From Methanocaldococcus sp. 16A (lineage in GTDB: Archaea; AGJL01; Methanococci; Methanococcales; Methanocaldococcaceae): a stretch of 64,000 nucleotides of DNA. Positions 1 through 64,000 of the stretch are shown here, in pieces. A program made the position numbers and the translations under genes. Under the pieces are notes generated by a model. It did not search any database. It saw only the letters and a program-made list of their open reading frames with translations, and was not told the DNA's origin. Each line of letters opens with the position of its first letter. Positions within the stretch are counted from its first letter, which is position 1. The stretch lies in assembly GCA_049860595.1 (NCBI GenBank), contig CP187551.1; one strand, 5' to 3'.

Positions 1-1064
1 AGTTTCCAATAATATTAGATAGTGAAGGAAACGTCCTATCCATGCCTCCAATAATTAATGGAGAATTAACTAGAGTTACAACAACAACGAGAAATTTGTT
101 GATTGATGTTACTGGAACTGATAAGTATGCCGTTGAGAAGACATTAAATATTATTGTTACAGCATTGGCAGAGAGAAAATACGCTAAGATACATGCTGTT
201 GAAGTAATTAAAAATAATGAAAAAACTGTATATCCAGATTTAAAAGAAGATGTTTTAGAAACAACTCCAGATTATATAAACAAAGTTTTAGGAACTAATT
301 TAACTCCTGGAGCTATAATAAATTACTTAAGAAGATGTAGATTAGAAGCTCAATTTGTAGATAACAAAATAAAGGTTTTCATTCCAGCTTATAGAGTAGA
401 TGTATTTGGAGAGATTGATATTGCTGAAGAAGTAGCTATTGCTTACGGTTATAATAAATTCTCTGGAGAGTATCCAATTATAGGAACTATTGGTGAGCTT
501 GATAAATTAGAAAAGAAGTGTGATTTTATAAGAGAAATTATGGTTGGATTTGGGTTTTATGAGGTTATAAACTTAATGCTATCAAATGATGATGTTTTAT
601 TTAAAAAGATGAGGATTGAAGACAACAACTATATAGAAGTTTTAAAGCCAGCATCAATTGAACACAGAATAGTTAGAAAAAGCATTCTACCATTATTAAT
701 GGAAACTTTGAGGATAAATAAGCATAAAGAATTACCTCATAAAATATTTGAGATTGGAGATTGTGTAGTTATTGATGAAAATGCTGAAACAAAATCAAGA
801 GTTGTTAAAAAAATAGCTGGGGTTATTGTAGATAATGAAACAAACTTTAATGAGATAAAGAGCTATGTTGAAGGATTGCTGAGAGAACTAAAAATTGAGT
901 ATGAGCTTGATAATTTTGAACATCCTTCATTTATTAAAGGTAGATGCGCAAAAATTTTAAAAGATGGAAAAATTATTGGCTACTTTGGAGAAATTCATCC
1001 AGAAGTTATTACAAACTTTGAATTAGAGTTTCCAGTTGTAGGATTTGAGTTAGAAATTGAATAG
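1..1064 (+). CDS. pheT: Phenylalanine--tRNA ligase beta subunit (5' end outside window)
   Basis: B5 motif [21 protein letters not shown] and C-terminal [10 protein letters not shown]. The stop TAG is supplied by the adjacent repeat. Confidence 0.95.
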
Positions 1065-1153
1065 GACTTTCGCAGTTTATAAATTAAGTAATGAAAAAAT
1101 TATTCCCTTGGCATCGAAAATTTCTTTCAATATTTATTCCTGCGAAAGTCCTA
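1062..1153. repeat. MJRE-type palindromic MITE-like element
   Basis: Terminal inverted repeats TAGGACTTTCGCAG / CTGCGAAAGTCCTA, flanked by direct repeat TTGAA (1057-1061, 1154-1158). Confidence 0.9.
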
Positions 1154-1209
1154 TTGAATAATTCTAATGTCTTGTATAGATATTTATAAAAAATTTTTTA
1201 AGTGAAAAT

Positions 1210-1764
1210 ATGCTTAAAAAACTCTTATATAAAATTGAAAAATTAAGGAACAATGAATTAGAAGGATTTGAAATTTTAAAAGAGCATATACAAAGCTTAG
1301 ATGAGTTTCAATATCGACAGATAGTTGAGAGATTAAAGCTTCAAATTGAGATTGTTGAAAAATATAACCCAAAGGTTAGGCCTGCAATAGACCCAGTAGT
1401 TTCTACAGAACTTGGAATTTATAGAAGATTGGATGATTTTGAGATAGGAAAACTTTTAGATTACCCAGAATGTTGTATAAAATCTTTTGTTGAAGATTTT
1501 AGAATATCAATAGATAGAGAACATTTAAAAGAAGTTGAAGAAATGAAAGATGAGTTAAAAAATAAAGGAATTTATGCTATTGTCTTACCTTCTGGTTTTA
1601 TTCCTTGCAGTTTGAAATGTAAAGAGGCAATAAAAAGAGGATATATTGGATATTTAAATAAAGAAGAGTTTGATAAAATATTGAAGCTTGAGAAAGAGCT
1701 TAAAGAAAAAATTAAGCATTGGCACTTTGGATATGACGAATACTATGAAAAAATAATTTTATAA
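1210..1764 (+). CDS. DUF483 family protein (MJ1106-like)
   Basis: GKLLDYPECCIKSF and PSGFIPCSLKC motifs. Confidence 0.75.
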   Translation: MLKKLLYKIEKLRNNELEGFEILKEHIQSLDEFQYRQIVERLKLQIEIVEKYNPKVRPAIDPVVSTELGIYRRLDDFEIGKLLDYPECCIKSFVEDFRISIDREHLKEVEEMKDELKNKGIYAIVLPSGFIPCSLKCKEAIKRGYIGYLNKEEFDKILKLEKELKEKIKHWHFGYDEYYEKIIL

Positions 1765-1781
1765 TTTTTTTGGTGTTAGTT

Positions 1782-2438
1782 ATGTACATCATAATAGCTG
1801 GGATTGGTAGAGTAGGTTATACTTTGGCTAAATCTCTATCTGATAAAGGATATGATGTAGTTTTAATTGATATAGATAAAGAAGTCTGTAAAAAAGCTTC
1901 TACAGAGATTGATGCTTTAGTGATAAATGGTGATTGCACAAAAACAAAAACTTTGGAAGAGGCAGGAATAGAAGATGCAGATATGTATATAGCGGTTACT
2001 GGAAAGGAAGAAGTTAATTTAATGAGTTCATTATTGGCAAAGAGTTATGGAGTTGATAAAACTATTGCAAGAATTTCTGAAATAGAGTATAAAGATGTTT
2101 TTGAAAGGTTGGGTGTTGATGTAGTTATTTCTCCAGAGCTAATAGCTGCTAACTATATTGAAAAATTAATAGAGAGACCTGGAATCTTAGATTTAACTAT
2201 TGTTGGTAGGGGAGAGGCTGAGATTTTAGAGTTTATAATCCCAGAAAAATCTAAGGTAGTCAATAAAAAGATAAAAGACCTTGGAAGGCCGAGAGATTAT
2301 TTAATAATTGCCGTTTATGATGGGGATGAGATAAAAATCCCAAGTGGAGATACTGAATTAAAAGCAGGAGATAGAGTTTTAGTTTTAGTTAAAAAAGATG
2401 CTGCTGATACCATAAGAAAGATGTTTTTAGAAGAATAA
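1782..2438 (+). CDS. trkA: Trk potassium uptake NAD-binding subunit
   Basis: IIIAGIGRVG Rossmann (RCK_N) motif plus RCK_C domain. ATG follows a GGTG RBS. Confidence 0.92.
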   Translation: MYIIIAGIGRVGYTLAKSLSDKGYDVVLIDIDKEVCKKASTEIDALVINGDCTKTKTLEEAGIEDADMYIAVTGKEEVNLMSSLLAKSYGVDKTIARISEIEYKDVFERLGVDVVISPELIAANYIEKLIERPGILDLTIVGRGEAEILEFIIPEKSKVVNKKIKDLGRPRDYLIIAVYDGDEIKIPSGDTELKAGDRVLVLVKKDAADTIRKMFLEE

Positions 2439-2452
2439 GGTTAGAAGAATAA

Positions 2453-3355
<903 letters not shown>

Positions 3356-3381
3356 TAGGATTTTCTAATTAATGCATTATT

Positions 3382-3852
3382 TCATTTCCCTTTATAAATT
3401 CCCTCATAAACTCCTCTAACATCTTTACACTTAACAAAAACAATTTGTGCAATTCTTGCGTATCTATAGATAGTTATTGGATTAAAAACCTGCAGTAAAT
3501 ATTCTGGCCTCCCTTCATATCCAGGGTCGTGAACTGCAGAGTATAAAGTTGCTCCCATTCTCAATAAAGAGCTTCTTGGAAATACAAAAGCCGCCATATT
3601 ATTAGGAATTTTTATATATTCTGCTACTTTTACAATGTAAATTCCCTTATCTAATCTTATAAATTCATCTTTTTCAGAGTTAAATATCTCAATGTAATTT
3701 GGTAACTTTCTTTTTTCGTTTGAAAAATCGATAACTCCCTCTCCTTCTATTTTAAATATTTTCCAAACTCTTAAATCAATTCCACACTGTTGAATTTGCT
3801 CATCTTTCAAATTATCAAAAAAATTTTTTGAGGTATTAGGACCAATAATCAT
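3382..3852 (-). CDS. dut: dUTPase (dCTP deaminase family)
   Basis: GIDLR, PRSSLLRMG, DPGYEG and ARIAQIVF motifs. Confidence 0.85.
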   Translation of the reverse strand: MIIGPNTSKNFFDNLKDEQIQQCGIDLRVWKIFKIEGEGVIDFSNEKRKLPNYIEIFNSEKDEFIRLDKGIYIVKVAEYIKIPNNMAAFVFPRSSLLRMGATLYSAVHDPGYEGRPEYLLQVFNPITIYRYARIAQIVFVKCKDVRGVYEGIYKGK

Positions 3853-3873
3853 TAATTCCACCAATTTAATTTT

Positions 3874-5106
3874 TTAATTTTCTTTTAATTTTTTAAAAAT
3901 TAACTCATCCTTTTTATATACAAAAGTATTGCTCTCAATGTCTCTATCTATTAAGCAGCTTGCTCCTATCCAGCAATTGCTACCAACCTTAACTCCCGGC
4001 ATAAAAGAGACTTGAATGCCAGTTTTAACATTATCTCCCATTATTACTCCCAATTTTCTTACACTTTCAACTCTTTTACCTTTTATATTAACTTTAACAG
4101 GTTTGTCATCAAATCTTAAGTTGGCAGTTATTGTATTGCATCCAAAGTTGCAATTTTCCCCTATAATACTATCTCCAACATAAGAGAGATGAGGAATTTT
4201 TGTATTTTTCATTATTATGCTTGCCTTAACTTCAGATGAGTTTCCAACAAAAGTATTTTCCATTAAAACTGTGTATGGCCTTATATATGCTAACGGCCCC
4301 ACAACTGCCCCTTTTTTAATAATTGCAGGCCCTTCAATAACTGAATTTGCTTTAATAACTGCTCCTTCTTCAATTATTACCTTTCCTTTAATAACTACAT
4401 TTTCTTCAATTTTTCCTTTAATATTTGTATTTATTTTATTTAGAAGATGTTTATTTGCTTCTAAAACATTCCATGGCCTTCCAACATCGTTCCAATATCC
4501 ATTTAACTTAATACCTTTAACCTTTTCTTCTTTAATAAGCTGTTTTATTGCATCTGTAATTTCTCTCTCCCCTCTTTCAGAGATTTTTGTTTTTTCAATT
4601 AAATCAAAAATCTTTCTATCAAATTTATATATTCCAGCATTTATTAAATTTGATTTTGGATTTTTTGGTTTTTCTTGTAGTTCTATAATGTTATTTTCAT
4701 CATCTAAAACCACTACACCAAAATTTTCAGGATTTTTTGTTTCTTTAACAGCAATGGCATATTTATATTTTAAAAATCTCCTTAAATCATCTTCAAAGAT
4801 AATATCTCCATTTATAACTAAAAATTCGTTATCTACATAATCCTTAGCAGTTAAAACTGCCTGTCCAGTTCCGTCTATTTTCCCCTGCTCTAAAAATTTG
4901 ATTTTTGGATAATCTTTGAAGTAATCAATAATTTTTTCTTTTTTGTACTTAACAATTAGGTAAATATTATCTACTAAATCTTCAACTTTCTCAATAATAT
5001 GTTGCAAAATTGGCTTTCCAGCTATGGGAATCATTGGTTTTGGCCTATTTTCAGTTAATGGTCTCAATCTTTCCCCTTTCCCCGCACATAATATTATAGC
5101 ATCCAT
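3874..5106 (-). CDS. glmU: Bifunctional sugar-1-phosphate nucleotidylyltransferase/acetyltransferase
   Basis: LCAGKGERLRPLT nucleotidyltransferase motif plus C-terminal hexapeptide repeats. Confidence 0.93.
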   Translation of the reverse strand: MDAIILCAGKGERLRPLTENRPKPMIPIAGKPILQHIIEKVEDLVDNIYLIVKYKKEKIIDYFKDYPKIKFLEQGKIDGTGQAVLTAKDYVDNEFLVINGDIIFEDDLRRFLKYKYAIAVKETKNPENFGVVVLDDENNIIELQEKPKNPKSNLINAGIYKFDRKIFDLIEKTKISERGEREITDAIKQLIKEEKVKGIKLNGYWNDVGRPWNVLEANKHLLNKINTNIKGKIEENVVIKGKVIIEEGAVIKANSVIEGPAIIKKGAVVGPLAYIRPYTVLMENTFVGNSSEVKASIIMKNTKIPHLSYVGDSIIGENCNFGCNTITANLRFDDKPVKVNIKGKRVESVRKLGVIMGDNVKTGIQVSFMPGVKVGSNCWIGASCLIDRDIESNTFVYKKDELIFKKLKEN

Positions 5107-5122
5107 TTATATCACCAAAATT

Positions 5123-6469
5123 TTATGAAGAAGCTATACCATCTTTAACTAACTTTAATCCTTTTTCCAACAATTCTTTAGCTAAATTTCTATCTTTAGC
5201 TTCAACTCTAATCCTTATGTATGGTTCAGTTCCTGAAGGTCTTATTAAGATCCATCCATTTTCTAAGTTAAATCTTGCCCCATCAACTGTGTCAGGAATT
5301 GTTTTAAATAAACTTTCCCCATTTTCAATAATATAATTCATTACTTTTTCTTTTTTGCTATCTTCACAAGGAATCTTCTCCCTCAAATTTATATAAGATG
5401 GAATTTCGTCTAATATCTCATATAATTTCTTATTGTAAAATTCTAACATCTCTAAAACTCTCAATCCACTTAGAATACCATCTGGTGTTAAATGTATATC
5501 TGCATGAATCCAAGTACCAGATGGCTCTCCACCAAAAACAGCAGAGTTTTTAATCATTTCTTCAGCAACAGCCACATCTCCAACTTTTGTTCTTATTATT
5601 TCAACATCTAAATCTTTTAAATATTCATCAATAATCATTGAAGCATCAACTGTTGTAACAATCTTTTTGTTGTTAGTTTTTTCAACCATATATCTTGAGA
5701 AAGCTGCTAACAACTTATCAAAATCAGCCAATCTTCCTTTTTCGTCTATTGCTACCATCCTATCTGCATCTCCATCATGAGCTATGCCAATATAATTCAT
5801 CTCATTTGAATTTAGGCCTTTAACCATATCCATTGTCTTTCTTAGGTTTTTTTCATCTGGTTCTGGCAATCTACCAATAAATCTTCCATCCATGTGGCTA
5901 TTAACTGATATAACATGACAGCCAATATCTGTAAATAAGTATGGAGAGACTAAACAGGCAGAGGCGTTTGCACAATCAACAACAACATTAAATTTCTCAT
6001 GTACTTCAACATTTTTAAGAATATGTTCCATATAGTTTCTTATTGCTCTGCAATCTTCCCAAATATCCCCCACTTTATCCCATCCTACTTCAACAAAATC
6101 TTCTTTGAATATAATTTCCTCTATTTCATCTTCTTCTTTTTTATTAAAAGCTAAACCATTTTTATTGAAGAGCTTTATTCCATTATACTCTGGAGGATTG
6201 TGAGAGGCAGTAATCATAACTCCAACATCATAATTTCTTGCATTAAAACCTAAAACAGGTGTAGGAACAATATCTATAGTTGTAACCTCCCCCCCTCCAT
6301 TTAAAATTCCTGCAATTAATGCTGTTTCAATTAACTTTCCAGTAGTTCTTGTATCTCTTCCAACTACAACATTTTTATACTTTTTAGCTATAGCTAATCC
6401 TACTTTATAGGCAATTTTTGGTGATAAGTTTTTCATTCTTATTCCAGAAGTTCCAAATAATTTTCCCAT
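5123..6469 (-). CDS. glmM: Phosphoglucosamine mutase
   Basis: FGTSGIR, TASHNP, DGDADR and RPSGTEP motifs. Adjacent to glmU. Confidence 0.92.
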   Translation of the reverse strand: MGKLFGTSGIRMKNLSPKIAYKVGLAIAKKYKNVVVGRDTRTTGKLIETALIAGILNGGGEVTTIDIVPTPVLGFNARNYDVGVMITASHNPPEYNGIKLFNKNGLAFNKKEEDEIEEIIFKEDFVEVGWDKVGDIWEDCRAIRNYMEHILKNVEVHEKFNVVVDCANASACLVSPYLFTDIGCHVISVNSHMDGRFIGRLPEPDEKNLRKTMDMVKGLNSNEMNYIGIAHDGDADRMVAIDEKGRLADFDKLLAAFSRYMVEKTNNKKIVTTVDASMIIDEYLKDLDVEIIRTKVGDVAVAEEMIKNSAVFGGEPSGTWIHADIHLTPDGILSGLRVLEMLEFYNKKLYEILDEIPSYINLREKIPCEDSKKEKVMNYIIENGESLFKTIPDTVDGARFNLENGWILIRPSGTEPYIRIRVEAKDRNLAKELLEKGLKLVKDGIASS

Positions 6470-6539
6470 AATATCACCATAAAAAATACTAAATCTTAAA
6501 ATCTTAAAACATAAAAGTTTTTATATAAATTTTTGATAA

Positions 6540-6734
6540 TAGGACTTTCACAAGAGTAAATATTATAGGACTTTCGCAGTTTATATATTAATCTATAATA
6601 AAAATATAATGTCTATGGCATCAAATCTACCTTATTAATATTTATTCAACGAGAATCCTATATTATTGTTATAAATATTAATCCTAAATGGTATCTAAGT
6701 TCCAAATGTAAAGGTATAAAACTGTGAAGTCCTA
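6540..6734. repeat. Two nested MJRE-type elements (inner copy 6566-6660)
   Basis: Outer ends TAGGACTTTCACAAG / CTGTGAAGTCCTA. Inner copy TAGGACTTTCGCAG...ATCCTA is flanked by direct repeat TATTA. Confidence 0.8.
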
Positions 6735-6779
6735 TTAATTCTCAATTAAAATTAATATCAATATCATAGGTGTAACGTT

Positions 6780-7487
6780 ATGATACTATTGGTAAGTCCT
6801 ATAGATGTTGAAGAAGCAAAAGAGGCTATAGCTGGAGGAGCAGATATCATAGATGTAAAGAATCCAAAAGAGGGTTCTTTAGGAGCTAACTTTCCATGGA
6901 TGATTAAGGCTATTAGAGAGATAACACCAAAAGATTTGTTGGTTAGTGCTACAGTTGGAGATGTCCCTTATAAGCCAGGGACAATTTCTTTAGCTGCAGT
7001 TGGAGCGGCTATAAGTGGAGCTGATTATATAAAAGTTGGATTGTATGGAGTTAAAAGTTATTATCAGGCAGTTGAGTTAATGAAAAATGTTGTTAAAGCT
7101 GTTAAGGATATTGACGAGGATAAAATAGTTGTTGCTGCAGGATATGCTGATGCTTATAGAGTAGGAGCTGTTGAACCTCTTATTATTCCAAAGATCGCAA
7201 GAGATGCTGGATGCGATGTTGCTATGCTTGACACAGCAATAAAAGATGGAAAAACATTGTTTGATTTCCAAAGTAAAGAAATTTTAGCAGAATTTGTTGA
7301 AGAAACTCATGATTATGGATTAAAGTGTGCTTTAGCAGGTTCAATAAAAAAAGAACACATACCAATTTTAAAAGAGATAGGAACTGATATAGTAGGTGTT
7401 AGAGGAGCGGCTTGTAAAGGAGGAGACAGAAATAATGGTAGAATAGACAGAGAGTTAGTTAGAGAATTGAAAGAACTTTGTAAATAA
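6780..7487 (+). CDS. mfnB: (5-formylfuran-3-yl)methyl phosphate synthase (methanofuran biosynthesis)
   Basis: [24 protein letters not shown] and VGVRGAAC motifs. Confidence 0.93.
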
Positions 7488-7528
7488 ATATTATAATAAT
7501 TTTTTAATTTTATTTTATTTATTTTCTT

Positions 7529-7600
7529 GCCCCGGTGGGGTAGCGGATATCCTTTGACACTGCGGATGTCAAGACCCGGGTTCGAATCCCGGCCGGGGCG
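7529..7600 (+). tRNA. tRNA-Arg(GCG), CCA not encoded
   Basis: Acceptor GCCCCGG/CCGGGGC, anticodon arm TGACA-CTGCGGA-TGTCA, T arm CCGGG-TTCGAAT-CCCGG. Confidence 0.93.
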
Positions 7601-7611
7601 TATTTTTTATT

Positions 7612-7861
7612 CCATAAGGGGAAACCCCCTATTGGTATACACCGCATAGAGGGTAGCCCTCTATTGCTATACTCCCTAACACCTCTGCTAAAAGCAGAGG
7701 TGTAAATTTGGGTATTCCAAGGGAGTTAGCCTTATGGTTCGGGATACCCCACATCCATTAAGTTGCCCCTTTCAGGGGCAATTAATGTCCATTATTAAGA
7801 GGCATTGCTTCCTAAAGGAAGCAATGCATCCGTTTTGATGAAACTTTTTCTAAAAGTTTCA
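7612..7861. repeat. Cluster of about 7 consecutive short hairpins (REP/BIME-like)
   Basis: Examples: ACACCTCTGCT-AAA-AGCAGAGGTGT, TTGCCCCT-TTC-AGGGGCAA, GCATTGCTTCCT-AA-AGGAAGCAATGC, ATAGAGGG-TAG-CCCTCTAT. Confidence 0.8.
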
Positions 7862-7870
7862 GGTGAAAAG

Positions 7871-9178
7871 ATGTTTTTGGGCAATGATACAGTGGAGATA
7901 AAGGATGGAAGATTCTTTATAGATGGTTATGATGCTATAGAATTGGCTGAGAAGTTTGGGACTCCTTTATATGTAATGTCAGAGGAGCAAATAAAGATAA
8001 ACTATAACAAATACATTGAAGCTTTCAAAAGATGGGAAGAAGAGACAGGAAAGGAGTTTATTGTTGCCTATGCATATAAAGCAAATGCAAACTTGGCTAT
8101 TACAAGATTGTTAGCTAAGCTTGGTTGTGGGGCAGATGTTGTTAGTGGAGGAGAGCTATATATAGCAAAGTTGTCAAATGTACCTTCAGAGAAAATTGTT
8201 TTCAATGGAAACTGTAAAACAAAAGAAGAGATTATAATGGGAATTGAAGCAAATATAAGGGCTTTCAATGTTGATAGCATAAGTGAGTTAATTTTAATTA
8301 ATGAGACAGCAAAAGAGCTTGGAGAAGTGGCAAATGTAGCTTTCAGAATAAACCCGAACGTTAATCCAAAAACACATCCAAAGATTTCAACAGGTTTAAA
8401 GAAGAATAAGTTTGGTTTAGATGTTGAAAGTGGTTTGGCTTTGAAGGCAATAAAAATGGCTTTAGAGATGGAGAATGTAAATGTTGTTGGAGTTCATTGC
8501 CATATTGGTTCTCAATTAACAGATGTAAGTCCATTTGTTGAAGAAACTAGAAAAGTTATGGATTTTGTTGTTGAGTTGAAGAAAGAAGGTATTGAGATTG
8601 AGGATGTTAACTTAGGAGGAGGTTTAGGAATCCCTTATGAAAAAGATAAAGAAATCCCTACCCAAAAAGATTTGGCTGATGCAATAATAAACACAATGTT
8701 GGAATATAAAGATAAAGTAGAGATGCCAAACCTCATCTTAGAGCCTGGTAGAAGTTTGGTAGCTACTGCTGGTTATTTGTTGGGGAAGGTTCATCATGTA
8801 AAAGAAACACCAGTAACAAAATGGGTTATGATTGATGCAGGAATGAACGATATGATGAGACCTGCTATGTATGAGGCATATCATCACATAATAAACTGCA
8901 AAGTTAAGGATGAAAAAGAAAAGGTAAGTGTTGCTGGAGGGCTTTGTGAGAGTAGTGATGTCTTTGGTAGAGATAGAGAACTTGACAAAGTAGAGGTTGG
9001 AGATATATTGGCTATATTTGATGTTGGTGCATATGGAATAAGTATGGCTAACAACTATAACGCAAGAGGAAGACCAAGAATGGTTTTAACAAGTAAGAAG
9101 GGAGTGTTCTTAATTAGAGAAAAAGAGACATACGCTGATTTAATTGCTAAGGATATAATTCCTCCTCATTTGTTGTAA
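7871..9178 (+). CDS. lysA: Diaminopimelate decarboxylase
   Basis: YAYKAN PLP lysine, HCHIGSQ, NLGGG, EPGRSLV and CESSD motifs. ATG follows an AGGTGA RBS. Confidence 0.97.
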   Translation: MFLGNDTVEIKDGRFFIDGYDAIELAEKFGTPLYVMSEEQIKINYNKYIEAFKRWEEETGKEFIVAYAYKANANLAITRLLAKLGCGADVVSGGELYIAKLSNVPSEKIVFNGNCKTKEEIIMGIEANIRAFNVDSISELILINETAKELGEVANVAFRINPNVNPKTHPKISTGLKKNKFGLDVESGLALKAIKMALEMENVNVVGVHCHIGSQLTDVSPFVEETRKVMDFVVELKKEGIEIEDVNLGGGLGIPYEKDKEIPTQKDLADAIINTMLEYKDKVEMPNLILEPGRSLVATAGYLLGKVHHVKETPVTKWVMIDAGMNDMMRPAMYEAYHHIINCKVKDEKEKVSVAGGLCESSDVFGRDRELDKVEVGDILAIFDVGAYGISMANNYNARGRPRMVLTSKKGVFLIREKETYADLIAKDIIPPHLL

Positions 9179-9239
9179 ATAAATTCTTAATTTTATTTTT
9201 TATTTATTCTTTTATTTTTTAAATTAAATATTTGGAGGG

Positions 9240-10775
9240 GTGTTTATGGATTTAAAAAAGAAATTGTATCAAATTATTCTCATCGCAGTATTGCTAATTT
9301 TGATGTATGCAATTGCTCCAATACTTCATCCATTTGCTATGTTTTTCTACAAAAATCCAATTGTAATTGAGTTGGGTATTTTAACAGTAGCAATTATTGG
9401 ATTTTTATCTTATAAAAGAAGAATAGATGAGATTTTTCATAACATAGCAATAATCTTTTTAATATTTTTTGTTATACTCTCTCCTCTATTGTATGTTACT
9501 AATGCTTACTCTCTAACAACTCTACAAAAAGAAAATATTCCAAAAGAATTGAGAGATTTTGAGGAATTTGATTTCAGTAATGATGGATATCTAAGAATAT
9601 TGCCAAAAAAGGTTGCAGAGACATATATGATTTCTTCCTTAGAGTATCCAAGATATACAATTGGAAATGTCCATATAACAACATTCAAAAACTCTATGTT
9701 TTGGTTTGCATACTTAGAACCTGATGGATTATTTAACAAAATCATTCTAAAATCTAAAGGGATATTTTTAATTCCAGCAAATACAACTGAAAGAGTTGTT
9801 GTAAGAGAAGAGAAAACTATAGAATACACACCGGGTCAGTTAGTTACTGATAATTTATATTGGAAGCTGTATAGGTTTGATTACTTTGCTGACTATGGAA
9901 AACCAAGAGTTGTTATCAAAAATAATGAAATATATACAATAGTTCCACAAATAAAGTATAAATTCCATTTATTTTATACGACACCATATTGGAGTGGTAT
10001 TGTTGTTATAGATGAGAAAGGAAATATAAAATACTACTCAAAAGAAGAAGCGTTAAAGGAATTTGGCAACTGTGTTATATTCCCAGAGAGTTTGGCTAGA
10101 AGAATAGTTGAATCACAAAACTATTGGAAGGAATCAGCAATAGCAAACATCTTAAATCTATGGTTTAAGCATGAAAATGAAATAGAACTTGTAGATACAA
10201 ATGGAAATAGACAACCATATTTAATTATGGTTAATAAAAAACCATACTGGGTTTTTGCTGTTGAACCTTATGGAAGAGCCTATGGAATTTCGAAGATTTT
10301 TGTAATTGGCATGGATGGAGAAATTAGAGAGTATAAATTCAGCGAACCAAAGATAGGTCCTATAAAAGCCAGGGACTATGTGCAGAAAACACTTCCAACC
10401 TACGATTGGGATAAGTTTGAGATTGTTGAACCATTGCCAATATTTGTTAATAACAAGTTATATTGGAGATATATTATAATTCCAAAATCAGGGGGAGGAA
10501 TTTCTAAGATAGTTTTAGTTGATGTTGAGACGGGAGATGTGAAAATATATAACTCTGCTGAAGAATATGCTTTATTTATAAGAAGTGGGAAAACTAAAGA
10601 AACAAAAAAAGTAACTATTAAAGATATTATAAAATATGAAAAGGATGGAAATACACATTGGATAATTGTTTTAAGCAACAACTCTTATGTAGAGTTATCA
10701 GCCAAAAATATGAGTATTGAAGAAATCATCAAGATAAATAACTTAAAACTTGGAGATGTTTATAATTGGAATTAA
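9240..10775 (+). CDS. Uncharacterised membrane-anchored protein with internal repeats
   Basis: Three N-terminal hydrophobic helices, then a large soluble domain with four similar beta-rich modules. Confidence 0.7.
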   Translation: MFMDLKKKLYQIILIAVLLILMYAIAPILHPFAMFFYKNPIVIELGILTVAIIGFLSYKRRIDEIFHNIAIIFLIFFVILSPLLYVTNAYSLTTLQKENIPKELRDFEEFDFSNDGYLRILPKKVAETYMISSLEYPRYTIGNVHITTFKNSMFWFAYLEPDGLFNKIILKSKGIFLIPANTTERVVVREEKTIEYTPGQLVTDNLYWKLYRFDYFADYGKPRVVIKNNEIYTIVPQIKYKFHLFYTTPYWSGIVVIDEKGNIKYYSKEEALKEFGNCVIFPESLARRIVESQNYWKESAIANILNLWFKHENEIELVDTNGNRQPYLIMVNKKPYWVFAVEPYGRAYGISKIFVIGMDGEIREYKFSEPKIGPIKARDYVQKTLPTYDWDKFEIVEPLPIFVNNKLYWRYIIIPKSGGGISKIVLVDVETGDVKIYNSAEEYALFIRSGKTKETKKVTIKDIIKYEKDGNTHWIIVLSNNSYVELSAKNMSIEEIIKINNLKLGDVYNWN

Positions 10776-10777
10776 TA

Positions 10778-10868
10778 TAGGACTTTCGCGGGGATAAGTT
10801 TTTATAAAGTATTTTATGCCTTTGGTATCGTATTTTCCTTATTAATTATATAAACTGCGAAAGTCCTA
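10778..10868. repeat. MJRE-type element
   Basis: TAGGACTTTCGCGG...CTGCGAAAGTCCTA; flanks TAATA / TAAAA. Confidence 0.88.
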
Positions 10869-10892
10869 TAAAAATAAAATTTTGGTGAGAGA

Positions 10893-11918
10893 ATGAAAGA
10901 AGTGGCAATAATTGGAGCTACTGGATATACAGGGGCTGAGTTGTTAAGATTATTAGCAAATCATGAAAAAGTTAATGTAACTTATATAACCTCAAGAAAA
11001 GAAGATGGAAATCATGTTTTTAAAGTCCATCCACATTTAAAAGGTATTGAAAAATATAAAGATTTGTATTTCACTGGAGATATTGATAAGGTTGAAGCAG
11101 ATTTAATATTTACTGCAACACCACACGGAGCTTCAATGGATATAGTTCCAGATTTTATTGAGAGGGGAATGAAAGTTATAGATTTAAGTGGAGATTACAG
11201 ATTTGAGGATTTAAGCTTATATGAAAAATATTATAAAATAAAACATAAAGGATTGCCAGATGTAAAAATTGCTTATGGATTGCCAGAGTTGCATAGAGAG
11301 GAAATAAAAAAAGCTCAACTTGTAGCAAATCCTGGATGTTTTCCTACTGGAGCTATTTTAGCAGTAACCCCATTAGTTAAAGAGAATATTATAGAGGAAA
11401 GAATTATATTTGACTCAAAAACTGGAGTTAGTGGAGCTGGAATAAATCCTACAGAAACTACCCACTTCCCAAATGTAAATGAGAACATAAACCCTTACAA
11501 AATAACTACTCACAGACACACTCCAGAGATTGAAAAAGAATTAAAAAAACTTGGAAAAGCAAAAGTTTCATTCACCCCTCACTTAGCTCCAATAACAAGA
11601 GGAATTTTAACAACTGCACATACATTTTTAGCTAAGGATGTTGATAGGGAAGAAATAATTAAACTATATGAAAAATTCTATGAGAATGAGATTTTTGTTA
11701 GAGTATTTTCAGATGAGATTCCAAAATTAACTTGGGTTAGGGGTGCAAACTTCTGTGATATTGGAGGGTTTGAGATAGATGAACATGGTAGATTGGTTGT
11801 TATCTCAGCAATAGATAATTTGGTTAAAGGGGCGAGTGGGCAGGCAATACAAAACATGAATATAATGTTTGGATTTGATGAAAAAGAAGGGTTATTTGGA
11901 ATTGGATTAAATCCATAA
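10893..11918 (+). CDS. argC: N-acetyl-gamma-glutamyl-phosphate reductase
   Basis: [15 protein letters not shown] and [11 protein letters not shown] motifs. Confidence 0.97.
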
Positions 11919-11950
11919 AATCCCTTTTTATTTTTTATAGAGGTGATTGT

Positions 11951-12622
11951 ATGAAAGTTGCTGTTTTGTATTCTGGAGGAAAAGATTCAAACTATGCTTT
12001 GTATTGGGCATTAAAAGAAGGTTTTGATGTAAAATATCTTGTGAATGTTGAGAGTGAAAATAAAGAAAGTTATATGTTCCACATTCCAAATGTGCATTTA
12101 ACTGAGTTGAGTGCTGAGGCAGTAGGTATTCCTTTAATAAAACTATATACAAAAGGAGAAAAAGAAAAAGAAGTAGAAGATTTAAAAAAAGGGCTTAAAA
12201 AATTAGATGTTGAGGGAATTGTTACTGGAGCGATAGCAAGTGTTTATCAGAAATCAAGGATTGACAGAATTTGTGAGGAACTTGGATTAAAATCTTTTTC
12301 CCCATTATGGCACAAAGACCCTGAATGGATTTTAAGAACTGTGAGTGAGCTTTTTGATGTTAGAATTGTTGGAGTTTATGCTTATGGATTAGGTAGAGAA
12401 TGGTTAGGAAAACGAATAACAAAAGAAAATATTGATAAATTATTAAATATTTGTGAAAAGTATGGAATACATAAAGCATTTGAAGGAGGAGAAGCTGAAA
12501 CATTCGTTTTTGATTCCCCAGTATTTAAAAAAAGAATTGAAGTTGTTGAAGCAGAGATAGAATGGCATGAAACTTGGGGAATCTACCATATTAAGAAAGC
12601 AAAATTAGTTGATAAGGAATAA
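11951..12622 (+). CDS. dph6: Diphthine--ammonia ligase family ATP pyrophosphatase
   Basis: PP-loop [20 protein letters not shown]. Confidence 0.85.
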
Positions 12623-12631
12623 AGGGATATA

Positions 12632-13510
12632 ATGATTAGGATAGGAACAAGAGGTAGTAAGTTAGCATTATATCAAGCAAATAAGGTTGCTGAAAAATTA
12701 AAGAATTTAGGATATGATGTTGAGATAAAGATAATTAAAACAACTGGAGATAGAGTTTTAGATAAAAAACTTTCGGATATTGGTATTGGTGTCTTTACAA
12801 AAGAATTGGATTTGGCTATGTTAAATAATGAAATAGATATAGCTGTTCATAGCTTAAAGGATATTCCAACTATCTGGAATGAAAACTTAATGGTTGGGGC
12901 AGTTTTGGAAAGAGATAGTTATTATGATTTGTTAATTTGGAATAAAGATATTGATTTTGATGAAAATAGCGAGATAGTTATAGGAACTTCAAGTTTAAGA
13001 AGAAGAGCTTTTTTAAAGTTTATTTATACAAATGCAAAATTTGAACTGTTGAGGGGAAATGTAGATACAAGATTAAGAAAGCTAAAAGATGGGCTTTATG
13101 ATGCTATTGTTTTATCTGAAGCTGGAATAATTAGATTAGGGATTAATTTAGATGATTTTAACTATAAGAGGTTAGATATTCTTCCAGCTCCTGCTCAAGG
13201 AATTATAGCTGTTGCTTGTAAAAGAGATGATAAAGAGATGAGAAATATCTTAAAAGAAATTAACCATGAAAAAACTTATTTAGAATCAACTTGTGAAAGA
13301 ACTGCATTAAATGAATTTGGGGGAGGTTGTAGTGTTCCATTTGGAGCTTTAGCAATTTATGATGAAAAAAATAAAACATTAAAATTAAATGCAGGAGTTG
13401 TTATAAATGATGAGCTAAAAAAAGCTTTTGGAGAAATAAAATGTAAAATTGATGATGTTGATAAGGCTATTGAGCTTGGAAAAAAGATTGGGATTAAGTT
13501 GAAAAATTAA
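12632..13510 (+). CDS. hemC: Porphobilinogen deaminase
   Basis: GTRGSKLAL, AVHSLKD, GTSSLRR, RGNVDTR and GGCSVP motifs. Confidence 0.97.
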   Translation: MIRIGTRGSKLALYQANKVAEKLKNLGYDVEIKIIKTTGDRVLDKKLSDIGIGVFTKELDLAMLNNEIDIAVHSLKDIPTIWNENLMVGAVLERDSYYDLLIWNKDIDFDENSEIVIGTSSLRRRAFLKFIYTNAKFELLRGNVDTRLRKLKDGLYDAIVLSEAGIIRLGINLDDFNYKRLDILPAPAQGIIAVACKRDDKEMRNILKEINHEKTYLESTCERTALNEFGGGCSVPFGALAIYDEKNKTLKLNAGVVINDELKKAFGEIKCKIDDVDKAIELGKKIGIKLKN

Positions 13511-13878
13511 TTTTTATATTTTTCTATGAAATTCTTTAATCTCTCCAAAACTTCATCAGACATTGCATGCTCTAGCTTACACGCCTCTTCAGAAGCTGTT
13601 TTTTCATCTAAAGCTAAAAACTCTACCAAGAATGTTTTGATAGTTTTATGCTTATCCAAGATTTTTTTAGCTTCTTCTAAACCTTTTTCTGTTAAAGATA
13701 TTCCAATATATGGCTCATAATTTATATAGCCTAATTTATGCAGCTTTTTTGCCATGTTTGTAACTGCTGATGGTTTTATATTTAATAATTTAGCTAATTC
13801 AGTTGTTTTTATTGGTCTATTGTTTTCTTTTGTAAATAGATAAATTCTCTCTAAGTAATCTTCAATACTTTGTGACAT
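13507..13878 (-). CDS. DtxR/MntR-family metal-dependent transcriptional regulator
   Basis: EDYLERIY, HTH, EACKLEH. Divergent from feoAB. Confidence 0.92.
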   Translation of the reverse strand: MSQSIEDYLERIYLFTKENNRPIKTTELAKLLNIKPSAVTNMAKKLHKLGYINYEPYIGISLTEKGLEEAKKILDKHKTIKTFLVEFLALDEKTASEEACKLEHAMSDEVLERLKNFIEKYKN

Positions 13879-13911
13879 GATGCCACCGAAAGGTTTTTAT
13901 ACTCTGCATGT

Positions 13912-13956
13912 AATTATTTAACTACAGTTAAAAGTTTTAATTATAGTTAAATAATT
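13912..13956. promoter_or_regulatory. Palindromic candidate operator for the DtxR-type regulator
   Basis: AATTATTTAACTA-cag-TTAAAA-g-TTTTAA-tta-TAGTTAAATAATT, lying between the divergent regulator and feoA. Confidence 0.6.
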
Positions 13957-13983
13957 TAATCATATATAAATATTGTGGTAGTT

Positions 13984-14205
13984 ATGTATCCATTGGCTTT
14001 TGCTAAAGAGGGAGAGGAAGTCATTGTAAAGAGTATTAACGCTGGATGTGGAGCTATGCAGAGATTGACAAGTATGGGGATAAATATAGGGAGTAGAATA
14101 AAAGTTATAAGAAATCAAAATGGACCGGTAATAGTGTCAGCAAGAGGATGTAATATTGCAATAGGAAAGGGGTTAGCAATGAGAATAATTGTTGAAAGGG
14201 CGTAA
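13984..14205 (+). CDS. feoA: Ferrous iron transport protein A
   Basis: RLTSMGINIG...GPVIV...IAIGKGLAMRI. Upstream of feoB. Confidence 0.92.
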   Translation: MYPLAFAKEGEEVIVKSINAGCGAMQRLTSMGINIGSRIKVIRNQNGPVIVSARGCNIAIGKGLAMRIIVERA

Positions 14206-14294
14206 ATGTTTTGAAAAATGTTTTACAAAAAAGTATAAAACAATTATAATTAGTTTATTTAGTTTATAATGTTATTTACCAAATGGTGGAGAAA

Positions 14295-16313
14295 ATGGGT
14301 AATAAATATGAAATAGCTTTAATCGGCAATCCAAATGTTGGTAAATCTACACTATTTAATGCTTTAACTGGGGAAAACGTCTATATAGGAAATTGGCCTG
14401 GTGTTACAGTAGAAAAAAAAGAGGGAGAGTTTGAATTTAATGGAGAGAAATTTAAAGTTGTTGATTTACCTGGTGTTTATAGTTTAACAGCTAATTCTAT
14501 TGATGAAGTTGTTGCAAGGGATTACATAATAAATGAAAAACCAGACTTAGTTGTTAATATTGTTGATGCCACAGCCTTAGAGAGAAATCTATATTTAACT
14601 TTACAATTAATGGAGATGGGAGCTAATTTATTATTAGCTTTAAATAAAATGGATTTAGCAACGAGTTTAGGGATAGAGATTGATGTGAATAAATTAGAAA
14701 AGATTTTAGGAGTTAGAGTAGTTCCATTATCTGCAGTAAAAAAGATGGGCATTGATGAATTGAAAAAAGCGATATTTGAAGCAGTTAATAATAAAAAATT
14801 AGCAGAGATTAAATATCCACACTTTGAGCCATATATTAAAAAGATTGTATCAATTTTACAGAAAGATGAAAACTTAAAGAAATATAATTTAAGATATTTG
14901 GCTATAAAGTTACTTGAAAAAGATAATTATGTAGAAGAGATTGTAAAAAATAGCAAAGTTTGGAATGAACTAAATCCAGTTTTAGATAATATATTAAAAG
15001 AATTATCCAAAAAATACGGGGAGGCTGAGTTGGGAATAGTTGAAGAGAGGTATAAAGTTATTGATAAAATTGTTAAAGAAGCTGTTAAAAAGAAATCTGG
15101 AAAACTAACAACTACACAAATGCTTGATGATGTTTTAACTGATGAAAAAATAGGGACTTTATTGATGATTCCATTTCTATGGATGTTATTTAAGTTTACA
15201 TTTGATGTTTCAGCTCCGTTTTCAGCTATGATAGAGCATATCTTTGGATTTTTGGCAGAGGTTGTGAAATCATCTATATCTAATAAATTAATAGCTTCAT
15301 TATTAGCTGATGGTATTATTTCTGGGGTTGGGGCGGTTTTAGTATTTTTCCCAATATTGGCATTTTTGTTTTTTGCTTTGTCTTTCTTAGAAGATAGTGG
15401 ATATATGGCGAGAATTCCATTTATAGCAGATAGAGTTATGAATAAATTTGGTTTGCCAGGGAAAGCAGTAATTCCATTAGTTATGGGTTTTGGTTGTAAT
15501 GTTCCAGCAATAATGGCTGCAAGAACTATAGAAGATAAGAAAGATAGAATTCTAACCATATTAATAAATCCATTAATATCCTGCTCTGCAAGATTGCCTA
15601 TCTATGCATTATTTGCTGGAGCATTGTTTTCAAAATATCAAGGAATTGTGATTATAAGCATGTATGCTCTTGGGTTAGTTTTAGCTTTAATCACAGCAGT
15701 TCTATTTAGAAATTTTGTATTTAAAACATCTCCTTCATACTTAATTGTTGAACTTCCTCCCTACCATATCCCACATTTAAATATAGTCCTGAAAAATACT
15801 TGGGAGAGTGTTTATGACTTTTTAAGAAAGGCAGGGACAATAATAGTCTTTGGGGTTACGTTAGTTTGGCTTCTCTCTATTTATGGGCCTTCAGGATACT
15901 TAGGTGTGGAAGCTTTAGAGAATCCTCAAATAATAGCTAATTCTTATGTTGCATTAATTGGAAAAACTTTAGCTCCAATATTTAGCCCAATGGGTTGGGA
16001 TTGGAGAGCATGCTCTGCTTTGGTGTTTGGAGTTATAGCTAAAGAGGTTGTAGTTGGAACTTTAGCTATGCTATATGGGGTTGGAGAAGAAAATTTAACT
16101 CATATTATTGTAAATGCCTTCACTCCAGTATCAGCCTTAGCATTTATGGCATTCTCTTCACTATACCTCCCATGTATAGCAACATTGGCTGTAATTAAAC
16201 ATGAAATTGGGTGGAGATGGGCATTGTTTGCTGTTGCTTATGGAATAGCATTGGCTTATGTTGTAGCTTTAATAATCTCGGTTGTTGGAATGGGACTTTC
16301 GCAGTTTATATAA
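14295..16313 (+). CDS. feoB: Ferrous iron transport protein B
   Basis: [21 protein letters not shown] and NKMD GTPase motifs plus membrane domain (GFGCNVP, YLPC). Confidence 0.97.
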
Positions 16314-16365
16314 AATTTATAATGTGGGAGGATGCCTTTAGAAATTCATTCCTGCGAAAGACCTA
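16291..16365. repeat. Shortened MJRE-type element overlapping the feoB 3' end
   Basis: TGGGACTTTCGCAG...CTGCGAAAGACCTA with flanking direct repeat TTGGAA. Confidence 0.85.
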
Positions 16366-16392
16366 TTGGAAATCTATTATAGGTGATTAGTT

Positions 16393-16821
16393 ATGGATAT
16401 AAAAAATATAAAGAATATTATGGTTTCTATATCTTTAGTATATGGAATTTTATTTTCAGTTTCTGGAATTATTGAGATAATAATTGGGGCTTATTCAATA
16501 TTAGGAGTTGAGATAAATTTACCTTTATTTGTTGGGGATGTATTTGGTGGTTTGGCATTATTGGCTGTGGGGATAACATACTTTTTGGGAGTAAAAAAAG
16601 CAGTAGATGAAGATATAAAAGCAGTTTCTTATTTATTTACAGCTTCAATCATTGGTTTGGGTATAGGAATAATTGCTTTTTTATTTTTAGTATCTAATGC
16701 TATTGGATTTTTGTTAGGTTTTGAGGATTGGGCAGATTGGAGTGTTTTTAATGATTTAACCATATATTTGATTTTAGGGGCGCTTGCAATAATTCCATAT
16801 AAAATTGTTAAAACATTATAA
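16393..16821 (+). CDS. Small membrane protein (MJ0565-like)
   Basis: Four hydrophobic segments; AGGTGA RBS. Confidence 0.7.
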   Translation: MDIKNIKNIMVSISLVYGILFSVSGIIEIIIGAYSILGVEINLPLFVGDVFGGLALLAVGITYFLGVKKAVDEDIKAVSYLFTASIIGLGIGIIAFLFLVSNAIGFLLGFEDWADWSVFNDLTIYLILGALAIIPYKIVKTL

Positions 16822-16918
16822 AAATTATATTCTTAATTTTATTTTATTGATAGGATTGAAAAATTAGGAAATTAATAAAATTAAATAGAAAAAATAAAAA
16901 TTTTGTATTGTAATAAAA

Positions 16919-17314
16919 TTATTCAATAATCTCAATAGCTTTAAATGGACAAGCTTTCATACAATTTTTACAACCAACACACTCTTCCTCTTTAAACACT
17001 ACGTTATATTCTTCATCCATATATATTGCATTTATTGGACATTGAGTGATACAGCAACCACAATGCACACATTTCTCTAAATCTCTTTTTATAACCTTAG
17101 AGATTTCTTCAACTTCTCCAAACTTTGATAAATAATCTAAAGCTTTCTCTACTGTTTCTTTATTTCCAAACAACTCCAATATTAAAAATGCTTCCTGTGG
17201 CTCTACTTTTGCCTTTAAAATGTTTATCTTAACTCCTGTATTCAATATAGTATCAGAAATAACTGGCTCATTTATATGCTCTGAGGCAGTCCAGTAGTAT
17301 ATTCTCTTCCTCAT
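16919..17314 (-). CDS. NIL-domain 2x[4Fe-4S] protein, partner of aspartate-semialdehyde sulfurtransferase (MJ0099-like)
   Basis: INIL motif; [12 protein letters not shown] and [12 protein letters not shown]. Confidence 0.85.
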
Positions 17315-18840
17315 TTTTTCCCTCCGAATAATCTTGAGATATCTTCAGATGTTACAATACCAACAACTCTTCTATAGTCATCAACCACAGGAACTCCTGA
17401 AATGTTGTGTTTGCTCATCTTTCTTGCTACATGGTCAACTGGTTCATCTTCATGAGCAGTTATTACATTTCTTGTCATTATTTCTTCAATTGTTTTCTTA
17501 TTTTGAGCAAGAGCTTTAGCTATATCCCATGATGTAATAATTCCAACTAATCTTCCATATTCATCAACAATTGGTAGATGGTTTATGTTATGCTTTATTA
17601 GAATCTTAGCAGCTTCCATAATAGATATATTGCTTTGAGCAGTTATTGGGGGCTTGCTTAAGATATCTTTGACTAATGTTATTGGTGATTTCATTGGCTT
17701 ATATTCTGCTCTTCCTAATGTATCAACTCTTTCTGTTAATAGGAACTTTCCATCTAAAATCCATTGTTTGAGTGTTTCAGCAACTTCTCTAGCCATCTTA
17801 TAGCTTGAGACAGAACCAGTTTTTACAGTCTTTTCTATCTCTTTTCCATCTACATTAACTCTTAAAGTTATTTTTCCACTTCTTAATACTTTATAGTTTG
17901 TTTTTGCTATTAATGGTCTATCTCTTCTTGGAGTTCCATAGTCATAGATTGGAACTTCTATGTCTTCATCTCTAATAGCACATCTTTCAGCTATCTTTTC
18001 ATTTAAAACTGGAATTGGAATCCCTAAACCAACATATAAAGTACTTCCATATTTTGGCATTGTAGCAGCCCTTATAAATTTAGGGTCCATCTGCTTTAAA
18101 TCTCCTTTAACCATCAATGTTCCGAATGGTGGGTTGTGTTGTGTTCCCTCACCAATAACATATCCAATTCCTCCTCCTAAGAAAATTCTTGTTCCAATAC
18201 CTATTGTGTTAAATGATTTTGTTTCTGGATTATAGTCGTTTTGTAAAGGGTTGAGTTGCCCAGCTCCTGAGTAATGGACATTGTTGTATTCTGGTAGAAG
18301 AATTCCCATATATGTATAGATTTTTTCATCTCTACTGTTTGTTGCTGCTGCGTAGGTTTGATAACCGTTTCTTGGATTTACCATAATTGCCTGATTAACA
18401 TCATCTAATGTTATCTTAACATTAACATCTTTTCTTGGATAGCAATCTGTTGTGTAACCTTCAGCATAAAGTTCAACTTCTTTCCCTCTAACTAAATCCT
18501 CTATAACATGAGCTCCTCCATAATCAATATCTACATCAGGGTCTTCATTTGGCTGTGTAGCTCCTATATAGGTATCAACAGCTGCTAAACCTCCATAAGC
18601 TTCAACATTGTTTAAATAAATCTTTAACATCTTTATTGGAGGGTCAGAATGTCCAAAGTTTATAAATACACCAGATGAACACATAGCTCCAAATGTTCCT
18701 GTAGTTACAACATCAACATAGTCAGCTGCTCTCTTAGCTCCTTCCTCTTCAACAATTTTTATCATTTCTTCAGCAGTTACAACAACAGCTTCTCCTTTTT
18801 TAATCTTTTCATTAATTTCTTGAATTGTTTTCATAATCAT
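17311..18840 (-). CDS. L-aspartate semialdehyde sulfurtransferase (homocysteine synthesis; DUF39 + CBS pair, MJ0100-like)
   Basis: [15 protein letters not shown] motif plus C-terminal tandem CBS domains. Confidence 0.9.
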
Positions 18841-18975
18841 AACCTCTACTTAATTTTTGGGTAATCTCTAAAATATATAAAAAGACATATAAAAATTTTA
18901 AAGTTTTAAACTATTAAAAAATTAAAATTAAATTATCAATTATGATAAATAGAAAATAAAAAAGAAATTATCACT

Positions 18976-20331
18976 TTAAATATCTTTATACATTAATTGT
19001 CTCAGTATTTGCCCTAACGGACCTCCAATTCTTAGCATTTTACCTTTTCTCAGCTTATCTATAGCATTTTTTGTAGTTTCATAGTATCTCAAAACCTCTC
19101 TAACGTCATTTTCTGTAGTTCCTGAACCTCTTGCAATTCTCCTTATCCTTGAAGCTTTAATAATCTTTGGGTTTTCTCTCTCTTCCTTAGTCATTGAGCT
19201 TATAATTACTTTATACTTCTTTATTTTTGCTTCAGTTAGATGAGAGAGTTCTTTAGGCATCGCTCCTCCAAATCCAGGAATCATACTTAAAATTTTTTTC
19301 ATTGAACCCATGTTTTCAATAGCTTCTAATTGGGTCATCAATTCATTTAAGGTAAATTTCCCTCTCATTATTGCATCTATACTTTCCTCTGTTTTTTCAT
19401 CAACCATATCTTCAGCTTTTTCTAATAAGCTATCCAAATCTCCCATCCCTAACAATCGAGATATAAATTTTTTAGGATCAAATGGTTCTAAATCATCTAT
19501 TCCTTCACCAATACCAATAAATTTTATAGGAGCTCCTGTTTCAGCAACTGCACTTAAAGCTCCCCCTCCTTTAGCAGAACCATCCAACTTTGTAACTATA
19601 ATACTTCCAATCTCTCCAACAGCTTCTTTAAATGCTTTAGCTTGAATTCCAGCTTGTTGCCCAATAGTTCCATCTATAACTAAAATAATTTCATCAGGAT
19701 TTGTAATATCTTTAATTTGCTTCATCTCCTCTAATAAGCCTTTTTCCTCTTTATGTCTTCCAGCAGTATCTATAATTAAAACATCTGCTTTCTTAAATTT
19801 CTCCAATCCTTCTTTAACAATTTCTAATGGAGATTTTGTTCTAGTCTCATCACCATACAATGGCACATGGATTTTTTCAGCTAACTGTTTTAATTGCTCA
19901 TAAGCTGCTGGCCTATAAGTGTCGGCAGCAATTAAAGCAGGTTTTAATCCTCTTTTTTGAATATATCTTGCTAATTTTGCTGCTGTTGTTGTTTTCCCAC
20001 TACCTTGAATCCCTACTAATAAAATAATATTTTGTCTTTTTGGACTTAATTCTAATTTTTTTGCTTCCTCTCCTAACAACTTAACCAATTCTTCATAAAC
20101 AATTTTTATAATATGTTCTTTCTTTGATAATCCTTTTGGAGTTTCTTCTTCTAAAGCTCTTCTTTCTATCTCTTTACTCATCTTTAAAACTAATTTTACA
20201 TTGACATCAGCTTGTATCAAAGCCCTTTGAATGTCTTTTATAACTTCCTTTATTAATTTTTTATCAACAAATGTAGCAGCTTTTAATTTATTTAAAGCTT
20301 TGTTTAAGCTTTCTCCTAATTTATCGAGCAT
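18976..20331 (-). CDS. srp54: Signal recognition particle protein Srp54
   Basis: [28 protein letters not shown] domain RIARGSG. Confidence 0.97.
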
Positions 20332-20390
20332 AATATCACCAAATTAAACTCTATATAGGGCATAAATAAAAATTTTTCTATTTTTTAAAA

Positions 20391-20467
20391 TAGAAGTTTT
20401 GCAGTTTATATACTCAATTTAAGAAAATTATGAAGGATGTAAAATATTTATTCTTGCAAAAGTCATA
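20391..20467. repeat. Degenerate MJRE-type element
   Basis: TAGAAGTTTTGCAGTTTATA...TATTTATTCTTGCAAAAGTCATA. Confidence 0.65.
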
Positions 20468-20484
20468 TTAATTTGAGATTTGCT

Positions 20485-21039
20485 TTAATCAGCTCTCCAT
20501 CTTTTAAATAGGTTGTTTTCTATTCCTAAGATGTCTAAAATCCTCCCAACAACAAAATCTACTATATCATCAACAGTTTTTGGTTTGTGGTAGAAAGCAG
20601 GAATTGGTGGCATTATAACAGCTCCTAAATTTGATAATTTGAGCATATTTTCTAAATGTATGCTGTTTAATGGCATTTCTCTTGGCATAATAATTAATTT
20701 CCTTCTTTCTTTTAGAGCAATATCGCAAACTCTAACTATTAAATTAGCAGAATATCCGTTAGCAATAGCTGAGAGAGTTTTCATTGAGCAAGGTATAACT
20801 ATGACGGCATCAAATTTGTTTGAGCCAGAAGCAATTGGAGAGAAAAAGTCATTATTTTCATAATAATTAGAAGCTAATTTTTTTAACTCTTTCCAATCAA
20901 TGTTAAGTTCCTCTTTAATTATTTTCTTAGCTGAATTTGAGATAATTAGATTAACTTCAGCTCTATCTTTTAAAACCTCTAATAATCTTTTTGCGTAAAT
21001 AACTCCACTCGCTCCGGTTATGCAAACAATAATTTTCAT
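20485..21039 (-). CDS. ubiX: Flavin prenyltransferase
   Basis: ITGASG, ASGS, PCSMKTL, LKERR and PPIPAFYHKP motifs. Confidence 0.95.
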   Translation of the reverse strand: MKIIVCITGASGVIYAKRLLEVLKDRAEVNLIISNSAKKIIKEELNIDWKELKKLASNYYENNDFFSPIASGSNKFDAVIVIPCSMKTLSAIANGYSANLIVRVCDIALKERRKLIIMPREMPLNSIHLENMLKLSNLGAVIMPPIPAFYHKPKTVDDIVDFVVGRILDILGIENNLFKRWRAD

Positions 21040-21138
21040 TTTATCACAGAACATTCTTTTAATAATTTTTACATATATCTAAATATATGGATACACCTAA
21101 TTAAAAATAAATATTATCAAAAAACAACAATAAAAAAA

Positions 21139-21250
21139 TGGTGCCGAGGGAGGGATTCGAACCCTCGACCTCCCGGTTTCCCAGGACCCAGGCAAAAAGC
21201 CTGGGATGTCCGTATGAGCCGGGCGCTATAACCAGCTAAGCCACCTCGGC
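21139..21250 (-). tRNA. Elongator tRNA-Met(CAT) with 35-nt BHB intron (21178-21212)
   Basis: Reverse complement GCCGAGG...CCCGG CTCATA[intron]A CCGGG...TTCGAAT...ACCA; bulge-helix-bulge at 37/38. Confidence 0.93.
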
Positions 21251-21341
21251 ACGCAACATCATTATAATTAGAAACCCCTATATATACTTTTCGGCGTAAG
21301 ATTTATATAGAGAGGTTTATAAATAACATTTGCCTATAAGG

Positions 21342-21429
21342 GCGGGGGTCGCCAAGCCAGGTCAAAGGCGCCAGATTGAGGGTCTGGTCCCGTAGGGGTT
21401 CGCGGGTTCAAATCCCGTCCCCCGCACCA
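21342..21429 (+). tRNA. tRNA-Leu(GAG)
   Basis: CCAGA-TTGAGGG-TCTGG anticodon arm, long variable arm, ends ACCA. Confidence 0.95.
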
Positions 21430-21558
21430 TTTATTGAGCTATTTTTGATGTTTTATAAATAAGTAAGATATAATCGAATTTTAGATTATTTAACTCCCTA
21501 AAATTTTAGAATTATTCACATTATTTTAATTAATGTAAATATTTAAATTTGTGGGATT

Positions 21559-22860
21559 ATGGTATGTTTAGATTTATCACAATATAGGATGATAACAGAT
21601 GTTAAAAACAAAGATAATATGCTAATTCTCGAAATAAATAAAATTTATGAAGTTGAAGTAGAAATTCCTTATGAAGAAGTTGAAATTGATGGCTCAATAA
21701 TAAAAATTAATGCTCATCCAAAAAGAGCTGAAAATATAAAGGTTGGAATTTTAAACTTAATCTCTTACAGCATAGCCAACAATTTAAAGAGCAAGATAAC
21801 AAAAAGAAAAACCATATATATAAATGAGCCAATTCCTTTGGTTGGGCATACAGCTTTTGGTTTAATTGAGAGAGGGAGGAACATTATACAAGTTAGAGGG
21901 CATTGCGGTTGTAATTTAAATTGCATATTCTGCTCAGTGGATGAAGGAGAGTTCTCTAAAACAAGAAAAAACGATTACTACGTTGATTTAGATTATTTAA
22001 TTGAGAATTACAAAAAGATTGTAGATTTTAAAGAAAATAAGTTTATTGAGGCTCACTTAGATGGGCAGGGAGAGCCAGCCCTTTATTATCCATTAGTTGA
22101 TTTGGTTCAAGAATTAGCTGAGATAAATAAAAAAGGTAAAGGTATTGTTTCTATGCAAAGTAATGGGACAGTTTTAGATTATAAGTTAATTGATGAGCTT
22201 GAAGAAGTTGGATTACATAGAATAAATCTATCTATAAATGCTTTAGATGAAAGAATGGCTAAAATGCTCTCTGGTAGGAGAAATTATGATATTGAGAAGA
22301 TTTTAGATATTGCTGAATATATAAAAAACTCTAAGATTCATCTGCTTATAGCTCCTCTTTTATTACCAAACATAAATGATGAGGAATTTAAAAGAGTTAT
22401 TGATTATGCTATTAATTTAGAAAAGAGAAATCCTCAAAATATTATAAACCCTCTAACAGGAAAAAAGGACCCTATTTTAGGATGCCAATTATGTAGAGTT
22501 TATCAATTAGGTAGAAGACCTAAAAAAATGAAGATTTGGGATTTTGAGAAGTTTTATAATTTGTTGAGGAAATATGAGTTAGAATATAAGAAGAATGGCA
22601 TTGAAGTTAAGCTTATTCTATCTCCAAAAGATTTTGGAACGCATAAAAGGAAAAGATTGCCTTATCCATTTAAAGTTGGTGAGATAACAAAGGTAAAAGT
22701 AGTTTTAGATGGAAGAGTTAAAGGAGAAGTTTTGGGAGTAGCTAAAGATAGGGTTATCCAGATAATTAACTGCAATAATGAGCAGAATATAATAGGAAAA
22801 ACAGTTAAAGTAAGAATTTTGAGAAATAAAGACAATATAATTGTTGCTGAAAAGTTATAA
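21559..22860 (+). CDS. Radical SAM protein with C-terminal TRAM-like domain (MJ0103-like)
   Basis: CNLNCIFC motif and DGQGEP. Confidence 0.85.
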   Translation: MVCLDLSQYRMITDVKNKDNMLILEINKIYEVEVEIPYEEVEIDGSIIKINAHPKRAENIKVGILNLISYSIANNLKSKITKRKTIYINEPIPLVGHTAFGLIERGRNIIQVRGHCGCNLNCIFCSVDEGEFSKTRKNDYYVDLDYLIENYKKIVDFKENKFIEAHLDGQGEPALYYPLVDLVQELAEINKKGKGIVSMQSNGTVLDYKLIDELEEVGLHRINLSINALDERMAKMLSGRRNYDIEKILDIAEYIKNSKIHLLIAPLLLPNINDEEFKRVIDYAINLEKRNPQNIINPLTGKKDPILGCQLCRVYQLGRRPKKMKIWDFEKFYNLLRKYELEYKKNGIEVKLILSPKDFGTHKRKRLPYPFKVGEITKVKVVLDGRVKGEVLGVAKDRVIQIINCNNEQNIIGKTVKVRILRNKDNIIVAEKL

Positions 22861-22869
22861 GGTGATAGT

Positions 22870-24819
22870 TTGAATTTAGTTGATTTATACGTAAAGAAAT
22901 TTATGGATTTGATTGAGATTGAAAGAAGATGTGAGATGGACTTTCATAAAAATGAAATTATAAAGTTGGGAAAAAAGAGAGAAAATGTAGGTAGAGCAAT
23001 TTTAAATTTAAAAGGAAAATTTTTAGGAGAGAGCTTAGGATGTACAATTGTCAGATTTGGAAGGAAAAAGCCGTTTAAAACAGAAATCTCTCCTGGAGAT
23101 GTTGTTTTAATCAGCAAAGAAAACCCATTGCAGAGTGATTTATATGCTAATGTGATTTATGTGGGAAAAAACTTTATAGATGTGGCGTTTGATGTTGATG
23201 TTCCAAGATGGGTTTATAAGGAGAGAGTTAGGATTGATTTGTATGTAAATGATATAACATTTAAAAGGATGAAAGAGGCTTTGAGAGAATTTGCAATAAA
23301 AAGGGATAAGTTAGCTTACATTATTTTAGGAATTGAACATCCAGAGAAACCTTTGAGAGAAGATATTGAATTAGAATTTTATGATAAAAGTTTAAATGAA
23401 TCTCAAAAATTAGCTGTTAAAAAAGCAGTTTTAAGTAAAGATTTGTATTTAATACATGGACCTCCAGGAACTGGAAAAACAAGGACTATAACAGAAGTTA
23501 TCGTCCAAGAGGTTAAATTTAATAAGCATAAAGTTTTAGCAACTGCTGATTCAAATATAGCGGCAGATAACATCTTAGAATACCTAATTAAAAAATATCC
23601 TGATTTAAAAGTTGTTAGAGTAGGGCATCCTACAAGGATTTCAAAGGATTTGATACAACACTCTCTACCATATTTAATTGAGAATCATGAGAAATATCAG
23701 GAAATTTTATCTTTAAGGGAAAAAATTAAAGAGATTAAGGAGCAGAGAGATAAATTTTTAAAACCCTCTCCAAAATGGAGAAGAGGTATGAGTGATGAGC
23801 AAATTTTAAAAGTAGCTAAAAGAAAAAAATCTTATAGGGGAATTCCTAAAGAAAAAATTATCAGTATGGCAGAGTGGATTATAAGAAATAAAAAGATTAA
23901 AAAAATCATCAATAATTTAGATGAAATAACAGAAAAAATTATGAATGAAATTTTAAGTGAGGCTGATGTCATTGTAGCAACAAATTCCATGGCTGGCTCA
24001 GAGATTTTAAAAGGATGGGAGTTTGATGTTGTAGTAATTGATGAAGGAAGCCAAGCTATGGAACCATCTTGCTTAATTCCAATTGTTAAAGGAAAAAAAC
24101 TAATTATGGCAGGAGACCACAAGCAATTGCCTCCAACAGTATTGAGTGAAAATGAAGAGCTAAAAAAGACTTTATTTGAGAGATTAATTAAAAAATATCC
24201 AGAATTTTCATCCATATTAGAAATTCAATATAGAATGAATGAAAGAATTATGGAATTTCCAAATAGAATGTTTTATGACAACAAATTAAAAGCTGATAAG
24301 AGCGTTAAAAACATCACCTTATTAGATTTGGTTAATGAGGAAGAGATTGATGAATCCGATAGAGACATTATAAATGAAATTCCAGTTCAGTTTATACATG
24401 TTGAAGGATTAGAAAGAAAAGATAAAGAATCACCATCTTATTATAATATAGAAGAGGCAGAGAAGGTTTTAGAGATAATTAAAAAACTTTTAAAGTATAA
24501 GATACCAACAAACGTCATAACTCCTTACGATGCTCAAGTTAGGTATTTAAGGAGGTTGTTTGAAGAGCACAATATAGATGTGGAAGTTAATACAGTAGAT
24601 GGATTTCAAGGTAGAGAAAATGAGGCAATAGTTATCTCATTTGTAAGAACAAAGAATTTTGGATTTTTGAAAGATTTGAGGAGATTGAATGTTGCTATAA
24701 CAAGAGCTAAGAGGAAATTGATTTTAATAGGTAATGAGAATTTGTTAAAGCAGGATAAAGTTTATAATGAGATGATAAAGTGGTCAAAATCAGTTGAAGA
24801 AAAATATAAACAAAGTTAA
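22870..24819 (+). CDS. SF1 IGHMBP2/Upf1-like helicase
   Basis: GPPGTGKT, IDEGSQ, GDHKQLPP, QYRM, TVDGFQGRE and RLNVAITRAK motifs. Confidence 0.92.
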   Translation: MNLVDLYVKKFMDLIEIERRCEMDFHKNEIIKLGKKRENVGRAILNLKGKFLGESLGCTIVRFGRKKPFKTEISPGDVVLISKENPLQSDLYANVIYVGKNFIDVAFDVDVPRWVYKERVRIDLYVNDITFKRMKEALREFAIKRDKLAYIILGIEHPEKPLREDIELEFYDKSLNESQKLAVKKAVLSKDLYLIHGPPGTGKTRTITEVIVQEVKFNKHKVLATADSNIAADNILEYLIKKYPDLKVVRVGHPTRISKDLIQHSLPYLIENHEKYQEILSLREKIKEIKEQRDKFLKPSPKWRRGMSDEQILKVAKRKKSYRGIPKEKIISMAEWIIRNKKIKKIINNLDEITEKIMNEILSEADVIVATNSMAGSEILKGWEFDVVVIDEGSQAMEPSCLIPIVKGKKLIMAGDHKQLPPTVLSENEELKKTLFERLIKKYPEFSSILEIQYRMNERIMEFPNRMFYDNKLKADKSVKNITLLDLVNEEEIDESDRDIINEIPVQFIHVEGLERKDKESPSYYNIEEAEKVLEIIKKLLKYKIPTNVITPYDAQVRYLRRLFEEHNIDVEVNTVDGFQGRENEAIVISFVRTKNFGFLKDLRRLNVAITRAKRKLILIGNENLLKQDKVYNEMIKWSKSVEEKYKQS

Positions 24820-24824
24820 TGAAA

Positions 24825-25169
24825 TTAATACATTCTGAATGTTATCTCTACATAAATAGATTCAATTTTAACACATTTAGCAAATCCTAACATCTCCAGT
24901 TGAACTCTTCCAGCTATAATCTCTTTTTCTTCAAAGCCATTTATCATTTGAGGAACTAATGAGACTTTAATAACTCTACCTAAAATACCTTCTGTCCCTG
25001 ATCTCAAATCTTCTCTAAGTGTTGATGTTATAAAAACTAAATCCCCCTCTTTTAAATTTTTAACTGTCTCTAAGTTTAATGCATTAATTAAAGTGAAAGT
25101 TTTTACATGATTTTCAATAAAATCATTAATTGCATTCTCACTAATCCCAAATAATCCATATACTTTCAT
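24825..25169 (-). CDS. DUF473 family protein (MJ0105-like)
   Basis: Short conserved methanogen-type ORF with GDLVFITS motif. Confidence 0.6.
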   Translation of the reverse strand: MKVYGLFGISENAINDFIENHVKTFTLINALNLETVKNLKEGDLVFITSTLREDLRSGTEGILGRVIKVSLVPQMINGFEEKEIIAGRVQLEMLGFAKCVKIESIYVEITFRMY

Positions 25170-25182
25170 AATTTCACCAGAT

Positions 25183-25887
25183 TTAAATATACATTGGATA
25201 TTCCTTTCTGCTCTTTGACATCATCTTCAAATGTTGTTCTGCCAATTCTTTGAGTTTGTTTTCAATAGCTTCAGCCTCTTTAATAAGATTCTCAATACTT
25301 ATGTTTAGGTTGAACATTTTATTCAAAACTTCTAATAGGTTAGCTCCACCTCTTGGGTCTGGTCTAACTCCAACAGTCTCAGCTAACAAGCCAATAGCAT
25401 CAAATCCATTATCTTGACATTTTATCAGTAAATTTCCACTTATTCCCCCCACAATACCAAAATCAAATATTTCAACATAATTTTTTAAGTCCTCTATTAA
25501 TTCTTCTTTATTGGCTATTCCAAATACTTTTTCTGATTTTCCAGCTACTATTCCCCCAAGAGAAACAAATAGCTTTGGATTTTTATTTGAGAAGGTTTTG
25601 ACTATAAACTCAGCCAATTCATTAATCTTAAGTGGAGGGATTATTACATCTGAAAATAAGATAATTAAATCATTTTTTGCATAAGCTCTCACTGGAGGAT
25701 ATGGAATGCCCTTCTCAACAGTTACAAGTGGAGGAATTCCCTCAATCTCAAAGTATCCAAAATATTTTAAGTTGAGCTCTTTTATTATTTGAAATGCAGC
25801 AATACTGCCAACTAACCCAGTGCCAGGAAATGCTTCAATAATTATTGGCTGTTCAAACTCTATTTTTGCTTTCTCAATAAACTTCAT
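25183..25887 (-). CDS. PAC2-family proteasome assembly chaperone
   Basis: FPGTGLVGSIA, PDPRGG, C-terminal HbYX-like end (MYI). Confidence 0.88.
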   Translation of the reverse strand: MKFIEKAKIEFEQPIIIEAFPGTGLVGSIAAFQIIKELNLKYFGYFEIEGIPPLVTVEKGIPYPPVRAYAKNDLIILFSDVIIPPLKINELAEFIVKTFSNKNPKLFVSLGGIVAGKSEKVFGIANKEELIEDLKNYVEIFDFGIVGGISGNLLIKCQDNGFDAIGLLAETVGVRPDPRGGANLLEVLNKMFNLNISIENLIKEAEAIENKLKELAEQHLKMMSKSRKEYPMYI

Positions 25888-25916
25888 ACTACCCCCCAAA
25901 TTTAGCTAAATAATAA

Positions 25917-26057
25917 TAGGACTTTCGTAGGAATTTTTGTTAAATATAGATACATAAATATGTCAAAGTTCTAAATTTAATATATAAACTGCGAAAGTCC
26001 TATTTAAAGTGCATTTAACCTATTATTCATTGGTATTTTATTCGTGCAAAAGTCCTA
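25917..26057. repeat. MJRE-type element (25917-26002) plus an extra orphan end (to 26057)
   Basis: TAGGACTTTCGTAG...CTGCGAAAGTCCTA, followed by a second TGCAAAAGTCCTA. Confidence 0.8.
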
Positions 26058-26138
26058 TTATAAAATAATTTTATTAACTTAATTACATTTATAGTTTTCA
26101 TTTTCTTCTATTAACTATGAAAGTTTATGAGGGAGATT

Positions 26139-27716
26139 ATGAAAATACTAATAATAACTGGAAAATTAGCTGAAAAGAAAGTTAAAAAAGCTGTGGAAAA
26201 ATACGATTTTGTGGATGTTCATGTAGCGAATATTTCAGTAGCGGCTTTTTTAACACCAAACTTAATAATTAAAGAAATTAAAAAATTAGAAAACAAATTT
26301 GGAAAAAAATTAAAGGATATCTACGATTTTGTTTTAGTAACTGGATTGATAAGGCATGATTTAAAGAAGGTTGAGGAAGAGACTGGAATAAAATGCTTTA
26401 AATCTACGAGAGAGGCTTCTGATATTCCAATACTAATTGAAAATTTAGATAAAATAAAGCTATCCACTAAAGAATATGCCGATTTACAGCTATTGGAGAT
26501 TATTAGAGAGAGATGTGAAGAAGAGATTAAAAATGCAGAAGAACAGGAGTTAGGAGATGGAGATATAAAGATAGGTAAGTTAAAGGTTGGGGATAAATTT
26601 CCTATGAGAGTTTTGGGAGAGATAGTCCATGCCCCATGGCTAAAAGAAAAAGAGTTAGAGGAGAAAATAATATACTACTTAGAAAGTGGGGCAGATATGA
26701 TTGATTTGGGAATGGTTAGCAACGAAAACAATGCAGACAAAATTAAGGAGATGTTAAAAATAGCGAGAGATTTAACTGATAATCCAATTAGCGTAGATAC
26801 TTTAAACACAAAAGAGTTGATTGAAGCAATAAATTTAGGGGCAGATATGGTTTTGAGTGTTGATGCTGGAAATATGGATGAGTTAATTCCTTATTTGAAA
26901 GATTCAGATACTGCAGTGGTTGTTTTACCAACAAATTATAAAACAAACTATATCCCAGAGACGATTGAAGGAAAGATTAAGTATTTAGAGGAGAATATAA
27001 AAAAATTATTGGATGCAGGAGTTGAAAAGATAGTTGGTGACCCAATATTAGAGCCAATAAACAACAGTGGTTGTAGTTTTATAGAAAGTGTTATTGCATG
27101 TAGAGAATTTAAAAAAAGAAATAAACTCCCACTATTTTTTGGTGTTGGGAATGTTACAGAGCTTTTTGATGCTGATAGTAATGGAGTTAATGCTTTATTG
27201 GCAGCAATTGCTTCTGAGATTAATGCTAACATATTATTTACACCAGAAGCGAGTGCAAAATGCAAATTTTCAATAAAAGAGTTAAAGATTGCTTCAAAGA
27301 TGATGTTTTTAGCTAAAAAAAGGAATTCTTTACCAAAAGATATTGGTTATAATTTGATAAATTATAAGGATAAGAGATTTGATGAGGAAATAACTTTTAA
27401 CAACTATAAAGTTCCAATAATTAAAGCTGAAGAGGATAAAAAACAAATATTGGATGAAGGAAGTTTTAAAATTGAAATTGACAGAAAAAATAAAGAAATT
27501 GTAGCAATATACTTTAATAAAAGAAGAGAACCAGTTTTAATTATTAAAGGTAAGAAACCAAAAGAAATTTATGAAACCGCGATAAGATTAAATTTAATAA
27601 AAAAGATTGACCATGCCGCATATTTTGGTAGGGAGTTGGCTAAGGCAGAGATAGCTTTAAAAATAGGTAAAAAATACAATCAGGACTTTGATTTGTTTTA
27701 TAATGAATTTTGGTGA
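26139..27716 (+). CDS. Dihydropteroate synthase-like protein (MJ0107-like)
   Basis: Pterin-binding TIM barrel (GADMIDLG, ISVDT, DPILEP) and C-terminal HAAYFGRELAKAE. Confidence 0.85.
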   Translation: MKILIITGKLAEKKVKKAVEKYDFVDVHVANISVAAFLTPNLIIKEIKKLENKFGKKLKDIYDFVLVTGLIRHDLKKVEEETGIKCFKSTREASDIPILIENLDKIKLSTKEYADLQLLEIIRERCEEEIKNAEEQELGDGDIKIGKLKVGDKFPMRVLGEIVHAPWLKEKELEEKIIYYLESGADMIDLGMVSNENNADKIKEMLKIARDLTDNPISVDTLNTKELIEAINLGADMVLSVDAGNMDELIPYLKDSDTAVVVLPTNYKTNYIPETIEGKIKYLEENIKKLLDAGVEKIVGDPILEPINNSGCSFIESVIACREFKKRNKLPLFFGVGNVTELFDADSNGVNALLAAIASEINANILFTPEASAKCKFSIKELKIASKMMFLAKKRNSLPKDIGYNLINYKDKRFDEEITFNNYKVPIIKAEEDKKQILDEGSFKIEIDRKNKEIVAIYFNKRREPVLIIKGKKPKEIYETAIRLNLIKKIDHAAYFGRELAKAEIALKIGKKYNQDFDLFYNEFW

Positions 27717-27721
27717 AGATA

Positions 27722-29056
27722 ATGAGAAAAACTAAAATTTTAGTTACCTTAGGCCCTTCCTTAGAAAATAAACTAGATAAAGCAGTAAATTTAATAGATG
27801 GAGTTAGGTTTAATATGTCTCATGCTACAACAGATTATTGTGAAAAGTTTTTGAATATATTGGAAAAAAATAACATTGCCAAAGTCATGGATTTGAAGGG
27901 AATAAAGATTAGAGTAAAAAAAGTTAGATTAAAAAATAAAATATTAAAAAAGGGGGAAAAAGTTGTTATTGGGGAGGATATAAAATTTAACTACAACATA
28001 GACACAATTGAAGAGGAGCATTATATTTTAATTAACGATGGAAAAATTAAGCTAAAAGTTTTAGAAAAAAATGATGATAAAATTATCGCTATTGTAGAAG
28101 TTGGTGGTGAAATTAGAGAGGGAATGGGAGTAAATCTTCCAGATACAAAAATTGAATTACCAATAATTGATGAAATTGATTTAGAAAATATAAAATTTGC
28201 TGTAGAAAAGGACTTTGAATATATTGCCTTATCATTTGTTAGAAATAAAGAAGATGTTAAGGAATTAAAAGATATTATAGCAGAATATAAAGGAGGTTGT
28301 GAGGTAATATCAAAAATAGAGACAAGAGAAGGTCTAAAGAATATAAAAGAGATAGCAAGAGAAAGTGATGGAGTGATGGTAGCAAGGGGAGATTTGGGTG
28401 TAGAGATTCCAATAGAAAATATTCCAATTGAACAAAAGAAGATATTAAGGATAGCTAATAGATATGGGATTCTGTCAATAACTGCCACACAAATTTTGGA
28501 TTCTATGGTATATAATCCATTTCCAACGAGAGCTGAAGTTACAGACATAGCTAATGCCATATACGATGGAACTGACTGTTTAATGCTGTCCAACGAAACG
28601 ACTATTGGAAAATATCCAATAGAGGCAATAAAAGTATTAAATAAAGTTGCTGAAATGGCTGATAAACATTATGAAGAGTTTGGAGATATTGTTTGTTTAG
28701 AGGTTGAGAGTATTGATGAAGGTTTGGTATATGCTGTTTATGAGCTATATAAGAAACTAAATACAGAATTAATTATAGCCCCAACATATTCTGGAAGAAC
28801 TGCTAAGTTAATATCTAAATTAAGGATAAATAGTAAAATAATAGCACCTACACCAAATTTAAAAACTTTAAAAAAGTTGAGATTAGTTTGGGGTGTTGAA
28901 AGCTGTTTGATGAAAGAATTTGATAATGTAGAGAGTATAATCAACGCCTGTAGGGAGATAGCTAGAAAAGAAATTGAGAAAGGAATCTATTTAATAACAT
29001 TAGGTCATCCAATAGGTAAAAAGAAAACAAACACTATAAAAGTTGAGAGTATCTAA
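27722..29056 (+). CDS. pyk: Pyruvate kinase
   Basis: RFNMSH, ISKIE, MVARGDLG, ATQILDSM and PTRAEVTD motifs. Confidence 0.96.
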   Translation: MRKTKILVTLGPSLENKLDKAVNLIDGVRFNMSHATTDYCEKFLNILEKNNIAKVMDLKGIKIRVKKVRLKNKILKKGEKVVIGEDIKFNYNIDTIEEEHYILINDGKIKLKVLEKNDDKIIAIVEVGGEIREGMGVNLPDTKIELPIIDEIDLENIKFAVEKDFEYIALSFVRNKEDVKELKDIIAEYKGGCEVISKIETREGLKNIKEIARESDGVMVARGDLGVEIPIENIPIEQKKILRIANRYGILSITATQILDSMVYNPFPTRAEVTDIANAIYDGTDCLMLSNETTIGKYPIEAIKVLNKVAEMADKHYEEFGDIVCLEVESIDEGLVYAVYELYKKLNTELIIAPTYSGRTAKLISKLRINSKIIAPTPNLKTLKKLRLVWGVESCLMKEFDNVESIINACREIARKEIEKGIYLITLGHPIGKKKTNTIKVESI

Positions 29057-29057
29057 A

Positions 29058-29157
29058 TATGACTTTCGCAGTTTATATATTTAGTCAATGAAAATATAAT
29101 GCCTTTGGCATCAAATATAAAATATACCTTTTAATATCTATTTATGCGAAAGTCCTA
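29058..29157. repeat. MJRE-type element between convergent genes
   Basis: TATGACTTTCGCAG...GGCATC...TGCGAAAGTCCTA. Confidence 0.85.
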
Positions 29158-29916
29158 TTATAAAATGTCTAAAATTATATCCAACATTTCTTTGCTATTT
29201 GCTACAATAATATTTATTCTGTCTGCTGCATTTAGCTCAAATTTCAACTCATCTCCATTCTCATCCGTTATTAAAGCTCCAGCCTCTTTGCATATTATAT
29301 ATGATGAAGCAATATCAACAGCTCTAACTTTAGGGCGGACATCAAAAACAGCATCTAAAGTGCCTTTAGCTACATAGCACATTTCTAAGCCAAAGGCTCC
29401 AAATATTCTAACTCTTTTAATTTTTTCTCTTAATTTTTTAATGTCTATATTATTGTTGGGATAGTAACTTATAGTTATGTCATTAGGATTGAATTCTTTA
29501 ACTTTTATTTTTTCTCCATTTAAATATGCTCCTTTTCTACTATATGCTTCATAAATGTTTTTAGTTAAAAATTCATAAGTTAAGCCATAATATGGTTTGT
29601 TATTTTTAAATACTCCAAAGCAGAATGCAAAAAATGGAATTCCGTTTATAAAATTGAATGAGCCATCTATTGGGTCTATAACTACAGTCCATTCACTTCC
29701 ATTGTCTATAACTCCAATTTCTTCACTTACAATATTTACATTCAAAGGTTGTAGGTAATTTAAAGCAATATTTTCACTTAGTTTATCAAAAATTTCAGTT
29801 TCATCTCCACTTGGCGACCTTCCAACAACATAGGATTTATCTTTTCTACCAAAATAATCTAATATATTTTTTTCAATTTCTTTTACTATATTTTTCCCAA
29901 TCTCATCCCATTTCAT
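29158..29916 (-). CDS. suhB: Bifunctional fructose-1,6-bisphosphatase/inositol monophosphatase
   Basis: SEE, DPIDGSFNF and RAVDIAS motifs. Confidence 0.93.
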   Translation of the reverse strand: MKWDEIGKNIVKEIEKNILDYFGRKDKSYVVGRSPSGDETEIFDKLSENIALNYLQPLNVNIVSEEIGVIDNGSEWTVVIDPIDGSFNFINGIPFFAFCFGVFKNNKPYYGLTYEFLTKNIYEAYSRKGAYLNGEKIKVKEFNPNDITISYYPNNNIDIKKLREKIKRVRIFGAFGLEMCYVAKGTLDAVFDVRPKVRAVDIASSYIICKEAGALITDENGDELKFELNAADRINIIVANSKEMLDIILDIL

Positions 29917-30179
29917 TTTCTCATCTCATCCTTTATTTTTAAGTAGGTTATCGGTATCCAAAACATTAAAGATAAAATGTTAAATACTATTATAGGGTAA
30001 TCTCTCTTTAATATTCCATACACCAACCAGAGAGTTAATCCAGTTGTGAATGTTATAACAAAAGCTAATGAGATATTGCTCATATCCCTCTCCTTCAACG
30101 ACTTTATTAATTGAGGGAGAGATGCAAAGGTTGTTAAAGTTCCTGCAATATATCCAATAATAGTTACATCAAAATCCAT
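29913..30179 (-). CDS. SemiSWEET/PQ-loop family transporter
   Basis: LPQLIK, WLVYG and PIIVFN; three TM helices. Confidence 0.85.
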   Translation of the reverse strand: MDFDVTIIGYIAGTLTTFASLPQLIKSLKERDMSNISLAFVITFTTGLTLWLVYGILKRDYPIIVFNILSLMFWIPITYLKIKDEMRK

Positions 30180-30243
30180 ATTTAATCACCAATAAGAATA
30201 TTGTAAATTTTTAAAGGAATTTATATAGATATAGGTGGGATAA

Positions 30244-31434
30244 ATGGATATACTAAAGCTGTTAAAAGATAAAAAGATACTAATTTTGATTATATTTCTT
30301 ACTCTATCAGTATTTCTAATAGTATTTAAAGGAATTGATTATGGAATTGATTTAAGCGGAGGAACAGTTATTGTTTTAAAGGCAGAGAGACCAATGACTG
30401 ATGAAGAGCTACAATTAACAGTAGATATTATTGAGAAAAGATTAAATGCAAATGGTTTAAGTGATATAACTGTTTATCCAAGAGGAAATGATGAAATTAT
30501 TGTTATGATTCCCAACAGCTCAGACACTGAGAGAATAATTAAAGTTTTAGAACATCAAGGGGTTTTTGAAGCGAAGATTGATAATATAACTGTCTACACA
30601 GGAAAAGATGTTAAGCTTGTTGAACCTCCAACGAAGATTCCACAAGAAAATGGATGGGCTTATGGAGTTCCTTTTGAATTAACATTAGAAGGTGCCAAAA
30701 AGTTTGCTGAACTTGCTAAAGGTAAGGCATATCACAAAGTTGAGCTATATATGGATGGTAAGCTGATATCAGCTCCTGTCTTATCTCCAGATTTGGCAGA
30801 TGGAAGACCTCATCCAAAGCAGGTTATTACTGTTGGTAGCTACCCTCCAACTAAAGATGAGATTGATGAAGCAATGGCTATATATTCAGCTTTAAAATCT
30901 GGTGCTTTGCCAGTAAAATTGGATATCGAATATACCTATGCAGTTTCATCAGAGTTTGGTAAAGAATTTTTAAAAGGAACAGCTATTGCTTTACTATTGG
31001 CATTTATAGCAGTTGGAATAATTGTTAGTGTGAGATACAAACAACCAAAGATAGCTATTCCAATCCTAATAACATGTTTATCAGAAATTATTATAATATT
31101 AGGATTTGCTTCTTTAATAAATTGGAAATTAGATTTACCTTCAATAGCAGGTATTATAGCGGCTGTGGGGACAGGGGTTGATAACCAAATTGTTATAACT
31201 GATGAGACATTGAAAAGAGGAGCTGGAAAAATAAGAGCAAGTATTAAAAGAGCCTTCTTTATAATATTTGCTTCAGCCTCTACATCTATAGCGGCTATGT
31301 TACCTTTATTTGTGCTTGGTGTAGGAATGTTAAAAGGGTTTGCAATAACTACAATAGCAGGAGTTTTAATAGGGATATTTATAACAAGACCTGCATTTGC
31401 AAGAATTGTAGAAGAAATGTTTAAAAAATACTAA
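30244..31434 (+). CDS. secD: Preprotein translocase subunit SecD
   Basis: GIDLSGG, LKSGALP, GTGVDNQIVITDE and KGFAIT motifs. Confidence 0.95.
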   Translation: MDILKLLKDKKILILIIFLTLSVFLIVFKGIDYGIDLSGGTVIVLKAERPMTDEELQLTVDIIEKRLNANGLSDITVYPRGNDEIIVMIPNSSDTERIIKVLEHQGVFEAKIDNITVYTGKDVKLVEPPTKIPQENGWAYGVPFELTLEGAKKFAELAKGKAYHKVELYMDGKLISAPVLSPDLADGRPHPKQVITVGSYPPTKDEIDEAMAIYSALKSGALPVKLDIEYTYAVSSEFGKEFLKGTAIALLLAFIAVGIIVSVRYKQPKIAIPILITCLSEIIIILGFASLINWKLDLPSIAGIIAAVGTGVDNQIVITDETLKRGAGKIRASIKRAFFIIFASASTSIAAMLPLFVLGVGMLKGFAITTIAGVLIGIFITRPAFARIVEEMFKKY

Positions 31435-31468
31435 ATATCATCTATTTTTATTTTTAATTTAAAAGAGA

Positions 31469-32162
31469 GACGATGTCAAGATAAGAGAAGGAAGAAGTTA
31501 TAGAGAGAGGAGAAAGATTTGAGCCAACTAATGACGGTTGAGAATTTAGTGTTATTTGGGAATCGATTATAGAAAGAATTAGTTCTTCGTTTGAGTAGGG
31601 AGAAGAAACTTTCGACACAATTTCTTAAACCGAATCGAACTCTTTCGAATTTTAAGCCTAATTTTTGTAGTGCCCATGATACCATTTGCCACCATCGACT
31701 AAAATCTTTGGTTTATTCGAGCAAAATTTTAATATACTTTTTACGAATAAGATAGTATCGAGGTAGCATCTTGTTTTAGAGACATAGATGGCTAAACATT
31801 CTTTAGAATCCACATCGATAGCAGACCATACATAAATAGTTTCATTTCCAAGCTTTAGTTTAGTTTCATCGATTGCTATTAGATTTCTTGTCTTTTTCTC
31901 AGGCTCGTTTAGAATCTCCTTAATCTTGTGATAATATATTCTAACCGATTCATGGCTTATACTCTCAAACTGTGAAAGAAACAAACTAACCTTTCTTAAC
32001 GATAATCCTAAATAATACAAAATTCCAGCCAAAATTTTAATCTCTATCGACTTCTTATTCCTTTTAACTATCTTCTCAATCTTTTCTTTTAACATTTCTA
32101 TCGTAAGTTTCATATCTTCCTTTATTTGCACATATTTATTTAATCTTTATCTTGACAACCTC
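31469..32162 (-). mobile_element. IS6-family insertion sequence (694 bp)
   Basis: Imperfect 16-bp TIRs GACGATGTCAAGATAA / TTATCTTGACAACCTC; 8-bp TSD AAAAGAGA. Confidence 0.92.
31476..32113 (-). pseudogene. IS6 transposase, frameshifted
   Basis: IDETK...WSAID...VDGG DDE motifs. A 1-nt deletion near 31679 relative to the intact copy at 40175-40813. Confidence 0.88.
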
Positions 32163-32213
32163 AAAAGAGAATTAAAAAATCTTTTTTATAAACAATTTTA
32201 GATTATGATGAAA

Positions 32214-32781
32214 GTTTTCATACCGAATCGGTCTGATTTTAATTGAAGTATATAAAGGTAAATATCAAAATCAAAGTGGGTTTTCATACCGAATCGGTCT
32301 GATTTTAATAACGTGACAACATATCACGTAATAACCATTGAAGTGTACGAGTTTTCATACCGAATCGGTCTGATTTTAATTAAAAAAATAACAAACGCTG
32401 AAACATGCTAAAATCCGTTTTCATACCGAATCGGTCTGATTTTAATAAAACAAAGCAGTAATTATCCTAAAAGGACAGGTTGGTTTTCATACCGAATCGG
32501 TCTGATTTTAATCTCTATACATTCAGAAAAAACCTGGCTATCAACCTGAGTTTTCATACCGAATCGGTCTGATTTTAATTTGCATTCCAAATCATCACGG
32601 GTGGAACAATTCGTTTTCATACCGAATCGGTCTGATTTTAATAGAGCTACACTCAAAAGAATAATGCAACACTATGTTGAGTTTTCATACCGAATCGGTC
32701 TGATTTTAATTAGTAGTAATAATCTTCTCTCCAAGTTTCTCGAACCCAATCGTTTTCATACCGAATCGGTCTGATTTTAAT
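32214..32781 (-). CRISPR. CRISPR array: 9 identical 30-bp repeats (ATTAAAATCAGACCGATTCGGTATGAAAAC), 8 spacers of 33-41 bp
   Basis: Repeat starts at 32214, 32280, 32351, 32417, 32483, 32550, 32613, 32681 and 32752. Confidence 0.98.
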
Positions 32782-33150
32782 AGGTAGCATTTTTTGAATT
32801 AAATGAAATTAAGCATTTTTAGGGTTTTAATTTATGAGGTATATATTTCTACCACTCAATTACTTATTTCACTTATAAACCCACAACTAATATAAATACT
32901 TTATGCATCCATAATAAAAAGCATAATAAAACATCTTAACTAAAAAATCAAACTATTTATTGGAGAAATTTCCTATAAAAAACAATAAACAAAAATCCCA
33001 TAAAAATCTTAATAATTTAATATGTCTAAGTAAATAAAATTTTTAAAATAAGCCACCCCTAGAAATTAGCTAAAAATACTTAAATCTAAAAAATATTCCT
33101 TTAAAAAGCTTTAAATTAAAAATAAAAAAAATTTTCAGCGTGATAAATAT
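32782..33150 (-). promoter_or_regulatory. Probable CRISPR leader
   Basis: Long AT-rich non-coding stretch abutting the repeat 5' end in minus orientation. Confidence 0.65.
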
Positions 33151-33161
33151 CACTTAAATAT

Positions 33162-34451
33162 TTAATAGAATCTTAAATACTTAAACCCATCTCCATTATC
33201 AAAGCTGTAATGTATCTCAGAATATTCTTTAGCAAATTCTATAACATCTTCTTTAACTTTTTCTGGTTTTTCTTTATCAATGGCAATTCTTTTCATAAAC
33301 TCAGCAATTTCTTCCATTTCTTTCTCTTTCATCCCTAATCTTGTACATTCTTGCGTTCCTAATCTAATACCACTTGGATTATCTGAGTTATTTACATCAT
33401 CCCATGGTAATAAGTTTTTATTTAAAATTATGTTTGCCTCTTCATACATTTTAGCTAAATCACTTGCTGAAAATTCAATGTCTGGAGAGCTTTCTATATC
33501 AATAATTACTTGATGGCTTTCTGTAAAGTCTTTATGCTCACATAAAACATTAAATCCTCTTTCATACAACGCCTGAGCTAATGCTTTTGCATTTTTAATT
33601 ACTTGTTTAGCATAATCCTCTCCAAACTCTAACATTTCAGCTAAGGCAATAGCTAAACCTGCCTTATGATGCAAGTGATGATTACTAACTACTCCAGGGA
33701 ATACGTGAGTGTCTATCTTATCAGCATTCTCTTTTGTAGTTAAGATAATTCCTCCTTGAGGTCCAAAGAATGTTTTGTGAGTACTACCCATTAAATACTC
33801 AGCTCCCTCTCTTAATGGGTCTTGGAATTGTTTTCCAGCAATTAAACCAAGGACGTGAGCTCCATCGTAGGCTATTTTAGCTCCAACTTCTTGAGCTGCT
33901 TCATAAGCATCAGCTACTGGATGAGGGAATGGGAATAAAGAACCTCCAAACAATATCAGCTTTGGTTTTTCTTCTAAGATTTTCCTAACCATTGCATCTG
34001 CATCAATGTTCATCTCTTCTGGGTCGAATGGATGGTTTATAACTTTTAATCCTCTAATTCCAGCAGCACTAACTTTCCAGTGGCTTATATGCCCTCCATC
34101 TGGAACACTTAAAGCCATTAACTTATCTCCGGGCTTTGTTTCAGCAAAGAATACTGCCAAGTTAGCAACAACCCCACTTGTTGGCTGAACATTAGCATGT
34201 TCAGCTTTAAACAACTCTTTAGCTAATTCTATGCAGAGTGTTTCAACTTCATCTATATATTTACATCCTTGATATAATCTCTTTCCTGGCAATCCTTCAG
34301 CGTATCTATGCATAAAGTCAGTTGCACATGCCTCTCTAACAGCTAAACTTGTTATATTTTCACTTGCAATTAATTTTATACACTCTCTCATCCAATCGTG
34401 CTGTTTCATAGAAATTTCTCTAATAAATTTTGGAACATCTGAATATTTCAT
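33162..34451 (-). CDS. glyA: Serine hydroxymethyltransferase
   Basis: [28 protein letters not shown] and SGIRLGT motifs. Confidence 0.97.
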
Positions 34452-34754
34452 TATTATCCCTCCTGGTTATTTTTTAATGTTGATGAGTAATACTTTTGTA
34501 GTATTGGTTATAGTTATAGTTTTTTACAAAATAAATAAAACTTTATAAGGAAATTTAAATGTCTTCTAAATGGAAGACATTCGTTAATGCTTTAATTGCA
34601 CAAAACTATAATCATCAAAACTTATTTAAATATAACTTATTTAAATATAATAAGGAACTTATTTGGATTTTATATCAATACCTTTTAAAGTGAAATTTAT
34701 TTGATGATTGACTATAAAAATATCTTCAAGCTATAAAAGTTTTTGGTGCTGTCT

Positions 34755-35801
34755 ATGATGAAGGTGTGTGTCATAGAAGGAGATGGAATAGGAAAAGAAG
34801 TAATTCCAATAGCTGTGAAAATATTAAATGAGCTTGGAGATTTTGAAATAATAGAAGGAGAAGCTGGATTAGAATGTTTAAAAAAATATAACACAGCTTT
34901 ACCAGAAGAAACAATAGAGAAAGCCAAAGAAGCGGATGTTATTTTATTTGGTGCTATAACATCTCCAAAACCAGGAGAAGTTAAAAATTATAAAAGCCCA
35001 ATAATAACTCTAAGAAAATTATTTGATTTATATGCCAATGTAAGACCAATTAACAACTTTGGGATTGGGCAGTTAATTGGGAGAATTGCGGATTATGAAT
35101 TCTTAAATGTTAGAAATATTGATATGGTTATTATTAGAGAAAATACAGAAGATTTATATGTTGGAAGAGAAAAGTTGGAAAATGGAATGGCAGTAGCTGA
35201 AAGGGTTATAACAAAAAAAGGTAGTGAAAGAATAATAAAATTTGCATTTGAATATGCAATAAAAAATAATAGAAAGAAAGTATCTTGCATACATAAAGCA
35301 AACGTCTTAAGAATCACTGATGGGTTATTCTTAGAAGTTTTTAATGAAATAAAAAAATATTATGAAATAGAGGCAGATGATTATTTAGTTGATTCAACAG
35401 CCATGAATTTAATAAAAAATCCTGAAAAGTTTGATGTTATTGTTACAACAAATATGTTTGGGGATATTTTATCAGATGAAGCTTCTGCATTGATTGGAGG
35501 TTTAGGATTAGCTCCATCAGCCAATATAGGGGAAGATAAAGCATTATTTGAGCCAGTGCATGGTTCAGCTCCAGATATAGCTGGAAAAGGCATAGCAAAT
35601 CCAATGGCATCTATCTTGAGTGTAGCTATGCTATTTGATTATATTGGAGAGAAAGAAAAAGGAGATTTAATTAGAGAGGCAGTTAAATACTGTCTAATAA
35701 ATAAAAAAGTTACTCCTGATTTAGGAGGAAATTTAAAGACAAAAGATGTAGGAAATGAAATTCTAAATTACATTAGAAATAAATTAAAGGGATATAAATG
35801 A
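34755..35801 (+). CDS. aksF: Homoisocitrate dehydrogenase (coenzyme B synthesis; isocitrate/isopropylmalate DH family)
   Basis: GDGIGKEV, RENTEDLY, NMFGDILSD, EPVHGSAPDIAG; MJ1596-like context. Confidence 0.8.
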   Translation: MMKVCVIEGDGIGKEVIPIAVKILNELGDFEIIEGEAGLECLKKYNTALPEETIEKAKEADVILFGAITSPKPGEVKNYKSPIITLRKLFDLYANVRPINNFGIGQLIGRIADYEFLNVRNIDMVIIRENTEDLYVGREKLENGMAVAERVITKKGSERIIKFAFEYAIKNNRKKVSCIHKANVLRITDGLFLEVFNEIKKYYEIEADDYLVDSTAMNLIKNPEKFDVIVTTNMFGDILSDEASALIGGLGLAPSANIGEDKALFEPVHGSAPDIAGKGIANPMASILSVAMLFDYIGEKEKGDLIREAVKYCLINKKVTPDLGGNLKTKDVGNEILNYIRNKLKGYK

Positions 35802-36802
35802 AAATAAAAATTACCAAATCTTCCATTCTTTTTATCCTTAGCATTGCTTTTATATTAATTTTAATGGCATATATTGGAATATACGAAATATTCCAAATAT
35901 TAATTAGTGCAAATCCAATCTATATAATATTGACAATTATTCTGCAAATAGTTATTTCAATATTATTGGCTTTAAGATGGAGATATATAACAAATATTTT
36001 GGGATACAAAGCATCGATGAAAAACCTATTTTTACTTATTTTAATGGGGCTGTTTATTAATAATATCACCCCATCTATGAGGGGGGGAGGGGAGGCGTTT
36101 AGAGCTTACTATTTATCAAAACTTGAAAAGATTCCAAAAGGTTTAGCATTTTCTACAGTGGTGGTTGAGAGAGTTTTAGATACCTCCATATTTTTATTTT
36201 TCACATTATTTGTGATTGGATACTTTGTAGTTACAGGATTTAAGTATCTTGAATATCTCATTCTTTCATGGATTTTTTTGTTTTCTCTAACTGTAGTAGT
36301 TATTTATTTAATAGCAAATAAAAAACTTCTAATTAAGACAGTTACAAAAATATCAAAGTTTATTTGCAAATACTGCTCATACAATTACGATGAAGAAAAA
36401 ATACTAAAATCTATTGATGAATTCTACAACAGCATGAGATTTTTTAAAAATAAGAGAGGTAGAGAAGTTTATATTGCCATAATTTTATCTGTAGGTTGGT
36501 ATGTCCTTGATATCCTAAAGTTGTGGTTGTTATTTTTATCTCTGCCTTATATAGTCTCTATTGTGAGTGTAGCCGCGGTATATTTGATAACTCTTTTATC
36601 AGGGGTTTTATCCATAACTCCAAGTGGTTTTGGTACTGCTGATACGGTAATGATACTTTCTTTTACTGCTTTTAAAATTCCTCCCTCAGTAGCTGCAGCA
36701 GTTACATTATTGGATAGATTTGTATCCTATGTAATCCCAACACTTCTTGGTTATATTGCCATGTTGATTATAAAAAAAGAGCTTGATAAGAAAAAAGTAT
36801 AA
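35798..36802 (+). CDS. UPF0104 / lysylphosphatidylglycerol-synthase-TM family membrane protein
   Basis: NNITPSMRGGGE, VVERVLD and TPSGFG motifs; multiple TM helices. Confidence 0.85.
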   Translation: MKIKITKSSILFILSIAFILILMAYIGIYEIFQILISANPIYIILTIILQIVISILLALRWRYITNILGYKASMKNLFLLILMGLFINNITPSMRGGGEAFRAYYLSKLEKIPKGLAFSTVVVERVLDTSIFLFFTLFVIGYFVVTGFKYLEYLILSWIFLFSLTVVVIYLIANKKLLIKTVTKISKFICKYCSYNYDEEKILKSIDEFYNSMRFFKNKRGREVYIAIILSVGWYVLDILKLWLLFLSLPYIVSIVSVAAVYLITLLSGVLSITPSGFGTADTVMILSFTAFKIPPSVAAAVTLLDRFVSYVIPTLLGYIAMLIIKKELDKKKV

Positions 36803-36853
36803 TAGCCTCTTAATTTTTATTTCAACCTGTAATCCTTTAAAAAGTTATTCTTG

Positions 36854-37489
36854 CTATTTAATATACTTTAAAATCTCTCTTAAATCCCTCTTCTCTATAC
36901 AAATATCTGCTTTCTCTTTTAAAATTGGCTTAGCACAAAAAGCAATTTTTAAGCCAGCTTTTTTAAACATACTTATGTCATTAGCTCCATCTCCTACAGC
37001 AACAGTATCTTCCAATTTTATTCCTTCAATTTTGGCTATCTTCTCTAAAATTTCTCCCTTAGCATTTTCTTTTAAAACCTCTCCTTCAACTTCTCCAGTT
37101 AGTTTTCCATCTTTAACAATTAACCTATTTGCAAAAGCATAATCTAATCCTAATTTTTCTTTAATTTTATTAACCGCAATATCAAAACCTCCACTAACAA
37201 CAGCAACAACATAACCTCTATTTTTTAGCTCTTTTATAGTTTCTTCAGCTCCTTCAGTTGGTGTTATTCTTTCAATAGCTTTTTCAACCTTTTCAATTGG
37301 AAGGTCTTTTAATAAACTAACTCTTTTTCTTAATGATTGCTCAAAATTTAATTTCCCTTCCATCGCTTCTTTTGTTATCCTCTTAACTTCTTCCTCAACT
37401 CCAGCCTCTCTTGCAATTTCATCAATAGTCTCATTATTAACCAATGTGCTATCAAAATCAAATAAAATAAGCTTTTTCTTCTTCTCCAT
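36854..37489 (-). CDS. serB: Phosphoserine phosphatase
   Basis: DFDSTL, VSGGF and GDGANDISM motifs. Confidence 0.97.
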   Translation of the reverse strand: MEKKKKLILFDFDSTLVNNETIDEIAREAGVEEEVKRITKEAMEGKLNFEQSLRKRVSLLKDLPIEKVEKAIERITPTEGAEETIKELKNRGYVVAVVSGGFDIAVNKIKEKLGLDYAFANRLIVKDGKLTGEVEGEVLKENAKGEILEKIAKIEGIKLEDTVAVGDGANDISMFKKAGLKIAFCAKPILKEKADICIEKRDLREILKYIK

Positions 37490-37557
37490 TCAATCACCAA
37501 CTTTAAAAATTTTAAAATTAAGTAAATTTTAATAAAAAAAGTTTAAAATAAAATTAA

Positions 37558-37809
37558 TTATTCAATTTTCTCAACTTTTATCTCATAATCATGGATTACA
37601 GGGTTTGCTAAGAGCTTTTTACACATCTCTTCAACTTCTTCTTTAACTTTTTCTTCATTTTCTCCTTCCATTATTATATCAATCATCTTGTATGTTTGGA
37701 CTTCTTTGACATTATTAAATCCTAAAAAGTTTAATGCCCTCTGTATTGTCCTACCTTCAGGGTTTAAAACTCCTTTTTTTAGTTTTATTATAACTGTTGC
37801 TTTAAACAT
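37558..37809 (-). CDS. purS: FGAM synthase subunit PurS
   Basis: LKKGVLNPEG and LLANPVIHDY motifs. Confidence 0.95.
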   Translation of the reverse strand: MFKATVIIKLKKGVLNPEGRTIQRALNFLGFNNVKEVQTYKMIDIIMEGENEEKVKEEVEEMCKKLLANPVIHDYEIKVEKIE

Positions 37810-37828
37810 ATATTTCACCATTTAAATA

Positions 37829-38557
37829 TTATAACAAACCTAATCTCTCAGCGACAATTCTATATTTTGCAATAACATCTCCTAAATCTTTTCTAAATAC
37901 ATCCTTATCTAACACATCTCTTGTTTCTTTGTCCCACAATCTCATAGTATCTGGGCTTATTTCATCTGCAACCACTAAATTGCCATCTTTATCTCTACCA
38001 ATTTCAATTTTGAAGTCAACTAATATTATGCCTTTCTCATCAAATAATTTCTTTAAAGCCTCATTAACTTTTAGAGCAATTTCTTTAATCTTGTTTAATT
38101 CCTCTCTTGTAGCTAAACCTAAAGCTACGGCAATGTCTTCATTTAACATTGGGTCTCCATACTCATCATTTTTGTAATCAAATTGAACAATTGGAAATGG
38201 CAATTCTTTTCCTTCTTCAAAAGGATATCTTCTGCATAAGCTTCCTGCAGCTATATTTCTAACTATAACTTCTATTGGTACAATCTCAACCTTTTTAGCT
38301 ACCATGTATCTTGGTTCTATATACTTTATGTAGTGGGTCTCTATCCCATTTTCTTCCAAAACTTCAAATAATTTTGATGAAATTAGGGCGTTTAAATACC
38401 CTTTATTCTCTTTAACATCATGCTTAGCTCCATTTCCAGCTGTTATATCATCTCTAAACTCAATTAAAACTTTATCCTCATCAATTTCATAGATAGACTT
38501 TGCTTTTCCACTGTATAGTGGCTGCTTTTTTAATATTTCTTCCAATTTTATCTCCAT
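37829..38557 (-). CDS. purC: SAICAR synthetase
   Basis: GKAKSIY, PIEVIVRN, VDFKIE and ADEISPDTMRLWD motifs. Confidence 0.97.
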   Translation of the reverse strand: MEIKLEEILKKQPLYSGKAKSIYEIDEDKVLIEFRDDITAGNGAKHDVKENKGYLNALISSKLFEVLEENGIETHYIKYIEPRYMVAKKVEIVPIEVIVRNIAAGSLCRRYPFEEGKELPFPIVQFDYKNDEYGDPMLNEDIAVALGLATREELNKIKEIALKVNEALKKLFDEKGIILVDFKIEIGRDKDGNLVVADEISPDTMRLWDKETRDVLDKDVFRKDLGDVIAKYRIVAERLGLL

Positions 38558-38696
38558 ACTTTCCCACCTAAAGAAGTTTATTGAGTTATAATCTTAAATT
38601 TAATTACTTTTATGGCAAAATAGTTTAACTTAAATGTAATATAAATGTAATATAAAAATTTTAGCTTAATAGGAACAAAAAAGATATTAAAGATTT

Positions 38697-38732
38697 TCGA
38701 TGTGCCTCCCTTAAACGGGTTCGGCACATCGA
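38697..38732 (-). promoter_or_regulatory. Archaeal SECIS element in the selD 3' UTR
   Basis: mRNA UCGAUGUGCC-GAA-CCC-GUUUAA-GGG-A-GGCACAUCGA: 10-bp stem, GAA/A internal loop, 3 GC pairs. Confidence 0.93.
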
Positions 38733-38786
38733 CTAAAGACGTTTTTACATAGAATCTTTAATGGAGATGAACTGCCCAGCACCGAG

Positions 38787-39836
38787 TTAGACTTCAACTA
38801 TTTCAACATCTTTACTTAAAATTGCCTTTCCTTTACATTTTTTCTTTACTTTTCCAACCTCAAAAGCATAACATTTAGCTTTCTCCAACTCATCAATTAA
38901 ATCATCTTTATACTCTTTTTTTGCTGATATTAATAATCCTCCTGCAGTTTCTGCTCCATAACCTTCCAATAATGCATGACCAAATAATTTACTCAACTCA
39001 GGAGTCTTTTTTATGCATGGTAAAGTATGGATTTCTATTAAAACATTGCTGTTCTTAGCCATTTCATTTGAATGCCCTAATAGACCAAATCCAGTAATAT
39101 CTGTTAAGGCATTTGCTATTTTATCTCCAACTCTTTCTTCTGCTTTTCTTAAAGCCATTAATCCATATCTATTTGATGTAGTCATTATTTCTATTGCTTT
39201 ATCTATAATGTATTTTTCCTCCTCATAAGTAATGTCGATTAAATTTTTGAATTCCTCAGGAATTCTTGATAACGCCATCGCTGTTTGAGTACCTAATGGT
39301 TTTGTTAATATTAAAATATCTCCTTCCTTAGCTCCACTTTTTGTTAAAACTTCTTCTTCTCTCCCAACGCCAGTAACTGCACCTCCAATCAAAGGCCATG
39401 GGTTTAGTATAGTATGCCCACCAACTATTGAGGTTTTATTTTCTCTACAAAAGTCTTGAAATCCTTTTAACATTTCCCTAACTATTTGTATTGGAAGTTT
39501 TTCAGGAATTCCAACAATTGCTAAAACACCTACTATATCTAATAATCCCATAGCGTAGATATCGCTTGTTGAATTACAGGCAGCTATCTTTCCTTGTATA
39601 TATGGATTATCAACAATCGGTGTGAAAACATCTACTGTCTTTGCAATAACTAATCCATTTCTTTTAATTACTGATGCATCATCTCCTAATCCAACCAAAA
39701 TATTTTTGTCTGATAAATCCTCTTCATTAACTATTCCTTTAACTAAATATTCTAACTCGGTGCTGGGCAGTTTACAAGCTCATCCATGTAATTTAACCAA
39801 TTCAGTTAATTTTATTTTTTCATCTGCTTTTTCCAT
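38787..39836 (-). CDS. selD: Selenide, water dikinase (selenophosphate synthetase), selenoprotein with Sec19
   Basis: ATG at 39836 gives MEKADEKIKLTELVKLHG-U-ACKLP (in-frame TGA 39780-39782). Also GDDA, TVDVFTP, GGHT, TDITGFG and ETAGGLL; SECIS downstream. Confidence 0.95.
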
Positions 39837-40151
39837 ATTTTCACCAGTGAAAGTTATAAATTTATAAACATAACCAATAACCAATTCTATTAATAAATTT
39901 GATGAGCTATAAAATACTACCAATTAGAATTTCTAATAACCTTTGAGTTATTAAGGTTTTATATTCTTCAAAATACCATAAAGATGTTAAGAAATAGCTC
40001 ACAATTGCATTTGCAAAAAGCTTTGTCATCATTGGAAAGGATTTACCAAGCATTTACAAAAATCATGTGAGAAAGAGAATTATAAAAATCCAAAGACACT
40101 TTTATATATTTTGAAAGCTTATTATCAAGGTATTTTATGTTTAGATAGAGG

Positions 40152-40862
40152 GACGATGTCAAGATAAGACGATGTCAAGATAAGGAGAGAAAGAAGTTAT
40201 AGAAAGAGGAGAAAGATACGAGCCAGCTAATGACGGTTGAGAATTTAGTATTACTTGGGAATCGATTATAGAAAGATTTAGTTCTTCGTTTGAGTAGGGA
40301 AAAGAAACTTTCGACACAATTTCTTAAACCGAATCGAACTCTTTCGAATTTTAGTCCTAATCTTTGCAGTGCCCACGGATACCATTTGCCACCATCGACT
40401 AAAATCTTTGGTTTATTCGAGCAAAATTTTAATATATTTTTTACGAATAAGATTGTATCGAGGTAGCATCTTGTTTTAGAGACATAGATACCTAAACATT
40501 CTTTAGAACCCACATCGATAGCAGACCATACATAAATAGTTTCATTTCCAATCTTTAGTTTAGTTTCATCGATTGCTATTAGGTTTCTTGTCTTTCTTTC
40601 AGGCTCGTTTAAAATCTCCTTAATCTTGTGATAATATGTTCTAACCGATTCATGACTTATACTTTCAAATTGAGAAAGAAACAAACTAACCTTTCTTAAC
40701 GATAATCCTAAATAATACAAAATTCCAGCTAAAATTTTAATCTCTATCGACTTCTTATTCCTTTTAACTATCTTCTTAATCCCTTCCTTTAACATTTCTA
40801 TCGTAAGTTTCATATCTTCCTTTATTTACACATATTTATTTAATCTTTATCTTGACAGTCTC
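40152..40862 (-). mobile_element. IS6-family insertion sequence with one tandemly duplicated TIR
   Basis: GACGATGTCAAGATAA x2 (40152-40183) ... TTATCTTGACAGTCTC; flanking direct repeat AGATAGAGG. Confidence 0.92.
40175..40813 (-). CDS. IS6-family transposase (intact)
   Basis: IDETK, WSAID, VDGG and NCVESFF DDE motifs. Confidence 0.92.
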
Positions 40863-41132
40863 AGATAGAGGGGATTTTAAACCAGAATTTAACTTATTCA
40901 AACGCTTAGATTGCCATGATGATGGGATTGTAAATTATTTGTTTGAATGCAAAATAAATAAAAAAGATATCGACGGGCAATATAAAGAAAAGATAAAAAA
41001 TCATTTTTGTGAATTGGATTTATTGTTGGATGAGAGTTATAAAAACTCCAATATAAGAAATGAGCCATCAAAAACTATAAAAATTAGAGCAATTGAGCTT
41101 TATAAAAAGCTATATTTTGAGGATGTGAGAGA

Positions 41133-42260
41133 ATGATAAGCAGTAGATGTAAGAATATAAAACCATCAGCAATTAGAGAAATATTTAATTTAGCAACCTC
41201 TGACTGTATAAATTTGGGTATTGGAGAGCTAGATTTTGATACTCCAAAACATATTATTGAGGAAGCAAAAAAAGCATTGGATGAATGTAAAACTCATTAC
41301 TCCCCAAATAATGGAATTCCAGAGCTTAGAGAAGAGATAAGTAACAAATTAAAGAAAGATTATAATTTAGATGTTGATAAAGACAATATTATCGTAACCT
41401 GTGGAGCTTCAGAGGCGTTAATGCTTTCCATTATGACTTTGGTTGATAGAGGGGATGAGGTTTTAATCCCAAATCCATCTTTTGTGTCTTACTTTTCATT
41501 GACAGAGTTTGCTGAGGGGAAGATTAAGAGTATAAATTTAGATGATAATTTTGATATTGATTTAGAGCAAGTTAAGGAATCAATAACCAAAAAAACAAAA
41601 TTAATAATCTTTAACTCTCCAGCAAACCCTACAGGAAAGGTTTATGATAAAGAAACTATTAAAGGATTGGCTGAAATTGCTGAAGATTACAATTTAATTA
41701 TTGTCTCAGATGAGGTCTATGATAAGATTATATATGAGAAGAAGCACTACTCACCAATGCAATTTACTGATAGATGTATATTAATTAATGGATTTTCTAA
41801 AACCTATGCTATGACTGGCTGGAGAATTGGTTATTTAGCAGTTTCTGATAATTTAAATAAAGAGTTGAATTTAATCAACAATATGATAAAAATACACCAA
41901 TACAGCTTTGCCTGTGCCACTACTTTTGCTCAATATGGTGCTTTATCTGCCTTAAGAGGTAGTCAAAGATGTGTTGAAGAGATGGTTAATGAATTTAGAA
42001 AAAGGAGAGATTTAATTTATAAGGGGTTAAAGGATATTTTTAAAGTTAATAAACCTGATGGAGCTTTTTACATATTCCCAAATGTGTCTGAGTATGGGGA
42101 TGGAGTAGAGGTTGCTAAAAAGTTAATTGAAAATAAAGTTTTATGTGTTCCGGGAATTGCGTTTGGTGAAAATGGAGCTAATTATATTAGGTTTAGTTAT
42201 GCTACAAAATATGAAGATATCGAAAAAGCTATTGAGATAATAAAAAAGATTTTTATTTAA
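41133..42260 (+). CDS. aspC: PLP-dependent class I aminotransferase (aspartate aminotransferase-like, MJ0001-like)
   Basis: NSPANPTG, SDEVY, GFSKTYAMTGWRIGY and IRFSY motifs. Confidence 0.88.
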   Translation: MISSRCKNIKPSAIREIFNLATSDCINLGIGELDFDTPKHIIEEAKKALDECKTHYSPNNGIPELREEISNKLKKDYNLDVDKDNIIVTCGASEALMLSIMTLVDRGDEVLIPNPSFVSYFSLTEFAEGKIKSINLDDNFDIDLEQVKESITKKTKLIIFNSPANPTGKVYDKETIKGLAEIAEDYNLIIVSDEVYDKIIYEKKHYSPMQFTDRCILINGFSKTYAMTGWRIGYLAVSDNLNKELNLINNMIKIHQYSFACATTFAQYGALSALRGSQRCVEEMVNEFRKRRDLIYKGLKDIFKVNKPDGAFYIFPNVSEYGDGVEVAKKLIENKVLCVPGIAFGENGANYIRFSYATKYEDIEKAIEIIKKIFI

Positions 42261-42298
42261 ATCTGAATAAGATTTTTAGCATTATACTTTACATGAAT

Positions 42299-43771
42299 TT
42301 ATGCTGTTTGATGTTTCTCTTTCCACTCCTTTAATATCTTATCCCAGTTTTTCCTTAAGAAGTCTCCAACTTGAGAAGAATCTCTTGTTCCAACAATACA
42401 AGTCCATCCAGTTTTATCTTCAATATCTCCTCTTGTTGAAGCCGCTAATGCAGGTAAAATTAATATTCTATGGCTAACTTTATCAGCAATTCCTGTTTCT
42501 TCAATTAGTTTCTTAGCGTTCTCTCCATTGTACTGTCCTCCTGCAACTGAGACATCAACAGCCTTTCCACCAGTATCCATTACTAATAACCAACAAGTGA
42601 CATTGTCTTTTTCAAAGTCTCCTGTAACTGTGTAGAATGTTAATGAGAAGTTTGTTGTTAATATGACTGGGCTGTTTTCGTCTGGATTGCCAATTGGATA
42701 TAAGCCAGGTTCAACTGCCTGTGGTTTTCTTGGGTCTGTGTAGATACATTGTCTCAATGTTAATACTGGCATTAACTCCCAAATATCCATTCCATGCATA
42801 ATTAAGGCATCAGCATATCTATTCATTAATGTAGCTGCAATAGTTGCTTCAAACATCTTAGCAACAACCTCTTTATCATCAAAGAATCCAGAAATTGGGC
42901 AGTCATTATTTAAAGCGTAATAGTAGGCATTAATTGGTAAATTCAATATTGGAAATCCTAAGTATTTATCTTCTTTCTCAATAGCACTTCTTCTAATCAT
43001 TACATTTAAATCTAATGTTTCAGCAATATTTTCAGGATATGTATGAGGCTCCAAAACCAAATCTTCAATACCATTAGCTAAGCACTTTGCAGCCATATTC
43101 TTTAAATCTTTAACGTTATTTGATGATAAAACCAAAACAACATCCTTTTCTTTTTTAAGCTCTTTAATTACTTTTATAAAATCATTCAGCGTATCTTTTG
43201 TTGCAGCATAAATCATTGGTTTTGATTTAACTACTTTTAAAGCTTCTTTTATAACCTCTGGATTTAATGAGGCAATACAAATAGGCATTTTTGTTTCTTT
43301 TTCCACAATCTCTATAGCTTTTTTGAATTTCTCAACATCTCCAGATGCATTTCTTATAACAATAAAGTCTAATTTTAATTGTTCTCCAGTTCTTTCAAAT
43401 GCAAAATTCTCTATTTCCTTAGCTTTATTCTTAATTTCCTCTTCACTTAACTCATCACTAATATCGATACCAATTGGTGTAGGGTTGAAGAATGACAACT
43501 GATATCTATACATTACTTCATCTCCACCCATAACAGCTTTTTTCTCATCATTTCCAAACCACACTTCCTTTACAGGTGGAGATACAAGTTCTATAATTTT
43601 CTTTCTATTTTCTTCAAATTTTGGAGTATTTAGAATAGGACATTGGTCAACACTCGCCTCTTTTTCTAACAATTTTGTAGCAAATGCCATACATGATGGT
43701 TGTCCACATTTTTTACAGTTTGTTTTTGGTAATAATTTATAGATATCCATTGCACTAACTTTTTTTGGCAT
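42299..43771 (-). CDS. cdhE: Acetyl-CoA decarbonylase/synthase gamma subunit
   Basis: LPKTNCKKCGQPSCMAFA, IYTDPRKP and TTNFSLTF motifs. Confidence 0.95.
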   Translation of the reverse strand: MPKKVSAMDIYKLLPKTNCKKCGQPSCMAFATKLLEKEASVDQCPILNTPKFEENRKKIIELVSPPVKEVWFGNDEKKAVMGGDEVMYRYQLSFFNPTPIGIDISDELSEEEIKNKAKEIENFAFERTGEQLKLDFIVIRNASGDVEKFKKAIEIVEKETKMPICIASLNPEVIKEALKVVKSKPMIYAATKDTLNDFIKVIKELKKEKDVVLVLSSNNVKDLKNMAAKCLANGIEDLVLEPHTYPENIAETLDLNVMIRRSAIEKEDKYLGFPILNLPINAYYYALNNDCPISGFFDDKEVVAKMFEATIAATLMNRYADALIMHGMDIWELMPVLTLRQCIYTDPRKPQAVEPGLYPIGNPDENSPVILTTNFSLTFYTVTGDFEKDNVTCWLLVMDTGGKAVDVSVAGGQYNGENAKKLIEETGIADKVSHRILILPALAASTRGDIEDKTGWTCIVGTRDSSQVGDFLRKNWDKILKEWKEKHQTA

Positions 43772-43814
43772 TTAATCACCTCAGAATTAAATATTTTAAA
43801 ATTTAACTGCCATT

Positions 43815-45005
43815 TTATGATTTTGCTGTAATCCACTCATAATTGTTGGTATTTAATTTAACCTCTCCCGGCTTAGTTGTTAGAGTTTTTCCAATCTCTT
43901 TTAATGTTTTTACAGCTATTGGGTTAAGCATCATGAATAAATCAACTCCACACATCATCATTGTAATTCCAGTAGTTATTTCCCATAATGGCAATCTATA
44001 CTCTCTTGGCCCCCACTCTTTGTTAGCCATCCATGCTTCTCTTGCTCCATTAGCGTTTGTTGTTCCAGAGGACATTGGCATATTAACTAACTCATCCCCT
44101 TTCAACCCATTCAATCTCAATCTTGTCATTGCATTGATTGAGAACTCAATTCCATATCCTAAAGCACATGTTGTAGGGTCCATAACTATTCTATTTGGGT
44201 CTAAGCCAGCTTCAATTAACTTTCTGTTTAAATCTCTCGCCATGTTTGGGTCCATAATACTCCATGCCAATACATTATGGTCATATTTCATAGCCGCATC
44301 AACTATCTTTTTATAATCCAATTCTAAGTTTGCTGAAGCTAATAAACATCTATCTCCTTCTGCAGCTTCAGCACACGCCTCTAAAACTAACGGGTCTTTT
44401 TGAGGGTTTCCACTACCTCCAATAACAAATGGAACATCAACAGCTTGTAATAAATCTTCCATTAATTTTGCAGCTTCTTTTGGACTTTTATCATTAATTT
44501 TTGGGTCTGTTGAGATGTGGTGGATTGTTATCATATCTGCTTCAAATTCTTTAACACACTTCTTAGCCCATTCGCAAGGGTCTTCCATAACATCTTGGAA
44601 AAATTCTCTAATTGGTTTCGGTAATCCAGGCATTGGTATATCAAAAATATCAAATGTAACAACTGGTGGATTTGGTTGTGGTTCTTCAAATCTATATAAA
44701 GCTTTTTGCCCACCAATTTTTACAACAACACCTCTACCGCCTTCTGATTTTGGTTTTCCAAATTGAACTTCTCTAATATAGCCAGGGTATTTTTCAACTG
44801 GTGGTTGCCAATCTAATTCTGGGACATCTTTAATTTCAATTATTCCCTCATCAGCCAATTTTTCTTTTATTGATGGTGTTTGAGGTATAACAACTGGAGG
44901 AGCGGATGGGATGTTTATTATTAGCTCGTCTGCAGTAATTGTTATATTTTCAATCTCTATCTTTCCAACTTTTTCAATGATTTTTATCAAAGCATTTAAA
45001 TCCAT
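43815..45005 (-). CDS. cdhD: Acetyl-CoA decarbonylase/synthase delta subunit
   Basis: IGGSGNPQKD, MDPTTCALGYGIE and AREAW motifs. Confidence 0.95.
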   Translation of the reverse strand: MDLNALIKIIEKVGKIEIENITITADELIINIPSAPPVVIPQTPSIKEKLADEGIIEIKDVPELDWQPPVEKYPGYIREVQFGKPKSEGGRGVVVKIGGQKALYRFEEPQPNPPVVTFDIFDIPMPGLPKPIREFFQDVMEDPCEWAKKCVKEFEADMITIHHISTDPKINDKSPKEAAKLMEDLLQAVDVPFVIGGSGNPQKDPLVLEACAEAAEGDRCLLASANLELDYKKIVDAAMKYDHNVLAWSIMDPNMARDLNRKLIEAGLDPNRIVMDPTTCALGYGIEFSINAMTRLRLNGLKGDELVNMPMSSGTTNANGAREAWMANKEWGPREYRLPLWEITTGITMMMCGVDLFMMLNPIAVKTLKEIGKTLTTKPGEVKLNTNNYEWITAKS

Positions 45006-45230
45006 AGCATCACCTAATTTGTCATTATAAATCATTATAGATTAGATTGATAGTCTATTGAATTTAATATATAAACGTTATTATTTCAATTTTTTAAAGG
45101 AAAATTTTAAAAAAATAAAAAATATTTTACTTTCTTTGGATATTAATTTTGTTAATAATACATATCATATCTTTACGTGAATAACCTTTAAATATGCTGT
45201 TATCTATTAATAATAAATGCCTATTAATGT

Positions 45231-45322
45231 GGCGCGGGGTACCGGGCTTGGTAGCCCGGGGCGGACTTCAGATCCGTCGAGGGCGGATGCCCTCGGGGTT
45301 CGATTCCCCCCCTGCGCCGCCA
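45231..45322 (+). tRNA. selC: tRNA-Sec(TCA)
   Basis: 9-bp acceptor GGCGCGGGG/CCCTGCGCC, 7-bp D stem, TCA anticodon at 45268-45270, long variable arm, 4-bp T stem, GCCA end. Confidence 0.96.
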
Positions 45323-45342
45323 TTACTTTTTTTTGTGAGATT

Positions 45343-46251
45343 ATGGAAAAAGTATATTCAAAATTTGGAAGAGTTGATGATTTAAAAGAAATTATTTCTG
45401 GATTAGCTAATTTTACTGGAATTATTAGAATAGATAACGCTCTTTTATATTATATAAACTCAAAGCTAATCTCATCAAAGCTAAATGGTAGAGAAAAAAG
45501 TTTAGAAGAAATATTTTCACAAATTTCTGATGAATTTTTAATAGAGATTTATGTTGGAGATGAGATGGAAATAAAATCTGCTTTAAAAAATTTTAAACCA
45601 GATGAATCTATTGTTGAGATTTCAAAATTAAGTTTGGTTTTTGATAACACGTTTGTTCTTAATTCTTATAATGACGTATATAAATATCTAACTTCTGTTG
45701 ATAAAGTTGTTTTTATACCAAAAAGATTTAAAAACGAAAAGGCAGTTGTTGTTTATAAAAATAAAAGAGAGATTTTTGCAGTATATTTTGGAAAGAAAAT
45801 ATTGTTTGGAAAAAGAGCAATTAATAAGTTAAAAACAACATTTGCTGTTAGTGAGATAATTGCAAAAATTGAAAACATATCCAACGAGCAACTGAATTCG
45901 TTAAAGAGTAAATATCCTGATGGGGTTATATTCTTTGGAGAATCTGTTAATGATGTAATCAAAAAAATAACTTCATCAAAAGAGGCGATAATTTTAGAAA
46001 ATGTTTCATTGATTGATGCTCTATCTAATGGCACATGTTTGATTAAAATTGAAGGTAGTGAAGAAGGATATATAATCGCTAAAGAAGGAAAGCCAACATA
46101 TGCATTTTTAAAAGATTTTGATGGAGAAAAAAGTTATAGATTACTAAAAAGTATGTGCATAGTTGAGGATGTTAAATATTATATTTATAAGTTATCAAAA
46201 GATGAATATGAAATGTTTAAAGCTTTTCAAGAAAATAGGATTACATTTTAA
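45343..46251 (+). CDS. DUF2226-like hypothetical protein (MJ0114-like)
   Basis: The likely start is the ATG after tRNA-Sec. The ORF-track extension runs through the tRNA. Confidence 0.65.
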
Positions 46252-46715
46252 TCTTTGTCTGTCATCTTTATTGCCATTTCATAAGCTTTCTTTAAATCTC
46301 CAGTTTCTAAGATACATTTTTCAGCAATCTCTTTTGGAATATCTTTTTTTACAAAAACATCTACTGCCTCTTTAAAGAACTCACTATTTTTTATAATTTC
46401 TTTGGCAAGCTCTTTTTTTAGTTCCATATATTCTTCTGGACTTATATTATTTTTAGCAAGTTCATAATCTCTATAAGGACAGGGCTTTGTTATTTTACAA
46501 CACCACACTAAACTACCAAAGCATGTATTTTTTCCTAATCCAAGCTTTGTTCTTTTCCCAAAATCTTCTTTTATTTTTATAAACTCTTCTGGAGTCATTT
46601 TTAATATAGCTAATGCTTCATGAATAGGACAGTATTTTATTGGGGGACAGCAAAAAGCTAATCCTCTCAAATCTCCTCCTCTGCAAATATGAGATGGAGC
46701 ATTATCCCAACCCAT
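46248..46715 (-). CDS. Methanogenesis marker 9 domain protein
   Basis: [25 protein letters not shown] and [20 protein letters not shown] motifs. Confidence 0.88.
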
Positions 46716-46814
46716 AATTTCACCATTTATTATGATTAAAGAAGATATGCTCTTTAAGATTTTGTTTAATTCTTTTAAAAAAGTTTCTGTAATTTTGGGA
46801 GTTATAACTTAAAA

Positions 46815-46907
46815 TAGGACTTTCGCAGGAATAACTAATAATAATGAACTTTGATGCTTTTAGCATCATAGATACCTTAATGAACTATAAAAATTGCGAA
46901 AGTCCTA
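46815..46907. repeat. MJRE-type element
   Basis: TAGGACTTTCGCAG...TTGCGAAAGTCCTA, internal TGATGCT-TTT-AGCATCA hairpin, flanking direct repeat TTAAAA. Confidence 0.9.
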
Positions 46908-46935
46908 TTAAAACAAAAAAAAGATTGTTAAGAAA

Positions 46936-48021
46936 TTATGAAATAATCTTATCAATCATATCTAACTGCAAAGCCATTTTTATCTCTCTTGCTATCCTCT
47001 GCCCCATACTCAATGGCTCACCATTATATAAGAAAGAGTATGGACTACCATTCATAAAGCTGTTTGTTCCTCCATCAGTTCTTGCACTCATCTCAAAGAC
47101 AACTAATTCAAGATTTTCATTGCACAAGCTCTGTAAGCAGAATGGTCCAATCATTCCTGGAGGGACTAACTCTTTAGCCTTAGCAACTAACTTATCTCCC
47201 ATTTCAAAAACTTGAGGTAATAAACTCTCTCTAATAACAACTGGAATATTTCCAGTAATAACATAACTTGGATTTATTTCCATTTCTAATTGGTCTTTTG
47301 CTGGAATTCTAACTAAACCATCTATATTACTTTCATATCTCTTATCCATTCCTAATAACTCAACTTCATCTTTTAGTGGAGAGTAGAAGTAATGAATGCA
47401 AAAGTTAGTTCCAACAACATACTCTTCTATATGTGCATTGGCTATATCTTCATCAGTTAATATTCCTCTTTTCTTTAATTCTTCAGCCTTTTTATAAAAC
47501 TCTTCTGTTGATGAAGCTATAAAGTAACCTCTTCCACCTCTCGCCCCTGGGAATTTAACTATAACAGTTCCATCAATATCTTCTGGACTTTCATACTTTT
47601 TAGGAACTCTTATTCCTGCTTCTCTTAACAATTTTCCTTCTAAGCTTCTCTCTGATTCCCATCTTAATATTCTCCTGTTCCCAAACATTGGGACTAAAAA
47701 ATTATTTTCTACATTGTCTAAACCACAGTATGCTATAAAAGAGCCATGAGGAACTACTATAGCGTTTAACTCTCTCAACTTCTCCTGAATCTCTTCATTT
47801 TTTATATCTGAGAAATTATCAACATATATGAATTTATCAGCAACTTTAAACCTCTTGTATGGAACATCTCTTCCCTTCATTGTTATGCAGACAGTAGAAA
47901 AGCCCTCTAACTTAGCTCCTTTTAAAATATGCAAAGATGTATGGCTTCCTAATGTTGCTATTGTTATCTCATCCTTGTTGTATTTATCAAAAATCTCTAA
48001 AATTTCATCCTTTGAAATCAT
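46936..48021 (-). CDS. purP: FAICAR synthetase
   Basis: IATLGSHTSL, ATP-grasp GARGGRGYF, GPFCLQ and MGQRIAREI motifs. Confidence 0.95.
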   Translation of the reverse strand: MISKDEILEIFDKYNKDEITIATLGSHTSLHILKGAKLEGFSTVCITMKGRDVPYKRFKVADKFIYVDNFSDIKNEEIQEKLRELNAIVVPHGSFIAYCGLDNVENNFLVPMFGNRRILRWESERSLEGKLLREAGIRVPKKYESPEDIDGTVIVKFPGARGGRGYFIASSTEEFYKKAEELKKRGILTDEDIANAHIEEYVVGTNFCIHYFYSPLKDEVELLGMDKRYESNIDGLVRIPAKDQLEMEINPSYVITGNIPVVIRESLLPQVFEMGDKLVAKAKELVPPGMIGPFCLQSLCNENLELVVFEMSARTDGGTNSFMNGSPYSFLYNGEPLSMGQRIAREIKMALQLDMIDKIIS

Positions 48022-48151
48022 TTATTTCACCTAAATATAAGGTTTTTGTAGTATCTTTAATATTTTAAAAAAACAATATAAAATGCTTACTGCTTAAACC
48101 AAGTAGAAATTAATAAATAGATATAAACTTATGAGGAGTTGAGGGATAATT

Positions 48152-48844
48152 ATGATTATTATTGGTATTGATGAAGCTGGAAGAGGGCCTGTTTTGGGTC
48201 CAATGGTTGTTTGTGCTTATGCTATTAAAAAAGATAAAGAAGATGAGTTAAAAAAATTGGGAGTTAAAGATAGTAAGGAGCTAACTAAAAATAAAAGAGG
48301 ATATTTAAAAAAATTGCTTGAAAATTTAGGATGTGTGGAGAAATTAATTTTAGAGGCAAAGAGAATAAATGAGCTAATGAACTCTATCAACTTAAATGAA
48401 ATTGAAATTAATGCTTTTTCTGAAGTTGCTAAAAATTTAATAGAAAAGTTAGATATAAAAGATGAAGAGGTTGAGATTTATTTAGATGCATGTAGCACAA
48501 ATGCTAAAAAATTTGAAGATAGCTTTAAAGATAAGATAGAGGATATAATTAAAAAAAGAAATTTAAATGTTAAGATTATAGCTGAACATAAGGCAGATGC
48601 TAAATATCTTGTTGTTTCAGCCGCTTCAATAATAGCAAAGGCAGAGAGGGATGAAATAATAGATAACTACAAAAAAATTTATGGAGATATAGGAAGTGGC
48701 TACCCATCAGACCCAAAGACCATAAAATTCCTCGAAGATTACTTTAAAAAACATAAAAAACTTCCTGATATTGCAAGAACTCATTGGAAAACCTGTCAAA
48801 GAATTTTAAACAAATTAAAACAAACAAGATTAGATAGCTATTAA
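48152..48844 (+). CDS. rnhB: Ribonuclease HII
   Basis: GIDEAGRGPVLGP, DSKEL, SAASIIAK and GSGYPSDP motifs. Confidence 0.97.
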   Translation: MIIIGIDEAGRGPVLGPMVVCAYAIKKDKEDELKKLGVKDSKELTKNKRGYLKKLLENLGCVEKLILEAKRINELMNSINLNEIEINAFSEVAKNLIEKLDIKDEEVEIYLDACSTNAKKFEDSFKDKIEDIIKKRNLNVKIIAEHKADAKYLVVSAASIIAKAERDEIIDNYKKIYGDIGSGYPSDPKTIKFLEDYFKKHKKLPDIARTHWKTCQRILNKLKQTRLDSY

Positions 48845-48872
48845 AATTCAATAAAATTTAAGGTGTTGTGTC

Positions 48873-49733
48873 ATGTTTGCTTATAAATTATTGGTGGATG
48901 ATAGAGGAAAGAGATATTTGTTAAAAAAGAATGTTGAGAAGTTTGGGACAGATTTGGGAATTGTAGATATGAAAGAAGTTGAGGAAGGTGTTGAATTAAA
49001 ATCACACAAAGGGCATACATTTTATTTAGTAGAGCCAACAATGTTTGATATCCTAAAGAGAATGAAGAGGACAGTAACTACCTTATTACCAAAAGATATT
49101 GGGTTCATTATAGCAAGAGCTGGAATTAGAGAGGGAGAAACAGTCGTTGAGGCAGGAACTGGTTCAGGAGCTTTAACTATGTATCTATCAAATGCTGTTG
49201 GTAAAACAGGGAAAGTTATTACTTATGATATAAGACCAGAATTTGCCAAAGTTGCAAGAAAGAATTTGTTGAGAGTAGGAGCTATTAGAAAAGGGCAAAA
49301 AATTATTGGTTTAGATGAAGAGTTTGATGATGAAGATGAAATTGATGTTGAAGATGGACTTTTCAATGTTATCCAAAAAATTGGTGATGTTAGAGAGAAG
49401 ATAGATGAGAAAGATGTAGATGTAATTGTTTTAGATTTGCCAGACCCTTGGAATGTTGTAGAGAATGCAAAAAAGGCATTGAATAAAAAAAGAGGAAGGA
49501 TAGTTACTTATCTTCCATATATAGAGCAGGTTAAAAAGACAGTAGAGAAGCTCAAAGAGGAAGGATTTTGGGATATACACACTTATGAAATAATTGAGAG
49601 AGAAATTGAGATTTCTGAAAAAGGTGTTAGACCATCAACAAGGATGATTGGGCATACAGGTTATATAACTGTTGCAAGAGTACCTCCAAAAAAGATAGAA
49701 GAAGATGAAGATGAAAATATTGAAGAAAAATAA
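48873..49733 (+). CDS. trmI: tRNA (adenine-N1)-methyltransferase
   Basis: PKDIG, EAGTGSG, LDLPDPW and HTGYI motifs. Confidence 0.93.
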   Translation: MFAYKLLVDDRGKRYLLKKNVEKFGTDLGIVDMKEVEEGVELKSHKGHTFYLVEPTMFDILKRMKRTVTTLLPKDIGFIIARAGIREGETVVEAGTGSGALTMYLSNAVGKTGKVITYDIRPEFAKVARKNLLRVGAIRKGQKIIGLDEEFDDEDEIDVEDGLFNVIQKIGDVREKIDEKDVDVIVLDLPDPWNVVENAKKALNKKRGRIVTYLPYIEQVKKTVEKLKEEGFWDIHTYEIIEREIEISEKGVRPSTRMIGHTGYITVARVPPKKIEEDEDENIEEK

Positions 49734-49769
49734 AAATTTAATAAAGATTTTGTTATTGAAGGGGGCAGT

Positions 49770-50576
49770 ATGCTAATATTTGGCACTGCTGGAGTTCCAA
49801 TATCTGCAGAGGATGAATTTAAAGGAGTAGATGTTTTAAGAAAGTTAAATTTGGGAGCTATGGAATTGGAATTTGTTAAAGGAGTTTATATGAAAGAGGA
49901 CTATGCTAAAACGTTGAAAGAGTATGGAAAAGATATTATTTTTTCTGCTCATGCTCCCCATTTTATAAATCTTAATGCAAATGAAAATGAAAAGATAGAG
50001 AATAGTATAAGGAGAATTATCAAAACAGCTAAGGTTTTAAACAATTGTGGTAGGAATTTAGTTTTTCATCCTGGATATTATTTGAAAAGAAGTAAGGAAG
50101 TAACTTACAATAGAATAAAATCAAATATTCAAAGAATTTTGGATAAATTAGAGATTTTAAATTTAAATGTTATGTTAAGACCTGAAACTACTGGAAAGAC
50201 ATCACAATTTGGCGATATTGACGAGATATTAAAACTTTGTTTTGAATTGGATATTTTACCCTGTATTGATTTCTCCCATATTTATGCAAGAAGTAGAGGG
50301 GCCATAAATGATTACAACTCTTTTTATAAAATTCTTGAAAAGATTGAAAATACCTTAGGAAAAAACGCTATAAAGGATATGCACATTCATCTATCTGGAA
50401 TAGAGTATGGAAAGGGAGGGGAAAGGAGGCATTTGCCTTTAAATGAATCTAATTTTAATTATAAAGATGTTTTAAAAGCTTTAAAAGATTTTGAAGCCTC
50501 TGGAACTATAATATGTGAGAGCCCAAGGTTAGAATATGATGCTGTTTTGTTGATGAAATGTTATAATGACTTATAA
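49770..50576 (+). CDS. Endonuclease IV-like TIM-barrel protein
   Basis: SAHAPHFINL, VFHPGYY, RPETTGK, DFSH and HIHLSG motifs. Confidence 0.85.
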   Translation: MLIFGTAGVPISAEDEFKGVDVLRKLNLGAMELEFVKGVYMKEDYAKTLKEYGKDIIFSAHAPHFINLNANENEKIENSIRRIIKTAKVLNNCGRNLVFHPGYYLKRSKEVTYNRIKSNIQRILDKLEILNLNVMLRPETTGKTSQFGDIDEILKLCFELDILPCIDFSHIYARSRGAINDYNSFYKILEKIENTLGKNAIKDMHIHLSGIEYGKGGERRHLPLNESNFNYKDVLKALKDFEASGTIICESPRLEYDAVLLMKCYNDL

Positions 50577-50581
50577 TAATA

Positions 50582-51307
50582 AAAAAGTATTTCATTTTAG
50601 GTGAGAATATTGGATTATCATTTTTAAGAAGGAGTAAATTAGAGGATAACGCCGTAACATTAGCTGTAGATAAAATTGCTTCTGAAGACTTAATTTCTGG
50701 AAATATAACTGGTACTACGTATATTGCACCACTCTACCAATTCATTGAAAACAAAATAACCAAAGAAATCCAAAAAGTCCCAAACATTAAAAAAGACATC
50801 CTAAAATTAATCAAAGAAAAATATAACGCAACACCAGAGGATTTTCTTTATTACATTTATGCAGTCCTACACGACCCAAAATATAGAGAAAAATACAAAG
50901 AATTTTTAAAAATCAACCTCCCAAGAATTCCATTATATAATAAAGAAACCTTTGAAAAATACAAAGAGATTGGAAAAAAGTTGGTTGAACTCCACTTAAT
51001 GAAAAATATCCTAGCCATTGACTCAGAAATTGAAGGAGAAAACCTAAAAGTTGAAACTGTAAAATATGACAAAAAGAAAAAAGGTATCAAAATAAACAGA
51101 GAAACAATCTTATTAGGCATTGATGAAGATATCTGGAACTTTAAAATTGGTGGCTATAAAGTTATAGAAAAATACTTAAAAGGAAGAAAAGGGAAGAAAT
51201 TAACAATTGATGAATTAGAACACATCTACAAAGTTGTTTATATAATAAAAGAAACAATAAAATTAATGAATATTCTGAGAGACCTTAAAGAGAATAAAAA
51301 CTCTTAA
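50582..51307 (+). pseudogene. C-terminal remnant of a Type ISP/IIG restriction-modification enzyme
   Basis: Open frame with no start near its 5' end: GENIGL...APLY...FLYYIYAVLHDPKYREKYKEFLKINLPRIP...WNFKIGGYKVIEKYLKGRKG. Confidence 0.75.
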
Positions 51308-51427
51308 TACATTGGTTTTAGTCAAATAATGAGATATTATAAATGAAGAACAAGCAATAAAAGAATTTGTGAATGCAAATGTCTTTGGAAAAAGTAAAAA
51401 GAATTGTAGTTAAGTAGTGGGGATAAA

Positions 51428-51760
51428 ATGCCAAAAAGAAAAGGAAGTAAAAAAGAAGGGAGAGTAGCAAATGAATTAAAAAAGAGAGGGTATAAAATTG
51501 AAGGTAGAAATGTTATTAAAAAATTAAATCAGCACAAAAAGGCAGAATATGATTTAATTGTGAGATGGGGAAAATATAAATACGCTATTGAAGTAAAAAG
51601 TGGAAAACAAACTATAACTTCTACAACTATTGAAAAACATATAAAGAAATCAAATAAAATTAGGGCTAAGCCAATGTTTGTTATTGGTAGGAATGTAAAA
51701 TTAACTGGTAAAGCAAAAGAAGTAGCAAGAAAGAATAAGGTAAGGATTGAGATAATTTAA
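51428..51760 (+). CDS. Small basic PD-(D/E)xK nuclease-fold protein
   Basis: E..VANELKKRGYKI...EYDLIV...AIEVKS pattern typical of Hjc/YraN/Mrr-like domains. Confidence 0.7.
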   Translation: MPKRKGSKKEGRVANELKKRGYKIEGRNVIKKLNQHKKAEYDLIVRWGKYKYAIEVKSGKQTITSTTIEKHIKKSNKIRAKPMFVIGRNVKLTGKAKEVARKNKVRIEII

Positions 51761-51862
51761 CTTTATAAAAAACAGTGTGATGAAATTGAGCTAAAAATTA
51801 TACAAAAAACTTATTATGTTAAAAAGGCAATAAATTTTATAATAAATTTTTTGGTGTTTAAG

Positions 51863-52777
51863 ATGAGTGAAATAGACATTATAAAAGAAACCTATGAAAA
51901 AATCAAAAATATGGAGATTAGGGGGGCTGGAAGGATAGGGAGGGCTGCAGCTAAGGCATTAAAAGAATATGCTCTAAAAATTTTTCATTTAAGTGAAGAA
52001 GAATTCAAAAATAAAATGAGAGAAGCTGGAGATTTATTGGTATCTGCAAGACCTACAGCTGTTTCTCTACCAAATGCTGTAAAGTATGTATTAAAAGGAT
52101 TAAATGAAGAAAATCCAAAAGAAAGAATTATAGAGAGGGCTGATGAATTTATAAGTTCTTCATTAAAGGCAATTGAAAATATAGGAAAGTTTGGAGCTAA
52201 TAGAATAAAGGATGGAGACACTATATTAACTCACTGTAATTCTGAAGCTGCTATAAGTGTTATAAAAACGGCCTATGATGAAGGAAAAGATATTAAAGTT
52301 TTTTGCACAGAAACAAGACCAAGAAACCAAGGATATTTAACGGCAAAAACTCTCTATGACTACGGAATTGATGTAACTTTAATAGTTGATTCTGCAGTTA
52401 GATACTTTATAAAAGATGTTGATATTGTCGTTGTGGGGGCTGATGCCATAACAGCAAACGGATGTCTTGTAAATAAAATAGGCACATCACAAATTGCTTT
52501 AATAGCTAATGAGAGTAGAGTTCCTTTTTTAACAGCTGCTGAGACATACAAATTCCATCCAAAAACCATAGTTGGAGAACTAATTGAAATAGAAGAAAGA
52601 GACCCAGAAGAAGTTACAACATTTGAAGATAAATACAAAGGCATAAAGATAAGAAATCCAGCATTTGATGTAACACCAGCTAAGTATATAGATGCCATAA
52701 TAACAGAGATTGGATTAATCCCTCCACAAGGAGCATGGTATATAATAGAAAAATACTTTGGATGGCTTGAGAAATAA
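51863..52777 (+). CDS. Ribose-1,5-bisphosphate isomerase (eIF2B-like)
   Basis: IRGAGRI, RPTAVSL, LTHCNS, ETRPRNQG, NKIGT and NPAFDVTP motifs. Confidence 0.92.
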   Translation: MSEIDIIKETYEKIKNMEIRGAGRIGRAAAKALKEYALKIFHLSEEEFKNKMREAGDLLVSARPTAVSLPNAVKYVLKGLNEENPKERIIERADEFISSSLKAIENIGKFGANRIKDGDTILTHCNSEAAISVIKTAYDEGKDIKVFCTETRPRNQGYLTAKTLYDYGIDVTLIVDSAVRYFIKDVDIVVVGADAITANGCLVNKIGTSQIALIANESRVPFLTAAETYKFHPKTIVGELIEIEERDPEEVTTFEDKYKGIKIRNPAFDVTPAKYIDAIITEIGLIPPQGAWYIIEKYFGWLEK

Positions 52778-52823
52778 AAATTGTTGTGGTAAAATATATA
52801 TACCACATTTATATAAATTAATA

Positions 52824-52950
52824 TATGTCCCGGGTGGCGACCTTCCGCAGGGGATGAAACCACCTCGGCATTCTACCCACAAGGCGGCCGTGCCGAGTAG
52901 CCATTATGGCTTCAATGAAGGTCACGGTTTTCCAAGGGTAGATACACTTT
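52824..52950 (+). ncRNA. GC-rich structured sRNA, box H/ACA type with two K-turn hairpins
   Basis: Stem TCTACCC/GGGTAGA followed by T-ACA and a T-run; internal pocket; GA...ATGA K-turn motifs; upstream TATA-like sequence. Confidence 0.8.
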
Positions 52951-53150
52951 TTTTAAATTTTAATTCTATGTTGGTAGTTCATTCTTTTTATCGCATATAT
53001 ATTTATAAATTTAAATTAATAAATTAATGTTTATAAAAAATCAAAAATTATATAAAATTGTTTGTCCAATAGTAATTACAGATAACCTTATAGTATAAAT
53101 ATATACTCCAGTTTTTCTTATAAGAAAAAATTTTCCCTTGGGATGATAAC

Positions 53151-53936
53151 ATGGAGATTAAAGAAATCACGATTGTTGGAGGTTATGACAAGAACGGCAA
53201 CCCTGAGCCAGTTAAAGAGGTTACAATAAAAAGAGGAGAGATTGTTGGAGTTGTTGGACCAACAGGTAGTGGAAAATCAAACTTAATCAGCGATATTGAG
53301 CAATTGGCTCAGGGAGATACTATCTCTAAAAGAAAAATTTTAGTTAATGGTGAAGTTCCACCAATAGAAATGAGAAGAGACCCAAAAAAGAGAAGAATTG
53401 CTCAACTATCTCAAAATATGAATTTCTTAGCTGATATGACTGTAGAAGAGTTTATTTTAATGCATGCAAAGAGTAGGGGAGTTTATATGGAAAATATAGT
53501 TGATGAAGTTTTAGAGTTAGCAAATAGATTAACAGGAGAGCCAATAAAGAAAGATTACAACTTAACAATTCTTAGTGGAGGGCAGTCAAGGAGTTTAATG
53601 GTTGCTGATGTAGCTGTAATAAGTGATTCTCCTATTGTATTGATAGATGAGATTGAAAATGCTGGAATCAAAAAGCATGAAGCTTTAGAACTATTGGCAG
53701 GATATGGAAAGATTGTTTTGGTTATAACTCACGACCCTGTCTTAGCTTTAATGACTGATAGAAGGATAGTGATGAGAAACGGAGGAATGCAGAAGATTAT
53801 AGAAACTACTGAAGAAGAGAAGGAAATTTCAAGAAGAATAAATGAAGTTGATAACTGGCTACTTTCTCTAAGAGAAAAAATTAGGTTTGGGGAGAGATTA
53901 ACTTACGAAGATGTAAGTTTGGTGGTGAAAGAATGA
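53151..53936 (+). CDS. Stand-alone ABC-type ATPase (MJ0121-like)
   Basis: [20 protein letters not shown] and ITHD motifs; no permease nearby. Confidence 0.88.
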
Positions 53937-54634
53937 AAGTGGCTATAATTGCAGGAACTCCAGGAGCTGGAAAAACGTCTGTTCTTATTCATACAATAAG
54001 AACTCTAATTAATGAAAATTATAAACCTGTTGTTGTAAAAATTGATTGTTTATATACTGATGATGATATTAGGTATAAAAAATTAGGAATTCCAGTTTTG
54101 GTAGGTTTAAGTAAAGATATGTGTCCAGACCACTTTGCAATATACAACTTTGAAGAAATGGTTGATTGGGCTAAGGATAAGGGAGATATCTTGCTTATAG
54201 AAACAGCTGGTCTCTGCCATAGATGTGCTCCCTACACAAAAAATAGCTTAGGGATTTGTGTCATTGATGCCACTTCAGGCCCAAATACACCAAGAAAAGT
54301 AGGGCCGTTTTTAACAAGTGCAGATATTGTAGTTATTACAAAAGGAGATATCATCTCTCAAGCTGAAAGAGAAGTTTTTAGAGAAAGAGTTTTAGAGATG
54401 AATCCAAATTGTAGAATTTATGAAGTTAATGGACTAACAGGGCAGGGATGTGTTGAAATTGCAAAAGAAATCATTGAAAGCGAAGATATTAAAGATTTAG
54501 AAAATGAAGAGTTAAGGCATAACGCCCCATTATGTATTTGCACCTTGTGTGTTGGAGAAACAAGAGTCTCAAAGAAATATCACAGAGGGATTTTAAGAAG
54601 AATAGATGGATTCATGGAATATGAAGGGGAGTAA
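53933..54634 (+). CDS. HypB/UreG-like (G3E) GTPase
   Basis: [26 protein letters not shown] and C-terminal CTLC motifs. Confidence 0.85.
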
Positions 54635-54635
54635 A

Positions 54636-55280
54636 ATGATTAAGATAGAGGAAATCGCCAAATACCTTCCAGGATTTAATTGTGGAGCTTGTGGATATAA
54701 GAGATGTGATTTATTTGCTGAGGCATTATTGAATAAAGATGTAAAATTAGAGGATTGCCCATTTTTGCTTAGAGAGAAATATAAGGAGAATTATAAAAAA
54801 TTAAAAGAGATTTTAAATATTAAAGGAGAAATTAAAAAAGAAGAAAAATATGTTGGAGTTATTGATGGATATGAGGCAGATTTTCTACTAAAACCACTAC
54901 CAAATGAATGTTCTTGTAGAGAAACATTATTAATTATAGATAAGAAGGAGCTTAAAGTTGGAGATTATATAAGATATAGACCTTTGGGCTGTCCAATTCC
55001 ACACTTTGCTAAAATTATAGATGAATATCATGGGTTATATACAATCCACGTAGTAGGGCCGTGCCATAGAATAAATGAGAAAAAGATAGAGTATAAAGAT
55101 GTTGGTATAGCCATAGTTGTTGCATTTGAGGGAATTGTAGAGGGTAAAGTTCCAGAAGTTGGAAAGACAGTTAAATTCATCCCAAAACATTGCATGATGC
55201 AGAAGGTTCATTCTGGAGTAGTAGTTCAAGTTGAAGGAAAAAGAGTTTATATTGAAGGAATAGATTTAAAGGTATTCTAA
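54636..55280 (+). CDS. Fe-S binding protein
   Basis: [14 protein letters not shown]...CP FeS domain; GCPIPH; [10 protein letters not shown]. Confidence 0.8.
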
Positions 55281-55289
55281 GAATTTTGT

Positions 55290-55772
55290 TTATTTTATCA
55301 TCTTCACAGAATCTTTTAATCTTGCTGATGCATCTACCATACCAATTAATCTTGGGTCTATACCGCTAACATCCCCATACTTTATATAATCAGTTACAGT
55401 TGGTTTTATTTTGGTAAATGCACCTACATAAATATCATATCCAAATGGAAAGTTTTTCTTACATATTTCTTCTATTCCATCCATTATTTTTTCAAGTTTT
55501 TCTCCATCAACTGTTACAATTATTTCCCCAACTTTAACTCTTAATTCCATTTCCTCGCCTTTAACCTTAATAACTTTTCTATCTTGATGATTTACTGGCA
55601 GTCCTCTTGCAGGACCAAATGGAACAGTCTTAGGCAAAGGTTGTCCATGAACTATTACCCTAACAATCCCATCCAAATCGTAAATCTCATTTAACACTTT
55701 TTCTGTAGTCTCTGCTTTCAAATACCTGTGTGGAAATATTTTTATATCAACAACCTTTATTTCTTCACTCAT
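55290..55772 (-). CDS. mcrD: Methyl-coenzyme M reductase operon protein D (stand-alone McrD/MrtD)
   Basis: IFPHRYLKAETTEKVLN, HGQPLP..VPFGPARG and PTVTDYIKYG motifs. Confidence 0.9.
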   Translation of the reverse strand: MSEEIKVVDIKIFPHRYLKAETTEKVLNEIYDLDGIVRVIVHGQPLPKTVPFGPARGLPVNHQDRKVIKVKGEEMELRVKVGEIIVTVDGEKLEKIMDGIEEICKKNFPFGYDIYVGAFTKIKPTVTDYIKYGDVSGIDPRLIGMVDASARLKDSVKMIK

Positions 55773-56055
55773 AAATTTCACCTCGTTTTTCATAATCCTA
55801 CTATTTCTCTTAACCTTTATAATACTTTCGATAAATTTAATATTACTCTAAGAAAATTAAAAATTTAAATTTTATTATCTAAATTGATAAATATATAACT
55901 ATGTAGATAAGAAAAGCTTGGGAATAAACCTAAGTAATATATATCTCTTAAACTCAAATAATGAAAAAGCAAATTCCTATTCAATCTTTTTATATTACTA
56001 CATTATAATTAATTTTAAAAAATAAAGTAAAAATTTATTTTATGAGGTGTCTATT

Positions 56056-56847
56056 ATGAGAAGAGAATTTCCTGAAGAGGGAGATATAGTTATAGGAACA
56101 GTAAAGGATGTTAAGCCGTATGGAGCATTTGTAGAGCTTTTAGAATATCCAGGAAAGGAAGGGATGATTCATATCTCTGAGGTTACATCAGGATGGGTTA
56201 AAAATATTAGAGACCACGTTAAAGTTGGGCAGAGAGTTGTTGCAAAAGTTTTAAGAGTAGATGAAAAGAAGGGGCATATAGATTTGTCCTTAAAGAGAGT
56301 TACTGAGCAACAGAAAAGAGCAAAAGTTCAAGAATGGAAGAGATTCCAAAGAGCTTCAAAGATGCTCGAAAGAGCTGCTGAAAAATTAGGTAAAAGTTTG
56401 GAAGAAGCTTGGGAAGAAGTTGGATATTTATTAGAGGATGAGTTTGGAGAGTTATATAATGCCTTTGAAACCTTAGTTATAGAAGGGAAAGAAGTTTTAG
56501 ATGATTTAGAGATTAGCGAAGAATGGAAAGATGTTTTATATGAAGTTGCTAAAGAAAGTATAGAATTAACAAATGTTGAAGTTGAGGGAATAATTGAGAT
56601 GAAATCCTACGCACCAGATGGAATTAAACAAATAAAGAAAGCATTAACAACTGCTTTAAAAGCAAACCCTTATGATGATGTTGAAGTGAAAATAACTTAT
56701 ATTGGTGCTCCAAAGTATAGAGTGGAAGTTATAGCACCTGATTATAAGAGTGGAGAGGAAGTATTTAAAAAGGTATGTGAAAAAGCGGTACAGACAATTA
56801 AAAAACTTGGTGGAGAAGGAACTTACTATAGAGAGAGTAAGAAATAA
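56056..56847 (+). CDS. eif2a: Translation initiation factor 2 alpha subunit
   Basis: S1 domain YGAFVELLEYPGKEGMIHISE; YIGAPKYR. Confidence 0.96.
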   Translation: MRREFPEEGDIVIGTVKDVKPYGAFVELLEYPGKEGMIHISEVTSGWVKNIRDHVKVGQRVVAKVLRVDEKKGHIDLSLKRVTEQQKRAKVQEWKRFQRASKMLERAAEKLGKSLEEAWEEVGYLLEDEFGELYNAFETLVIEGKEVLDDLEISEEWKDVLYEVAKESIELTNVEVEGIIEMKSYAPDGIKQIKKALTTALKANPYDDVEVKITYIGAPKYRVEVIAPDYKSGEEVFKKVCEKAVQTIKKLGGEGTYYRESKK

Positions 56848-56854
56848 GAAATAA

Positions 56855-57031
56855 GTGGTAAGGATGAGAATGAAAAAATGTCCAAATTGTGGAACATATA
56901 CTTTAAAAGAAATCTGTCCAAAATGTGGAGAAAAAACAGTAATTCCAAAACCTCCAAAGTTTTCTATAGAAGATAGATGGGGAAAATATAGAAGGATGTT
57001 AAAGAGAGCTTTAAAGAATAAAAATAAATAA
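56855..57031 (+). CDS. nop10: H/ACA RNP protein Nop10 (not in ORF track)
   Basis: MVRMRMKKCPNCGTYTLKEICPKCGEKTVIPKPPKFSIEDRWGKYRRMLKR; conserved position after aIF2-alpha. Confidence 0.93.
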   Translation: MVRMRMKKCPNCGTYTLKEICPKCGEKTVIPKPPKFSIEDRWGKYRRMLKRALKNKNK

Positions 57032-57088
57032 TTAAGGTAATATTTTTTTATTTCTTTTTTATTTTTAAAACATTAATTTTGTGATAAA

Positions 57089-57958
57089 ATGGAAGTTAAG
57101 CCATTTTTAAAGTGGGCAGGAGGAAAAACACAAATTTTAAAGCAAATAGATGAGAATTTACCTAATGAATTAAAAGAAGGGAAAATTAAAAAATATATTG
57201 AGCCATTTGTTGGTGGCGGAGCAGTTCTTTTTTATCTTTTACAAAAGTATGAATTTAAAGAGATAATCATTAACGATATTAATGAAGATTTGATGCTATG
57301 CTATAAGGTTGTTAAAAATGATGTTGATAGGTTAATTGAAGAATTATCATCCTTAAGAGATAAATTTTTATCATTAGATAATGAAAAAAGAAAAGAATTT
57401 TACTATAAAATAAGGGACGAATTTAATAAAACCAAAAATGAATATGATGATGTTAAAAGAGTAGCACAGTTTATATTTTTAAATAAAACATGTTATAATG
57501 GGTTGTATAGGGTTAATAAAAAAGGAGAATTTAATGTCCCTTATGGAAGATATAAAAATCCAAAAATTTTTGATGAAAATAATTTAAAGATGGTATCAAA
57601 ATTATTAAAAAATGTTATAATTATTTGTGGAGATTTTGAGATAGTTGATAAATATGTTGATGAAAAGAGCTTTGTTTATTTAGATCCTCCATATAAACCA
57701 TTAAATAAAACATCTTCTTTCACTTCCTACACAAAATATGATTTTAATGACTCTGACCAAATTAGATTAGCAAAATTCTATAGAAAGTTGGATAATAGAG
57801 GGACTAAATTGATGTTAAGTAACTCATATAACATTGAATTTTTTAGAAAGCTTTATGAGGGATTTAATATAAAAAAGGTTGTAGCTAAGAGAATGATTAA
57901 CTGTAAAGGGAATAAAAGAAAAAATGATGTTTATGAATTATTAATTATGAACTATTAA
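57089..57958 (+). CDS. Dam/DpnM-type N6-adenine DNA methyltransferase (probably GATC)
   Basis: LKWAGGK, EPFVGGG, NGLYRVN..G.FNVPYG and DPPY motifs. Confidence 0.92.
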   Translation: MEVKPFLKWAGGKTQILKQIDENLPNELKEGKIKKYIEPFVGGGAVLFYLLQKYEFKEIIINDINEDLMLCYKVVKNDVDRLIEELSSLRDKFLSLDNEKRKEFYYKIRDEFNKTKNEYDDVKRVAQFIFLNKTCYNGLYRVNKKGEFNVPYGRYKNPKIFDENNLKMVSKLLKNVIIICGDFEIVDKYVDEKSFVYLDPPYKPLNKTSSFTSYTKYDFNDSDQIRLAKFYRKLDNRGTKLMLSNSYNIEFFRKLYEGFNIKKVVAKRMINCKGNKRKNDVYELLIMNY

Positions 57959-57992
57959 AATATTAAAAAGGATGATACTGAGGGATAGATTT

Positions 57993-58865
57993 ATGGATTT
58001 TGAAAATTTAATTAATAATCTTTTAGAAACAATAAAAACTTATGATTTCTTTGTAGATTGGGGGAAGATTGAAAATAATGTAAAAAAGATAGAAAAAAGA
58101 TTGCATATTCTAAATTACTTAATTGGAAAAGAAAACTTTAAAGAAGAATTTTTTGAATTATTAAAGGAATATCCTGAAGTAATTACTGTTTTTCCTATTT
58201 TAATTGCTGTTAGAGATAATAGAATAACCGTTTTAAATGAAAATATGGAATTAGAGACATTAGAATTTAAAGAGAAGAAATATTTAACTGATGAAGAAAT
58301 TGAAAGGTACTATAAATTTTTTAAAGAAAGTGGATTGGAGGATTTATTAAAAAATAGAAAAATAAAGAATTTGGTAGATTATGTTTTTGGTGTGGAAGTA
58401 GGGATGGACACAAATGCAAGAAAAAACAGAATAGGAGATTTAATGGAAAATATTGTTAAAAAATATATTGAAGATCTATGCAAACAACATAAAGAGCTCG
58501 ATTATATTTATCAAGCTACAAAAGACAAAATAAAAGAAAAATGGGGAATAAATTTAATATTGGATAAAACAAATAGAAAATTTGACTTTGCAATATTTAA
58601 CAAAAATAATAAAAAGTTGTATCTTATTGAGGTTAATTTTTATAGTGGAGGAGGTTCAAAATTAAAGGCAACGGCGGGAGAGTATAAAGCATTAAACGAA
58701 TTTATAAAAAACAAAAACAATAATGTCCAATTTATATGGATAACTGATGGAAAAGGATGGAATACCGCAAAAAATCCATTAAAAGAAAGTTTTAATAGTG
58801 GAGTTGTTATATTAAACTTAAAAATGGTTAAAAATGGCTTATTAAAAAAGATAATCTTGGGATAA
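57993..58865 (+). CDS. DpnII/MboI-family type II restriction endonuclease
   Basis: [31 protein letters not shown] and [10 protein letters not shown] motifs. Confidence 0.92.
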
Positions 58866-58866
58866 T

Positions 58867-59541
58867 ATGCAACTTAGAGTATCTTCAGGCAATATATTGA
58901 ATGAGAAAGTTCATAAAGTAGGGATTATAGCATTAGGCTCTTTTTTAGAAAATCATGGGGCTGTTTTACCAATAGATACTGATATAAAGATAGCATCATA
59001 CATTGCTTTAAAAGCGTCTATTTTAACTGGAGCTAAGTTTTTAGGAGTTGTTATTCCATCAACTGAATATGAGTATGTTAAACATGGAATACACAACAAA
59101 CCTGAAGAAGTTTATAGGTATATAAGATTTTTGATAAACGAAGGTAAAAAAATTGGTGTAGAGAAGTTTTTAATAGTTAATTGTCATGGAGGAAACATAT
59201 TAGTTGAACGTTTTTTAAAAGATTTAGAATATGAGTTTGATACAAAAGTAGAGATGATAAATATAACATTTACACATGCTTCAACAGAGGAAGTTTCTGT
59301 TGGTTATATAATTGGCATAGCAGATATTGATAGATTGGAAGAACACAACAACTTTAAGAAATATCCTGAGGTAGGAATGGTTGGATTAAAAGAGGCGAGA
59401 AAGAACAATAAAGCAATAGATGAAGAGGCAAAAATTGTTGAAAGATTTGGAGTTAAGTTAGATGAAAAACTTGGAGAAAAGATTTTAAATAACGCATTAG
59501 AAAAGGTTGTTGAAAAAATTATGGGACTTTTACAGGAATAA
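58867..59541 (+). CDS. arfB: FAPy (2-amino-5-formylamino-6-ribosylaminopyrimidinone 5'-P) deformylase, creatininase family
   Basis: [22 protein letters not shown] and HASTEE motifs. Confidence 0.88.
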
Positions 59542-59672
59542 ATATTTAAAAGCATTTTGATGCTTTCAGCATCATAATAAATACCTTAGAGAAGATATGG
59601 AATATGGTTTTTAAGAATTCATCACCGCCCTAAAGCAGAGTTTCTTAGCAACAACTAATGATAAAAGTCCCA
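59522..59672. repeat. Enlarged MJRE-type element overlapping the arfB 3' end
   Basis: TGGGACTTTTACAGGAATAAAT...TGATGCT-TTC-AGCATCA...AAAAGTCCCA. Confidence 0.75.
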
Positions 59673-59697
59673 TAAAAGAGATGGCAAGGTGATATTC

Positions 59698-60228
59698 ATG
59701 GATAAAAAATCTAAATTAATAAAACTACTTAAGGATGTAGGATGTATAAAATTTGGAGAATTTATTTTGGCTTCTGGTAAAAAAAGCAACTACTATATAG
59801 ATATAAAGAAAGCTACAACAAATCCAGAGATTTTAAAGTTAATTGGGGAAATTATTGCTGAGAAAATAAAAGATGAAGATGTGAAAGTTGCTGGTGTTGA
59901 GCTTGGCTCAGTCCCTATAGCTACAGCTGTCTCAATTATTGCTCAAAAGCCGCTACTAATTGTTAGAAAAAAACCAAAAGATTATGGAACTAAAAATAAA
60001 ATAGAGGGTGAATTAAAGGAAGGAGATAAAGTTATTATTGTAGAAGATGTTACAACAACAGGAGGAAGCGTATTGAAAGCAGTTAAAGAGATTAGGGAGA
60101 ATGGAGGAATTGTAGATAAAGTTTTTGTAGTTGTTGATAGGTTAGAAGGAGCTAAGGAAAACTTACAAAAAGAGAATGTTGAATTAATTCCATTAGTTAC
60201 TGTTAAAGAATTACAATCCACTCAATAA
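59698..60228 (+). CDS. pyrE: Orotate phosphoribosyltransferase
   Basis: [20 protein letters not shown] and [10 protein letters not shown] motifs. Confidence 0.96.
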
Positions 60229-61671
60229 ATCCAAAAACTTCTTTGTCTTTTCTTTTTTAACTTTACCAAACTTCTCTAACTTACTGACATCTATATTTTT
60301 ATCCTTTAAAATCTCTTTTATTGGCTCTATGAGAGCTATCTTTTTTAGCAAATCCTCAATCTCTTTCTTTTTAAAGTTAAATCTCTCTACAGTTTCCCAA
60401 TCATGAACCAAATATAAAGCCACTCCACCAATATTCTTTAAAGGAATCTGATACTTTGGAAGCTCCTCCTCTAATTTAAATTTTAAATCTAAGACATTTA
60501 TGCAATCAATTCCCTCAACTTTCATCCAAGATAAAAATCCTTTTTGTGGAGTTATCATAATAGATGGGAATAAATTACTCCTTGCTCTCTCATCCGGTGT
60601 TTTGTAGAGATAAAATTTAAACACATCTTCAGAGAATTTTTTTATCAAAATGTCCTTTGATATTTCCTTAGATAACTCATTTTTAATTTTAATAGCTTTT
60701 TTTAATAGTTCAGTTGGTTCTCCATCTTTGTATAATCCTTCCTTTTCTAATATCTCTTTAAGTTCAAGTTCTTTCAATTTTTTTTCTTCCATACATCTAA
60801 CATCCAAAACTCCACCACTAATCTCTTCTTCTTTCCTAAATAATAAGCAGAGTTCTAAATATTTATTTAAGAGTTTTTTCTCTTCTTCATTAAGCAACTT
60901 ATTAATCTTTTCATTTATCTTATTTTCAATTTCATCTTTGTAAGCGTTGAGATAGCCAATGGCTAAAACCCTTCTAACATATTGGTCGTCTATAATTTTA
61001 TTCTTTGAAAAATTCCTTTTTATTGATGTTATTATAGCATTTCCAAACTTTTCTTTAATATATTTCTCATAATTTTTGTCTTCAACTCTAACCCTCTTAA
61101 ATTCTCTCTTTCCTTTATCAATAACTATAAGGGATATTGTATAGGATGTTAAAATTCCTCTACCTTTTGGCTCTAAGATGTCTAAAAACTCTTTATAGGT
61201 TGTGACTAAATAAGGTGGGAATTCAAACATTATCTTTTTATATGAACCATCTAAAGGCAGATTTGGAGGCAAGTTTATATTACCAATATCTTCAGTTAAG
61301 TGAGCTAAGGCAATTTTGTGGGAAACTAAGGCATGTCTAACTCTCTCCAATATTCCCTTCTTTTCACTTGCTATTCTCCTTAAATATGTGCTGTAGCTTG
61401 CTATTTCTTGTAATCCTTCACTATCATATCCACCTTTTAACTTTCCAACGTTCTTATATGGAGAATCAAATTCTAAAAACTCCATTTTTGATTTTAAATC
61501 TTGCAAAATCTCTAAGTTTTTCTCTAAGGTTGATATAATATTGGATAATTCAGTTTTATCGATGGTTTTATTTTTTATTTTCTCAGATATCTCTTTTAAT
61601 TTATTGTTAATCCCATTTAAAGAATCCAAAAATTCATTGGCATTTTTTATTAAATTACTTGTATTTTCCAT
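60211..61671 (-). CDS. DUF530 family protein (MJ1110-like)
   Basis: [15 protein letters not shown] and [13 protein letters not shown] motifs. Confidence 0.7.
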
Positions 61672-62983
61672 AATCCCTCAACTCAATGATTTCTCCTTTT
61701 CTCGGATTAACATATTTCGGGATTGAAATGTTCTGTAAATTTCCATTAACAATATCTTTAAATAAATCAATAATATGGGAGTATTTCCTCTCTGCATAAG
61801 CAAATAACTTACAATCCTTAATAAAAACTTTATCATACTTTTTTAAAAAGCTCTCAACTCTCTCCTTCTTAAATATTTGAGGACCTTCTCTCAAAGTAAT
61901 TTTTGGTAGTTCATGCACTAAAAATTCCCAATATAGATAACAATAATTATCATCTGCAAAACACTTGCTACTTAAAATTACAAATTCATTTTTAACAATA
62001 GCTTTATTTATACTTTTTTGAAGCTTTTCCATCTGTGGATAGATGATGTCATCAACAACATCTTCCCTTGGGATTTTTAATATCAACCTATATCCATGCT
62101 CCCTATCTTCCAAAATTTCTTCCATTTTTTTAGCATAATCTCTAAAAAACTCTATAGACGGATTTTTTAAAAATTCTCTTGAATAAAATATAAATTTACA
62201 AAAGTTTTCTTTACTTAAAGGAGCAGCTACATTTCTATTTAAATCTACAGGGTCATAAACAATAAATGGCTCATCAAATTCCTTAAGATTTTTAATATCA
62301 ACATCTTTATAAATTTCAAATATATCCTTTAAAATTATCTTCTTCCCAATCTTCCAATTCTGAGCATCTTCTATAAGATTTATAAATGAACCATAGTGTA
62401 AAATCAACAACTCACACAAATAGCCAGAAAATCCTTTAGTTTTAACATCTGAGCCATATAAATTTAAACTTTTTAAAAATGCCTTTAGCAATCTAACTTC
62501 ATCACATAGTTTTTCATTTAATCTATCTTTTAAAAATTTGTGATGCAAAGGAGTTCTATCAACGGCAGAGATTATTTTTTCTCCAAAATCTATCTTATAG
62601 CATGGGACTATATCAACCTCATAATCATCTACTTTACCATTAACATAGGGATGAGATGCATAGTTTATATTATAAATTCCATTTAGCCTCTTTATAGCCT
62701 CAATCCCTATCTTTAACCCAATCTCTTCCAATTCATCTTCAGAAGTTGATTTATCAAACAATACAAAAATATCTATATCGTAATCATCCTTTAAATTAGT
62801 ATTTCTTGCTGAAGAACCTACCAACAAAACCTCTAAAACTGGATAATTGTTTTCTTTAACTATTTCCCATATTTTATTAATTATTTCATTTGCTTTATTT
62901 TGCAATTTTTTCATATCTTCCTTTGATGGTTTTATTTCTTTTAAAATCTCTTTTAATATATTTTCTATCAAAATAATCACCAA
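61655..62983 (-). CDS. cca: CCA-adding enzyme (class I)
   Basis: GSSARNTNL..DYDIDIF, SAVDRTPLH, GFSGYLCELL and DPVDLNRNVAA motifs. Confidence 0.96.
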   Translation of the reverse strand: MVIILIENILKEILKEIKPSKEDMKKLQNKANEIINKIWEIVKENNYPVLEVLLVGSSARNTNLKDDYDIDIFVLFDKSTSEDELEEIGLKIGIEAIKRLNGIYNINYASHPYVNGKVDDYEVDIVPCYKIDFGEKIISAVDRTPLHHKFLKDRLNEKLCDEVRLLKAFLKSLNLYGSDVKTKGFSGYLCELLILHYGSFINLIEDAQNWKIGKKIILKDIFEIYKDVDIKNLKEFDEPFIVYDPVDLNRNVAAPLSKENFCKFIFYSREFLKNPSIEFFRDYAKKMEEILEDREHGYRLILKIPREDVVDDIIYPQMEKLQKSINKAIVKNEFVILSSKCFADDNYCYLYWEFLVHELPKITLREGPQIFKKERVESFLKKYDKVFIKDCKLFAYAERKYSHIIDLFKDIVNGNLQNISIPKYVNPRKGEIIELRDYGKYK

Positions 62984-63865
62984 TTAAACCTTTAATGATA
63001 TTAAAATTCCAATCATTCCAAAAAATATTCCAATAATCCACAAAACTGCAACTAATTGATATTCTTTCATTGGTTTGTATTTCAATATCAACCTTGGTAG
63101 AGAGAGATAGCCTCCAATATAATATAGCTTTCCATCCTCTCTAAGAGTTGTTGGTTTATGCTCATCTCTACTCATAACTCCAGCACTTAAATATTTTAGA
63201 GCAGCATCTATTAGATAAGGCAACATTATAATCAAAAATGGAATATATTCTTTATATATAACTGCTAAAACAGCTAAGAAAGCTCCTATTGGTAGAGTTC
63301 CTACATCTCCAGGAAATACTTTCGCTGGATATTTGTTAAAGATTAATAACCCAAAATAAGAAGCAGAAAATATTAACGCTGATAGAAATCCAACTGTATA
63401 GTTATCTAAAAACAAAACAACAGCCAATGATATAGAAGCAATAATTCCCATTCCTATCTCTAATCCATTAAATCCCGCCAACATATTTGTTAAATTTGAG
63501 AATATCATTATTCCCAAAGCAATAAATAAAATCGCTATCAAATCAATATTGAAATTATTATAAAAAATAAATCCTACAACTAATCCAGAAATGAATAATA
63601 AAACTAACTTCTCTTTTGGTGAAAGCTTGGCTATATCATCTATAACTCCAATAATTCCAGCAACAATTATTGGAAGAACAAAAATTGGATTTATAAATGG
63701 AATAAATAAAACATTAGAAAACAATACTGCTAAACCCCCCATCTCTGGAACTTTAACTTTCTCTTTTTTATGCAAATCATAGCCAAATTTATAATTAACT
63801 ATCTTTTTCATTAAAAAATAACACAATACTGCAGAAAATATAAAAGAACATACTGGCAAAATCAT
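62984..63865 (-). CDS. UDP-GlcNAc:dolichyl-phosphate GlcNAc-1-P transferase (MraY/GPT family, AglH-like)
   Basis: PEMGG, GVIDD, NMLAGFNGLE and PAKVFPGDVG motifs. Confidence 0.88.
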   Translation of the reverse strand: MILPVCSFIFSAVLCYFLMKKIVNYKFGYDLHKKEKVKVPEMGGLAVLFSNVLFIPFINPIFVLPIIVAGIIGVIDDIAKLSPKEKLVLLFISGLVVGFIFYNNFNIDLIAILFIALGIMIFSNLTNMLAGFNGLEIGMGIIASISLAVVLFLDNYTVGFLSALIFSASYFGLLIFNKYPAKVFPGDVGTLPIGAFLAVLAVIYKEYIPFLIIMLPYLIDAALKYLSAGVMSRDEHKPTTLREDGKLYYIGGYLSLPRLILKYKPMKEYQLVAVLWIIGIFFGMIGILISLKV

Positions 63866-63866
63866 A

Positions 63867-64000
63867 CTATCCCCTCAATTTATTAGCTAAGCTCACAATT
63901 TTTTTAGCTCTCTCAATATCAATCTCATTATTAACAATCCCTTCTCTCTTTATCCATGTCCCAATTATAAAGCCATCTGCATAGTTCCAAAGTTTCTCTA
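63867..64000 (-). CDS. BtpA/SgcQ family protein, 3' end only
   Basis: ...YADGFIIGTWIKREG..N.IDIERAKKIV C-terminal motif. Confidence 0.65.
   Translation of the reverse strand, partial: EKLWNYADGFIIGTWIKREGIVNNEIDIERAKKIVSLANKLRG

Follow-up and report, generated by a model that had tools for sequence, protein, structure and literature searches.

In archaeal mRNAs the SECIS lies in a UTR, as far as 1.5 kb from the ribosome that has to read UGA as selenocysteine, and how the signal is passed on is not established. No archaeal SECIS-binding protein is known, and archaeal SelB has been reported not to bind the SECIS (PMC8211752; PMC11881835). The nearest described system is fdhA1, for which Peiter et al. 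2025 (PMC11881835) describe a 5'-UTR SECIS whose flanks are complementary to the ORF and, once paired, would bring the element to a position 43 nt past the UGA; these flanks are reported there to be conserved in Methanococcales and to be longer in thermophilic genera. In an M. maripaludis reporter described in the same paper, ORF-complementary flanks on the 5'-UTR SECIS produced no significant change in activity; mRNA from this reporter was down about 3-fold, and activity per mRNA was up only about 2-fold. According to PMC9622424, M. maripaludis reporters carrying a 3'-UTR SECIS devoid of arms work at distances of 520-679 nt; the published tests were made at mesophilic temperature. The bacterial SECIS is a hairpin within the coding sequence (CDS) immediately 3' of the UGA, where it is bound by SelB, and this topology lets SelB reach the A site (PMC8211752).

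Here we analyzed a stretch of 64,000 nucleotides (the window) from Methanocaldococcus sp. 16A, contig CP187551.1, which contains selD together with a 22-bp complementarity between the selD coding sequence and the 3' end of its mRNA (Table 1). We consider it likely that this complementarity is a selected long-range RNA-RNA helix that docks the SECIS near the UGA, and that it belongs to a wider system of address arms. The gene runs from an ATG at 39836-39834 to a TAA stop at 38789-38787, and its product of 349 aa, translated with TGA as U, scores 630 bits against the NCBIfam SelD model NF010705, whose cut-off is 291. A selD match was obtained in 39 of the 40 genomes of the order, and 38 of the 39 matches contain a single in-frame TGA; the remaining match is a contig-end fragment that begins at residue 68. 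The 5' arm starts at the 8th nucleotide past the selD UGA, leaving a 7-nt spacer. The SECIS begins 37 nt 3' of the 3' arm and 54 nt past the stop codon, and is built of a basal helix of 10 bp, an asymmetric GAA/A loop, three G-C pairs (CCC/GGG) and a 6-nt apical loop. It agrees with the archaeal definition, used here as in PMC9622424 and PMC11881835, in having two helices and an asymmetric internal loop with GAA opposite a single A. The definition further calls for 2-3 G-C pairs on top of this loop and for an apical loop of 4-8 nt that is not conserved, and the element agrees with it here too. It sits in the UTR of the selD mRNA, which contains an in-frame UGA, and a role in Sec insertion is predicted. 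An Rfam search of positions 38000-40500 at a permissive threshold returned four sub-threshold, chance-level matches, and neither the arms nor the SECIS was among them. Upstream of selD, at about 340 nt from its start codon, there is an ORF for an IS-type transposase.

Table 1. Features of the selD locus, in coordinates of the window.
Feature	Position	Strand	Description
selD (selenide, water dikinase) CDS	38787..39836	-	349 codons plus stop, one in-frame TGA
Sec codon UGA, selD codon 19	39780..39782	-	aligns with the single in-frame TGA of homologues
Helix 5' arm	39751..39772	-	CDS codons 22-29 (K-L-P-S-T-E-L-E), +10 to +31 from the U of UGA
Helix 3' arm	38770..38791	-	last 2 nt of the final codon, stop TAA, first 17 nt of the 3'-UTR
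Archaeal-type SECIS hairpin	38697..38732	-	from fold and genome motif scan

The duplex had been pointed out in a sequence-only reading of the window, and a repeat search recovered it with the same coordinates and distances, as an inverted repeat of 22 nt that is 100% complementary with 959 nt between the arms. That reading had also called a chance match very unlikely, and the genome-wide data bear this out. The 22-mer is present at just these two sites in the 1.62-Mb genome, ranks fifth in length among perfect inverted repeats within 3 kb over the whole 1.62 Mb, and has a GC content of 55% versus 30% for the genome. As a null, 130 nt of CDS was compared with the ORF's own 3' flank under the same scoring for 819 ORFs of at least 250 aa, which gave a 95th percentile of 12 and a 99th percentile of 14. 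Only two of these ORFs scored at least 17, hdrA and one AT-rich imperfect match; the latter, a non-selenoprotein ORF at 18.5 with an imperfect 26-mer, was judged to be chance. On the 3' side of the SECIS, a stretch of 70 nt yielded no selD complement of at least 13 nt, and the arm is present on the 5' side only. The selD helix appears in the predicted MFE structure of the 1191-nt mRNA at 37, 65 and 85 °C, with modelled mean pair probabilities of 0.95, 0.94 and 0.87, respectively. Arms of 18-26 bp have computed energies of about -13 to -16 kcal/mol at 85 °C, which are extrapolated values, and a 10-bp arm of the type seen in genus g2 (see below) has a computed energy of -15 kcal/mol at 37 °C. 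The 22-bp complementarity is confirmed as a real, non-chance feature.

Across the order, whose genera are labelled here as g1 (Methanocaldococcus), g3 (Methanothermococcus) and g2, g4 and g5 (other genera), a helix of 17-22 perfect pairs was kept in 18/18 complete selD loci of g1 and g5, and in each of these loci the offset of the 5' arm, counted from the U of the UGA, was +9 to +13. An alignment of 18 selD mRNAs (A1), covering every g1 and g5 genome with a complete locus, yielded 19 helix pairs that were 96.7% paired, with double-sided changes in six of the 19 and zero broken cells among the 16 interior pairs; the compensatory changes that the sequence-only reading had proposed to look for in relatives are therefore present. 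Sliding the 3' partner by 1-3 columns reduced the pairing cells from 95.8% to 31-39%, percentages that cover the whole structure entered (19 helix pairs plus 13 SECIS pairs). On four of five measures, 0/500 shuffles matched the observed values, a significance that is overstated because related genomes are not independent; the fifth measure, further pair types, was reached by 445/500 shuffles. The selD arm occurs in seven distinct haplotypes, all of them perfectly complementary to the UTR that accompanies them; variation in the 5' arm is mostly synonymous, and every change is mirrored in the UTR arm of the same genome. The 3' arm is retained despite displacement from the stop codon by 24 nt at one locus (L009) and by 7-8 nt at two others (L012 and L013). 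Furthermore, the SECIS helices covary in A1, with double changes in 8/10 basal pairs, and the three C-G pairs above the SECIS loop are invariant or covarying.

Pairs of the arm helix change almost exclusively by Watson-Crick substitution on both sides, and a G-U occurs just once in the 19 pairs. Given this near-absence of G-U, the pair changes do not by themselves tell selection on RNA from copying at the DNA level; the bona fide SECIS helix shows the same pattern in A1. An extra pairing of CAUCUCCAU with GAUGA or AUGGA, also suggested in the sequence-only reading, did not survive comparison, as this stretch of the UTR differs in a 97%-identical relative and is unrelated in others. A search of genome contigs for selD relatives returned 10 loci, all from Methanococcales. 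In selD of g2, g3 and g4, 0/16 loci reached a score of 14 at an equal UGA-to-stop distance of about 990 nt, so the helix is not generally required. Judged from the comparative evidence, we conclude that the selD complementarity is a selected RNA pairing.

The same architecture recurs in other selenoprotein genes; the sequence-only reading had recommended that other selenoprotein mRNAs be searched for UTR complementarity near the UGA, and this test was positive, with complementarity just 3' of the UGA. Our motif scan of the genome identified seven SECIS elements, four of which have a perfect arm of 18-26 nt located 12-37 nt 5' of the SECIS; these arms complement CDS at +10 to +40 past an in-frame TGA, and the UGA-to-SECIS distance of the four armed elements is 1.0-1.5 kb. 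The genes concerned are selD, hdrA and two encoding formylmethanofuran dehydrogenase B (fwuB and a second fwdB paralogue). A long arm was absent from the other three elements, namely those of HesB-like (UGA 181 nt away) and VhuD (237 and 390 nt) and a third element (S6). The UGA is codon 19 in selD, 121 in fwuB and 196 in hdrA, and the arms of fwuB, the second fwdB and hdrA (its own arm) start +26 to +40 after it. The offset of the 5' arm plus the arm-to-SECIS spacer amounts to 38-59 nt in this genome. The partner strand lies 12-37 nt from a SECIS, extending to 95 nt among selD relatives; in hdrA, fwuB and the second fwdB, the arm-to-SECIS spacing is steady at 12-23 nt, and the arm-to-stop distance ranges from 9 to 138 nt.

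Covariation was also observed in the fwuB helix, with 19 pairs that are 93.4% paired, 5 double-changed pairs and slid controls at 32-48%. An own arm of hdrA scoring at least 15 was detected in 7/15 cases in g1, 2/2 in g5 and 8/10 in g3, and the arm of the second fwdB paralogue in 6/6 loci of g1 and g5. The Cys paralogue controls scored 10 (hdrA) and 11 (fwdB), and non-cognate pair controls had a 95th percentile of 12, with a high tail consisting of real pairing between hdrA and the fwuB UTR. The hdrA and fwuB arms measure 15-29 nt in g1, g5 and most of g3, and 9-11 nt in g2, and the boundary of the hdrA arm shifts along the CDS between genera (+28, +32 and +38). Arm length appears to be tuned to temperature. 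With growth temperatures that we assume for the genera, the trend agrees with the one described in PMC11881835. SECIS elements were found by motif scans and pattern search, by which unusually shaped ones may be missed; such misses would bear on the absence of a cis SECIS in two genomes discussed below (G003 and G015) and on the g2 and g3 loci where the scan detected no SECIS. A covariance model of the SECIS was dropped when MAFFT misregistered the 3' halves of the 64 SECIS sequences (A2).

The SECIS on the fwuB side carries three abutting arms, of 13 nt (fwuB +109), 23 nt (hdrA +10..+32) and 19 nt (fwuB +26). The hdrA target of this module is 7 kb away in the present genome, and the corresponding arm starts +10 to +12 after the UGA. 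The module's hdrA arm was present in 13/13 g1 genomes that have both the hdrA locus and the module to compare; in three genomes (G007, G014 and G016) hdrA is without its own arm, yet the module's hdrA arm is present. Owing to homology, the Cys paralogue of fwdB is likewise matched by these arms, over 13-14 nt. In one genome (G004) the module lies 3.9 kb past the fwuB stop, and in three (G003, G015 and G009) the arm-plus-SECIS module stands alone: in the two complete assemblies the distances to the targets are 40 and 880 kb (G003) and 440 kb (G015), and in G009 the module is on another contig than its targets. The G015 module sits between two opposite-strand genes, and that of G003 follows a divergent gene. 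These stand-alone arms (16-23 nt) continue to fit the hdrA and fwuB variants of the genome in which they occur. Overall, arms of 13-28 nt were found at 1 kb to 880 kb from their targets and on either DNA strand relative to them.

The motif scan found no cis SECIS for fwuB or hdrA in G003, G015 and G009, and in G003 and G015 it found no other SECIS within 5-9 kb of the targeted Sec genes. This suggests that decoding there needs the module, whose role would then go beyond modulation. When compared with a trans antisense sRNA gene, the stand-alone modules present a separate location and extended complementarity, and transcription is only predicted; TATA-like boxes and oligo-T runs at the modules were noted by eye only. 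The stand-alone modules would be transcribed on their own and probably act in trans. We consider it as likely as not that Methanocaldococcus encodes trans-acting guide-SECIS RNAs, compact units about 110-130 nt long in which one to three address arms are fused to a SECIS and which have a promoter and a terminator of their own. Such an RNA would pair with the CDS just past the Sec UGA, whereby the recoding signal would reach mRNAs devoid of their own SECIS; a single module would serve both hdrA and fwuB, and the selD 3'-UTR arm would be the cis form of the same device.

In the mechanism that we propose for selD, the 3'-UTR arm, 37 nt upstream of the SECIS, would pair with the CDS 7 nt past the Sec UGA, and because the pairing is antiparallel, the SECIS would emerge at the helix end nearest the UGA. 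When the UGA enters the A site, the docked SECIS would thereby be placed at the mRNA entrance of the ribosome, together with any factor bound to it and with aSelB carrying Sec-tRNA(Sec), and a distant (about 1 kb) 3'-UTR SECIS would be turned into a bacterial-like local arrangement. Address arms would operate in cis from the 3'-UTR in selD, hdrA, fwuB and the second fwdB, in cis from the 5'-UTR in fdhA1 (PMC11881835), and across 7-11 kb of gene cluster in hdrA via the fwuB-side SECIS. We infer that the helix forms in vivo and raises the efficiency or fidelity of Sec insertion. The model carries a cost, in that the 5' arm must be melted by every translating ribosome. A closed loop between the 5' and 3' ends of the mRNA was also considered and rejected, as the 5' arms of hdrA and fwuB follow the UGA (codons 196 and 121), not the 5' end. 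The sequence-only reading had proposed that the helix delivers the SECIS to the UGA and at the same time pauses the ribosome. The first of these proposals gained from the analysis: a long-range RNA helix linking the SECIS to the Sec codon is well supported, because the complementarity covaries and recurs, and the stand-alone modules strengthen it further. Pausing fits only the arms at +9 to +13 and would not be general, because the other arms begin at +26 to +40, beyond the leading edge of the ribosome.

Pausing could nonetheless be taken as the whole function, with the helix acting as a roadblock that stalls the ribosome with the UGA in the A site so that slow aSelB/Sec-tRNA outcompetes the release factor, the proximity of the SECIS being incidental. 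The constant start of the selD helix in 18/18 loci and that of the module's hdrA arm at +10 to +12 fit this explanation, and the spacing resembles that of frameshift stimulators, 5-9 nt after their site (PMC8211752). It is nevertheless improbable in our estimation: the remaining arms lie too far downstream to touch a ribosome decoding the UGA, and a local hairpin would suffice for a roadblock, yet the partner strand is always near a SECIS, even when 4-880 kb away. Somewhat less improbable, although still unlikely, is a regulatory antisense switch, in which the pairing would control mRNA stability or translation instead of decoding, for example by exposing the message to an RNase specific for double strands or by imposing a block that selenium status lifts, and which in selD would form an autoregulatory loop. 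Such feedback is plausible since SelD supplies the selenophosphate for its own synthesis; moreover, the roughly 3-fold loss of reporter mRNA caused by ORF-complementary flanks in M. maripaludis, for which the authors raised double-strand-specific RNases as a cause (PMC11881835), is in line with a switch, and the stand-alone modules look like antisense sRNA genes. Against it, every arm has a SECIS physically attached, the short spacing between the two being conserved, the targeted Sec genes of G003 and G015 are without another SECIS within 5-9 kb, and the arms track the UGA, whether at codon 19, 121 or 196, rather than the usual targets of repressors, the start codon or ribosome-binding site.

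The complementarity might also reflect a DNA-level feature with no role in RNA pairing, either inverted repeats used for recombination or inversion or a product of gene conversion. In its favor, the two arms remain exact reverse complements of each other with hardly any G-U, and the transposase ORF lies about 340 nt from the selD start. Against it, the orientation is the same in 18/18 loci with no inverted variant, and an inversion would split selD after codon 29. In addition, the arms occur on either DNA strand at 1-880 kb apart, yet their polarity always allows pairing of sense RNA; they always adjoin a SECIS, and the sliding boundaries of the hdrA arm fit selection on pairing, not on a site. 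We therefore rate this explanation as very improbable. Chance matching of a GC-rich 22-mer, for which nothing speaks except that a single pair in one genome was available when the match was first seen, is refuted by the genome-unique 22-mer, the far lower null maximum and the compensatory changes across 18 genomes, and its probability is close to negligible. Collectively, these comparisons favor a selected docking helix.

As to whether the arrangement had been reported earlier, which the sequence-only reading had left as a possibility, an analogue is in print in PMC11881835 for the fdhA1 5'-UTR SECIS, and the 3'-UTR form was not found. A literature search, with subscription journals outside its scope, found neither 3'-UTR arms of selD, hdrA or fwuB nor a natural trans SECIS, PMC11881835 being the nearest report, and it found no report of one SECIS serving two genes. 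The main text of PMC11881835 contains 'selD' and 'hdrA' 0 times and describes no flanks for selD (sps), hdrA or fwuB, no multi-target arms and no stand-alone modules. Within the literature covered, the 3'-UTR and stand-alone arms appear to extend the published fdhA1 5'-UTR case, although an earlier mention is conceivable.

Together, our results point to SECIS-adjacent pairing arms as part of the answer to how a distant SECIS is read in hyperthermophilic methanogens. They predict that one SECIS serves two genes and that a SECIS works from a separate RNA. If confirmed, archaeal selenoprotein gene prediction would change, since a SECIS could no longer be expected in every Sec gene, and a design rule for engineered selenoproteins would follow, in which a guide arm is added and no SECIS is placed in the gene. 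Should the guide-SECIS reading be true, it would represent a programmable RNA-guided recoding system that partly explains communication between the archaeal SECIS and the ribosome.

Recoding in plant RNA viruses, namely -1 frameshifting in luteoviruses and readthrough in tombusvirids, needs pairing with 3'-proximal sequence kilobases away, and as in the arrangement described here, the sequence just 3' of the recoding site pairs with a distant 3' element; the viral cases, however, concern frameshifting or readthrough in viral genomes and involve no SECIS. We know of no comparable long-distance pairing established for cellular selenoprotein mRNAs. The eukaryotic Sec redefinition element (SRE) is reportedly a stem-loop a few nucleotides 3' of some Sec UGA codons. 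The selD arrangement resembles it in that RNA structure follows the UGA closely, with a spacer of 7 nt, and would work together with a SECIS far off in the 3'-UTR, whereas the SRE is a local, SECIS-independent hairpin and here the SECIS-bearing UTR supplies one strand of the helix. As with the bacterial SECIS, the docked helix would lie a few nucleotides 3' of the UGA with the SECIS just beyond the mRNA entrance of the ribosome, but the helix is long-range or intermolecular (the selD partner is 959 nt off) and the SECIS is of the archaeal GAA/A type. An antisense match near a UGA that recruits a SECIS on another RNA has a parallel in PMC11510084, where viral mRNAs are proposed to tether host selenoprotein mRNAs by antisense pairing and borrow a SECIS in trans; in contrast to that animal-virus hypothesis, the modules described here are the organism's own conserved, covarying arm and SECIS units. 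The closest likeness is to fdhA1 as given in PMC11881835: in both, sequence adjacent to the SECIS complements the ORF 3' of the Sec codon, and the duplex would set the SECIS tens of nucleotides from the UGA (43 there and 38-59 here). In fdhA1, however, the SECIS lies in the 5'-UTR and has short flanks on both sides (7+10 nt in M. maripaludis), whereas the selD SECIS and its arm lie in the 3'-UTR, and the arrangement described here uses a single arm, 17-28 nt long and confined to the 5' side, that would close loops of 1-1.4 kb and up to 11 kb.

The perfect 22-nt duplex that the sequence-only reading had placed near the Sec UGA of selD was confirmed by an inverted-repeat search. Its 5′ arm begins 7 nt past the UGA in the mRNA, and its 3′ arm runs from the second base of the final codon through the stop codon to UTR base 17; the SECIS starts 37 nt beyond that arm. 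The 22-mer is otherwise absent from the 1.62-Mb genome, its GC content is 55% versus 30% for the genome, and the repeat ranks fifth by length among perfect inverted repeats within 3 kb genome-wide. The remaining unique GC-rich long-range repeats in the same listing belong to further selenoprotein genes and probable rRNA processing stems. Two identical 21-bp GC-rich repeats with arms 1580 nt apart (C1:387031/388632 and 790194/791795, on the window's genome contig C1) are probably 16S rRNA processing stems of two rRNA operons, and an AT-rich 52-bp repeat spanning 2.3 kb (C1:80088/82474) probably marks mobile-element ends. For a null distribution, we took 819 ORFs, each 250 aa or longer, and compared 130 nt of CDS with the ORF's own 3′ flank; in the ungapped score, a pair counted +1, G-U −0.5 and a mismatch −2. 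On this scale selD scored 22, against 95th and 99th percentiles of 12 and 14 for the ORFs. Apart from hdrA itself, only one ORF reached 17 or more, through an imperfect match rich in A and T. In the same genome, hdrA and fwdB have Cys-containing paralogues, which scored 10 and 11.

Features of the selD locus, selenoprotein arms and three-armed SECIS modules (+n, position counted from the U of the Sec UGA; L, locus; G, relative genome)
Feature	Position	Strand	Details
selD	ATG 39836, TAA 38789-38787	-	349 aa; NCBIfam SelD 630 bits vs cut-off 291
selD Sec codon TGA	39782-39780	-	codon 19, sole in-frame TGA
selD helix arms	38770-38791 and 39751-39772		22 nt, 100% complementary, 959 nt apart
selD SECIS, archaeal type	38697-38732	-	10-bp helix, GAA/A loop, three G-C pairs
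selD arm	+10		22 bp
hdrA arm	+40		26 bp; nested 19 bp at +152
fwuB arm	+26		19 bp; formylmethanofuran dehydrogenase B, TIGR03129
Second FwdB paralogue arm	+32		18 bp
Three-armed module 3′ of fwuB	C1:1337690-1337785 (outside the window); L031 ~8190-8286
Module arm	fwuB +109		13 nt
Module arm	hdrA +10..+32		23 nt; target 7.2 kb upstream
Module arm	fwuB +26		19 nt
G004 module	L116/L104 14185-14280		3.9 kb past fwuB stop, 10.7 kb from hdrA UGA
G003 module	L115	-	40 kb from fwuB, 880 kb from hdrA
G015 module	L114 1491-1590		440 kb from both hdrA and fwuB
G009 module	L113	-	contig other than hdrA's

Upstream of selD, a 212-aa ORF (window 40175-40813, − strand, ~340 nt from the start codon) looks by eye like an IS-type transposase, and a 16-bp unit occurs in two tandem copies at its end (40152-40183). 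A weak Rfam match to a model of C/D-box RNA, below threshold at 26.8 bits (gathering score 60), falls at 39966-40038 (− strand), 130-200 nt ahead of the selD start; it includes a clear AUGAUGA box and may be a C/D-box sRNA gene.

The complementarity was followed across five genera of the Methanococcales (g1, Methanocaldococcus; g3, Methanothermococcus; and g2, g4 and g5), where selD was matched in 39/40 genomes, with a single in-frame TGA in 38/39; the remaining match is a contig-end fragment. The duplex was kept in every g1 and g5 locus counted (16/16 g1 loci whose 3′ end is complete and 2/2 g5 loci; L011, a g1 locus cut by a contig end, was left out), as 17-22 perfect pairs that join a CDS segment beginning at +9 to +13 from the UGA to the first part of the 3′-UTR. 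The UTR arm was retained despite insertions shifting it from the stop codon by 24 nt (L009) or 7-8 nt (L012, L013). Furthermore, each of the seven arm haplotypes, which arise mostly from synonymous codon changes, matched its own genome's UTR arm exactly. In the selD alignment (A1; 18 sequences, 19 alignable helix pairs), 96.7% of cells were paired, none was broken in the 16 interior pairs, six pairs showed changes on both sides, and one showed three Watson-Crick types. Sliding the partner by 1-3 columns lowered pairing over the 19 helix and 13 SECIS pairs to 31-39%, against 95.8% unslid. The observed value was reached in 0/500 shuffles for four of five measures and in 445/500 for the fifth (further pair types), statistics that overstate independence because the genomes are related; counted by eye, the alignment requires eight or more separate double substitutions. 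The SECIS helix, an accepted element, behaved similarly in A1, with double changes in 8/10 basal pairs. The additional CAUCUCCAU pairing suggested by the sequence-only reading showed no conservation, the closest relative included.

Outside g1 and g5, none of the 16 selD loci with adequate 3′ flank (1 g4, 9 g3, 6 g2; L025, L027 and L140 left out for short flanks) scored 14, the top score being an AT-rich 13; there, the SECIS mostly lies ~20 nt or less past the stop codon, and 44 nt at most. Two g2 loci (L138 and L139, in G022 and G021) carry a SECIS-like hairpin 3′ of selD with an internal loop of TAA for GAA and a long extra basal helix, which the scan did not call as SECIS.

A motif scan identified seven SECIS elements in the window's genome. 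In four cases a perfect arm lies 12-37 nt upstream of the element and is complementary to CDS shortly past an in-frame TGA of a same-strand gene. UTR complementarity near the UGA, proposed earlier as something to seek in other selenoprotein mRNAs, was thus found in hdrA, fwuB and a second FwdB paralogue, and the UGA-SECIS distance in the four armed genes is 1.0-1.5 kb. A long arm was absent for the HesB-like (UGA-SECIS 181 nt) and VhuD (237 and 390 nt) SECIS of this genome; the third arm-less SECIS (S6) presumably serves vhuU. A 13-nt perfect complement in vhuD (C1:1332335-1332347 with 1332478-1332490) joins +48, counted from the second Sec codon, to bases lying 34-46 nt ahead of the SECIS; it could be the same device at short range or a chance match. 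In most genomes, the hdrA SECIS (C1:1331955-1332012; L031 ~2455-2515; homologues L036-L061) has its basal helix flanked by 5′ AGAUGA and 3′ CUGAUG, which resemble box C and box D, a putative kink-turn; kink-turns are bound by L7Ae-type proteins. No such bracketing was seen around the selD SECIS.

Counted at a score of at least 15, hdrA had its own arm in 7/15 g1, 2/2 g5, 8/10 g3, 0/1 g4 and 0/2 g2 loci, and fwuB in 9/13 g1, 2/2 g5, 1/1 g4, 5/7 g3 and 0/6 g2; the second FwdB paralogue had one in 6/6 g1 and g5 loci and 0/9 g2 and g3 loci. In 4/6 g2 fwuB loci, a 10-11-nt match occurs at the homologous +32/+33, its partner lying 11-12 nt past the stop ahead of a SECIS-like hairpin. On the fwuB alignment (A3; 20 sequences from g1, g5, g4 and g3), 93.4% of helix cells were paired compared with 32-48% in slid controls, and five pairs showed double changes, one with four Watson-Crick types. 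The arm-to-SECIS distance varies little, hdrA, fwuB and the second FwdB paralogue having 12-23 nt and selD 14-95 nt (mostly 17-40), whereas the arm-to-stop distance varies from 9 to 138 nt; arm and SECIS therefore behave as one unit. Moreover, the paired CDS segment shifts between genera (hdrA +28, +32, +38), as would be expected under selection on pairing rather than on a particular sequence.

A non-cognate control gave an unexpected high tail consisting of hdrA 5′ regions paired with fwuB 3′-UTRs. In the window's genome, the 60 nt ahead of the fwuB-side SECIS are three abutting arms, and the hdrA arm of this module (21-23 nt) followed fwuB in 9/12 g1 genomes compared at both loci. It was present in G007, G014 and G016, where the own arm or own SECIS of hdrA is missing or decayed. 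In G014, whose hdrA (L035) is 99% identical, the own downstream SECIS has GAA changed to TAA and has lost apical G-C pairs, the adjoining arm has decayed to background, and the module's hdrA arm is still perfect, a synonymous G-to-A change being compensated; in this natural example, the two SECIS elements look redundant with each other. A conserved TATA-like AAAAATATAAATATT lies ~30-45 nt ahead of the first arm in 9/10 g1 genomes with the module after fwuB, which suggests that the module may be its own small-RNA gene even there.

In the other three of these 12 genomes (G004, G003 and G015) the module is displaced, and G009 likewise has it away from hdrA. All copies are built alike: an AT-rich lead, whose TATA-like box lies 25-40 nt upstream, is followed by three arms, a spacer of 12-16 nt, the SECIS and an oligo-T run; we infer that box and run would act as promoter and terminator. 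Both neighbouring genes lie on the opposite strand in G015 and the upstream gene is divergent in G003, so there the module is not the upstream gene's UTR; the adjacent genes, downstream ones included, vary by genome. Module arms track their own genome's targets: compensation like that in G014 hdrA is seen for two changes in the hdrA of G004 and for a difference of three bases in the fwuB of G003. One uncompensated change occurs in G014 fwuB. A relaxed scan of 10-15 kb around hdrA and fwuB in G003 and G015 returned no credible SECIS other than those of vhuD and vhuU, although unusual shapes could escape it. The free-standing or displaced modules are candidates for trans-acting SECIS RNAs.

Using Turner parameters extrapolated to 85 °C, and growth temperatures that we take as assumed, we computed about −13 to −16 kcal/mol at 85 °C for the 18-26-bp arms of the window's genome, −23 to −25 at 65 °C for 21-22-bp g3 arms and −15 at 37 °C for a g2-type 10-bp arm. 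In the predicted fold of the 1191-nt selD mRNA, the long-range helix belonged to the minimum-energy structure at 37, 65 and 85 °C, with modelled mean pair probabilities of 0.95, 0.94 and 0.87; at 85 °C, helix and SECIS would account for most of the predicted stability.

Because the pairing is antiparallel, the SECIS exits the helix at its UGA-proximal end. Adding the 5′ offset to the arm-to-SECIS spacer gives a UGA-SECIS path of 47 nt in selD, 38 in fwuB, 50 in the second FwdB paralogue and, for hdrA, 59 through its own arm or ~40 through the fwuB module. Given these paths, the arms may be read as address labels: they would bring the SECIS to the mRNA entrance of the ribosome decoding the UGA and dock it there, mimicking the bacterial arrangement. 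The ribosome pause proposed earlier is possible for selD and the module's hdrA arm, whose helices start at +9 to +13, at the leading edge of that ribosome, but it is not general because other arms start at +26 to +40.

Against the address-label reading, the selD arm is absent in the less thermophilic genera. Furthermore, PMC9622424 describes a 3′-UTR SECIS functional over 520-679 nt without arms in M. maripaludis, and PMC11881835 describes engineered ORF-complementary flanks around a 5′-UTR SECIS that did not significantly change reporter activity; mRNA fell about 3-fold, for a calculated 2-fold gain per mRNA. Thus, the arms that we read as docking the SECIS would be no more than an enhancer, whose effect seems to count when temperature is high and the distance long. 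Action of the arms in mRNA turnover or regulation is a possible alternative.

The closest published observation concerns the flanks of the fdhA1 5′-UTR SECIS (Peiter et al. 2025; PMC11881835), for which the published UGA-SECIS path is 43 nt, compared with 38-59 nt for the arms in the window's genome. The main text of that paper leaves the selD, hdrA and fwuB flanks unmentioned ('selD' and 'hdrA', 0 occurrences), reviews of 2021 and 2026 mention no such pairing, and a full-text literature search, with older subscription-journal papers outside its scope, returned nothing beyond the fdhA1 case. With this single precedent found, we class the selD helix with the published kind, as a variant; proof of action in trans would make the free-standing modules, and those with several targets, a new kind.
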